A DNA stretch of 64,000 nucleotides, from the NCBI GenBank assembly GCA_964016885.1, contig OZ024740.1, positions 354,330,001-354,394,000 of the forward strand, in the 5' to 3' direction. The notes beneath the pieces are model-generated. The model saw only the letters and a program-made list of their open reading frames with translations, was not told where the DNA came from and made no database searches. This document shows positions 1 to 64,000 of this stretch, piece after piece. The position numbers and the translations under genes were made by a program. Within the stretch, counting starts at the first letter, position 1. Every line of letters begins with the position of its first letter. This DNA comes from Eledone cirrhosa (Eukaryota).

Positions 1-709
1 CTTCATTGCTAACAACACCCAAAACCATGACACTTGCCGGAAACCAGAAGGGTCTGCACATAGCCACCTGTCATTTCTTCTGTTAGTTTTGTGCGCTTGG
101 TCAAAGTTTTTCTCATCTGAGAAAAACCAAATCACACCATCTTCTGATGGATTTTAAGTTTGTTTAAAAGTCTTTTGGATCTGATTAAATGCTTTTCTTT
201 TGTTTTTTCTGACATGAATTGACCTCTCCTCATCACGTAAGATTTGTATCTGATGTCTTCATGCACAACATTGTTTTTTCTGACACACCAACATTGTTTG
301 CAATTGACCTCATTGATTTTCTGACACACCAACATTGTTTGCAATTGACCTCATTGATTTTCCTGGATTGTCATCAATATTTTGCTTAACTTCCTGAATA
401 AATTGAGGTGACCTCATAGAATCAGAGCGTTTGGAATGTTTTTTAATTTTTGATACCGGTAATACACTTCCATCTTCTTTCTCTAACTCACACTGGATCT
501 TGTGGACAAAAGATCTTGCAACTTTCAGAAAACGAGAAATGTCTAAACACCCATGATTAGCCTTCAAAGCCACAATCACAGCATGCCTTTTCATTTCATT
601 AGTAAGCATAGTTATTTTCATTGTTACTTTCTGAAATGGAAGTTCAATAAAAATTAGTCAAATAAAATAATGACTAAAAATACATGTGTCCTCAAATACC
701 GTCCGCACC

Positions 710-712
<3 letters not shown>
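1..712 (-). mobile_element. Tc1/mariner (maT/DD37D-like) transposon 5' part, frameshifted
   Basis: Terminus TA|CAGGGTGCGGACGG at 712; ORF pieces MKRHAVIVAL...PGKSMRSIA (HTH), YKSYVMRRGQFMS and WFFSDEKNF...RNDRW. Confidence 0.85.
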
Positions 713-744
<32 letters not shown>

Positions 745-745
<1 letters not shown>

Positions 746-1092
746 AAGTGCCAGGAAAAGCAATTAGATGTGTCAAAGACATGACAGCCTCCCTAGTGCT
801 GGTGATCTACATAATAAATGCACCCAGTATACTCTTTAAAGTGGTCGGTGATAGGAAGAGCATCCAGCAGTAGATAAGCTACCAAACAAAGGGTCAGGAG
901 GACCCTTTAGCTGTGTCAAAGACATGATAATCTCTCTAGAACAGGTGTCAAGATACAATGCATTCAGTAGAGTGCAGAACTGTATGTAAGAAAGTTGCAG
1001 GTCCCTAGCCCATCTGAGAGGTCAGGTCAGTATCCACATGAAAAATTGACTCTAGCAAGCAGAGAAAACAGACGTTAAATGATGATGATGAT
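745..1092 (+). mobile_element. RTE-3'-end-derived short element
   Basis: ggtgataggaagagcatccagc..gtag and gacgttaaatgatgatgat; follows (TA)n. Confidence 0.7.
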
Positions 1093-1799
1093 ACCAGCAT
1101 CAAGCAAATGCCTTGTCACACATCACTATGAAATTGATAAGATGCTTGCATGTTTCAATAGATTTTCCTTCTCTGTCCCTTTAAAGTAATTATTTAACAA
1201 CAAAGATTGAATTGAAGAGTTTTTCTGAAGACGCTTTGTTTCTTCAAAATGTGTAATGAAATGTATCATGGCACTTAAACTAAAAGAATCAAATGAAGGT
1301 CATTGTTATTATTAGCATGCAGAGCTGATATGGAACTGTTACTATTACAATAATACAATTGAATAAGCTCAAGCTATATGTTTAAATTGATATCAACCAC
1401 AAAAAAAACAAAAACTTATGTATACCTCTCTTCATACCTACATAAATAGTATATACAAGATTATAAAAGTAATAAGTAAATAATTTAAGTCATTTGGCTA
1501 ATTCTGTATTTTTAAATAAAAAAGGAAGAAGCTGATTGTTAGATAAGACCAAGAAAGCAGGAGGCAGGATTTAAACTCAGAACATACAGAGCCAGAACAG
1601 ATATTGCAAAGCAGCCTGTCCAAATCATTAATAATTCTGCTAATCCACAGGTTCTGGATTGGTACTTTGTTTATAAACTTCAAAAAGATGAAAGGCAAAC
1701 TTGTCCTCTGCAGGATTTGAACTCAGAATACAAATAGTCAGAACAAACACTGAGGCATTTAATTTGATACTTTAATATCTTTGTGTCCATTCTATACAG

Positions 1800-2305
1800 A
1801 AACACCCCATTGAAAATTACTTATAACTCTTGGCTTACTGTGATCACATCAATGACCTCATATTCATGCAAGATGGGGCCTCTCCTCATTTTACACACAC
1901 TGCCCGTGAGTGGCTTGATGTCCAAGTTCCATGACGTTGGCTGGGTCATTGAGGTCCACATGAATGGCCTGCAAGAAGCCCTGACTTAATGTTATGCAAT
2001 CTTTTCCTGTAAGGTTGGGTGAAGAAAGAAGGTTATAGTTCAAAATAAAAAAACTTGACTCAATTGAAGGAATGCATTTGTCATGTACTGACCAATATAC
2101 TACCTGATTTCCTGATGAAATCAGTAGAGGATATAACCAGATGATTACAAATACTGGTGGACAATGATGGTGCCTATGTAGAATTTTAACACTGTACTGA
2201 ACTTCTACCATGATACTGTTCAAAATATTACATGTTTTATGAAAATCGACTAATAATTAATAAAGTTATTAACGATTATAAATGGGGTGTTTCTTTCTAC
2301 CAACC

Positions 2306-2308
<3 letters not shown>
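1800..2308 (+). mobile_element. Degenerate mariner-like transposon 3' part
   Basis: QDGASPHF...REWL...HEWPARSPDL with stop codons; ends ...caaccctg|TA(TA)n. Confidence 0.8.
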
Positions 2309-2356
<48 letters not shown>

Positions 2357-2765
2357 CAAGTCGATAAAATATTCACAAGTCAATGAAAACACTTATTTAA
2401 AAATTAGTGTGGGTTCAATCCTCAGTGAACATGTTCTGCTGGGCTGTTTTAATCATGCCTCTGTTTATTACTTATATATATACTATCTTTGTTTAATCAA
2501 GTTGAGGGTTCGCCATTTTGTAGAGAATAAACATTGTATTAAATAAAATAAAATAAACCACAAGACAAAATATGTTGGGGCGAGTTTGTATTATTTGCAT
2601 GTCAAAAATGTAGTTTTTCCATTTCAAATATTTGTATGCACTGATAAATACATTATGAAACATGCATGCACATGCACACATATACTTGCACAAGCAGAAA
2701 ACTTCAGGTTGGGTGGCATTTCTGCTAGTAAAAATTAAATGTAAAGTGTCCAAATTAATACTAAC

Positions 2766-2943
2766 CAAATCCCAACTGATAGCTGCAATCCAATATATAT
2801 TATGATTGGTACCACTGACCATCTGTAAATGTTTGGCATTAGTTTTACGTTCTTCAATCAAAAACAGTGTAAAGCTGGCAGGGACAAATGATAATGCAAA
2901 AAGTACACCAATGGCAATAAGAACATCAATCACACTGGCAACC
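2766..2943 (-). CDS. ABCA1: ABCA1-like exon (TMD2); gene continues beyond window start
   Basis: tcag|...|gttagt; 178 nt, VASVIDVLIAIGVLFALSFVPASFTLFLIEERKTNAKHLQMVSG...WDL. Confidence 0.95.
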
Positions 2944-3319
2944 CTGAATAAAAGAAAGAAATATGGTAACATTACAAATTATCCTTTTTTTTCTTTCTTT
3001 TGCTTGGGTTTTATTCTAACAAGCAACATTTTCTGTAATTTTTTTAGATACACAATAATGATTTTCTTAGTTCCCAAATAATGCATGTACTAAATTCTTA
3101 AAAGTGTGTAAACAAAAAGTATGAAAATCGTCAACATCATTATTTTACAACCATTTACTGTACCAGCATGGGTTTGACAGTTTGTCAAAGTCTGAGGCAA
3201 GACAGTTTAGATACCATACATTGTTCATACGTTCCATATTTTGCCATATTTTGGCAAGGTTTCTATAACTGAATACCCTTCCAAATGCCAACCACTTTAT
3301 AGAAAGTACTAACATATAT

Positions 3320-3700
3320 CGTAAGTCTCAAATTGAGAAAAACAAGTGCATCAAATCCACTAATGGGATCTAAGCCACATATCTTGTAATATCTATCCCA
3401 TATCAGTCAAATGTATCACCTTACATAGCTTCTATGTGTCACAAAGTGGTACTTATAAGGTATAATTCCACTCCTTTAGGAGCCCTGATATGAGAACCAG
3501 TACAACCCTAGTAAAAAGAGTTTGCAATTAAAGGAGAAAGGAGTTCCACATAAGATTAATTGGAAGGTACTTGAAAGGTCTAGACCTTATACCAATGATA
3601 CCAAGAGATGTCTCTGTCTCATTGAAAAATTGGAGATATTATAAGGTTTGTCGTCTGCAAACAATAATTATTTGAACTCTAAGAACAACATTTTTAACAG
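3320..3700 (+). mobile_element. Penelope-like element relic (GIY-YIG C-terminal region)
   Basis: Translates LKEKGVPHKINWKVLERSRPYTNDTKRC-LCLIEKLEIL..NYLNSKN, like the PLE W..L....Y....KRC.LCL.EK motif. Confidence 0.7.
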
Positions 3701-4397
3701 TATCTTCAAACTCATCCAAGCACCAGATGACTAGATCACAAATTTGATCATGCCTACAATCTGGAAAGATTGTCAAAATTGAAACTAGAAACCTTAGGTA
3801 GCACTTTTGTTCTAAGTATGAACATTAATAAATGATATAATATAATCTCTCTCTATTTATCTACATATATATATATATATATATGAGGTCTTGGATATTT
3901 GGCTTCAGTTCTCTCATAGAGCCATCATTATGTAATATATACATCGATCACTTTTGATATTTATGCTCCTAGCTTAGTTGGGCAGTTTTTTTTTTGTGAG
4001 TAAGTGTGTGAGCCATTTCTAGCGTTACGACTTACCAGTTTCATCCTATCAAACATTGTAATTTTATTTTTATTCTACACATGGCTTGAGCAATGGCTGG
4101 CCTTCCATTCTTTGAGAACTAATATTTTTCTAGGATTTTAAGATGTCTATTGACGATTGCTAGCTCTTGGCTTCAGCATTTGCCAATGTTAATCAATGGT
4201 AAATGTAGATGATTTTTGCTGCACAAAATGGTACCATATAGGCCTTGTAAAAACTTTGTGGCTCTGTAAAAATTATGCTCATTTTGTCTCTACCAATCTG
4301 CGACTTGTATGAGAGAAATACACATTCTTCTCAGTCAATCTAGTAATCCACCACTCTCAGTTAATCTATCAGTCTTATTTTGAGAGATAATACTTAC

Positions 4398-4567
4398 ACA
4401 TTCTCCTCAGTCAATTGTTTTTTAGTCAAAGCCATTGGATGATTAACTGTTGTGATGCCATAATTTTCCACCTTTGCTCCAGGTGGTAAAGAAGTTCTCA
4501 GAATAATGTTGTTCATCACATTAGAATAAATAACACTTGATGCCCAGCCTTTATTATTGAACCAAAT
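4398..4567 (-). CDS. ABCA1: ABCA1-like exon (ECD2 end)
   Basis: tcag|...|gtaagt; 170 nt, IWFNNKGWASSVIYSNVMNNIILRTSLPPGAKVENYGITTVNHPMALTKKQL. Confidence 0.95.
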
Positions 4568-4669
4568 CTGAAAAAAAGAAGAAAATATTTTGTGACACTC
4601 TTTAAACTAACAAAAATGGTAAATAAATAAACAAATAAGTAACTAAATAAATAAGTAAAATAAAGAAAT

Positions 4670-5180
4670 AGCCTAGAGCAGGCATTCACTTCTGTATGGG
4701 TGCAAAACATGGATTGTGAGAGCATCCAAGAGAACCAATTAGATGCTTTTGACACCAAATACCTACAGAAAGTCGTTGGCATCAGGTGAGATGACTTCAT
4801 CACCAACAAAGAAGTCCATCAAGTAACCCACCAACAATGTGTGACTCCACTAACGTGTGTCTCACATCATGTGCAAGCATCGACTTGACAGGCTAGGACA
4901 CATCACACGACTCCCAAGTGAGAGACGTGAATCAGGTCCTGTATTGGTACCCTCATGGAAAGAGGTGAAGAGGACTCCCAGGATGAACTGATGGCAAACA
5001 ATTGACAGAGACGTGAAACCTATCAACAAAAGTTGGAAAGATGTATTGATAGATGCAACTGGCCATGGTCATTGGAGCACTTTGGCTGCCTCATGTGTCT
5101 CAAAACGTGGGATGTATTGATAGATGTAACTGACTGTTGTCACTGGAGCACTTTGGCTGCCTCATTTATCTCAAGACAAT
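4670..5180 (+). mobile_element. Old RTE-like LINE 3' fragment (second family)
   Basis: Degenerate LYG.ETW, LDAFD..CL and RGRP-like segments; ~71-bp tandem duplication at 5041-5177. Confidence 0.5.
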
Positions 5181-5947
5181 GTAACTTCTAAGTCATTCCC
5201 TTGTGTCTCTTAGTAAACAGTATCTAACAATAAGAAATATGTCCCTTGCCTGTTATAGACAAGTGACGTGTCCAAAGTATAATGTTATAGAAACTAAAAT
5301 AAAGTGCAAGTTTTAGAGCACCTTGTTGTGGTTGCTAAGCTCCAGGTCAACTCTGGTGGAACAGATCTATATTAAAGGGTGTTCCCACTATAATCATTCC
5401 ATATTTATTTTGACATTGTCTATGTAGAACTACATTATCCAATGTATCTGCTTTATCTTTTTTGCAAAAATAGGGTGCAGCATAGTGATTGTAGTGAAAG
5501 GATGTCAGTGATGAGGTTGTGGAAACATGACAATATTTTTTGGCATTTTATAATATGGACACTTGTTCTTAAAAACAAATGTGTAGAAAAGGTATGGTGC
5601 TGCCTCAATCCCTAACAAGATGCAGAAAGCTGAACTGCATTAGTACAGTCCCATACTCTGGTATGAAGATGTATATATGGTTAAACTGCACTTTGACTGA
5701 ATCTACAAGGCAAACAAACATGTGGAAGACCATAAAAAATGGTGAATAGACAGCTGGAAAAAACATATATACATCACTGCTGTGGACTTTGAAAATACTA
5801 TGGATTATGCAAAATGGCCGAGAGAAAGCAAACAAGCAGATCCTGCACTGAAAAAAGGATTTCAAAAGGTTTTCAAATTGGCAAGCAGCATCTTTTATTA
5901 GAAATAGAGTAACAAAAGGATTAAATATTTATCATGAAATCTCCTAC

Positions 5948-6125
5948 CTTAGCAATATTTTTTGTAATAAAAGCCTCTGATAAACTTTCAATATTTTTCC
6001 AGAATGAATCATTTGCTGAAAAGTTGCTGGATGGGTTATGGGAAAGTCTGTCTATGAAACCGGAAATCTCAGATTTATTCAGTGATTTTAAAGAATTCAC
6101 CTCACCAAAACTGAAGCCACCATAA
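5948..6125 (-). CDS. ABCA1: ABCA1-like exon (ECD2)
   Basis: atag|...AAG|gtagg; 178 nt, RYGGFSFGEV...FITKNIAK. Confidence 0.92.
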
Positions 6126-6582
6126 CTATAAAGAAAAAACAAAAAAAATTACATTGATGATGATAATAATGGTTTCTGATTTAGGCACAAATTTTGAGGA
6201 AGGGGAAAGTTGATTTGATCAACCCCAGTACTTTACTGATACTTTATTTCATCATTCCTGGAAGTATGGAAAGTAAAGTTGATGTTGGTGGGATTTGAAC
6301 ACAGAATTATAATTATTATACCAATGTAACTTACCTAATGTTACACAATTGCCAAATTATACTCCTAAAATTACCATCATATGATGGATCTCACACTAGT
6401 AGTTAGATAATCCCATGTGCATGCTAATGACTAGGTTAGAGACTTACTTCAAAAGATTCTGATCTCAATTTTGAAAATAAGCATAAAAGTAGTAATAAAT
6501 GTTAATATAACAAAAATAAATGTATTTTAAAGTATGAAAAATAACATTTCCAGAAAGTATAAAGGAATAAATGTTTCAGTAC

Positions 6583-6703
6583 CGTTTTTTAAGATATTTC
6601 CTAGTTGTCTTTAATACCCAATCAGAGATATTACGTCCTGTCATATTATACATGACATCAGTTTCTGACAGAAATCTTAAAGGAGGACGAGTACCAACAG
6701 CAC
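6583..6703 (-). CDS. ABCA1: ABCA1-like exon (ECD2)
   Basis: atag|...|gtact; 121 nt, GAVGTRPPLRFLSETDVMYNMTGRNISDWVLKTTRKYLKK. Confidence 0.92.
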
Positions 6704-7470
6704 CTATGGAAAAAAAATAGATTTGATAATTATTTTATAGAAAAAAATGCATGAAGCAACATATAAAAGATGCTCATTTTGGAGTTATACAATGATAAAA
6801 ATAAAAACTTTATTTCAATATTTTTATGTATAACCGAGTTACAGTAAAAATTATCTTAAATCATCATTGTCATCATTTAAGGTCTGTTTTCCCTGTTAGT
6901 AGGGACTGGATGGGTCTTCAGACAAAATCCCTACTGAAGCAGGGCTACTGACCTCCCAGACTGACCCACACTCTACCAAGTCCATTTAAGTCTAAAGTAT
7001 TACCTAATTTACTACTTTTCTGCATCATTTTTCATTTTGTATTTTCAAAATGATCAACATTTTATAAAGTTTAGTATCATAGAACTAGTTTCAGATGGTA
7101 TCAAAAGGCTTACTCATTGTCCACATGTATCTTGATACCTTACACCAGATTTGTAGAACCGTGAGTGACTACAAGAACATCATCTAAATCATTTAAAATA
7201 TTGACAAACTTATATGATATTCATACATGTTAATGCATGTCATGTAAATATTTTTTTAATTATTCATAGGTTTTCTACTAGGCTAAAATATTAACTATCA
7301 CTAACCAGGTAGAATAATTTCTGAGAGATATATGCCACTGAGAAATAATGTCAAAATATATATAAGCATTTTTATTTTAATCAAAAAGCTATAACTTAGT
7401 TTAATTTTAAAATTATTTCAAACAAATAAAAACTACAAAGAAAATTATATATTATAAAAAGTTTACAAAC

Positions 7471-7577
7471 CTTCAGGACAAGTCTGTACTCCAGTATCAC
7501 ATGAACATTGTTTTAATTTGTCTGGCATGGGTTTAGACGTTGTCCAATGAGAATTTTTATAATCACAAGGGTATCCA
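7471..7577 (-). CDS. ABCA1: ABCA1-like exon (ECD2)
   Basis: ccag|...|gtttg; 107 nt, GYPCDYKNSHWTTSKPMPDKLKQCSCDTGVQTCPE. Confidence 0.88.
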
Positions 7578-8024
7578 CTGGAAGAAGAATTTAAAAAAAA
7601 ACATCATATATCATTCCTAGACCTAATGGTTTCTAAATTAGGGACAATTAAATTGACACCAATGCATGACTGGTACTTTTTTATTGACTCCAGAAGGACG
7701 AAGGGAAGAGGTTGACCATGGTGAAATTTGAACTTAGAATGTAATGAGCTGGAATGAATACTGTAACAAAGTATTTTGTCTGATGTTCTAACGATTCTTC
7801 CAATCCAACACACACATATATCATCATTTAATATCACATCTGTTTTACCATGCAATAACACAGGACAGATCTCTGGTGTTATGCAGTACTACAAATAACC
7901 AGACTTCCCAGGGGCACAGGCCGAGACTGTAGCATTTAAATATTATGCACCACCCCACTCCAACTACTCCCATACATCTCCCATGAGGACAGGCTGAAGC
8001 ATGCATCCAGTGAAGTCTTCAGCC

Positions 8025-8287
8025 CACACTGTAAAGTGGTCATGTAGGTGTCATGGCAAAATGTAACCAGACCAAACTGTAAAGTGGTTATGTAGGTGTC
8101 ATGGCAAAAAGCACCTAATACTCACTTTAAATGAGGTTGACACTAGGAAGGGCATGCAGCTGTAGAAACCAAGTCAAAATCGGTTCTGTATGAGCAAGAC
8201 ATAGTCACATGACCTAATATTGCTCACAACAGGATAACTCATCTATCCCGTACCAGCATAGAAAAATGAATGTTAAACAGAGATGAT
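8025..8287 (+). mobile_element. RTE-3'-end-derived short element
   Basis: 48-bp units, aggaagggcatgcagctgtagaaacc, tail running into (TA)n. Confidence 0.75.
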
Positions 8288-8607
8288 ATATATATATATA
8301 TATATATGATGGGCCTCTGCTAAAGTTACATCTACCACATTTACTCACAAGGTATTGGTCAACACAAGGCTATAGTAGAAGATATTTGCCAAGGTGCTAT
8401 ACAGAGAGATTGAACCCAACACCATGTGGTTGCAAAGCAAATTCCATAACCACATGGCCATGCCAGAACCGCTTTTTTTTAAATATTAAACAATTTAAAA
8501 GGACTTTCAAATTGGAAAAGAAAATATAATGCCTTTGATTTACAAGAAGAATACAGTAATTATATTTTGGCTTTTATAAAATGCCATATGTATTCACATA
8601 TAATAAT

Positions 8608-8780
8608 TGTTTCTACTTTTGGCACAAGGCCAGCAATTATCCCAGTGTATTACTGGTACTTTATTTTATCGACCCCGTAAGGATGAAAGGCAAAGTTAAT
8701 CTCAGCAGGATTTGAACTCAGAATGGCAAGGGCTGGTGTTAAATCATGATGTCCGACCCTCTACCGATACTGCCAATCCA
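8608..8780 (-). mobile_element. tRNA-derived SINE (family A) with 24-bp TSD
   Basis: TSD ccatatgtattcacatataataat at 8584-8607 and 8781-8804; A-box TGGCAGTATCGG, B-box GTTCAAATCC. Confidence 0.9.
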
Positions 8781-10741
8781 CCATATGTATTCACATATAA
8801 TAATACACTTTTATTTCCAGAATTTTAAACCTGAAACTTAAGGATGTGAATTATACATGAGAACTAAATAGTATTGATTTTTTTCACACTCTCAAGTTTA
8901 ATGTCATATTCAGGATTGTTTGTGACTGGAAGTAACTTATGTATGTTGTCCAAGCTGTGATGTGTAACAAAAAGTTTATATCATTATAATAATATAATTT
9001 GTTTTTATGATAGTGATGATATATCAAATATTAATTATATTTCATAAGAGATCAAATTGATCAAAATTGTTTTCTATTTACTAACAAATCAGAATAATTC
9101 AAAAGTAAAATATAAAATCAAAATGGAAATGGCAAAATGGTGAAATCTAATTAGTTTCTGTTTATACAGAGCTACCTACTTAGTTTGAGTATATAAGCTG
9201 GAACAAAAACTATACTTCTTAAAATTCTATTTGTGTTTCAATTATAAGAACTAACACAAAGGTGTTCCCAACTGTGATCACCCAGTCAATATATCATTTA
9301 ATATACATGTTAAAATTCAGCATGACAGAATGGTTAAAAAGTTTGTCACAACCATGAGATTCTGGATTCTACCTCACTGTGAGGCATCTTGAGCAAGTAA
9401 CTTTTATTATAAACTCTGGTTGACCCCAAGCCTTGTGAGTGACACTGAGTAGATGGAATCTGTTTGGAAGCCTGTTAGATGGACTATCTATGGACTATTA
9501 AAGAGCTAGCTTCATCCCACATAATTTCATGCTGAATCTCCGAGAATTACATGAAAGGTACACATTTCTGTGGAATACTCAGTCACTTACACATTCATTT
9601 AACAGGTAGGCTGTTCCATTGACTGAACAAATGGACCACACTTCATCAAAACTGGTTGAGTTGATGAATATTTATACTTTAATATAACATTAAAATCATT
9701 TAATGTATATATACAATTTATATAGAAATATGATCTTTTATTTTATTAAACGATTTTAATATTATATTAAATTATATATATATTGCATACACATTAAACA
9801 ATATATTGTATATTGACTGGAATGCCTCTGTACTATTTCTTATTATAGTGGATTATTGAAACACAACAGTTTAACAAGTATATGCTCTTGTAATAGTGTT
9901 TACACAGACTACAAATGCAGTAGCTCATAAACAGAAACTGAATGTATTTTATATTTAATTGTTTTTTCATGTCTGCTTTAGCTTTACATTTTACTTGAAT
10001 TGTTTCAATGTGTTAGTAAAATAGGAAACAACTAACTAGAGAAATATTTTGCTAATAATTATTGATACGAAGAAAAATTTGACATTGGTAACAGTAAAAT
10101 AATGTTTTTGTTTTCATATAGACACAAATTTGTACTATAAATATCTACTCAATCTATGTTCCACATAGTTACATATGATAAAATAGACAACATGGTTTAA
10201 AATATTTTTTTTGTTCGTTTTTTTTTTTTTGCTTTCTGAATATTAAAAATGCTGTATTTCAATTTAAAATTCTCATTAATTATTTGTAATTAAAAAAAGA
10301 AAATATTTTTGAAATAAAAAAATACTAGATCTTGAATGTCTAATGTTCAAAATAAAAATTGAATATTTTTAAAAGAAGGTAAAGGGGTTTTAAAAATCCA
10401 TGCTTAAATGATAAATACTTTGTTCTCTTCAGACAACACAACCATTTGTGTCTCACAATACAAAATAAATAGTAAAATTGAGTGTAATCTTATTTTAGTA
10501 CACTGTCATTACAAAAATTAAATTGATTTTTCCAGAAAAAATAACATGCTCAAGAGATTTCCATAAATTCAATTTTGAATTTGCATTTAGTTTGATTTAG
10601 GACACATCAACTTTTGTAATTATAATAAATTTGGCTAAACACCTTTTCCCCATGCATTGTAATACAAAAGAAAGGTCAGATATTTGTCTGGGATTTTATG
10701 GACCATAATTATGGGTGCTCATTATATAAGAATAAATACAG

Positions 10742-10777
<36 letters not shown>

Positions 10778-10779
<2 letters not shown>

Positions 10780-11736
10780 CATCATCATTAACGACCTCTT
10801 TTCCTGCTAGCAAGAGCTGGATGGGTCTTCAGAAACCGTGTCTGTATTGGAGTGGCATCAATGACTTCCAAACTGTCTAAGGGTTCGCATCTTGCTTACA
10901 TAGGGTTCCATGTTCTACCAAGTGCATTTTATTGTAGCACTAGCACTAGAGAGGTTGTCATGTCTTTGACACAGCTGGAGGGTCCTCCCAATCTTTTGTT
11001 TGGCAAACTTTCTAAGGCTGGATGCCCTTTCTAACAGCAACCATGTTACAGCATGTACTGAGTGCTTTTATCATGTAGATCACCAACACTAGTGAGGTTG
11101 TCATGTCCTTGATTCAACTAAAGTGTCATCCCAACCCTTTGTTCGGCATGTTTTCTATGACTGGGTGCCTTTCTTATCACCAAACACTTTACAGCATTTA
11201 TCGTGTAGATCAGCCTCACTATCACACCATAGTAGCTACTCTCTCTACTTATACACGCATCACCCTGTCAAATAATACCACACCTGCTGTACATCCATAT
11301 CTCCCTTCTCCTCTCACTAACCCCCACAGTTGGGATTATGACCAAAAACCTCTCAAGTATTAGTGCTATGAAAAAGCACTCGGAATACGCTTTAAAGTGG
11401 TTGGTGATAGGAAGGGCATCCGTTGTGGAAGCCATGCCTAAAAGGGTTGAGAAGACCCTCCAGTCATGTCAACGGCTTGACAACTTCTCTAGTGTTGGTG
11501 ATTTACATGTTAAATGCACCCAGTACATGCTGCAAAGTGGTTGGTGATAGGAAGGGCATCCAGCTGTAGAAAGCTTGCCAAACAAAGGGTTGGGAGGACC
11601 CTTCAGTTGTGTCAAAGACATGACAAACTCTCTTTTGCTGGTGCCATGATAAAATGTGGGACCACTTTAGTACTGACTTCGTCCGTGAAGACACATCCAA
11701 CCTTTCCTAGCAGAGAAAGCAGATGTATGATGATGA

Positions 11737-11738
<2 letters not shown>
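10778..11738. mobile_element. Divergently oriented pair of RTE-3'-end-derived elements (minus 10778-11200, plus 11365-11738)
   Basis: (ATC)n tail next to (TA)n at left, (GAT)n tail into (TA)n at right; shared ggaagggcatccagctgtagaa core. Confidence 0.7.
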
Positions 11739-11776
<38 letters not shown>

Positions 11777-12064
11777 GAATACAATATATATATATAACTC
11801 TCAGATATAAAATGTGAAATGTTGGCTTTCGTATATATATATCTACGAAAAGCCAACATTTCACATTTTTAATCTGAACTTTTTGCTGATATGACAGTGT
11901 ATGGGATTTGAATCATTTTGTGATGTCATTTGTGACTGATGTGCTGTTGCTGCATCAGCAGTGTCATCGTCATCCTTTTATGTCATCCTTTTATGTCTTT
12001 TTTTCTATGTTTACAACCCATACACACACACTTATTGACAATTTCTTAAAATGTTGATACTTAC

Positions 12065-12169
12065 GCAAGTGAATATATACTTCTGTTCATACATCTGTTA
12101 CCAATTCCAATTCTTGACAATAGCATTTGTTCCATACTTTGGGTGATGTTACTATATGGAGCATCATTG
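12065..12169 (-). CDS. ABCA1: ABCA1-like exon (ECD2)
   Basis: aaag|...|gtaagt; 105 nt, SNDAPYSNITQSMEQMLLSRIGIGNRCMNRSIYSL. Confidence 0.9.
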
Positions 12170-13228
12170 CTTTGGGGGAAAATTGCAAAAAAAAGATACA
12201 ATTTATAATTTTTTTAATGCTAAAGACCTTTGTTTCTTGTTGAGACATAAAAAATGCATTTTTAAAAACTGGAATGGAAATTTAAACTTAAAAAAGAATT
12301 AAAAAAATATCAATTCAATTTCCAAGTCATAAAGTATTCTTGTTGTTGTCACCAGTGTGGTTATCATTATTATTAAATGTATTTCAAATCACACTATACA
12401 TTTTTAAAACAGAAGGACACATTATATAATGGTGTTCTAAATTCAGAATATCTAAAACAATGATGTGATGCTCATGGCAAAAATACCTTTAATTTAGGTC
12501 TACTCATAAAGGCCGACTGGGTGCTAAACAACAGTTAAAATTAACAATTGTCTATAACCTAGCATTTAACTATATATAATGGTTGAAAATACTTGTGAAT
12601 GTAAAGAAAATACAACTTTCATGTTAGTCTCTGACATGAACCAATATTTGTGAATTGGTATAAAAATGTATATATGCATGCATGCAAACTGTAATGCTAC
12701 GTGGCAGTGAGACATGGCCTTGACTGCACAAGTTCTGTGAAGGCGAGAAATAAATGAAGTGAGTATGCTCTAGTGGATGTGTAATTAATGTTAGTTTGCA
12801 TGAATGACATGTCATAAGTTTGCTAAGAGAAAAGCTGATATCAGAGGAATCTGATTATTTCACATCACAGAATAGATTAAGCATTAAGCAAAATATGTAT
12901 GTGCTTAGGACATCAAGAAAAGAGGGGCACCATAGTGATGTGTTGCGTAAGATTAGTTTAGAGAATTTGATCAAAGAGTTTACAATTAAAAAAAGTAAGA
13001 GAAATCTTTTCAAATATATATAAAGTGGAAGTAGATGATGATGATGATGATCCATATTAAATTAAAATTATAGAGGAAATGTTTTAAGAAAATAAATGAT
13101 CTATTTACAGAATTTTTCAATATATGGAATCAAATAACACCCCAAATGTGTAGCAATCTATTAATTCTATGAGTAAAATAATTCTTGAGTTTTTACAGAA
13201 TTTACATGGATCAACTTCATTATTAAAT

Positions 13229-13611
13229 AGGGCAGTGGATTGGCAGTATCGGTAGAGGGTCGGACGCCATGCTTTGACGTATAGAGTTACGGCCCTTGCC
13301 ATTCTGAGTTCAAATCCCGCCGAGGTTAACTTTGCCTTTCATCCTTACGGGGTCGATAAAATAAGGTACCAGTAATGCACTGGGTAATTGCTGGCCTTGT
13401 GCCAAAAGTAGAAACAATTATTAAATATGGCAGTATCGGTAGAGGGTCAGACGCCATGCTTTGAAGCATAGAGTTACCTTCCTTTATGATCTGAGTTAAA
13501 ATCCCGCCGAGGTTAACTTTGCCTTTCATCCTTACAGGGTCGATAAGATAAAGTACCAGTTATGCACTGGGTAATTGCTGGCCTTGTGCCAAAAGTAGAA
13601 ACAATTATTAA
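13229..13611 (+). mobile_element. Two tandem SINE family A copies
   Basis: ggattggcagtatcggtagagggtcggacgcc...gagttcaaatcccgccgaggttaactttgcc...gtagaaacaattatt twice. Confidence 0.9.
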
Positions 13612-14308
13612 ATATTTTTCCAATATTTTTTTTGCTATATCTTTCATTTATATATTTTAAGAAAATTAATGACTTCAGGAATTTTTCAATATATAGGATC
13701 AAATAAAACCAAAAATGTGGAAAAAATATATCATTTCTCTGAGCAAAAGAATTTAGTGTTTAAAAACTAAAGGTGAACCAGCATCATTATTAATTTTTTT
13801 CCCATTTTTACTCAATTGGATTTTGGAAAATAAAATTAATGAATATTAAACATAAATTTATTGTACATATATTTTTTCTTTTTCATGTAATAAATTTTAT
13901 TCAAATTAAATATGTTTGTCATTTCACCACCTCAACTGTGTTTTTCTCAGAATTTATATTCCATAAAAGGAAAGTATGTATGATCAGAGACAACGAAGGG
14001 TAAAGAAGTCTTGACCAAAACATGACAACCTCTCTAGTGTAGGTGCTATGATAAAAAGCTCCAAGTACACTCTGTAAAGTGGTTGGTGTCAACAAGGTCA
14101 TCCAGTTATAGAAACCATGCCAAAATGGAATGACAAAACAAGTGTGATATGGTCCTTGAGCTCATATAGGAAGGTAGTAACTCTGAATAAGAACTGATTT
14201 GGACGATAATGAGCTGCCAAATTCATGCACAGTAAACAGATCTAAAATGCTGCAACTGATATCAATGTACAACACTTCTTAATGAATTCTACATTCTTTT
14301 TACAAAGA

Positions 14309-14605
14309 CACATGGCTTTGTGGTTAGGGAATTCAGCTCACAGTGGTAAGGTTGTGAGTTTGATTCCTGGCAGTACGCTGTATCCTTGAGCAAGACACTT
14401 TATTTCATGTCGCTCCAGTTCACTCAACTGGCAAAAATGTGTTGCACCTGTAATTTGAAAGGCTAGCCTTGTCACATTCTATGTTACTCCAAATCTCCCT
14501 GAGAACTATGTTAAGGGTACACATGTTTGTGGAATGCTCAGCCACTTGCACATAATTTCTCAAGCAGGCTGTTCCATTGATTGGATCAAATGGAACACTC
14601 GTCAT
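14309..14605 (+). mobile_element. tRNA-derived SINE family B (related copies near 9320-9660, 8310-8465 minus, 58729)
   Basis: catggct..gtggtta...gagtttgattcc...ccttgagcaagacacttta; shared body with 9320-9660. Confidence 0.65.
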
Positions 14606-15532
14606 CGTAATTGATGGAGTGCTTTCTATTTTCTTTTTACAAGCATTAATTTAGATATAAGTACACAGAAAAGTTATAAAGCTCCCTTGATCATCTGGTC
14701 ACCTTGGATCAATAATATTTCCATTTTTGTTGGTTTTTATTTATAATATAGTATTTATTTCTATGTTTCCATATAAACATCATCAAGATGAAATTGCAAG
14801 TATATGTCAGAAAAAGAGATAAAATCAAACAAACAAGTAGAATAGATAAGCAAATAAAATACAATATGCTTCTTTTGTTCTCCTTTTTTTATATAAAGTC
14901 TGCAGAAACTCCTATTTTATTGTTCATTCAGTCCAAAACAATGATATTATGCTCATCATATTTCCTTCTTAATATTAGCTTCTCTCTCTCTCACACACAC
15001 ATACACACAAACATATATAAGTAGCAGCACTGTCACCAACCACTTAAAACAGTTATACAAATGGGCAGGATGGAGCTAGCCTAATGCAGGTTCTGTCCCT
15101 GCTAAGAAAGCAGTGCAATTCCTTGTGCCATAGAGGTCTGATGAAGGACTAGTATCCAAAGCATTAAGGGTTTTTTCCAACTATATCAAGCATTAAACTA
15201 ACATGTCATCACTGATTCATATAGAAACTTAATAAAAATGAACAAGGAAAAATAACGTAGGTAAAAAATGTTAGATGATGATGATGATATGTTAGATGAT
15301 GATGATGATGACCCATTATATCAATCTACAGCTAAATGGGTCGAGTCAGTGGGAACTAAATGTCTTCACCTTAGAGATAGTACTGTGGTGGTGGTGATGA
15401 TGGACTAAGAATTACCAGAAAGTTCACTCTTTTATTAAATAATCTTCCTGATTCTCTTCATTTTCAATTACAACAATAATAATAACAATCAAAAATAATA
15501 ATAATGATAATAAAGTCTACTTTAAAACTTAC

Positions 15533-15675
15533 CTGAAAAACATATATAAGTGACGATCATTTTTCTCAGGAACATAATGCCAGGGGTGGAGGGTTAATGG
15601 CGGTTCCTCGGTGTATGTAGGAGTTATCATAGCCAGAATCATGGCGAGTAAAACAAAAACAGCAGGTAATATGAT
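15533..15675 (-). CDS. ABCA1: ABCA1-like exon (TM7, ECD2 start)
   Basis: gcag|...|gtaagt; 143 nt, IILPAVFVLLAMILAMITPTYTEEPPLTLHPWHY...MFF. Confidence 0.94.
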
Positions 15676-15840
15676 CTGCAAGAGAAGAATTAAATTCAAA
15701 CACAAAGGGAATAACTGACAGCAACGCAAAACATCATTTCTAAATTATTTCAAAATTTTAAATATTGTGGGCCCCTTTCCGAACATGTTTTGTACTGCAT
15801 GTATTGGCCTTTGTGACATATGGATTATTATTATAATTAT

Positions 15841-16470
15841 TGTGGTAGATTGGCTGTATCAATAGAGCATCAGACACCATGCTTTGCAGCATAGTTATGG
15901 CCCTTTACGTTCTGTGTTCAAATCCCGCTGAGGTTAACTTTGCCTTTCATCCTTACAAGGTTGATAAAATAAAGTACCAGTAATGCACTGGGTAATTGCT
16001 GACCTTGTGCCAAAAGTAGAAACAATTATTATAATTATTGTTATTAGGGTGGTGGATTGGCAGAATCAGCAGAGCGTCGGACAACGTTTTGCAGCATAGA
16101 GTTATGGTTCTGTAAGTTCTGAGTTCAAATCCCACCGACGTTAGCTTTGCCTTTCATCCTTTCGGGGTCGATAAAATAAAGCACCAGTAATACACTGGGG
16201 ACGATTTAATCGACTTTCCCTCCCTCCAAAAATTTCTGGCCTTGTGCCTATAATAGAAATCATTATAATCATTGTTATTTTTCTAGTTGATTAGGGCGGT
16301 GGATTGGCAGTATCGGTAGAGGGTCGGACGCCATGCTTTCCAGCATAGTTACATCCCTTTACGATCTGAGTTCAAATCCCGCCGAGGTTGACTTTGCCTT
16401 TCATCCTTACGGGGTCGATAAAATAAAGTACCAGTAATGCACTGGGTAATTGCTGGCAAAAGTAGAAACA
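15841..16470 (+). mobile_element. Three tandem SINE family A copies
   Basis: Copies at ~15841, 16046 and 16293; the last has a 19-bp TSD gttatttttctagttgatt (16274, 16471). Confidence 0.9.
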
Positions 16471-17171
16471 GTTATTTTTCTAGTTGATTGTGTGATGTAA
16501 ATGGATGCCTGTTACAAAGCTTCCCTCCTCACCCCCTGCCAAAAAAAGATTTTATCTTGTTCATATGGTTGAATGGAAAAATGTTTTTTGGGGAGTAGGG
16601 AGGATCTTTTTACAAAAAAAGGCCAAAATATTTAAATGTCTACCTCACATAAAGGTTCAACCTCAGACATTTTATTGAGGACATATATTTTTGCAAACAT
16701 CCATTTTGATGATTTGTTTATTTGTGATCCAATATAGAAACTTCTGTTGTAAAGGTGCTCAGAGACTCCAAGAGAAATTTTGCAAGGTGTACAAGACCCT
16801 TTTGGGGCCCGAAGTAGGCAAATATTTTTCTCAAAATGGATGTTGCGTGGTTGCTGTGGGGCCTTCTTAGCTCTTAGGTCCCAGAACAAAATGCTGGCTG
16901 AACCCCCTCGCATAGGCCCTGGAGGTACTAGCCACAAAGGTGGTAGCAATGAATATCCCCCCCCCCCTCCCTCCATGACCCAACAGAGATGATAGTTTAA
17001 AAGAGAGAACAACAGAAAAAAATGAAAGTTAAAAAGTTACAAAAAGTAACAAAAACACAAATTTAAATGACAATAACAAAAGCACCATCAACAACTCAAC
17101 TTTTGCTAGTTTTGTAAGCCAAAATGATATAAAAGACATGGATCAGCTACATGCAAAAGATACAACATTAA

Positions 17172-17375
17172 CCCTTTAGCATTTAAACTGGCCATATCCA
17201 GCCAAAATTCTCTCACCTCTTTCTGTTCAAACCGGCATAACTGGTTGCTCATACTTATGTCAAAATAAATAATATCAAAATCTTGTAAATTCGATATTAT
17301 GTGAAATAATTATGAGATAAAGTGTTTAAAGTGAAAATATAATAGTAAATATAGAGTAATGTAAATGCTAAAGGG
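17172..17375. mobile_element. piggyBac-like MITE (relatives near 43800-43965 and 63207-63431)
   Basis: TTAA|CCCTTTAGCATTTA ... TAAATGCTAAAGGG|TTAA: 14-bp TIR with TTAA TSD. Confidence 0.8.
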
Positions 17376-18064
17376 TTAAAGATGTGTAATGTACCTCCTT
17401 GCTTGAGGGATCTAACCAAGAAAAGACAAGAGGGAGAAGTGACATACCTATGCTTGAAAAAAAATGGAGAGTGTTTCTATATGCCCTCAAAAGCACTAGT
17501 TTGCTACTGAGGTTGGTGCTTCCTCTACCTCTCTCTTTCTTTCTCTGGAAGCAATCAGCTGTGTTCCTACTTGGAGAGGGATGAGCTCTGCCAAGTGCAA
17601 AATGTCCAAGACATATGCTGTGTGTCAGAATGGTGTCCCTATGACGCTATCAAATGTTGAAGGCCCTTTACATTTTTTTAGTATGTTTTGAGTTCAACAT
17701 CATCATCATCATCACTGTTTAGCATCCATTTCCCCATGCTTGCATGAGTTAGATGGTTTGTCCATGTCAGGAGACAAGTCTGGTCAGAATTGGCCATGTC
17801 ATACCTTGCTCTAATGAGGACAGTAAATTTGGCCGAGGATTTTACAGATGGATGCCCTTCCTAACACCAACCACATTTACAGGGTGGAACTTATTAATAT
17901 AAATTTATATCTAGCATATATTGAGTTGTTAATGAATAACAAGTTAGATTGCTGCTTAGGAAATCTAAGCAACAATGTAGAAGTTACTCTTTAGCATAAC
18001 TAGGTGGAAAGCATTTGTGTGTGACTCCTAACTATTTATTAAGAACAATTGAAAATGAACCTAC

Positions 18065-18213
18065 TTCACAGATAAAGCCCTTCTTACTTCTGCGTTGATA
18101 ATGGAATCTCTTCTTGAGAAGAGCTATGTATTGTTGGAAGGTTAATTGCCAACCAACAACTTTGTAGGACCCTTCACCTTGGCAGGTTTCCATCTCATCC
18201 TTTGTTTTTTTAT
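18065..18213 (-). CDS. ABCA1: ABCA1-like exon (before TM7)
   Basis: tcag|...|gtagg; 149 nt, ...GEGSYKVVGWQLTFQQYIALLKKRFHYQRRSKKGFICE. Confidence 0.94.
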
Positions 18214-20250
18214 CTGAATAATAACAACAACAACAAGACAGAAAGATTATTGTATAGTTAAAAGATAATTCTTTCGGAAAATATTTGGCTTGATATAATA
18301 TAATTTTGAGATCGAAAGAGAGTATGAGAGACAAAGACGGGTGAAAGAGAAAGAGAGAGACAGAGAAAGAAAGAAACAGATAGGGAGATACAACAAAAGA
18401 AACCAACAGACAAGCAGAGTATATGTCAAATTACTGAAATGAAGAGATTTCAACTTAAGTGGGTCTATTCACTACATATGTTCCTTGCCCAGATTATTTA
18501 TACTATGGCTAACAAGTAATTTTCAACCAAGGTTTTGTATTTGATAATAAATATGTAGCAGTACTATAAAATAAAGTGTATAATGTCAGCCTCCAGGATG
18601 CATGATAGATTTTTTAAAACTTATTTTAGGAAAAAAGTAGTGTCTTCGATGCTGGGAAATATGGTACTTAAATTTGTGTTGAAAATGTTCAGTTTTGATG
18701 TAAATTAATTATTTAAAAGAAAGAAGGTTAGTATTTTATCTGTAGTAGAAATTGTTTTATTAATGTATTTAATACATTTGATACCATATTTCTCTTGAAA
18801 GACACTATATGTTTTTCAAATAATTTTGAAAATATTCAAGAATTTAAAGGGATTTAATAAAATAAATAACTTTCTCATTATTAAGCAATTGCTTTGAATA
18901 TAAATGTTCTTACATAAAATTATGATAAAAGTTGTTTTTAGATAAACAAACAGTTTTGTATCATAGAACCACGGGTAATTTCATGGGGTTTGGTAATGAA
19001 AGGGTTAAAAATATATTATTATTGGTTAGTAATTGATAAGAATCTTCCATTCCATTCTCGAGCAGGCTTCTCATATCTTTATAAGTTAAAGATATTAGTA
19101 TAACAACAATATAGGGGAAATCTTTGTAATTTTAGACAGTATTGAATATACCAAAACAACTGCAAGAATCATATTCAGAAAAAGAAGAGTCAATCTATAT
19201 GACCAACCCATTGTCTTGGAAAATAGTTCTTAGCAAATTTAGGAATTATATAAATGGTTAGAGAGCTGTGTTAAAAGAAAGGAACAGTAAATTTTATCTA
19301 AGTTTATCTACTTAACCAGTATGTGCAGCGATAACATTATAAAAATGCATAACTGCAGCTGATGAAAACTGGAATAGCCATAGTACATGATGGTGGTGAT
19401 GGTAGTGATGGTAGTGGTGGCAATGGTGGTGGTGATGATGATGATGATTTATATCAATATCTTCATTGGGAATAGAATTTGAAAGAATATATGTTTAATA
19501 ATTCATAGATAGCAATGAAAAGTTACTTCCCAAAGTGTGGACAGCTGTGATTCAACTATTAATTATGGTTTTGGTTTCTCACAAGTGATATTGGCATTAG
19601 GTCATTGATAAGTGAAGTGTTAGACTTTATTAAAACATTGACCATAAAACAATGAATTTTCTATAATATGAACTATACTGACAATGCAATCAAGTTGATT
19701 AAATAGCCATCTATATTGCCTTCTGGCTCTTATAGCTCTAAATAAAGAAATGTACCATTCTTAAATTGATTAGGTAGTTCTAAGAAAGTCACTTAGCATC
19801 CCTGTGGATAAATCTGTCTGTGAAGTTATTCCAGAGTAGTCTTAGCCTTTAGAAGAAAAAGATGTTATAAAAAGAAAAATCAATATTTTTTCTTTCTTTC
19901 TTTTTTCTTCTCCTTTTTTCATCTTCATGTAGCTGGACTGTAGATTTTCTCTGCAGAAATTTCTAACTTTGGTTGCAAAGAACAAAATAAATCACAATTT
20001 TTTCTTAAAATAAAACCAATATTTTTAGATTAGAAAAAAAGAAAAAGAAGACTGAAAGAACTATATTTTTCTTCTATGTGTAAAATTATTAAATAGTAAA
20101 ATAATACTTTAATTAAAGAAATCTTACTAAATTTTCAAATTCTTCACTATAATGCTAATGATGAGTATGATCATGATCATTAGTTGGGGCCAGTGATAAA
20201 TATTAATGTCAAATTAAATTAAACAGAAAAAAAGAAAGAGAGATTCTTAC

Positions 20251-20358
20251 CTAACACAACTTTATCATCTGGTATTTCTGAATCTTTCAGTTTCAAAAGT
20301 TTATTTTTCAAATTTCTTCTGAAACTATCTCTGTTAATTGATCGAGGCAGGGCTCCAG
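20251..20358 (-). CDS. ABCA1: ABCA1-like exon
   Basis: ttag|...|gtaag; 108 nt, phase 1-1, AGALPRSINRDSFRRNLKNKLLKLKDSEIPDDKVVL. Confidence 0.78.
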
Positions 20359-21154
20359 CTAAAATTAAGAATAAAATTACAGTAAAAAATGATTATGCTT
20401 AGGTTTGTTTATTTTTGTTTGGCTATTTAGTCAGGAAAAAAGAGAGGATGGTATCCTCAAACTGGAGACATAGCCTAAAAACTTGCAACAGAGTAGATTC
20501 CACATGCTAAAGGCACCCAAGGGCTCAGTGCTGGTGTTAAACCAAGCAAAAATATAAGCTTGTTGATGAAGAAATTCATTACAATGCACATACACACTCT
20601 CCCTCTTCTTTCCCTAATATAAATATACATTCATATGCACACAATTACTACGTCTTTGAATTTACTTGTGGTAGCACAAGCACATTCACAGACCTGGCAA
20701 TAATGTTCCCTACTATAATTGTTTCTACTTTTGGCACAAGGCCAGCAATTACCCAGTGCATTACTGGTACTTTATTTTATCGACCCCGTAAGGATGAAAG
20801 GCAAAGTTAACCTCGGCGGGATTTGAACTCAGAATGAGATATGAGTAAGAAGTGTCAACTGTCAAAATGGACTGAAATAAAGCTATAGAAATGGATAATA
20901 ACATTATTCCAGAAGGTTTATTGTTATATATACCTGCCACTAGAGTTGAACTGTATATAGTATATAACACTATCACAAAATATAACTATGTAGCCAATTA
21001 GAAGAGTCAGTAGAGCATAAGACCAAATCCATTGCAGTATTTGCTTTGCCTCCCTACACTCTGAATTCAAACTCTGTGGAAGTCAAATTTGCTTTTCATC
21101 CTTTTGGAACTGATAAAATAAAGTACCAGATAACCTAATTATCATTGTCTAAGG

Positions 21155-21845
21155 CAGGGGTTGTCAAACTTCCCCCACCCCTCACTGCCACATATTACTC
21201 TCAGCACCCCCAACCCTATTTCCAGAGAGACCTGCCTATACACATATTGTAAATAATATATAATAAATAAAATCGTTAATTTATATATAATAAATAATAT
21301 AATACAGTAGAACCTCAAAATATGAGTGCCCCATTGTACGAGTAATTTGCTGTATGAGCTGAGGCTCGTGTGAATTCTTGTCTTGTAGTACTAGTGGAAA
21401 TCCGCAGTACGAGCGGGTTTCATACAAGCGACTGCTAGTCAGCGCTCAGCTCACACACTCTCCCAACAAGCACAGCCTCCGCTCCCTCAGTTCTACATGT
21501 TTATCTCATTGTGGCAGCATCCCTATTGTGTTTCCCTCGTGTTTTTTTTTTAGTTTTGTCCTTTTTTTGCTATTATTTTATAATAACTGCACCTTTTCTG
21601 TTTTAACATCCATAAAAAATGATTTTGGAGTGGTTTTGGGGGCGCTGGAATGGATTATGTATATTTTAATTAATTTCAATAGGGAGAATTGATTTGTAAA
21701 ACGAGTAAATCGTAAAACGAACTTGATCATGGAATGAATTAAACTTGTACTGCAAGGTATCACTGTATATACTATCATTTGATAATCAATATACTATTAT
21801 ATCATCTCTAGTGGGGGATGGTAGCACCCGCTTTGAGAACCTCTG
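21155..21845. mobile_element. hAT (Charlie-like) MITE
   Basis: CAGGGGTTGTCAAA ... TTTGAGAACCTCTG with 8-bp TSD gtctaagg / gtcaaagg. Confidence 0.75.
21305..21765. mobile_element. Tigger/pogo-like MITE nested in the hAT MITE
   Basis: TA|CAGTAGAACCTC ... CAAGGTATCACTG|TA. Confidence 0.7.
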
Positions 21846-21879
21846 GTCAAAGGGCTACCACTCCTCATGTTGGCACATA

Positions 21880-23597
21880 GAAAGGAAGATCTGAAGAAAT
21901 TGTGGAGATGCTTGAGAGTTGTGTGGATATGTGATGTGTTCAAGAGGAGAGATAGAGGGATGCCCAATGAAGACTACTCACAAGCAAACTGCATAGATAT
22001 AAGCTTTTTAAAATAAGAGATGATGATGGGATAGGTGAAGTAGATAAGGTAAATGAGGTAGTTACAGTAAGTGACTGAACTATCAAGCTCGGAATAGTCA
22101 TCGGCAATAGAATTACAACAGTTATATTTTATATATGCACTACAATGAAGAGTAAGTAAAGAGAAGAAAAAAGAGCCATTTCTATGAGGAACTCTTATAG
22201 ATAACTTCAGTTACAGAGGACAGCTGGTGACTTCAATGGATATGTTGGCAATACCAGGATGGTTATGCTGGAGTGCATAGTGGCTATAGTTATGGCTAAA
22301 AAAACGAAGAAGGAGTAAAGCTCTTAGAGTTCTGTAATGCAAATGACCTAACTATTTGCAACACTAATTTCAGTATACTGGTCAGCCACTTGATCACCTA
22401 CCAGCCAGGCAAACATACAAACCTGGCTGACTTTGTAAACATTAGAACATGAGATACAAAGATTGTTATAAATGTTAAGCACCAAGTGGAACAAGAAATG
22501 CAACAAATCTAGAGAAAGAAAGTATGGAAGCTAAATGACCTCTCTGGTAAATATAGTTTCAGAAAATCTCTATGTTTTGGATGTGACAAGAGGAAGGAGG
22601 AATTAGATATACATGATATAGAGGTCAATTGGAAGTTACTATATGACAACCTACTGAAGGCTATTGACCAGAACTGTGGCTGGGGCAAGGCACCAACAAG
22701 ATGAAGAATAACTTGGTGGTGGAAAAAAAACATGGTTAAAGCTACGCTAAGCATGGAAAGACAAGAACAATGGGATAATGACTGTGCACAATACGTAGAA
22801 AAGGATGAAACTTTATATGATGTCATCATTGTTAGCATCATTTGATATCCATCTGATGAGGATGATGTAAATCTTAAGTGCACAAGAAGTGTAGAGGCTA
22901 GCAGGAAGACTAACAGAAAAGGTAGACATTGTATGTAACAGATGAACAATGATAGTTGGTAGTAAGAACAATCACAGGAAGGCTCCATAGAGATAGATGA
23001 TAATTTATGTTACCTAGGAGATCTAATTAGCTGTACAGAAGGTAGCTAGAATAAGAACAGGATGGAAAAAGTTAAGAGAATTACAACCCCTGTTGAAAAC
23101 AAAAGGTTTCGCTTTATGATTGAAAGACTGGTTGTCTGATTCCTGCATGCAATGTGGAATGTTACATGGTGGTGATACATAGGCAGTGAATGCAGAGTAT
23201 ATGAGAAAAATGAAGCAAAACATGCTTTGATGGATGTGTGATGTCAATGTGCATCAATGATAAAGCATGGTTAAGTCAAAAGAAAAACCTGGGTATAAGA
23301 GGAAGACTGCACTGGTATAGACATGTGCTGCATACAGATGATAAACATTGGGTGAAGAAGTGTTAAGAAATCCCAGTGGAAGGAAGCAGCAAGAGAAAAG
23401 TCTAAGGAAGACCTAGGCAGAAGTGGTAAGAGCTGATCTGAAATTGCTAAAGCTCATAGGGGAGATGATGAAGGAACACAATGAATGGAAGGAAGCTGTG
23501 CTGGAAATGGCCCTTACAACTCAAAGAAAAATGTACATAAAATGATGATATGTATACAACAATATAACTATATTCATAAAGGCTGATGATGATGATG
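21880..23597 (+). mobile_element. Degraded, internally deleted RTE copy
   Basis: Collinear with the 51646 ORF through APE and linker (GDFNGYVG, FCNANDLTICNTNF, TWWW), then jumps to GSIEI..YLGD and the C-terminus; (GAT)n tail. Confidence 0.8.
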
Positions 23598-26389
23598 AAA
23601 CACGAATTTAGACACACACACACATTCACATATGTATGTAGGTATACCACAATTTTCATACATGAAATGTTTAAATACACACACATATATATACACACGC
23701 ACACACATTCATATATGTATATATACACACATGCACACACACACAAATATATACACATACACATATGTACACGCATACATGTGTGTATACATGATCATAT
23801 GTTCACTGATCCATTAAACAGTCATCCTTCATTTGCTACAAATTTATAAGTGCCATCTGTTACAATCAGATTACTGGCTACACTCTTATTCCCAATATAT
23901 TTAATGCCATGCCAAAACTAGTTCCTGATCACCATTCACTTTACAAATAATTTAAATGATCTGTTTAAGAAGTCCTAATCTACATGAACAGGACTGCTGT
24001 AATGTGGAAAATTACCCACAGCTCATTCTGTATTTCATATCATTTTCATCCAAGCATTTCATGTACATTATTCACTTCAGCAATGTATATATATGTAAAA
24101 TAATATAATATACAAGGTTGGTGGGTGTTGGTGAGTTGGAACTGGGCAATAGATATGAGGAAATGTTGATATAAATTAATATGTTAGAATATTAATGATG
24201 GGTTAGAGTAAGAAATGTGCTTGAAATGTCTCTAGGGAAGACATTTTTCACCATTACCATCATCATCACTACTGCCATCACCAACATCAGCAGCATTGAT
24301 ATCTACATCTACATCATCATAAACATCATGCCTTATTCCCATTATCATTGTTGTCATCATTACAATCATCACTGAAACCATTCTGAACAGCATCATTATT
24401 GGTAGTATTTTCGTTATTATCATTAACAGCAACATCATCATTGCCACCATCTGCCCTTACCATATTCCAGTTATCAGCAGCAACATAATGATCGACCACA
24501 GTAAAACATGCTTAAGGAAGAATATACATCATGATCATCAATTTCATCAATATCATCATCCTATCATCATGCTCTATTGAACTCTAATCCTCATTATCAT
24601 TCTCATGCTCAACAGCACTGCCATTAACACCAAAGTTGATATATAAATTCTTTCATCTTAGCATAACTTTAGAAAATCTGTTGCAAGAACTTGTTCCATA
24701 ATTTCTGCAAGGTATTTACTGATATAATCAATCAAATTATCTCCCACCCCTAGTATTTGACTGGTAGTTATTTCAAAAACAGGGTTCAATTTAATTGATT
24801 ATACCCTTTTCCCAAAGCCAAATGCTCAGTTCGATTTAATACCTTTTACCATCACCTAAATTTCCTACTTTGTGCCTAGGACCTTGTACCTAGGTTAAAA
24901 ATCATGCTATAAATGCCTTTAGAGTAAACTCTCTCTTCTTACTATACATAAATCAATTATCTATCCCACATATTCTCTCTTTTGATACATATATTTGTCA
25001 CTCCCCCCTCTCTCTCTCATAAGATATCTTCACAGAAACTGCATCTAATCTTTCCTCTCTTTCACTTGGCTCATTTTGTTCTTTTCCCACACTAACTGCC
25101 TCTTACTGTCCACTATCTTTCTATAGCTATCTTTTACTATACTTATTCGTCTTCTCTCACACTACTTTCTCTCACACATACTGAGATACACATATTGCAG
25201 AGAGAGAGAAGCCAAAATATGAACACTGAAAATCAAGCATACAACTAATTACTTTATACTTGTGAGTGCTTGTGCAAGTATTACTTATAATAACACAAAC
25301 ACCGATACAGAAGTTCCATCAGACTGGGGCTGAAAGTTAGGATAACATTATTATTATAAAATACATTTTCTTTAAAACAATAAAATTGTTGATTTATTTG
25401 TTTTAGTCGTAAATGCAGCAAAACAGAAGCAGAGATAAGAGAACTAAAAGATGATAAAAGTAAAACTGAAATAAATAAAACTGAATAATTTGAAACATTA
25501 GAAACTATTTGATCAACAGATTAAATATCAAATAAAAGGGACAGTTGCTGAAAATGTGAGCACAACATGTAATTTGGTAAGCTGTGATGTATAGGAAACA
25601 AATAAAATTAAGGTAAAAAGAATGAGTCATGTCACTGAGATTGACTTAAATGTGATAGGGCTGGGGTTTGTAAAGTTTAATGATTAATTAACAAAAGTGC
25701 AACAGTGAAAACAAATGATCTGGTATGAACACACTAATCAATTGAATATAAATATACAAAGAGGAAGGACATAGTTGAAGTTAATTAGGTAAAGAGAACT
25801 AATTACTACAATTAAAGAGGCATTGGTGAGAGAAGATAGAACTCGGTTGAAATAAAAGGAAAAATTGAATAAATATAAACTGCTGATGTAGCAATCTTAT
25901 ATGTAAAGAGAGTTCTGAACAAAAGATGTAAAATATATAAATAACCTCTTAGAAAATTCTGATCCATACATTGTGAGTAAATAAATTCTTTATTCAGATG
26001 TTCTGAGAACAAAAACAAAATTAAGTGTCTGTCTAAAATTAACTAAACAAATAAGATACTAGAATATGATACACTAATTTATATAAACAAAAAGACCATT
26101 GTATGAACCAATAATAAGCAACAAAAAATAAATGGAACACACGCGCAAAAATGATTTTTGTTTGTTTGTTTGTGTTGTTGTTGTTTTCTTTTTAGTTTCT
26201 GTATCAAATAATAGGAAAGACATTGATCAAACTGATTTAGTTAAAAGAAAATAAATAAATAAACAAATTTAAAGAGAAAATGGCTGAAATAACACAAAGA
26301 TTTTGCCAATTCATCAGGAAGGATGTAAGGATGAGATAAAAATAAATAATGAAGATTAAATACACCAGTCAAAACAGCTTGTGCGAGTG

Positions 26390-26392
<3 letters not shown>

Positions 26393-26484
<92 letters not shown>
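26393..26484. repeat. (GA)n microsatellite
   Basis: Pure GA run. Confidence 0.98.
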
Positions 26485-26487
<3 letters not shown>

Positions 26488-26971
26488 ACAATAAAAACAC
26501 CAGTTTAGCCATTGAAGCATGTATGAGAAGTGATTTGTAAGATAATAGTGTGTTTCCGTCTGCAAGTATGTTACCCCAGAACAGACCAAAATACATCATG
26601 ATTCTTAAAGAAATCAATAATGGATAGATAACTTCTAAACCAAAGATCTTTATGTTGGATAGAAATAAAACACTTCAATCATTTCATCTTCTTTGAGCCA
26701 CTTTATCTGAGTCAAGACCCTAATGATTTACATTAACAAACCAGTCCTAGACCCTTTAGACATTCAACCAGCTGATTTTACTTTTCAAAAGGAAAACATT
26801 CTGTTGTATGAGGAATTACATATAAATAACCATTTTGTAGTAGTTCAAACCAGTGGTAAAAAATAATTTTCTTTTTTTTTTTTTTTATCTCTTATGAAAG
26901 CTTTTATAAAAGCTACTATATTATTTGTATTGAGGAACAAAAGAAATAATATTATATATATATATATATAC

Positions 26972-27044
26972 CATCTGTATTTTCTAGTTCATAAGATTCA
27001 ATATTTCCTCTTTCAAAGCAGCCTTCAGTAACCTTCAAAAATAC
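26972..27044 (-). CDS. ABCA1: ABCA1-like exon
   Basis: acag|...|gtat; 73 nt, VFLKVTEGCFERGNIESYELENTD, completing the TLEE-VFLKV motif. Confidence 0.88.
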
Positions 27045-29666
27045 CTGTTTAAAAGGAAAGAAATAGAAAAAAAGCATTTATTACTGAGCAATCAAAATGG
27101 TACCCGAGTAGAAGGTTGATAAATTGATATAAAAAATATACATCAAAGGTTCATTCAATAATCTGTGCCTTCTTTACTATGATCACCACTGCCGCCACCC
27201 TTTCCACTGCCACTACTGCTGCTACCACAAACATTGGCATCACCACTGCTACTGCCATCACCACCTCAACCATTATATTAAGGTTGGTGGATTGGCAGAA
27301 TTGTAAGAGAAATGGACAAAATACTTCATGGTGTTTAATTATGGTTATTTAAATTCCGAATTCAAATTCAGCTAAGGTTAACTTTGCCTTTTACCCTTTT
27401 AAGGCTGATAAATAAAGTATCAGTAAAGTACTAGGGTAAATTAATCAATGTTCTCCTTCCCCACGAAACTGATGACTTTGTGCATAAATTAGACATCATT
27501 ACAATCATTATTATTGACTACCACTGAAAAAACTATGCTTCGTTTGTGTCACGAATCTTCTGAGCAAAAGTGCTGTTCTGTTTCACAAACAGAAGTTTGT
27601 GTCCATTAAAATTTGTTGTCAATTGCCTAGAGAAATATACTTGCTGCTCTTTCATTTGATTTGTCCCTTTCTGCTTTGGGACAATTAGCTTTTAATAATT
27701 TTGTATCTTGAAATTTCTTTTTTTCCTTGAAAAAAAAAAGATGGATATTTGAGGAAAAATAATAATGTTTGATGAGGAAGAAGGTTAGAAAGAAGAGAGG
27801 GAGAGAAAGCACCAGAGAGAGAACGCTTGAGAGAGAGAATCACTGCTAGCATTTCACTAGAGGCTATGGCAAGTGGAGTTGTAAAAAATATAACCGAGAC
27901 TAGAAAAATAATAAGTTAGAATTAATACAGTATGTTAAGAATACTATTTATAGCAACAACAATGACAAAAACAATGGAGAATAACAACAATAAAATTAAC
28001 AAAAACAGCAGTAACAAAAAAAAAAAAAACTCAACTCTCCCAAAAGATATCTTTTGTACTTGCTACGATTAACTGGACAACACATCAATTGGAGAGGAAT
28101 ATGGGACAAGTAAAAAAATATACAAACAAAACATAAATCTTGGAGTGATGACACTGTCCATCAAGGAGATCAGTAACACTCAGAAAAGAAACACCTTCTA
28201 CAATGTACACATTGTAGAGAAAGATGACTGACACGTCCTGTTCCAAGTCAAATTGAAAATTCTTTGAATAAATACAGTAAGCAGTAATTTACATTTATAA
28301 AGGTTGGTGACACAAAACAGTAGCAGCCATCTGTAAAAATGAGTAGGAAGATTGTGGGCTTGCTACAAAAATGTGTATCCCAGCAATATTTGATGATCCC
28401 TCTCTACACGGGAAACAACATGATGATAATTGTGGTCACCAACATGTTTCCCTACAGGAGTCAGGCAAGAATAATAGCAATAATGGAGAACTTCGGGGAA
28501 ATATTAGAACAGCATCCATCTTCCTAGTGAAATAAACAGGGATTTTCCTTCAGTTCAAGGTACTATTAGCACTTGAAGACATAGCTAGCATACTGGACTA
28601 TTTCCAGTTCAATGACTACAAACAGATGCAGGCAGTGGTAGAAGGCAGAAATCCAAGGTAATATGAATGTGACAAAATAGACCATCCCAAAACTTTCTCT
28701 ACCATTGCTACCGACACTCTGGCCTCTAACCTCAATAGCACCAACAGTGATACCATAAAACACAACAGCAAAACAACAAAAAAAAAGAGCTTTCTCTCTA
28801 AACATATGTAGAAGAGCTCATGGCGACATCACTCTACAAGAATTCAAACAAATAATTTCCACTTAAAAATACAAAAATGAACACACATTATTGAAATATA
28901 TCATTTCTGCAATTTAGACAACTATCTCAAGGTTTTCAAAGGAAGTGAGATAATAGACATTAAAAGCACGGAAAAAACGACCACATTGGTTCCTATAAAG
29001 TCTAATATCTCATTTTAATCTGAGCTGAATTCCCCTCTCTCTCTCTTCCATCTTTAATCTCTTCATTGGTCTCCATAATCCACTCTGTTTTCTACCTTTT
29101 CTAAAATTCTTTTGCTTAAAAATTCACAATTAAAATGCCTGTTTGAAAACCAATTTCAACACTATTTCATCAGAGTATATTAATGGCATCAGTTTCTGAC
29201 AATACAAATTCCAGACTGATGTAATACCAGTAACATCTGACAAACGATATTTTATTCCTCTTGTTAAGATAGGATCACTACTCTCAATGTTACAGAAGAA
29301 AAGAAAAAGCCTCAGTTGTCCAATAAGTTCTTCTATTTTATGTGCACTCTTGGTTTTCTTTAAGAAAAGCTATAACATTTATCTTATTCTTTCACAAGAC
29401 AATATAATATTAATACATCAAGTTGTCAATCTCATCACAAATCCGAGCTAAAACCCTCTTCAATCTTAACCTTATTTTCCCTTTGTACGTAAGTGTTGTG
29501 TTCAATACACAAACATATGTAATCATTCACACACACACAGACAGACAGAGGGCATGTTTATGGTTTTATCTGCAAAGAGATTAGAGTTTAAATAGATGTG
29601 TGTTAAGGAAGAATAAAGCAACTGTAATGTGAATGTGTTTATATATCTATATATATATATATATAT

Positions 29667-30200
29667 TGGACCGAGACCTTTGGCGGTACTCAGTAATAGA
29701 GAAGACCCGCCTTACCTAAATACAAAGTAAAAACCTACTACAGTCAGTAGGCATCTCTATCAAAACACGCCCCCGTCCCACCACCTCTACCCCATCCACA
29801 CCGCCCCTTTCAATGTAAAGTTATGTTGGTCCCACAACATCCAGGCCGAAACAAATGAGATCGTGTAGGTGTCACGACAAAAAAACACACAGTCCACGCT
29901 GTAACCTCCCAGCCCCACACTGTAAATGTGGTTGGTGTTAGGAAGGGCATCCAGCTGTAGAAAACCCGCCAGACAGTCCACGCTGTAATGTGGCCGTGTA
30001 GGCAACACGGTAAAAACCTCCCAGCCCCACACTGTAAATGTGGTTGGTGTTAGGAAGGGCATCCAACTGTAGAAAACCCGCCAGACAGTCCTATGCGAGC
30101 AAGACAACCACTCTTGCCTCAAGTGGGAAAACCCCCGTCCAAACCCATGCAAGCGTGGAACACGGACGCTAAACCTGATGATGATGATGATGATGATGAT
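29667..30200 (+). mobile_element. 5'-truncated young copy of the RTE LINE
   Basis: Near-identical to 54761-55215; starts in a (TA)n tract and ends in (GAT)n. Confidence 0.92.
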
Positions 30201-31053
30201 ATTATATATCACCATCATTTTTATGTCCTCTAAACTATACTGGAAGAGGTTGGATTGGGACTTTTTAATGAAATGTTTTACAGCCTGATGTTCTTCACTT
30301 CTTAAATAACCTCTGCATTCAAAGCTCACATCTCACTCCCACACACCAAAGCAGTGCATGTATAACCAGTATAAAGCCTGAAAATCACTCTGTGGGAGAA
30401 ACCACTTGTTGCCAGCAGAGGTAACAGTTCTTTGTAGAAAAAGTGATAACATATTGAAAAAAGTTCAATGTTTTCAGAACATCTAACTTCAGTGATAACA
30501 AGGTCACATAGATAGCAAAAGCTATCAAGTGAACTTCCTGAGCATGTAAAGAGCTTTATTTTATGTGTAATATTCCTTCTGATTACGCCTGTGCATCTTT
30601 GTCAGCCTAGATATGATCCTACAACACATCATGTGTCCACTGTACACACTATGTGCAGTATATGAAGTTTCTATCTCATCCTGCTCAATATATTGTACAT
30701 GACCATTTTCCCAATGGTAGCAGGGTCCTGTCTTTTTTCCTGCTTACTAAAACTTTAGTCTTTGCTTAGTTTTCTTTAAGGCAATTTGATTCTAGGTTTT
30801 TCTTGTCTGTAATTTCTTTTACAGATTCAACTATAAACACAAGGCCATTGGCATAAAAAGGTTTCCATGGACAACATGTCTTAAATTTCTTTGTCATGAC
30901 CAGGAGAGCTATTATAAAAAGGAGGGGCTGATTCTTGATGGACTCCTACCTGTATTCTAAACTCATCTGTTCTCCTTTACTGTCATAGGAGTCAAGGAAA
31001 ATATCTCTAAATTTGTAACAGGCTGAGGGCTCTTTCAACTTCCATATCATTCT

Positions 31054-31117
<64 letters not shown>

Positions 31118-31634
31118 GCTACTTATCTATTTATATAGATTATATATTTTACCTATATATAAACAGTCGTTTTACAAAGAATTGAATGGATTAAATTTTT
31201 TTAACATATTTTAACTTGTTCTAAGCTGCTATAATACAAGCTAAAGTATTGAATATTCAAGTAAGTTGGGCATATAAATCCTATATCTTCTGCATTCACT
31301 GCTCATGTTCACTGCCATATAACATATAATGTCTCATGCTGGCATCATACAATATCTCCACACATGTATGCATACACAAACATATATGTATGCAAAAAAT
31401 AAACAGAAGTAACTAAGCAAATGACACAATACAATGAACAATATATTAGTTTAATGCTTGATAAAGTAGGAAAGGAGTCTTTACATTTTGGATACTAATC
31501 CTTTATCAAGAGATAGAATGAGAAATAAAAGATAAAATAGAAAGACAGAGAGTGAGAATAGGATGGAACGGAAAACAAAAAGATTTCGAGAAAAACACAC
31601 ATGTGCATATTCAGTCAGCCATTTTGGAAAGAAT

Positions 31635-31903
<269 letters not shown>

Positions 31904-32272
31904 AAGTGAACATGAGACATTTAATTGATAACCTACATAGTTCATTTTAATACAATGCATAGGTTTTAAAAGGAATATTTATTTACTCATTTTTAAATCA
32001 TTCTTTCAGCCATCTTTCTATTTAAAAGGATGAAGGATTATATATTTTAAGAATTAAAAATTAGTGTTTTATTTTTACCATATATATTTCATTTGTGTTT
32101 TATAATTTTTCTTATACAACAGCAAAATACTACAAGTCTAAGCTAGTCAAAAACACTCCACAGAAAATAAAGTTATCCAGTTAAATAAAAGTAAAAATTA
32201 AAACCACAACAGTAAAACCCTACGATTATATCAGAGGCATGACATAACATATAAACTGAATGTATGTCTTAC

Positions 32273-32475
32273 TTCTTCTAAGGTGGTATCAGATATTCCA
32301 TAAGTTGCAATACCAAGATCAGTATGGTTTATTTCCAAAGAGGAAAACAGTTCTTCAAAGTTAGCTTCTTCATCATTGATGAGTTGAAAACAGATTTCAG
32401 TGCCAACGTCTTCAATTAATTCACTCTTTGGTACATACTTCTTTATAAAAGCTACCAGCCGATCTTTTGAAAATC
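32273..32475 (-). CDS. ABCA1: ABCA1-like exon (regulatory domain R1)
   Basis: acag|...|gtaag; 203 nt, GFSKDRLVAFIKKYVP...LGIATYGISDTTLEE. Confidence 0.95.
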
Positions 32476-32942
32476 CTGTATAGAAAAATATGTAATGTAA
32501 TATGACATACAACAAAAACATCAGAAACATACACATTATATGCATGTGTGTGTATGTATGGATGTGTATATATATATTTCAATATGTTAGGAAAAACAGG
32601 CAAGGTGTGAGTAAGAAAACTTATTTAATTAATCAATTAAATAATTTTTTTCTGCTCATGCCTTACCTGTTTTTCCTAACATAGTAATTTATACATACTC
32701 CGTGAATTATTGGAACCTGTAAAATACTCGTGGATTAACATCTGGAATATTATGTCACAGGACTCAATTATACATGTTGAAAAAACTATTCAGTAAGCTG
32801 CTTCTACATTAATAGTTGCATAATTATCCCACAAGTTTGATTTTACCAACAAAAAGTGAAAACTAAACTCCCTTATCTTCTTATATATATATATATATAT
32901 ATATATATGCTAGCGTGGAAAATGGACATTAAACGATGATGA

Positions 32943-32981
<39 letters not shown>

Positions 32982-33903
32982 AAGATAAGGGAGTTTAGTT
33001 TTATATCCTCCTTATCATCACTTAACATCTATTTTCTATGATAGCATGGGTTAAACAGGTTGTGCCATTTGAGGCAAGTTGGGTCAGGTGACTGTGTCCT
33101 GCTCATACATATATATAAACAATGAACTAATTAAGAACCTACCTTCAACTTTTGTTTTGTTTTCAATGATAAATACACACACATATATAAATGACTCTGT
33201 AGCTAAAGTAGATTCTTTGAGGGAACCTTATGCGATGAAAGCCTACTACAAATACTATAGCTCTCCTGCCTAATCTTGTTGTAACCATCACTTCAAAATT
33301 GCATTAAGTTCTAACTTTGTTATCAGCCCCACCATAAACATCATCATCATCAACGATTAATGTCTACCCAAGAAGGGTGATTTGGGATATACAGCAAATT
33401 ACAACTAAGTTTGAAAATCGATTAAAGGTGTTTATCATTTTTTCAATTTTCATGGAAATTCACATTTTCTGGCATGTTCACATATCAAAAATGTTTATAT
33501 TTATATACACATTGGTGCAGTTTCAGTTACCCACTTTGTATATATACAGATATAACTTTATTGTACACTTCGGCTGCTTAGCGCACCTCTCAATATATAG
33601 GCCCCCCCCCCCCCCCCCCCAAAAAAAAGTATTCAAACTTCAACAGAATTCTAATCAAAGTGTGCATACATTTTGGGGGGACATCCTGTATATAGTTTTA
33701 GTTGTACAAAGAAGAGAAATAACACTTCATATATAAAACAGAGTGACCTCTATGTTTTACTATTTATAGACGCAAAGCTATGTCAATGATTTAAGATTTC
33801 ATGCTTAAAGTAATTATCAAACTGATAATTTTTATAAGTGTTTTAAAAATTAAAGGTAAGAAAGAAAAAAAAATGAAAACTAAGGAAATAAAGTGTTTCT
33901 TAC

Positions 33904-34027
33904 CAGGTGTTGAAGGAGATTCAGAATAGTCTGATAGTGAAGATACCTTTTTTAAGAAATTGTCTTGATCACTAAAACTTGATAGATCAGCAGATATTTT
34001 CTCTTCAGATTTGACTGATGGGACAAA
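33904..34027 (-). CDS. ABCA1: ABCA1-like exon (Ser-rich linker)
   Basis: ttag|...|gtaag; 124 nt open, FVPSVKSEEKISADLSSFSDQDNFLKKVSSLSDYSESPSTP; supplies the needed phase 0 to phase 1 bridge. Confidence 0.8.
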
Positions 34028-34348
34028 CTAAAAGGGAAATGTAAATCACAGGAAAACATTTAGGTAATTCAAATCATTTAAATAGTATAGGTTTTTTTTT
34101 TACTTTGAATTTTGTTTTACATTGACATCCTGAATGGCATTGCCTGACTGGAATAGCAATTGGAACATTTAATCAACTGATACTCTCCAACCTCTGTTTC
34201 ACAGACATGCTGCATATTTGAATGGCTACAAGTAAGATGTTCACCATTTATAATATCTATTGCATCACACACACATGGGTGGGGGTGGGGGTGTAAAACA
34301 ATAAATATGACTGGGTTTTGTTTTTTATGTATGTGTATGTATGTGTGC

Positions 34349-34457
34349 GAGAGAGAGAGAGAAAAAGGGGCAGTGAAAGGAAGATAGAAAGAGAGAGTGA
34401 AAGGGAGAGAGAGAGAGAAAAAGGGGCAGTGAAAGGAAGATAGAAAGAGAGAGTGAA

Positions 34458-34528
<71 letters not shown>

Positions 34529-34600
34529 AAGAGAGAGAGAGTGAAAGGGAGATAGATAGATAGATAGAAAGAGAGAGACAGAAAGGGAGATAGAGATAGA
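34349..34600. repeat. Compound GA/GATA repeat with an internal ~57-bp duplication
   Basis: gagaaaaaggggcagtgaaaggaagatagaaagagagagtgaaaggg twice, then (GA)n and (GATA)n. Confidence 0.92.
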
Positions 34601-35152
34601 TATGTAGAGAAGAGGATAATGAGGAATTGGTTTTGCATCTGTTTTTTTCCCTGCTTGTATAAGTTGGGTGAAGACCAAAGCTTATCCTGGTTTTATTTAT
34701 TGTTAAACAATTGGAAATACAAGAGCTGGATAGGACAACAGTTTATTGCAGAACTAAATAATATAAAAGTTTGAGAAATGAAGTACTTTACTTTAGGACA
34801 CAATACCCAACCCAGTTTGTGAATTGAATCTACAATCTTAGAGTAGCTAGTTTTTCACAGAGAACATATTTTAGGACATTTTTATAAACCATATTTTCTA
34901 AATCTGGTGGTGTACTGCTGCAAAGGAGAAGGTGGGGTGTCATCCAATACCCCCTCGCACATTGGTGATAGACCCATCTCTGTGTGTAGTCTCCTACAAT
35001 ATTATACAGTAATTATGCTTTTAGATACAATGTATGAACAAAACCACCTTTAATGTCTGCATCAAAGATTTCATCTTTATATTGTATGTCAGTGACAAGT
35101 TAAACTGATGGTGCCTTTTCTTCAAAGGTATGAGGAATAAAGGAAGTGTAAT

Positions 35153-35328
35153 GGTTCAATTGAAAATCAAGTCTGAATCAAGGACTGGTTCAATTGAAAA
35201 TCAGACTTGAATCATGGATTGGCTCAATTGAAAATCAAGTCTTTATTGAGGATTGCTTCAATAAATGAAACCAGAATCAAGGATTGGCTCAATTGAAAAT
35301 CAAGCCTGAATCAAGGATTGGGTTCATT
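35153..35328. repeat. 34-bp minisatellite, ~5 copies
   Basis: ggttcaattgaaaatcaagtctgaatcaaggatt variants at 35153, 35187, 35221, 35255 and 35286. Confidence 0.9.
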
Positions 35329-35449
35329 CTACAGTGCTTGCACAAGATAATGTATAAATAACAAATAATCGTAAAACTATTTTGAAACCAGTCACATAAT
35401 GTTTATGGCAGAACACAAGAGAAACACTGCTTATACAATAATAAATTAC

Positions 35450-35736
35450 CTCATTGACTGATTCAGGAGTATTTAATGGTCTTGACATAGCACTTTTAAA
35501 GGATGGACAACTGCTTGAATTTGATAAATCCAGGCTTTGAATCTTTTCATTTTTCTTATCAAAGTTTTCTTTATTTTCTGCTTTCACCAGTGTTAAGTAA
35601 TAGCCATCAATATATTGTTTTTTAAGGAATAGACTTGAACCACAACATTGCAATTTTCCATTCGATATAATTGCAATTCGGTCTCCCAAAATGTCAGCTT
35701 CATCCATATGATGTGTAGTTAAAATGATTGTTCGGT
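35450..35736 (-). CDS. ABCA1: ABCA1-like exon (NBD1 H-loop, linker)
   Basis: ttag|...GAG|gtaat; 287 nt, [40 protein letters not shown]...YYLTLVK...ESVNE. Confidence 0.93.
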
Positions 35737-35774
35737 CTAAAAGCAAAAAAAAAAAAATAAATAATAATGATAAT

Positions 35775-36500
35775 CTCTTTATTTGTCACAAGGACTGACA
35801 AATAGTGGACAATATATAGGGCAGGGACAGTGGGGGGTTTTACAGAAAAATTGAGTAAACAATATAAAAACAATAATAATAAAAATATAATTATAACCAT
35901 ACAAATTCCCCAATAGTGGGAAGGACCACCCAGGGTGACTCAGGAACCCCACCAATCCTGAACCACCTGACGAAGGTGACCCTCTCCACTCCAAATCAGA
36001 ACAAGTCTGGCATATCTACATAAAATTCGTAGGGCAGACCATCCAAACCATGTAACTTGTGTCCTGTGCAGCTGACCAGGGCATCCTGAATTTCGGCTGA
36101 TGTTATCTGCCTTTTACAGTCAAGTAAAGTGCTGGCAAAAGGCCAAACACATCTTCTTAGAATCGTTCAGCACATATTTACCTCAGTCTGGCAAAACCTG
36201 AATCTGCCACTCAGCCCTATCGAACAGCTTTCGTTACAAGAGTATACAACTTCACTCTGATAATGCAACTTTCATATTTTGCATTGAAGAAATGGTCTAT
36301 AGCTATTCCTGCCACTAGCACATCAGTTGCAATGCCACTTCTAGTTGCCTTGTCTAATTTAGCTACCAGCTCCCCTTCCTTTCTATTATTTTCTATAACT
36401 ACTTCTTTATTAAAAGCTATTGAAACTAATCTCTCTCTTGAAAGCGCCCCACCGTCTGGTGTTGACCCCCACCCCAACCCACCCATCAACTTATATTTAA
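35775..36500 (-). mobile_element. L1/Tx1-clade LINE relic, internally deleted
   Basis: Minus-strand KEGELVAKLDKA...DHFFNAKYESCIIRVK and AEIQDAL...GLDGLPYEFY (PGxDG motif), then a 3' end with AATAAA. Confidence 0.7.
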
Positions 36501-37060
36501 CTAAAGTGGCGACCCAAATAATAATAATAATTGTTTCTACTTTTGGCACAAGGCCAGCAATTACCCCAGTGCATTACTGGTGCTTTATTTTATCGATCCC
36601 ATAAGGATTAAAGGCAAAGTTAACCTCAGCGAGATTTGAACTCAGGCCGTAAAAGGCCATAACTCTAAGCTGCAAAGCATGGTGTCTGATGCTCTACCAA
36701 TATTGCCAAATAAATAAATAAATTTTCACAATTACTATCTCTTGAAGATTTAAACTTAAAAATGATTATAAATTGAAATTAATCACAGATTATAAGAAAG
36801 TGAGTTTTCCAAAATATTAGTTCAACATAAAACTTATACCTGATCTCTATAATGGTGTCAAATAATTACCTGGTTTAAAACTAAATTTATAACCAGCAAT
36901 AAAAACTATTTCTATGTATTCTATGATTAATCATAATACTAACAATTTAGTTAATTTTTTTTCTGACAATGCATTACTTTTGACTTGATTTTAATTCCAT
37001 TTTTTTAAAATAGACTTTACTTACTTATGTTTAAACAAATGAATTAGTATTCTTACAAAC

Positions 37061-37198
37061 CTCGTCTGTATTTTAGAAGAATGTCCCAGATATCTCTTCG
37101 AGAACTAGGGTCTACCCCTGCAGTTGGTTCATCAAGAATAACAGTTTTCGAACCACCGATAAAGGAAATAGCCACAGAAAGCTTACGCTTCATTCCAC
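37061..37198 (-). CDS. ABCA1: ABCA1-like exon (NBD1 signature, Walker B)
   Basis: ctag|...|gtttg; 138 nt, [46 protein letters not shown]. Confidence 0.96.
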
Positions 37199-38540
37199 CT
37201 AGAACAGAAATAATTAAATTATCTTTACAAAATCAACAAAAATTTAGTACATAATAATAAATAATAATACAAATGACATTTTAACCCTATCATTACTGTA
37301 TTTCTAATGAAATACACTGTATTTTAATTAACTATTGGAGAATTTGGAGGGATTTATTGAAATTATTAATAATTTCATTATTCAGATTGTATTTGTATTA
37401 TAACTTGACAAAAGTAAAATTATGTTGGAAGGTTTTAATTAAAATTGTTGTAGTGCACCTGAGCACTGTACACAATAATTTCATTATTATTATAAAAAAT
37501 CCCGCCGAGGTTAACTTTGCCTTTCATCCTTACGGGGTCGATAAAATAAAGTACCAGTAATGCACTGGGTAATTGCTGGCCTTGTGCCAAAAGTAGAAAC
37601 AATTATTATTATTAAAAAAAAAAAAAATAGAAACCCTTTAAGATAGGTAGTTTTGAGATATTTTCTCTTTCTCTCACTAACTTCCAAGAAACTCAAAAGA
37701 CATATATACAAAAAAGGCTATGATAATTCCACATTAACCCTCTTGATACCAAACTACCTGAAACCATTCTTGGTTCTATGATACAAAGCTGTTTGTTTAA
37801 AAGTATTTAAATCTATCTAAAAATCTTCTATCATAACTTTATGTAAAAATCTTTGTTAAGTTATGCTCCAAACACCAGCTTAATAGTGAGAAAATTCTAT
37901 AACTAAAGCCCTCCAAATTCTTGGATATTTTCAAAATGATTTGAAAAACATAGGCAGTGTCTTTCACGAGCGATATAGTAACAAGTTCTGAGTTATCGAA
38001 CATCAACTGATCCATTCTGATAACATTAACTAAATATGTCTTTTTAGACATTACTGTCCATAAACAGTCAGAATGTCAAATAAAAGTAAAAATAACTGAG
38101 TGTTCTATTGTATCTGAAACAATTAATCACATATAGGAAATACAAGATAGACATTGTTTAGATGTGATCACACCATATTTAATTTTGTTAACCATCTAGT
38201 ATTTATTTATATCCAAACTATTCTGCTAGAATGTGATTGATTAGAGTTACTCATGATCAATAGGAGGATCATTTGCTGAAGATGTTCCAAGAGTTCCCAG
38301 TGGAAGGAAGCTGCAGTACAGGAAGACCAAGGAATACCTGGTTAAAAGTTGTGCGACCAGATCTCAAAATGCTGAACCTCACCAAGGAGATGAAGAAGGA
38401 AAATAATGTGTGCAGAAAGGCTGCACTGGAAAAGACCTGTCCAACCTATGCAAGGTTTCAAAATCAGGTAGTTTTACAACCCGATTTTAAAACCTTGTGA
38501 GAACTAAGCATTCTATTAGCTGCTGTCACATAAATATTAA

Positions 38541-39335
38541 TCTTAACTATAATAAAGGGAGGAGTGCGGGACCCCGTCCAGAATATATTTTTTTACCCGT
38601 TTGTAAAATAAGTTGGATTACTTTGAATAAATAATTGTTTCTACTTTAGTCACAAGGCCAGCAATTACCCAGTACATTACTGGTACTTTATTTTATCGAC
38701 CCCGTAAGGATGAAAGGCAAAGTTAAAGTAATGAATGAATATTACATAATTTATGTGCTAAATTTCGTGGCTGTTGATTAAATATATTTTATAGCTTATT
38801 TAATTATTCACTTCTTTAAAATTTTCAAATGTCAAGACTTCCGGTTAGTGGCCATTATATTATAACACTTATAGGGCAGTGGATTGGCAGTATCAATAGA
38901 GGGTCGGACACCATGCTTTGACACATAGAGTTACGCCCCTTCCGAGTTCAAATGCTGCCGAGGTTAACTTTACCTTTCATCCTTACGGGGTCGATAAAAT
39001 AAAGTACCAGTAATGCACTGGGTAAGTGCTGGCCTTGTGCCAAAAAGTAGAAACAATTATATTATAACACTTATAAAAATATCTCATATATTTCTGTCGC
39101 TAATTTTCTGCTAATGCAGTTTAGATATAATATCGTCTTTTTTTAATGTATCATGGATTACGTTACTGATTACAGAAGACAGAGTAACATAGTCTTCGTT
39201 CAATTTCTGTGTATATTGTCAATTATGATTTTATTTGATGTATCATATCTACATGCATATATATTTGTGTATAATATAAATATACACACTAAACATGCTA
39301 GCAGAAAACCACCCAAAGGGTGGTTTTTCTGCTAG
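38541..39335 (+). mobile_element. Putative non-autonomous Helitron with nested SINEs
   Basis: A|TCTTAACTATAATAAAG 5' end; 3' hairpin aaaaccaccc-aaa-gggtggtttt then CTAG|T. Confidence 0.55.
38874..39055 (+). mobile_element. SINE family A with 20-bp TSD (further copies or fragments near 1620, 6170, 7620, 20715, 20990, 27280, 36527, 37497, 38632, 43466, 59645)
   Basis: TSD attatattataacacttata at 38854 and 39056. Confidence 0.88.
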
Positions 39336-39454
39336 TAATAATAATGAAAATTATTGTGTACAGTGCTCAGGTGCACTACAACTCTTCAAAGGTGCATGTA
39401 TAGTACATATAATAGTGTACAAATGTCAGGAAAGTGAAATGTATGAGTCATGAT

Positions 39455-39680
39455 ATCATCATCATCATCACTCGTCGACTACTGTCGAGATGATGGATCT
39501 CACTCTCATGCCCCAGAATTCCCTGTCCCCCATCGCTGCCCCCAGGTCCTGTCTACTGATTCCCGTATCCCTAGAGATAACGTCAGGGAATGACAGCTTC
39601 CTACTCCTAGTCAGGCTGGAGTCAGGGTTCCAGAGCAAGAGAGCGGATATGATTTCATTGCTGGCACAGTGACACACATG
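39455..39680 (-). mobile_element. RTE-like LINE 3' fragment (third family)
   Basis: HCA..EIISALLLWNP...FPDVISRDTG...AMGDREFW followed by a (GAT)n tail. Confidence 0.7.
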
Positions 39681-40548
39681 CATGTGTATGGAGGAGGAAC
39701 ATCAGGTGAGTATGGAAGTTTTAAAGGATGCAGTACCTCGACTGCTAACAACCGATGCAGGTAGTTTGTTCCATGCTTCAGCAACTCTGAGCATTAAAAA
39801 ATGTTTACAAAAGTCATGGGAGCTGTGCTGTATCTACAAATCTATTGCCTACTGACTACATGGACCTAATGGATTTTGGAGTATTTCATTTGTTTACTTA
39901 ATGGAATTACCTACTATAGTGAATTATAGCTTAAAAGGCTGAATGTTTCAAAAATGACAATCTGTGAGCAGACAAAATTTGACATTTTGTGACAAAGCTG
40001 GGTTACTAAATCTCATATATAGTTCATCAAACAACACAACTTCTTTCAGAAGACTTGGAATGACACTTACTGAGGAAGCTGCATATGCCTTTACTGTCAT
40101 ATGCTTTTACTGTTATATTGTTATCATCATTTCAACACCCACGTTTTCATACTTGCATAGGTTGGATGAGTATCATCAGTACTACAACAGTCATCACTCA
40201 CAATTTAATATAACATGATAGTATATACTATGTTTTCACTAAAGGTTTTAGGTACCCATGTAGTTGTGAATAGATACAGACATCTTCTCGACCCTCCCTC
40301 CTTTGATCCAGCAGAACATCCATGATATAACAGCTGGTAAGAGAGAGGGCTCCATTAGCACTGGGCTGGTATTTTCTCTACTGATCCCGAAAGGATAAAA
40401 AGGTAAAATGGACTTTGCATTCTGAGTTCACATTCTGTCAAAGGTTCAGAACAAATATCCCATGCTCTAATGACTCTGCTAAAATGAGCACCTTATCTTT
40501 AGTACTAAGATGTAAGACATTTCTCAGATGTGATAAAGTTAAACTCAC

Positions 40549-40688
40549 CTGAAAGATTCATGCTACGCTCCTTTCTTTTATGTAGCAAGCCAACATCATT
40601 CATCATTTTATCCATTTCAATTGAAAGATATTTTGAAGTTCTTCCTCTCAATTTTGCATAGAACCACAGATGTTCTTCAACAGTCAAT
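40549..40688 (-). CDS. ABCA1: ABCA1-like exon (NBD1)
   Basis: ccag|...|gtgagt; 140 nt, LTVEEHLWFYAKLRG...RSMNLS. Confidence 0.95.
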
Positions 40689-40917
40689 CTGGAAACAATA
40701 TGAGTTTTGAGAAATTGAAAAATGAAACAACAAAAGCCAGAAATAAAAACACCAGAGAGATAATGAACAAGTTATTTATATTATTAAGTCTCTCTAAATT
40801 CTTGATTATTTTCAAAATTAATTGAAAAGCATAGCCAATGTCTTTCATTAGAAATATCATAATGGTTAAGGTACCCTTTTGTTTGTAAGAAAGTTAAGAT
40901 ACAATAACAATACTTAC

Positions 40918-41049
40918 AAATCAAATAGAACATTAAACTGAGGACAAACTGAAAGATTTTTTCGGATATCATCAATATCACATCTGACATCTTTGCCATA
41001 AATAATTGCAGTTCCATCAGTTGGAGGGAATAAACCAGTTAAAATTGAC
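40918..41049 (-). CDS. ABCA1: ABCA1-like exon (NBD1 Q-loop)
   Basis: acag|...|gtaagt; 132 nt, [43 protein letters not shown]. Confidence 0.96.
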
Positions 41050-41498
41050 CTGTAAAAAGAACATTAAAATCATAAACAGTATAAATCTCTTTAAATTGCT
41101 GCAGAATCCTCCTACTTACCCTTCTTACTACTCTTCAATTATGATAAATCAGTAACACTTCTGCAGAAAAAGCCAACTGAGTACTTATGTATCAGCCATT
41201 TTTATTGTGAACTATACATTAGTATTATTGTTCTGTTCTCTTCAAGCTGTTAGCTTTTTTTTTTTATCTCTATAAAGGTATTTTTAATGTTGAAACTGAC
41301 TCATAATAATTCTTTTTAATTCTTCCACTGTTTTACCATGCAATATTATATTAATATATATGGTATTATTACACCAACAATATTCAGATGAATAAAAGTT
41401 CAAATTTTATTTTGTGTGAATTTAATGTATGTGTGATATATATATATATGTATAATATACATACGTATATGTAAGCACAGTGTAATATAATTACTTAC

Positions 41499-41670
41499 AC
41501 AGTTGTAGTTTTACCAGCTCCATTGTGACCAAGAAAGGATGTAATCTGTCCTTCATAAAACTTCAGGCTTAGACCATCAACAGCAGGCTTCATTCCTTTT
41601 TTGTAAACTTTCTTTAAATCTCTTAATTCAACACCAACTTTGAATGAGTTAGGAACTTTTTCAATTTTGT
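41499..41670 (-). CDS. ABCA1: ABCA1-like exon (NBD1 Walker A)
   Basis: ttag|...|gtaagt; 172 nt, ...[28 protein letters not shown]. Confidence 0.96.
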
Positions 41671-42404
41671 CTAAAACTTAATTATTGAAAAAAAAAAAAA
41701 CAATTTCAGAATAAAGGATGATTTGAATAAGTGTAAGCTAATTCAATGCTTTTCAAATGTAAATTATTGATTTCAAATTCTGTTGAGTAAAGGTAAGAAA
41801 AACAATTCTTAAAAATAAGATTATATAATATAGGAAGTTTGTTGTGTCAGTATTTGGGATCTTTTCATTTTTCTTCTACTTTTCTTTTTCAAATTAACTT
41901 ACAAAATAAAAGACAAGATGCTTTACAAAATTAACAGAAATATGACTATTTTGTCTTCCTATGAAAGATTATTTACAAAAGCCAAGAACCAGGATGACAA
42001 AGATGTGGACTAGGAAGTACATTTCAAAATAATATTTTATTGATTGAGATTACAAAGAGAGCATTTTAAAATATATCTTATAAAGATATTGCCATCATAA
42101 CAATGAAAGCTCAAAAGTCATCTAAATGAACACCTAACTTACAAAGTGATTATTCACACTGAGCAAGATTTGGAGTAGGAATAAAGATTAGCTGCAATAG
42201 TAGTGCAAACTAACAAAACTCTAATTGTCTTAACAACGTTAATTTTTTTACAGTTTAGCACCCATTTATAGCAAGATTAACTGTACCAATGAGAAATGTC
42301 TTGGATATGTTTACTTCTTAATGCTGTTCAGAGTAATAAAATTATGGAGAGGGGATATTTTTTATAATGTATTATATAAAACAGTAAGAAAATTAACAAC
42401 AAAC

Positions 42405-42530
42405 CTTCTTGAGGAAGTTCTGCACTCATTGAATTAAAATTTGATGTATGTTTTATATATTTATATGAATAACCAAACCAATAAGATTTCTGGAAAGGGA
42501 AGTACCATTTCCGAGGAATGCCATATGTTC
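42405..42530 (-). CDS. ABCA1: ABCA1-like exon
   Basis: caag|...|gtttg; 126 nt, GTYGIPRKWYFPFQKSYWFG...ELPQE. Confidence 0.92.
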
Positions 42531-43078
42531 CTTGAATGAAAAGAGAAACCATTTACGTAAATAAAATCAGGCATGTAATTAAAAATAAAATTGACAAAAA
42601 ATGATAATCATAATGAATAATTTAACAAAATAATTGAAGGCAATGAAATTTTGATAAAGATTTTATCAGAAAAATTCATTAAAATGAATCTGAAATAAAA
42701 TCTAGAAATTCTGAATTGAAATAACCCATATTTGTTTTACAATTTAAAAACATTAGTTTGTATATAAAATCAGTAGAAAATCAAGCATAAACTGTTTGTG
42801 ACAAGAACATTAGATTACAATGAACATCTGTTGCTTTAGTGGACTTGAGAAGATAAACTTAGAGACCAAATATCATTTAGTATGATTTTCTATTCTTAAA
42901 ACCTGTTCCTTTATTTTGAACATAAAAAAACTGTACGGCTGAGTAAGAAGCCAGTGTTTACTTTATAAAAATCACTAAAAGCACTAAGGTACATTAATTA
43001 GTACTATAATTATGTATTTTATTAATATATAAATGAGCAATAAATAAGATTCCAGAATGCACTAGAACTATATATTAC

Positions 43079-43283
43079 CTGGAAATACAGCTTCAATATA
43101 CCAACTGAAAACTAAGTATATGAAAGCATCTAGAAGCATCATAATCATACATTGAAGCATGCTAAATTCATCATCAGGCATAGAACTACTGTTGATATTT
43201 GACCACTGTAATCCAACTGCTTGTTCTTCAAAACGAGCAATGTAGTTACAACCAAATCCAAAGGCAACATTTGATGACAAACA
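43079..43283 (-). CDS. ABCA1: ABCA1-like exon (TMD1)
   Basis: gcag|...|gtaat; 205 nt, CLSSNVAFGFGCNYIARFEEQAVGLQW...WYIEAVFP. Confidence 0.95.
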
Positions 43284-45486
43284 CTGCAATATAGGACCAA
43301 CATCTTATTTAAAAATATAATTCAGCAGCATCATAATTTTTTTCATACAATCTAATAATAATTAGATTCTTTACATGGGTTTTTATTCAAAGAACTTTTT
43401 ATTTAATATAATAATTATAATAAAAATATGACTGACATCTTAACCAAAATGTAAACATTATTTTTTGGCAGTATCGGTAGAGGGTCGGACGCCATGCTTT
43501 CCAGCATAGTTACGTCCCTTTACGATCTGAGTTCAAATCCGCCGAGGTTGACTTTGCCTTTCATCCTTACGGGGTCGATAAAATAAAGTACCAGTAATGC
43601 ACTGATGAATTGCTGGCCTTGTGCCTAAAGTAGAAACAATTATTTTTAGCATAGGCAGGAAGGTCAAGCCCCAGATATACATAAAGTACCCAGATATACA
43701 TAAAGTACCAGTAATGCACTGGGTAATTGCTGGCCTTGTGCCTAAAGTAGAAACAATTATTTTCAGCATAGGCAGGAAGGTCAAGCCCCAGATATACAAG
43801 AATTCAGTCTGGTCTTTAATGTAAAATATGTCAGGTATTGTTCTCAACATAAATAACATCAAAATCTCATAGATTCTATATTATGTGAGATTATTATGTA
43901 AGATAAAGCCTTTACCACAAAATTAAAATCGTATATATAGAGTAATGTAAATGCTAAAGGGTTAAACTGGGTGACAAATTAAGCCACAACAGGATTTGAA
44001 CAAAGAAGCTGAATAGATGCTGCAAGGCATCTTTTCAAATGCTCTAACAATTCCACCAATCTACTACCTGAGACTGTTATTTTATTTTATTGACCTTGGA
44101 AGGATGAAAAAAAAAGTTAACCTCAGCAGGTTTTTGGCTGAGAGCAAGATCAAATACTTCAAGGTATTTTGTCCTACACTCTAATAACTTTGTCAATTTG
44201 CTGGCTAAAACTTGAAAGCTGACCAAACTAATGACACAAGAGACGTTACTAATAGGATGTTTATCTGTAGGTTGTGGTTGAATGTAATTTATTGTTTTGA
44301 TAATTCATCATCATCAACTGGCATGGTTTGGACAAGCTGTTATGGTTCAAAACCAGAGAGTGCAGAGCGACCTCATCTTCTTTATACATACCATATTTGG
44401 CATGATTTCTATGGCTGGATGCCCTTCCTAATGCCAACTGCCTTACAAAATGTACTAGATTCATTTTATCATGGCATCAGCACTAACACTTTACATTGTA
44501 CTGAGTGCATTTTATAGTGGCATCAGCACTAGTATAAATGTAAATAACATTGAAATGAAAAGAAAACTAAAAATATTGTGTAATTGAATTACTTACTCTG
44601 GTAATAGGTTTGATGATAATTCAAATAAAACTAAAATTCTTTGAAGTTATCATTATTGGATTTCTAATGAAATACACCACCCATGTGTTTTATTTAATTT
44701 GGAAGAGAACCAAAAATTTGGAGGGATTTAATAAAATAATGAAGTTTTTTTATTAGCAAGCCGATATTTAGAAAGTTAATTTTAAAAAATTCTACAATAA
44801 AATTATAATAAAAAATTTAATATAAGGAAAAGTATTTTAAAGTGAGCAGTTTTATATCATAAATTCAGAGCAGTTTCAGACGATTTGATATTAAAAGAAT
44901 TATATGAATATATAGACTTCCAAGTTCACTAAACTGAAATAATCAAAGGTTTCTGATACTATTCTAAGAAACAAGAAGAGTTAAGTAAAATTGGCACCAT
45001 GTTTAAAATTCCATCAATAAAATAAAACAAGTAAAGTCTTTCATATTTATGCCTTTTTTTTTATTGCTTTGCTTTAGTGTCAGCTTCTAAGTTAGACAAT
45101 TGTAAAATACAGCATAGAAAAAAGATTAATTAAAAGCTAACAATTATTAACAATTGTACTTTTAAGAAGTGTCAAATGAAGTATAAAATATTAATGTATG
45201 TTAGCTTAGAATTAACTGCTTTAATGCAGGTTTTTGACTGAAAAATAGTCAAATAATTTGGACATATAAGCCTGTAGAGACAGGAAAAATTAGACAACAT
45301 TGCATGTCACAAAGATGATGCTATCCATATTTTTCCATCTGTAGGAGTTTATATCATAGTAAAAAAAAAGGTGGCGTTGAAGTAGTTAAAACATTAAAAA
45401 CTGATAATTATTGTTAAATGTTTCATATCATTGAAGGTATATTAAAATAGAAATATTTAAATATTAAAAATTATTTTTTTACTTAC

Positions 45487-45708
45487 AGCAAATCTTTTCA
45501 AAGGCAAAGTCATATAATCTTCCCACTGGACACACATATTGTATGGCAGGTAAATAATATAGTAAATAAAACCACCACATACAGCAGCCAAATTGGCACG
45601 GGAGAAAAACATACTGATCAAGAAACATAATGAAATCGTAGATATACAGAAGCAGAGCATAAATAAGAAAAGCAAACCAGCATCCGAATGCTCAACTACA
45701 TGACCACA
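45487..45708 (-). CDS. ABCA1: ABCA1-like exon (TMD1)
   Basis: ttcag|...|gtaagt; 222 nt, CGHVVEHSDAGLLFLF...FSRANLAAVCGGFIYYIIYLPY...KRFA. Confidence 0.95.
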
Positions 45709-46042
45709 CTGAAATATAAAAATAAGAAAAAAATTAATTGATTAAACCATTAAAGATGTTTTACATATATATCAAGCTGTTTCTCATTTGCATCATATAG
45801 TTTTAGATCATCCATACACAAGAGATGGTTAATTTTCTTGCTGTAGAATTTATAACCAAGTCGATTCTTGTTTAGTATCTCAGATAATGGTGTCAGTGCT
45901 AGGCAGAATATGAGTGGTTAAAGAGAGCCCTCTTGAAATATCCCTCTGTTAAACAGGGTGGGCTCAGTGTTTATAAGTCCATTTTTCTTATGGGTATTCT
46001 CTTACTTTCATTTCAAACATCCTGTTTTTTTCAATTATATAT

Positions 46043-46360
46043 ATCATCATCATTGTAGATTAGCATCTATCTTCCACGCTAGCATGGGTTAGACAGGTTT
46101 GTCCCAATTAGAGACAAGTTGGGTTGGGTGACCGTATCTCACTCATATAAGTGAATTTCTGGCTGGTTTTCTACGGCTGGATGCCCTTCCTAACGCAAAC
46201 CAAATTGACAGTGTGTGCTGGGTGCTTTTTGCCGTGTCTTTTACACATCCACTTTACAGTATTGGCTGAGTGTTTTGGGGCTGGTTTTCTATGGCTGGAT
46301 GCCCTTCCTAATGCCAACCACATTTACAGTGTGTGCTGGGTACTTTTTGTCGTGACACCG
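46043..46360 (-). mobile_element. RTE-3'-end-derived short element (similar copies near 3135, 14010, 17698, 33014, 44306, 55229)
   Basis: Reverse complement of ggttggcattaggaagggcatccagcc..tagaaaacc occurs twice; (ATC)n tail; TA flanks. Confidence 0.75.
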
Positions 46361-46429
46361 ATATATATATATACATATATGAACACACACACATATATGT
46401 ATGTGTGTGTGTTTGAGCATATATATATG

Positions 46430-46468
<39 letters not shown>

Positions 46469-47848
46469 ATGATGTATGTATATGTATGTTTATATTATTA
46501 TTATCATCATTATTATTATTGCAATAACAACAACAATGTAAAAATTAAATATTTAAAACAATTTTTAAAAAAATGGTTTTTCCAGCAAGAAATTACAAGA
46601 AATATGGATTGGTATTTAGAATTTATTTTTATGAATTAAAAATAGATAATAGCTTTTGACATATTCTGATTTTAAAGTCTAATATGATTAGATATTGATC
46701 AAATTTGATTTTAGTATTAAGTAATCATATTCAACCCGCTTGTAGAGACTGATAGTCTAAATGAGATTAATCATATGCAGTTCCATGTGGTTGACACTTT
46801 AAAGAAATGAGCCTTTACAAAAATTAATAGTGTATAATTATTAAGACTTTTTTAATAATAGTTCAATTTGAAAACAAAATTAAGGAATTAAAAAAAAAAC
46901 AATATCTGAAGCTCTTGATTCTCTGATGTCATAGTAATTTTGGATTTCTACATAACAAAACTATGTGAGGCATGCATGTGTGTGTATATATACATACATG
47001 TACACATGCAAACATATCTCAAAACATACACATCCACACATACAATAACATCCATACCTGCACACACACATGCAGACATATCTACCTAGTTGACGCTGTG
47101 TAAATTCCAATGAGAGAGTCTTGTATCTATGTTAGAAACCAACTCTCTCTATGGGTAAACATTTATAAAATTATAAAACCAGAATACCATACCATACCAT
47201 ACCATACCATGTAACACTAGAGAGGTTATCATCTTTGATGTGACTAAAGAGTCATCTCTCCCTATGTTGTTACTCTCTGAACACCAACCATTTTACAGAG
47301 TGTACTAAGAATATTTTATAGTGGCACCAATAGTAGAGAAGTCACATGCTTTCAATACAAATATCATTGAGAGGAGAAAAATAAAATGTTAGTGGTGACT
47401 AGTGATGAAATGAAAAAGATGTATGATTATGAGTGTAATGGGATGGTATGGAATGGAGTAACAGAGAGACTGGGCCACCTTTTATCACTGTAAACAGGAA
47501 CCTTAGGAAAATGTAGCTTAATGTGGTATGTATAGAGTGAGAGTATTGAATAATTGACAAGTGTTTTTTTAAGTTGTGGTGCATAGCCCAAATCTTATGT
47601 TTAGATATGTATTTTTCTAACATTAATAGGGTTAGTCTCTTATTGATAAATAGACAAGACTAAAAATTTATTACATTTGCTTGAATTAAATAAATAAATA
47701 TTGACCTTTCACAAAATGAAACTAATGAGAATCACAATAAGAGAAAAACCAAGTAATTAACTATATAATCACTATGTTTTAAAAAAATGATTTGACAGGA
47801 TTAGAAAAGTATGTTTATGAAATTTACCAGAGATTAAGCAATACTTGC

Positions 47849-48071
47849 CTTTAATGTTATAACAAGAAGTATCACAGAAAGCATCATGATAAAAAAAGCA
47901 TCAATAAACCAAGCCATCCAGTAAACATTGTTCTTTAAACCCATAATCTTCATCACCTCTTTTAATCGTTTTTCCTTCTCATAAACTACATTCTTTACTA
48001 TCATTGCAACAGAAAAGATCCATGCAAGCACCATGAATAGTGGGAGGCTTCTTGAAATGGTTTTCGTAAAT
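47849..48071 (-). CDS. ABCA1: ABCA1-like exon (TMD1), GC donor
   Basis: acag|...AAG|gcaagt; 223 nt, FTKTISRSLPLFMVLAWIFSVAMIVKNVVYEKEKRLKEVMKIMGL...LLVITLK. Confidence 0.92.
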
Positions 48072-50828
48072 CTGTGAACAATAAAGAACAATATCTTTTA
48101 CTGATTAAAACATCTTTTGATTAGGTACATGATATTTTATTAGAGAATAGTTGGTTTGCAACAATATAGGTGATGTATTACATAATGATTAGTCAATGTA
48201 TATGAAAAGATACCTAGACCTATCTACATTTAAACAAATCAGTTTTGTGGATATAAAGAATATATGGAATAGAATAAAAATCTGAGAACCAGATCAGACT
48301 TGAATCAGCATTGCTTTGTTGACACCATTGTATAACTGCCTCTTTTCTATAATTATAATACTTTAAAATCATATAATGAGCTATCAGAAAATATCTACAA
48401 ACAGGTTGTTTAATTTAAATGTTTATAGTATCTTTACTGGTGAACAGACGAACAGATCATTGTGAAAAAGTACAGTAGTAGACTAAAAACTTTAGTTTTT
48501 AATGTGACACATTATAATGTCATTCTAATGCAGCTTTATGTGGTACAGGATGTTAAGAGTTAAACACAAACTAATATAGGAGTGGTCTCACTATTTAATC
48601 TATGACTGCCACTTGAGTTAAAACCAAAACCAAAAATATAACACATCTGCACCAGCTAAGATAAATACAGTCTCAAAGAGTCAAAAGTATAAATATAAAG
48701 ACATTTATATGATGTAGATTTCATCGAGAAAACATTTATGCTAGAGCATGAACAAGAGGATATGGGTTAAAGTCCAACCATGTTTTGGCACTTTTATGTT
48801 ATTTCATACACTCCTTATACATACACGAACACTTAGTTTTCATGTAAACATTTATTCAACAAATATGGTACATGTATGTTTGTTCTGTAAGAATTCAGTG
48901 ATAAAAACCCAAATTTCATGAGAACATTACAATTGAATGATCACACAACTTTGACTTTTCTGGAGATCTTGCCAGATTTGGTGTGACTACAGAATGTACC
49001 GTTACTTTTATAAGTGAGAGATGGGGAGAGTAGGAGAGACAGAGTCAATGACAGTGGGAGTTTGGTTCCATTGTGTTCGGACCTGGTGTATATGTATATA
49101 ATTATTTACTACACCACATTAACTGTATATTTGAAAGTGTTTTTATTACTCCTTTTTAAGTATTCTCACTATCTTATGCTGATTCTTTATTGTTTCAGAT
49201 TATCAGATGACTTTGGCATGAAATAATTATTTCCTTCATATACACCAACAGCAGTAGGAACAGATTCAAATACAAAAGACAATATTTTTTAATTATATCT
49301 TACATGTGATTCACTTTTTGAAACCATTTATGAAGACTATATAGTGTTTATCAAACTATAAAACAATAATGGTTCATGAGAGTAAAATATTTCCTAACTA
49401 TTTAAAAGAAAAGTTAAATTCAAGTACATTGAATAGCTATGCATTTGAGGCTTGATAAGTAGCAATTTTAAATTCAATTTGTGATTATAATATAGGTTGT
49501 CTTTATGATACATTAACATTCAAAATATATTCCCTATCTCCTCACCTATCATAGATTTGTTCAAAACCTTAACATTTTGGTGCTTAGAGAGAAGATATGA
49601 CTTTGATTTTATTTCATCTTCAGACATTATTGTGTTATACAATGCTTAAGTCGGCTTACTGGAGTAACTTTTAATTGTTGAGAAAAGCACATTACTCTTC
49701 TTGAAATACTTGTCCCAGTTGTAATTAAAAATGCACAAATTCATGATTGAATAATTATTGCTAACAAGAGCATTCATCTGTGAAATATTTATTCTGTAAA
49801 TTCGTGCAAATGCACAAATTTATGGGATTCTTTAATATAATATTGGACAGAAAAATAATGAATGTAATTAATTATAAGGTATTAAAATGTTGAGGCAGAC
49901 TAAATATTTTACAGTAGTTTTGTTCCTTTGCATTCCAGTCCATATGTCTTATTCATCCCTCTGAGATGAATAACATAAATGCTAGAATCAATTGATGATC
50001 ATTTTCCCTACAGAAACTTAAGTAACAAATCAATTCATTCTAATATAAGGTGGTAAGTTAGCAGAAACAACAAATTGCTATGTTAAATTCGTTCGTGTAT
50101 TCTATCATTTCAAGTCTCACTGCTGAGATCATTTTAGGCTTTCTTCACTTTAGATAAAAAATTTAAAAAAGTATTAATATACTGGAATTGATTCAATTAG
50201 CTTTACATCTCTACCTCACTGTAAAAATTTGATCTTGCAATTAGTTGGAAGAAATTATTAATAATAGAATTAATAATCTCAAGTTTTCCATATTTGGCTG
50301 ATGAATGTTAAACATGTTTGAATAAGAAATATATAACCGACCACAACAACAAAAAGATTAACTAAAATAAAATAAAAACGATTATTTAGAAATATTACAC
50401 TAAAATAACAGCCAAGAGATTCATTTTTGCTCTCTTTCCAAAAGAACAAAAACAAAATGTAAGTTTCTTTTTTCTTTTAAAAGTGGGAGGAGTTACATTT
50501 TTCTTTATTGTTCAGAGGTAAATACAATAGGAATTAAATAAAAAAGAAAAATCGATGCTACAAAAGTGATATTTGAATGTCTTAATTGATTATATTTAAG
50601 AAGCAATTTATAAGGACATTTCAATTAATCCAAACTATAATTGAAGTAAAACTATAGCAATTTTGCTAACACTTGTGTTTAACAATAAAAAATTATGCAA
50701 AGAATATAAATTATATGTCCCCCACCTCATAAGAGAACTAATTAAATTAAAACAGAATCAGACTCAAACTACACACATAGATGTGTGTTTATATATGTAT
50801 GCATGCACACACATTATATATATATATA

Positions 50829-53800
50829 TTTTGGTCGTATTGAACAGAACAAATTTTGTATTTTTGTTAATCGCTTGTTAAATGCAAGGACCCCATTCAA
50901 TCATTACCTTCTATCTAGCGTATTTTCAAACCTTAATTCCTAACGTATTTTCAAACCTCAATCCCTAATTCTAGCGTATCTTCAAAACAAAAAAACAAAA
51001 TCCTTTCCTTCTTCCTTCTTCGAAGGCATGGGGCGGTCAAACGCCTAACACACACAACCATCATGCGCCCCCCCCTCTCTCTCTCTATATATATATATGA
51101 TAGGAATTCACTTCGCCAAATTTCATTGCTTGCTGTCTCTACCCCACGATATTCATGTAACGTAATGTACAGATTTCATTTCTCTTCCTCCACAAATCCT
51201 AATTCTAGCGTATTTTAATTCTAATTCTAGCGTATTTTCAAAACAATCCATATTTCGTATCAAGTCCAAATAGCCAATCTATCGCTAAAACAAACTACAT
51301 TTTTTGTTTTTATTAATTGTTAAATACGAAAGTTTTTGGTCGTATTGAACAGAACAAATTTTGTATTTTTGTTAATCGCTTGTTAAATGCAAGGACCCCA
51401 TTCAATCATTACCTTCTATCTAGCTACCCAACACCCCTCCCTCCCACCCCCACCATTGCTATTACGTGGACCAATCATAAAACAGAGCCCCCACGCATCA
51501 CCAGTATTATTACGCGGACCAATCAGAAGCCAGAGGCCTATACTATCGCTTGCCTGGTTGCCTTTCGATATATGATGGATGGATGGACTGCGGAATCCTG
51601 GAGAGTGGAGGAGAGAGAGAGAAAAATCTGGACGCTCAAGCGACAATGCCAAAGATAAAGACAAATTCACCTCTTGGACGAGAATGCGAGCACTCATTGT
51701 TTCGACCGCGGACGGCTAACATAACCCCATCGCCCCCCGCCCCCCACCGCCCCCAACCCCCAAACGCAATCCAAAACTTCAGAGTTGGTACCATAAATGT
51801 AGGCACCCTAAAGGGTCGCGCTAACGAGGTTGTAGAAATGCTTGAACGTAAGGAGGTCGATGTTTGTTGTATTCAAGAGACCAGGTGGAGGGGTGGGTCT
51901 GCTAGGTTCATTGAGGGTAAAAAACGATGTTATAAGCTTTTCTGGGTGGGAAACGACGATGGGCTGGGTGGAGTAGGAATCATGGTAGCAGAAAAGTGGG
52001 CAGATAAGATAATAGACGTAAATAGAGTGAACGACAGAATAATTAAAATACGACTTGTCCTCAATAGAACTACGGTGACAGTAATATCTGCGTACGCACC
52101 CCAATCCGGACTGCCCGGCACTATAAAAGACAGATTCTATGAGACACTGATGCTAACTACCTCCCAAATATCCGACAGTGACTATATAATTATCGCAGGC
52201 GACCTAAATGGTCACGTTGGACAACATTGTGACGGCTACGACGAAATCCATGGAGGCTATGGGTTTGGTACTAGAAATGAGGAAGGCTCCAGAATCCTGG
52301 AATTCTGTGATGCAAATAACCTAACTATCTGTAACACTAACTTCAAAAAACGTGACAATCACCTGATCACCTATAGATCCGGGGAACACACAAGCCAGGT
52401 AGATTATATCCTTACCAGAAGACGTGACAGAGTGTCTGTTGTAAACACTAAATCCCTCCCCCATGAAGAATGCACCTCCCAACATAGACTGATAATTAGC
52501 GACCTCATAGTCAGGACGAGACGTACTCGACAGCAGAAGAGGACTATCCTCAGGAGAAAAATATGGAAGCTAAAGGACCCCACAGCCAGGAATAAATTTC
52601 AAAGCATATTACTTGATGCTTTCGACAGTAAGGAAGAACATTTAGAGTCGGACAATATAGAGGGAGAGTGGGAATTTCTGAAAGCAAACCTGCTGTTGGC
52701 GACAGACGAAGTCTGTGGCTGGAGCAGGCCTGTAGGCAGGAGGAGAGTAACATGGTGGTGGAACAGTAAGGTGGAGGGGTCAATTAAGGCCAAAAAGCAG
52801 GCTTGGAAAGTATGGCGGGTTGGGGGAAGTAGAGAAGACTATCAAGTGGCCAGGAGGGAAGCTAGGAGACAAGTGTACTTAGCAAGAAGGGAAGCTGAGG
52901 AAAGAAAGTTCAAGCATGTTCTACAACGCGATGACCAAAAACGTGAGGTGTTCAGGATTGCTAGGCAATGCGTCAAGGAAAACCGTGATATTGTCGGGGA
53001 GAAGTGTGTACTAAACGACGATGGCACACTTGCCATCACCGACGCTGATAAGAAGGTAGCTTGGAAGTGTCACTATGAAAGGCTACTAAATGAGGAGAAT
53101 AAATGGGAGAAAGACAGTCTCCCCCATATCGACCCAATAGAGGGACCAGCAGTGTTAGTCGAGGGGAGTATAATAAGTAAGGCAATCAAGGATATGAAGA
53201 CGGGTAAGGCGGCTGGGCCTTCGGAAATAGTTGCTGAGATGCTGAAGGCATCTGGCACGGTGGGACACACCATGGTCACCCGCATAGTTAACCAAGTCGT
53301 ACAGAATGGGGTTGTTCCGAAGGACTGGCATAGCAGCATCATCGTTAACTGTTATAAGGGTAAAGGAGACGCCCTAGATAGGAGTAACTATAGAGGCATT
53401 AAATTAATCGACCAGGTCATGAAGGTCACGGAAAAAGTAATAGCGCAACTAATCAGAGAGAGAATTGACCTAGATGAAATGCAGTTCGGGTTTGTGTCAG
53501 GCAAAAGTACCACAGACGCTCTTTTCATAGTACGACAACTACAGGAGAAGTACCTAGCTAAAGGTAAACCCCTCTACTTAGCTTTTGTCGACTTGGAGAA
53601 AGCCTTCGACAGAGTCCCCCGCTCCATTATCTGGTGGGCTCTTAGAAAACTAGGCGTTGACGAATGGCTTGTGAGGGCTATACAAGCCATGTATAAAGAA
53701 ACAGTCAGCAAGGTTAGAATTAACAACGAATATAGTGAAGAGTTTAGCGTAAAAGTTGGCGTCCATCAGGGCTCTGTTCTCAGCCCACTACTATTTATTA

Positions 53801-55215
53801 TTGCCCTTCAGGCTATAACAGAGGAGTTCAAGACAGGCTGCCCATGGGAACTCCTATACGCAGACGACCTGACACTCATAGCGGAATCAATGGCCGAGCT
53901 AGAGAAGAAATTCCAAACATGGAAGCACGGCCTAGAGTCAAAAGGACTTAAAATTAACCTGGCTAAGACCAAAGTACTAGTTTGTAGGAAAGAAAACAAG
54001 GCGGCGGTCCCTTCTGGGAAATGGTCGTGCTCGGTGTGTAGGAAAGGCGTAGGTAGAAACTCCATTTTATGTCCTAAATGCAAAGTATGGGTGCATAAAA
54101 GATGTAGTGGGATCACAGGTAAGCTAACTAAGAACATAGATTTTACATGTGGCCGGTGCTCTGGTGCAATAAGTAGCAGCAAGTGCCCACAAAATACTAG
54201 CTCTTTCAATTGCGCAGAGGGTTCTATAGAAATAGTGGACAGCTTCCGTTACCTGGGCGATAAAATCAGCAGTGGGGGAGGGTGCTCTGAAAGTACTGTA
54301 GCTAGAGTCAGAACTGGTTGGAAAAAGTTCAGAGAGCTTATACCACTATTAGCTGCTAAAGGGTTCTCACTAAAAATGAAAGGCAGGTTGTACGATGCCT
54401 GCATACGAACAGCAATGCTGCATGGCAGTGAGACCTGGGCATTGTGTGCAGAGGATATACGCAGACTAGAGAGGAACGAAGCTTGCATGCTCCGCTGGAT
54501 GTGTAACAGTAATATACGTGAACGGCAAAGCATAAACGAACTAAGGAAAAAATTAGAGATAAGAGGGATCAGATGTTGTTTACTCGAGAGAAGGCTACGT
54601 TGGTATGGACACGTGATGCGCATGAAAGTCGATAGCTGTATAACAAAGTGCAGGGCAATAAAGATAGACGGTAGTCACGGAATAGGCAGACCTAGAAAAA
54701 CCTGGGACGAGCTGATAAACTCCGACATCACACACTTACACCTCTCCAAGACAATGTCACTGGACCGAGACCTTTGGCGGTACTCAGTAACAGAGAAGAC
54801 CCGCCTTACCTAAATATATAGTAAAACCTACTCCAGCCAGTAGGCATCTCTAACAAAATACACCCCGTCCCACCAGCACCACCACCCCCACCCCATCCAC
54901 ACCACCCCGTTCTATGTAAAGTTATGTTGGTGCCGCGCCATCGAGGCCGAAACAAATGAGATCGTGTAGGTGTCACGACAAAAAAACACACAGTCCACGC
55001 TGTAATGTGGCCGTGTAGGCAACACGGTAAAAACCTCCCAGACCCACACTGTAAATGTGGTTGGTGTTAGGAAGGGCATCCAACTGTAGAAAACCTGCCA
55101 GACAGTCCTATGCGAGCAAGACAATCACTCTTGCCTCAAGTGGGACTACCCCCGTCCAAACCCATGCAAGCGTGGAACACGGACGTTAAACGTTGATGAT
55201 GATGATGATGATGAT
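50829..55215 (+). mobile_element. Apparently full-length RTE LINE, antisense to the ABCA gene (5' boundary uncertain)
   Basis: Single ORF, ~400-nt 3' UTR ending ggacgttaaacgtt(GAT)n; (TA)n tracts at 50816-50829 and from ~55215; repeated 5' region. Confidence 0.85.
51646..54813 (+). CDS. RTE-clade LINE polyprotein: AP endonuclease + reverse transcriptase with inserted PHD finger
   Basis: Uninterrupted ORF (51550..54813; in-frame ATGs at 51583 and 51646). APE motifs TINVGTL, IQETRW, AYAPQ, GDLNGHVG, QVDYIL, SQHR; RT motifs NYRGIKL, QFGF, FVDLEKAFD, GVHQGSVLSP, YADD (53857), FRYLG; RTE C-terminus RLRWYGHV..GRPRKTW. Confidence 0.96.
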   Translation: MPKIKTNSPLGRECEHSLFRPRTANITPSPPAPHRPQPPNAIQNFRVGTINVGTLKGRANEVVEMLERKEVDVCCIQETRWRGGSARFIEGKKRCYKLFWVGNDDGLGGVGIMVAEKWADKIIDVNRVNDRIIKIRLVLNRTTVTVISAYAPQSGLPGTIKDRFYETLMLTTSQISDSDYIIIAGDLNGHVGQHCDGYDEIHGGYGFGTRNEEGSRILEFCDANNLTICNTNFKKRDNHLITYRSGEHTSQVDYILTRRRDRVSVVNTKSLPHEECTSQHRLIISDLIVRTRRTRQQKRTILRRKIWKLKDPTARNKFQSILLDAFDSKEEHLESDNIEGEWEFLKANLLLATDEVCGWSRPVGRRRVTWWWNSKVEGSIKAKKQAWKVWRVGGSREDYQVARREARRQVYLARREAEERKFKHVLQRDDQKREVFRIARQCVKENRDIVGEKCVLNDDGTLAITDADKKVAWKCHYERLLNEENKWEKDSLPHIDPIEGPAVLVEGSIISKAIKDMKTGKAAGPSEIVAEMLKASGTVGHTMVTRIVNQVVQNGVVPKDWHSSIIVNCYKGKGDALDRSNYRGIKLIDQVMKVTEKVIAQLIRERIDLDEMQFGFVSGKSTTDALFIVRQLQEKYLAKGKPLYLAFVDLEKAFDRVPRSIIWWALRKLGVDEWLVRAIQAMYKETVSKVRINNEYSEEFSVKVGVHQGSVLSPLLFIIALQAITEEFKTGCPWELLYADDLTLIAESMAELEKKFQTWKHGLESKGLKINLAKTKVLVCRKENKAAVPSGKWSCSVCRKGVGRNSILCPKCKVWVHKRCSGITGKLTKNIDFTCGRCSGAISSSKCPQNTSSFNCAEGSIEIVDSFRYLGDKISSGGGCSESTVARVRTGWKKFRELIPLLAAKGFSLKMKGRLYDACIRTAMLHGSETWALCAEDIRRLERNEACMLRWMCNSNIRERQSINELRKKLEIRGIRCCLLERRLRWYGHVMRMKVDSCITKCRAIKIDGSHGIGRPRKTWDELINSDITHLHLSKTMSLDRDLWRYSVTEKTRLT

Positions 55216-55343
55216 ATATATATATATATCATCATCATTTAACATACACTTTCCATGCTAGCATGGGTTAGATGGGTTGTCTCATTTGAGGCAAGTTGGG
55301 TCAGGTGACCGTGCCTTGCTCATACAGAACTGTTTCTGGCCAG

Positions 55344-55388
<45 letters not shown>

Positions 55389-55684
55389 AAGAATAGCATT
55401 AAAAAAAAAGATGCTGATATTACATAAATTGTTTATTCATTATAATTATTTTAATGGTTCCCTTATGCATTAAAATAACTATAATGAATAATGTAATATC
55501 AGTATCTCTTTTTTTAATGTTATTCTTTTATATATATATATATAGTGTATGTGATTCAGTGAATTACTGGTGGTGGTACAATATTTATTGTTGGATCACC
55601 AGTCTGAAGAGCAGATAGGTTGATAAACCAAAAAAATCTAAATACATGTAAACAAAACTTCATTTTTATTAATATATATATATT

Positions 55685-56233
55685 GTGAAGGAGAGGCGGT
55701 TGCGCTGGTATGGACATGTGATGCATATGAAGGATGACAGCTGCATAAAAAGGTGCAGAGCACTAGAAGTCGATGGAAACCGCGGAGTGGGGAGACCCAA
55801 GATGACCTGGGATGAGGTGATAAAAGCCGACCTTACCCAATTACACCTCTCAAATGCAATGACACACGACCGTGACCTCTGGCGTCACGCAGTAATACAA
55901 AGTATTATATGAAGCATATAGTATTATATGAAGCATATAGACAATATGCCCCCACACACCCCACCGCAAGGTGGTCGTGGAGGTGCCACGGCAAAAAAGC
56001 ACCCAGCCCACACTGTAAAGTGGACGTGTAGGCGCCACGAAAAAGCATCCAGCACTCACTGTAAATGAGGTTGGTGTTAGGAACGGCATCCAGCTGTAGA
56101 AATCAAGCCAAATCAGTTCCTGTATGAGCAAGGCATGGTCAGCCGACCAGACATTGCCCACAACAGGACAACCCATCTAACCCATGCTAGCGTGGAAGAA
56201 CGGACGTAAAACAGTGATGATGATGATGATGAT
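55685..56233 (+). mobile_element. 5'-truncated RTE of a related subfamily
   Basis: ERRLRWYGHVMHM...GRPKMTWDE..DRDLWR; same 3' UTR motifs; (TA)n on both sides; (GAT)n tail. Confidence 0.9.
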
Positions 56234-56290
56234 ATATATATAAATACATACGTTTGTTATGACCCTCCACAAATATAACAATAAAAAATA

Positions 56291-56341
<51 letters not shown>

Positions 56342-56468
56342 TACTAGGGAGAGGATTAGGGGTGTATAACACTCCACTTATCCAGCAGGCAGTATAAGGT
56401 TAGCTCAATGTCTGAGGACAGAGCCGTGATATAATAAATAACAAAGAACGCCTATAGCATATGCATAT

Positions 56469-56526
56469 CTTTACTTGCTAACATTGTTTCATCCGCACTA
56501 TAAGTGGGACTCATCAGAGCATAAAG
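56469..56526 (-). ncRNA. Minimal type I hammerhead ribozyme (mirror copy, sense to the ABCA pre-mRNA)
   Basis: Reverse complement of 58174-58231; stem I extends to atcttta/taaagat in this copy. Confidence 0.7.
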
Positions 56527-58173
56527 ATTAATTACATACCATACAAGCAATAACAAATCCAAGACATTGAAGAATGAAAAATAATAATAGACGATAAAGG
56601 ATATTAAGGAAGTAAAAGTAAAAATAAAGATAAGAATAAAAATAAAAATAAAAATAAAAATAAGATAATAAAATAAACAATGAAAAATAAGCAATGAAAA
56701 ATAAACAATGAAAAATAAGGGGTGCTATCAGTCACAGTTGGGCGGGGTGCTGTCAACATATAGTTACATACAAGCATACACATGGATAAGAGAATAGACA
56801 AGAGTAGATAAGATAGATGGGATTAGGTAAGAGTAGGTAAAAAATAGGTGAAAAACAGACTTATAATATATATAAGAAAATATAAAGAAATACATAACAA
56901 ACTTACATATAAAATATAAAATATACAGATAATAGTGATACAGGGTAAGGAATGAGATAAAATAATATAAAATTAAAATTAAAATTATATAAAATAGAAC
57001 ATAATATAATATAATCATAAAATAAGATAAAATAAGGTAAACTAAAATCAAATAACATAGACTAAATTAAAATATAATATAAGATATAATTAAATTTATA
57101 ATTAAATGTAATTAAATGTAATTAAATAAATAAAAAAAAATAAATAAATAAATAAATAAATAAATAAAAATTAAATAAATAAATAAAATTAAAATTAAAA
57201 TTTAAATTTAAATAAATAAATAAATAAATGGAGTTAAATAAGTAAATAAATAAAATTAGATAACATGAAATGAAATAATATAAAATAAAATGAAATAAAG
57301 TAAATTGAGATAAGATATATATTTTTTTAGAATATATCTCTTGAATATATCAGGGGCCCACGAAGGCACTAAGTGTCACAGTTATGTGTATCACTTGACC
57401 ATTTTTTAAAAATATATTTCTTGAAAACATCAGGGGCCCACGAAGGCACTAAGTGTCACAGTCACCAGTATCACTTGACCATTGCAAGGCAATGGAGGCG
57501 TCCCAGGTTGGGCAGTCTCAAAAGTTCACTCGAAAGTCGCGGGTGTGCATTCACACAGTTGAGCGGTGGGGTAATCACAAACCGGTTCACACCCGGGCAG
57601 GAGTCCAATGGTCAGAGAGAGGTGCATCGAAGGAAGGTAGAAGAATTCACGTGCATTAGCAAGCTAGGTGCAGGCGGGTTAGCCAAAGCAAGCAGACACA
57701 GTTGTAGCGCATACAAAAGATATATAAAAAGACAGAAGATATATAAAAAATAGCTTCAAGAGCCATTAAGTCACCGCATTGGGACATCACAAGATTGTAC
57801 ACATCAATATGTTCAGCACGTATATGCACATATACACACCACATGCATATGCAGAGACGGTATACATATATATATATATATTTTTTTATATACAGACACA
57901 TACAACCACCAACACCCATACACATATAAATGTATACACGGACACACACGCACACACACACAGCGTAGGACACCCGGGTCAAAGCTAATATTAAACACCG
58001 AAATACCACATTAGACCAGACCCACCACCACAGGTAATACATTCAAAATAAATACATACGATGAGATGTAGTAAAATAAAGTTGAAATCCTACGGAGATA
58101 TTCATGTCCGCACGTGCCATTGCCCGATTCAAGTGTACACAGACTGTTATTGCTTGTATGGTATGTAATTAAC

Positions 58174-58231
58174 CTTTATGCTCTGATGAGTCCCACTTAT
58201 AGTGCGGATGAAACAATGTTAGCAAGTAAAG
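58174..58231 (+). ncRNA. Minimal type I hammerhead ribozyme
   Basis: cttta-tgct CTGATGA gtcc-cact-tat-agtg-c-ggat GAAA c-aat-g T T agca-ag-taaag: both core boxes, stem II, 2-bp stem III, GUU triplet and bulged stem I. Confidence 0.7.
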
Positions 58232-58263
58232 ATATGCATATGCTATAGGCGTTCTTTGTTATT

Positions 58264-58307
<44 letters not shown>

Positions 58308-59184
58308 TGGCTGCCAACTCGTTTTCGAGTACGGCCACTACTTTATATCCATGTAGGAGAACCCCTACCGATGCGCTGAACGAGTGTGACTTAGTCCAGC
58401 CAGCGACTTGAAAACTCTGGTACAAACACTACACTTGTGACAATTATTGACACATAGTGCTGGGCCCATGGTACCATGTGACGACAAGTGCAGAGAGATC
58501 TCCAGATATAAAGCAATGCCTGTGCTGTGAAGCCTTTACAGTGAGCAAAGGCACTGCACAAAGCCAGTCCCACTCTCTTAACCAAGATGATATTTACCAA
58601 AAAGAAGAACAAGGCAACATCATTGGATACCATCAGGGTTGCAGGTGTTATATCAGAGTTTTCCTTCTCCTAGAATTATATATATACATACATATATATA
58701 TACATACATACAAACATACAGGGTACTGGCATGGCCATGTGGTTAAGAAGTTTGCTTCACAACCACATGGTTCTAGTGTCTTCTTTTGTTACTGCAAGCT
58801 GTGAATGAGGAGTTAGTGAAGAGGAAGTAGCTTAAGTGAGAACTGAATCTGTATTGCTGACTCAGCTGGCCATGAACTCACAATTGAATTCATGTGTACA
58901 TGTGGTGTGCATTTATAATGTGTCTTTGTGTTTGCAATCATGAGTATGTGTAAGCATGTGCATGTCTGCATATGTCAGAAATAGCAGTACAAGAGAGAAA
59001 GAAAGCAAAAGAAAATAGAGGGAAAATGTGAGAGAGAATATAAAAATACAAATCAGGAAAAAACCAAAATACTTTAAATATATTGAGATTTGAATATCAT
59101 TAAAATTATGTGCATAAAAGGATAAAACATTCCTACATTATGAGATAGGAATCATAAGTGAGAGATTATGTAATGAATACTAAC

Positions 59185-59361
59185 TTGTCATCTATATAAC
59201 ATGGATAGGGAAATTGTTGTGTATAAACTCCAGAGATAGCATCTTGTCCAGTGAGTTGGCTAATAATAGCATGATCTATCATATCTTGTAAATATATAAA
59301 ACCATGTGTGAAATATTTGAGGTCGGGAAGTGGACGAGCTCGAGCTCCAGGTGTCCACCAC
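59185..59361 (-). CDS. ABCA1: ABCA1-like exon (ECD1 end)
   Basis: gtag|...|gttagt; 177 nt, WWTPGARARPLPDLKYFTHGFIYLQDMIDHAII...GVYTQQFPYPCYIDDK. Confidence 0.95.
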
Positions 59362-60755
59362 CTACAAAGTTCAAAATTATTAATTAGTTATAATGATAAA
59401 GAAATAAAAAAATGAAATCATAAAAAAATGTATGAAATATTCTTTTTTTTTTCTTTTTTAAAAATTTTGATTATAAAATAATTTATGGAAATATAAATTT
59501 ATTAAATATTCTTTTTTTTCTTCTTATTTTAAAGATTTTAATTATAAAATAATTTGTGGAAATATAGATAATATAGATGTACATAGAAATAAAAATATGC
59601 TGAAATTCTGCTTTGTAAACAACAACATCCTGTAATGAGTTAGCATAGGTGAATTGGCAGAGTTGTTATAACGTTGAATAGAATGCTTTATGGTGTTCGT
59701 TCCAGCTTTCTGCCCCCTGAGTTCAAATCCCGTCAAAGTCAACTTTGCTTTTCCTCCTTTCAAGGTCAATAAAAATGTACCAGTCTAGTACTGGGGCCGA
59801 TTCTTCCTCTATATCTCTTTTTCATTCCCTCTTTCTCTGGAAGAAATCTGCTGCATTCCGGCCTGGAGAGGTATGGACTCCACCAGGCTTAAAATGCCCA
59901 AGAAATGCCAATACAGTGTCCCTACGACTCTATCAGGAGTTATGGAACCAAATGTACATACATAATGATTTAGCAGAAAATATCTAAAAAAAATTTAAAT
60001 TCCAGTGTTTAGAGCATCTTTAGTAGTAGATAGATTGTAGTGAAAATGTACAGTAAACCAAACGCTTTAATGTGATGCAATCAGTTTGCTGATTTGTACT
60101 TATCAAGAATGTTTTTCTAATGCAGTTTCAAGTGGTACAGGACATTAAGAGTTAAACAAAATGGCGTCTAACATAGGGTTCATAGGCATCCTGTTACTTA
60201 CAGAGATAATTTGTGTTGCCTTTAGGAATATTTCTTTCCTTTTTTTAGTTTTGTAACTTCATTAGGTCAATAGGGAACATTGAACACCCAGTTTTCATCT
60301 AGTAATGCAAAAGAGAATTTCACTGGAGTCATTTCCCATCACATTTTCCAGCCTCCAAGACAGACTTAGACACAGTATTGTAAGTGTATGAAACACTCAA
60401 CAATTTGAAATGCTACCACTGCTTACAAATATGAACTACCAACAACAGTGACACCTATTTAGAATAAGATTAATCAATTATTGGAGGGTGATAAGGTAGA
60501 AGAATCAGGGAACGCCAGAGGTGAATAATGGGCTTCAAATCTCAGCTACACTTTCGACATAACAATATTCTATTTCAACTAGAATACTTTTCTTGCCCAA
60601 CCCAGTAAATTTACCCCCTCTCTTCTTATCCCCACAAAGTATTTCACCTACCTTCATACCACACTGAACAATTTGCCCAAAACTTTTTTAAATAGCTTTT
60701 TTTTCTTCATTCACCACAAAATTAATAAAATGAAACATCAAAACTGAAAACATAC

Positions 60756-60864
60756 TTATCTCTGATTCTGTGTGTGCTATCAACTTTATCAGCATCCATC
60801 CTTATCTTGTATTTGACATGGGTGGGTAAGCTTTCCGAATCAGGATCAATGTTAAAAACTAAAG
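60756..60864 (-). CDS. ABCA1: ABCA1-like exon (ECD1)
   Basis: ccag|...|gtatg; 109 nt, ALVFNIDPDSESLPTHVKYKIRMDADKVDSTHRIRDK (LPxHVKYKIRMD motif of ABCA1/4/7). Confidence 0.92.
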
Positions 60865-61169
60865 CTGGAAAATAAACAAGTAAAACCAAGTGAGTTTAAA
60901 AATTCCCCAAATATCGGGAGATTAAAGAAACACACATGCAAATAGACACACAAACACACATACATACAAGTATACTTAACCCTTTTGTGACCATATTTTA
61001 AAATAAAATATACTATCAATGGAGTTCAAATAATTTTGAAAATAATCAAGAATTATGAGAGGTTTTTTCAACTTAATAATTATTTCTAATTTAGGCTCAA
61101 GGCCAGCAATTTGTGGAGAGGGAAAAATCGATTATATCTTCCAGACAGAGAAAAGAAGATATGTATGGT

Positions 61170-61450
61170 AGTGGAAACCAACTGCTCAGCAGATGTTAAT
61201 ATAATACCAGTGAATAGAACATTTATGCTGAATTAATGAGGAATCTGCAGATACTCCACCCTGACTATACCTGTAGATTTGTACCTGTGGTCATCAGGGC
61301 TCTGAAATATATTATTAACTGCCTCAGTGTACATCTTGAAAATTTGGGTTTCACAGGACCAGAAAGAGCATGGCTAGCTAGGAAGTTGCAAGTACAGTCC
61401 ATTAATGGAACTGTAAAATTATGTAAAACATTTAAGAAATTCTGCATGTA
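61170..61450 (+). mobile_element. Relic 3' end of a REL-endonuclease non-LTR element (R4/NeSL-like)
   Basis: LQILHPDY..FVPVVIRAL...LENLGF...LQVQSINGTVKLCKTF resembles the P.V.GALG...Q...L.GT C-terminus. Confidence 0.55.
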
Positions 61451-62079
61451 ATAACTGCATATGCATAGACACAGAAACATATGCACATGTACACATATAA
61501 CTCAAAACATACAGATCCACACATGCAATAACATCCATACCTGCACAGAGAGAGAGAGAGACATACAAGCATACATCCATATTTACCTAGCTGTCTACAT
61601 TCCAATGAAATAGTTTTGTTTCTATGTTATAAACCAGCACTCTATTGGTGGAAATTTAATAAAACCAGAAGAACACACATGCATGCATGCATACATAATA
61701 CATTTGCAAACCTTTTTAAAAAATGGACAGAACCACCTATAAAAATCAAACCACATATCTGTTGCATACCAGACATCTGCCTAGACCAGTACACTATGGT
61801 AACCAAACTGTTTAATTGAACAAACTACAAACATTTACCACAATTGCATTCGTTTTGTAGGTGAGGTAGCAGTGACTTAACAACCAGATTTATAAGATGA
61901 TGATGTTTCAGGATATACTTTTAGGTCATCTGTTAAGATCTTGTCAAATTTATCATACATAACACAGAGCCCATGCAAATTTCATGAAAAGCTTAGTCAT
62001 GCATGCAGATAAAATACTCAACAAATCTATGGTTCTCTCAGTTTACATTAACTGGTCATGAAACATTTATATATACACA

Positions 62080-62853
62080 GATGACATGGCAAAAAGCACC
62101 CAGCCCACACTGTAAAGTGGTCATGTAGGTCTCACGACAAAAAGCGCCCAGCCCACACTGTAAAGTGATCGTGTATGTGTCACGACAAATAGCTCCCAGC
62201 CCACACTGTAAAGTGGTTGTGTAGGTGTCATGACAAAAAGCACCTAGCCCACACTGTAAAGTGGCCATGTAGGTTTCACGACAAAAAGCTCCCAGCTCAC
62301 ATTGTAAAGTGGTCATGTAGGTTCCACGACAAAAAGCTCCCAGCCCACACTGTAAAGTTGTTGTGTAGGTGTCATGACAAAAAGCACCCAACCCATACTG
62401 TAAAGTGATCGTGTATGTGTCACGACAAATAGCTCCCAGCCCACACTGTAAAGTGGTTGTGTAGGTGTCATGACAAAAAGCACCTAGCCCACACTGTAAA
62501 GTGGCCATGTAGGTTTCACAACAAAAAGCTCCCAGCTCACACTGTAAAGTGGTCATGTAGGTTCCACGACAAAAAGCTCCCAGCCCACACTGTAAAGTTG
62601 TTGTGTAGGTGTCATGACAAAAAGCACCTAACCCATACTGTAAAGTGATCGTGCTGGTGACAACAAAAAGTACCCAGTACTCAGTGTAAATGAGATTGGT
62701 GTGAGGAAGGGATCCAGCTGTAGAAACCAAGCCAAAATTAGTTCTGTATGTGCAAGATATGGTCACCTGACCAAGCATTGCCCACAACAGGACAACCTGT
62801 CTAACCTATGCTAGTGTGGAAAATTTGACATAAAACGGTGATGATGATGATGA
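62080..62853 (+). repeat. RTE 3' end with expanded 48-bp minisatellite (~13 units, 240-bp higher-order repeat)
   Basis: Unit cagcccacactgtaaagtggtcatgtaggtgtcacgacaaaaagcacc at 62101, 62149, 62197 etc.; 62161-62400 nearly identical to 62401-62640; followed by the RTE tail and (GAT)n. Confidence 0.93.
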
Positions 62854-62974
62854 TTGAAGTCATTAGGAAGTAAAACATCGAAGATATATGATCAATCAAT
62901 CTAAATACTAACAGCAGAGAATTTCACAAGCTGAATTTGAAATAAAAAAATATGAAAATTATAGCAATATTTAC

Positions 62975-63068
62975 CAGCCAACAACGTATCATTCTCAACA
63001 TATTTCAGACTGTCCTTCACCAAGGCAGATTCATTTGCATAAGGTTTGAATTTATCAAAATTGAAATA
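62975..63068 (-). CDS. ABCA1: ABCA1-like transporter, internal exon (ECD1)
   Basis: ttcag|...|gtaaat; 94 nt, YFNFDKFKPYANESALVKDSLKYVENDTLLA; ends in phase 1, matching the next exon. Confidence 0.8.
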
Positions 63069-63839
63069 CTGAAATTTTTTAAAGAGAAAAACAAATAGGA
63101 TGGAATGAATTGATATAAGTGTAAACATATAAATGATCGTCAAATTAAACAATGTGATATTGATGCAATAAAGGGTATTGCTGTTGTTTATTTATATCAA
63201 TTATTTTTAACCCATTAACATTTACATTACTCCATATTTACTATTATATTTTCACAGTAAAGGCTTTACCTTACATAATATCTCACATAATATTGAATTA
63301 ATGAGATTTTGATATTTATTTTGAGAACAATATCTTAACATTAATATAAGAGGTCGTTTACAGCCAGTTTGAACAGAAAGAGATGAGAGAATTCTGGCCA
63401 GATACAGCCAGTTTAAATGCTAAAGAGTTAAACATTTTTCCATAGAAATTAAGGAAAATATATACAACACATTATTTTGAGAATATCTAAGACACATTAA
63501 TTAAATTTTTAGGATTATAAATACATCATAATTTTCTAATGTTGAGAAACAAATAACATCAGAGTTAATACTTTTAATCACATTGCACTAGTTGGAATTG
63601 ATGATATTTCAATTAGCTTTCTTTAATCTGAAGAAGATTTTGACAGAGTACCATGATCTGTAGCCCATTAGTCTTTAAGAAAGTTAGATGTAGATGAATG
63701 ACTTGTGAAGGTAGTGTAAGCTATATACGTAGATTCTGTCAGTCAAGTAAGAATATATGAGTTTAGTGTAGAATACAATGTGCAGAAGTCAGAAGATGAC
63801 TTGTCTAACCTATACAAACATGGAAAAATAGACATAAAA

Positions 63840-63980
63840 ATGATGATGATATTGATAATGATAGTGATGATATTGATGATAATGATGATGATGGTGATGG
63901 TGATGATGATGGTGATGGTGATGGTGATGGTGATGATGATGATGGTGCTGGTGATGATGATGATGATGATGATGATTGAT
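63840..63980. repeat. (GAT/GGT)n microsatellite, probably an expanded RTE tail
   Basis: Preceded by ctaacctatacaaacatggaaaaatagacataaaaa, similar to the RTE 3' end. Confidence 0.8.
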
Positions 63981-64000
63981 TCAAACTTGTTAGAATTTAG

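Follow-up and report, generated by a model that had tools for sequence, protein, structure and literature searches.

The unit described here lies in the window, the whole 64,000-nucleotide stretch of Eledone cirrhosa DNA that was analyzed. It is very probably a 1.81-kb 3′ fragment (minus strand, 58149–56339) of a longer multi-copy family, to which 127 nt from its own hammerhead-bearing end are joined as an inverted copy. Penelope-like machinery likely placed both in one insertion into (TA)n, and self-cleavage of the unit is predicted not to occur. On the sequence, the structure is likely ordinary in kind, a truncated Penelope-type copy with a flipped duplicate end. Five features of endonuclease-bearing (EN+) Penelope-like elements (PLEs) are present: a type I hammerhead near the 3′ end, 5′ truncation, an inverted 5′-truncated copy at the 5′ end, a one-sided tail, and a (TA)n target. 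Putative membership in the EN+ PLEs rests on this architecture and on the hammerhead, and the original prediction of Penelope-type hammerheads in an inverted, pseudo-LTR-like layout is borne out by the motif, the truncation, the inverted copy, and the tail.

Overall Organization of the Unit

The components of the unit are listed in Table 1. The two arms, which are 1589 bases apart, are reverse complements at 126 of 127 positions, as had been predicted, and the sole mismatch is upstream of the ribozyme. The prediction had taken this near-identity as a sign of a young structure; the single mismatch is confirmed, but the age of the unit is only loosely bounded because 1 difference in 127 has a 95% interval of 0.02–4.3% divergence. 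Similarly, the predicted coordinates of the arms hold, but the border between the interior and the right arm is not sharp and consists instead of a 5-nt overlap, and a microhomology of at least 5 nt at this place has a chance probability of 0.005–0.006.

The unit was expected to sit between (TA)n tracts and does so, the TA runs being of 44 and 38 bases; at this one locus both flanks, where a target-site duplication was looked for, consist of these runs. Its ends are asymmetric, with a tail at one side only. This tail, which the prediction had tentatively taken for a pLTR tail extension, also follows the arm in contigs of three sequencing runs, X1, X4, and X5 (loose ends of 21, 14, and 77 nt, respectively). 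The distance from the hammerhead cut site to the 3′ end of the main copy is 141 nt. No direct repeat (a partial tandem forming a direct pLTR) was found in the window copy, and no further copies of the element were found within the 64-kb window.

Table 1. Components of the hammerhead-bearing unit, with positions and strands in the window
Feature	Position	Strand	Remarks
Left (TA)n target tract	56294–56338		44-base TA run; its limit toward the tail is uncertain by a few bases
One-sided 90-nt tail, the 3′ end of the main copy	56339–56428	−	Missing from the right end
Left arm, the hammerhead-bearing segment of the main copy	56429–56555	−	Core start 56517; predicted cut after 56480
T-rich (minus strand) low-complexity block	56556–57320	−	59% A on the plus strand; possibly an intron or UTR, with one GT-AAG donor-like site at −56906
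Tandem pair of 80-bp units, 89% identical	57321–57480		Tandem form also in X5 and X6 joints
GC-richer noncoding block, 47% GC	57481–57855		Multi-copy; CCAAT, E-box, GC-box, and TATA-like motifs on the plus strand at 57605–57747
5′-most part of the main copy, with a microsatellite patch at 57856–57967	57856–58144	−	
5-nt microhomology between the truncated main copy and the inverted copy	58145–58149		Interior matches other contigs to 58149, arm from 58145
Right arm, the 3′ end copied in inverted, 5′-truncated form and lacking the tail	58145–58271	+	Core start 58183; predicted cut after 58220
Right (TA)n target tract	58267–58305		38-base TA run; overlaps the final bases of the arm

Genomic Setting

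The gene map of the window was made by tblastn with 6 of 120 ABCA proteins as queries. Approximately 20 exon-like matches that follow one another in order along the window outline an ABCA1-like gene on the minus strand (2766–60900), and the unit is located in the intron between its exons 59172–59363 and 47849–48085. Antisense in the same intron is an uninterrupted frame of 1110 codons (51481–54813, plus strand) with an APE endonuclease, an RT, and a PHD-like finger. This is apparently, from its sequence, an intact LINE, which we take to be RTE-like; as an APE-RT element it was rejected as a PLE partner of the unit. A 115-aa frame at 310–657 on the minus strand presumably resembles the N terminus of a Tc1/mariner transposase.

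Hammerhead Motifs and Their Predicted Behavior

The original prediction placed a hammerhead in each arm, and a type I descriptor recovers it there with the full core and stems I, II, and III. The descriptor has two sites in the window, both in the arms, as compared with 0.03 sites per window in 100 Markov shuffles of 64 kb; being one duplicated sequence, the two sites count as one independent hit. The CUGAUGA cores (+58183 and −56517) are on opposite strands. Each hammerhead comprises a stem II of 4 + 3 = 7 bp with one bulge, followed by GAAA, a minimal stem III (A-U, C-G) that closes a self-complementary 3-nt loop, a GUU triplet with the cut predicted after +58220 or −56480, and a stem I of 4 bp, a 2-base bulge, and 5 bp. 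Scanning with covariance models or motifs had been proposed as a check: the descriptor finds its two sites, and the Rfam models give no match at gathering, none of their 15 matches at E ≤ 10 being a hammerhead. Covariation of stems I and II was looked for among the variant rows listed for X1, and none of the 40 falls in the arm.

In the MFE folds the arms pair with each other at 127 of 127 positions in the minus-strand RNA, which is the direction of the host gene, and at 126 of 127 in the plus-strand RNA, with a duplex energy of −213 kcal/mol. For a lone monomer, the hammerhead fold has a probability of ∼1e-5 (−6.7 kcal/mol versus −13.0 for the MFE). The hammerheads of metazoan PLEs are described as weak in cleavage and acting as dimers (PMC4209133, PMC6765202). 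Within one transcript of the present locus a dimeric ribozyme is impossible because the two ribozymes are on opposite strands. Whichever strand is read through, the RNA would carry a single sense ribozyme, and the antisense arm, being transcribed ahead of this ribozyme, would pair with it; self-cleavage is thus predicted to be blocked. The outcome would be a 127-bp double-stranded stem in the ABCA1-like intron and no cut, so that the window copy is predicted from these folds to lack ribozyme activity and to give rise to a duplex within the intron. Such a duplex could be a substrate for A-to-I editing.

Other Copies in Sequencing Runs

Among the runs listed, 17 have some portion of the element, and in 5 of these the share reaches at least 0.4. 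Contigs of 4 of the 21 listed runs were aligned to 57400–58281, a range outside which the middle of the T-rich block lies. Runs X1 and X4 are from organism A and one study, and X5 (organism B) and X6 (organism C) are from another; X1 may be the same sample as the source of the window. In all four runs, and so in three organisms, the interior passes 58149 and runs into other sequence that is common to them and unlike the arm (loose ends of 12–28 nt), and 5 of the 30 records listed end at 58149 with letters left over. The sequence readable beyond this point is 28 nt at most; by eye, and over this very short stretch, one of its three minus-strand frames is open for the 28 nt, with a stop within the microhomology.

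In three of the four runs (X1, X4, and X5), the T-rich block adjoins the arm on one side and the tail adjoins it on the other: loose ends preceding 58145 agree with the T-rich flank found at the left arm, and those following 58271 agree with the tail. In X5, a single unbranched contig of 228 nt comprises the T-rich flank, the whole arm with no differences, and 77 nt of the tail. In X1, 222 contigs were aligned, of which 119 are <99% alike; the listing gives 40 of 41 variant sites and 12 of 16 indels, and all 12 of these indels are of lengths that are not multiples of three. Summed contig depth, which is not a copy number and was given no weight, is higher for the arm than for the interior in X1 and X4, and X6 has no arm cover. 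Two X1 joints, 57421–58261 and 58280–57819, both within AT-rich DNA, were disregarded.

Because the interior continues past 58149 and the arm is internal in other copies, the arms are not fixed ends of the family, and the continuation, the multiplicity of copies, and the indels indicate that the interior is a repeated noncoding part of a longer family. Its order appears to be continuation, GC-richer block, 80-bp units, T-rich block, hammerhead, and tail, the continuity of the T-rich block in other copies following from its two ends having been seen there. By the same comparison of sequences, the right arm reads as an inverted duplicate joined through the 5-base overlap.

The original prediction had instead envisaged fixed, MITE-like inverted ends, that is, a nonautonomous family in which every copy has the inverted structure and amplifies as such. 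The arms are indeed neatly inverted, and short contigs among the 341 aligned records and 17 loose-end rows outside the listing could carry the junction of the window in several copies, but this reading is quite unlikely given that other sequence follows the junction in all four runs aligned, that the arm has nonterminal neighbors on both sides in three of the four, and that in X5 it forms one unbranched contig in the left-arm form. The one-sided tail, which makes the ends asymmetric, also argues against it. A weak hint of an inverted junction, though elsewhere, comes from X4, in which a 13-nt loose end at 57747 resembles the arm (9 bases exact, by eye). This loose end is near a drop in depth (57747–57760) that amounts to ∼8-fold relative to X1 at 57760; it may mark another truncation or inversion point but is no evidence by itself.

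The junction of the window at 58145–58149 is itself bridged by none of the 30 contig records listed, which would agree with a post-insertion fold-back rearrangement, or an assembly artifact, that reverse-copied 127 bases of an existing element; microhomology marks repair events too. We nevertheless regard such an origin as highly improbable because the inverted copy stops exactly at the start of the tail and adjoins the TA tract, because one base differs between the arms, and because the layout agrees with the pattern described for other insertions (PMC8557442).

Wider searches were made for relatives of the unit. The arm had no match as a probe against metagenome contigs, and a looser hammerhead pattern had none in viral contigs. 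Nine loci in metagenome contigs matched this pattern and were rejected, all being prokaryotic or phage-like by their ORFs and none having a blastn match to the element. Five phage-like contigs (L001, L002, L003, L008, and L009) have in common a CUGAUGA...GAAAC motif beside the start of one gene, which we take to be capsid-protease-like; the motif may be a chance occurrence or an unrelated hammerhead-like one. No RT/GIY-YIG partner was found or linked in the metagenome and viral contigs or in the protein searches that were run.

Content of the Interior

The interior was predicted to contain no recognizable ORF, in agreement with the result that neither of the two interior ORFs tested has a Pfam family. 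No Pfam family was found for a 128-aa minus-strand ORF. A 126-aa plus-strand ORF was rejected as a decayed gene, as its only 2 matches in 1.84 billion representatives are tandem-repeat proteins that sum weak 30% matches. ORF, Pfam, and protein searches did not find RT or GIY-YIG sequence in the window copy, an absence that is expected because the copy is 5′-truncated.

On the plus strand, CCAAT, E-box, and GC-box motifs are followed by two TATA-like motifs; all four kinds of motif thus stand in canonical order, which 0.0004 of shuffles match, for motifs picked post hoc after the sequence had been viewed. They point opposite to the inferred sense and away from the hammerhead end, and possibly represent an antisense promoter. 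A bacterial promoter scan, the model of which is not apt here, gave 1 site versus 3.0 expected. These motifs also speak for an alternative origin, in which the unit arose by internal deletion from a longer element whose inverted ends were long. That element would have had a plus-strand gene with its promoter at 57605–57747 and its ATG at 58104, and the deletion would have removed everything between two 5-nt microhomologies; microhomology-mediated internal deletions in Penelope copies with inverted pLTRs have been published (PMC3846280). We consider this origin improbable. No protein was found that shares words with the frame of the ATG at 58104, a weak test given its 21 real residues, the composition asymmetry and the direction of the hammerhead fit a minus-strand sense, and the motifs fit equally well an antisense or bidirectional promoter of the kind proposed for pLTRs (PMC3846280).

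On the minus strand at 56412–56474, a donor-like GTAAAG just past the cut site and a pyrimidine run ending in CAG in the tail were noticed by eye; the pair could bound an intron of ∼63 nt.

Comparison with Known Elements

The literature searched yielded no paper on this element family. EN+ PLE insertions often include an inverted 5′-truncated copy, a tail of 30–40 bp at one end, and a bias for (TA)n (PMC8557442). With the Penelope/Poseidon, Neptune, Nematis, and Hydra groups (PMC8557442 Fig. 2, PMC3846280) the unit shares a 5′-truncated copy with an adjacent inverted 5′-truncated copy, a one-sided tail, a type I hammerhead near the 3′ end, the (TA)n target, and a microhomology junction. Its tail is 90 nt, in contrast to the 30–40 nt in print (PMC8557442), and at least 1.7 kb of noncoding sequence is present upstream of its hammerhead, whereas pLTRs of 193–218 bp are reported (PMC3846280). 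Unlike full EN+ PLEs, the window copy has neither an ORF nor a direct pLTR.

The hammerheads share with those of metazoan PLEs, as described in PMC4209133, the type I topology, a 7-bp stem II, a 4-bp proximal stem I, a stem III of 1–2 bp with a small self-complementary loop, and the occurrence of opposite-strand pairs. They differ in having G-U, where G-C is usual, as the first pair at the base of stem II, and have no extra base after the core; the members of the pair are 1.67 kb apart rather than 100–700 bp (PMC4209133). Animal non-LTR retrozymes are likewise noncoding and PLE-related and have a type I hammerhead, but they are head-to-tail tandems of 51–972-bp units (bioRxiv 10.64898/2026.07.22.740005), whereas the present unit is inverted, nontandem, and at least 1.84 kb in length, and identity with them was rejected because their tandem units are <1 kb.

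Among octopus PLEs, Naiad_Obim/Ovul/Omin and Hydra-1_Obim (PMC8557442 supplement) have the same preference for insertion into (TA)n. Naiads are described as lacking a canonical hammerhead (PMC8557442), and identity with them was rejected because the unit has the full type I motif. The hammerhead of Hydra-1_Obim has different stems, and a 14-base core probe had no match in either direction in the supplement of PMC8557442. MITEs have in common with the unit a noncoding interior between inverted repeats, but here the repeats are not family ends, the ends are asymmetric, and the hammerhead points to a retroelement.

Proposed Mechanism of Insertion

When purified, a PLE protein cleaves AT-rich DNA on both strands and extends both; it initiates reverse transcription at two internal sites, between which the tail lies, and has no need for ribozyme cleavage (PMC11167929); this two-start-site model comes from in vitro work on one lizard element only (PMC11167929). 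Inverted pLTRs are shorter, and their junctions can be microhomology-mediated (PMC3846280). By analogy, an RT/GIY-YIG protein would nick both strands of the TA tract, and each nick would prime cDNA from a different one of two internal starts separated by 90 nt; both ends are TA-like and so could anneal to the target. The cDNAs would run for 1811 and 127 nt and would then join via the 5-nt microhomology. Because the 127 nt occur in both cDNAs, they would have to come from two templates or from two passes.

Implications for the Family

The structure as such is already known: dual hammerheads on opposite strands have been tied to truncated PLEs (PMC4209133), and inverted pLTRs and 3′ extensions are described as peculiarities of individual PLE copies (PMC8969392). 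Unusual in the unit are the long 90-nt tail and the noncoding stretch of at least 1.7 kb. The genome appears octopus-like, and for Octopus vulgaris 336 insertions from 31 Penelope-like families with recent activity have been reported (PMC13282606). The window copy offers a clean PLE insertion junction with little divergence. Its two ends, separated by 90 nt, and its 5-nt join are positions at which the two-start-site model can be tested.

It is possible, if rather doubtful, that the family is wholly without an ORF beyond 58149 as well. It would then be a long (2 kb or more), dispersed, nontandem hammerhead parasite of PLEs, 95–99% conserved across three organisms, with reverse transcription starts 90 nt apart, its own antisense-facing promoter, and inverted insertions that seed 127-bp duplexes in host introns. 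If the family indeed has no ORF, PLE parasites would extend well past the size range of retrozymes.
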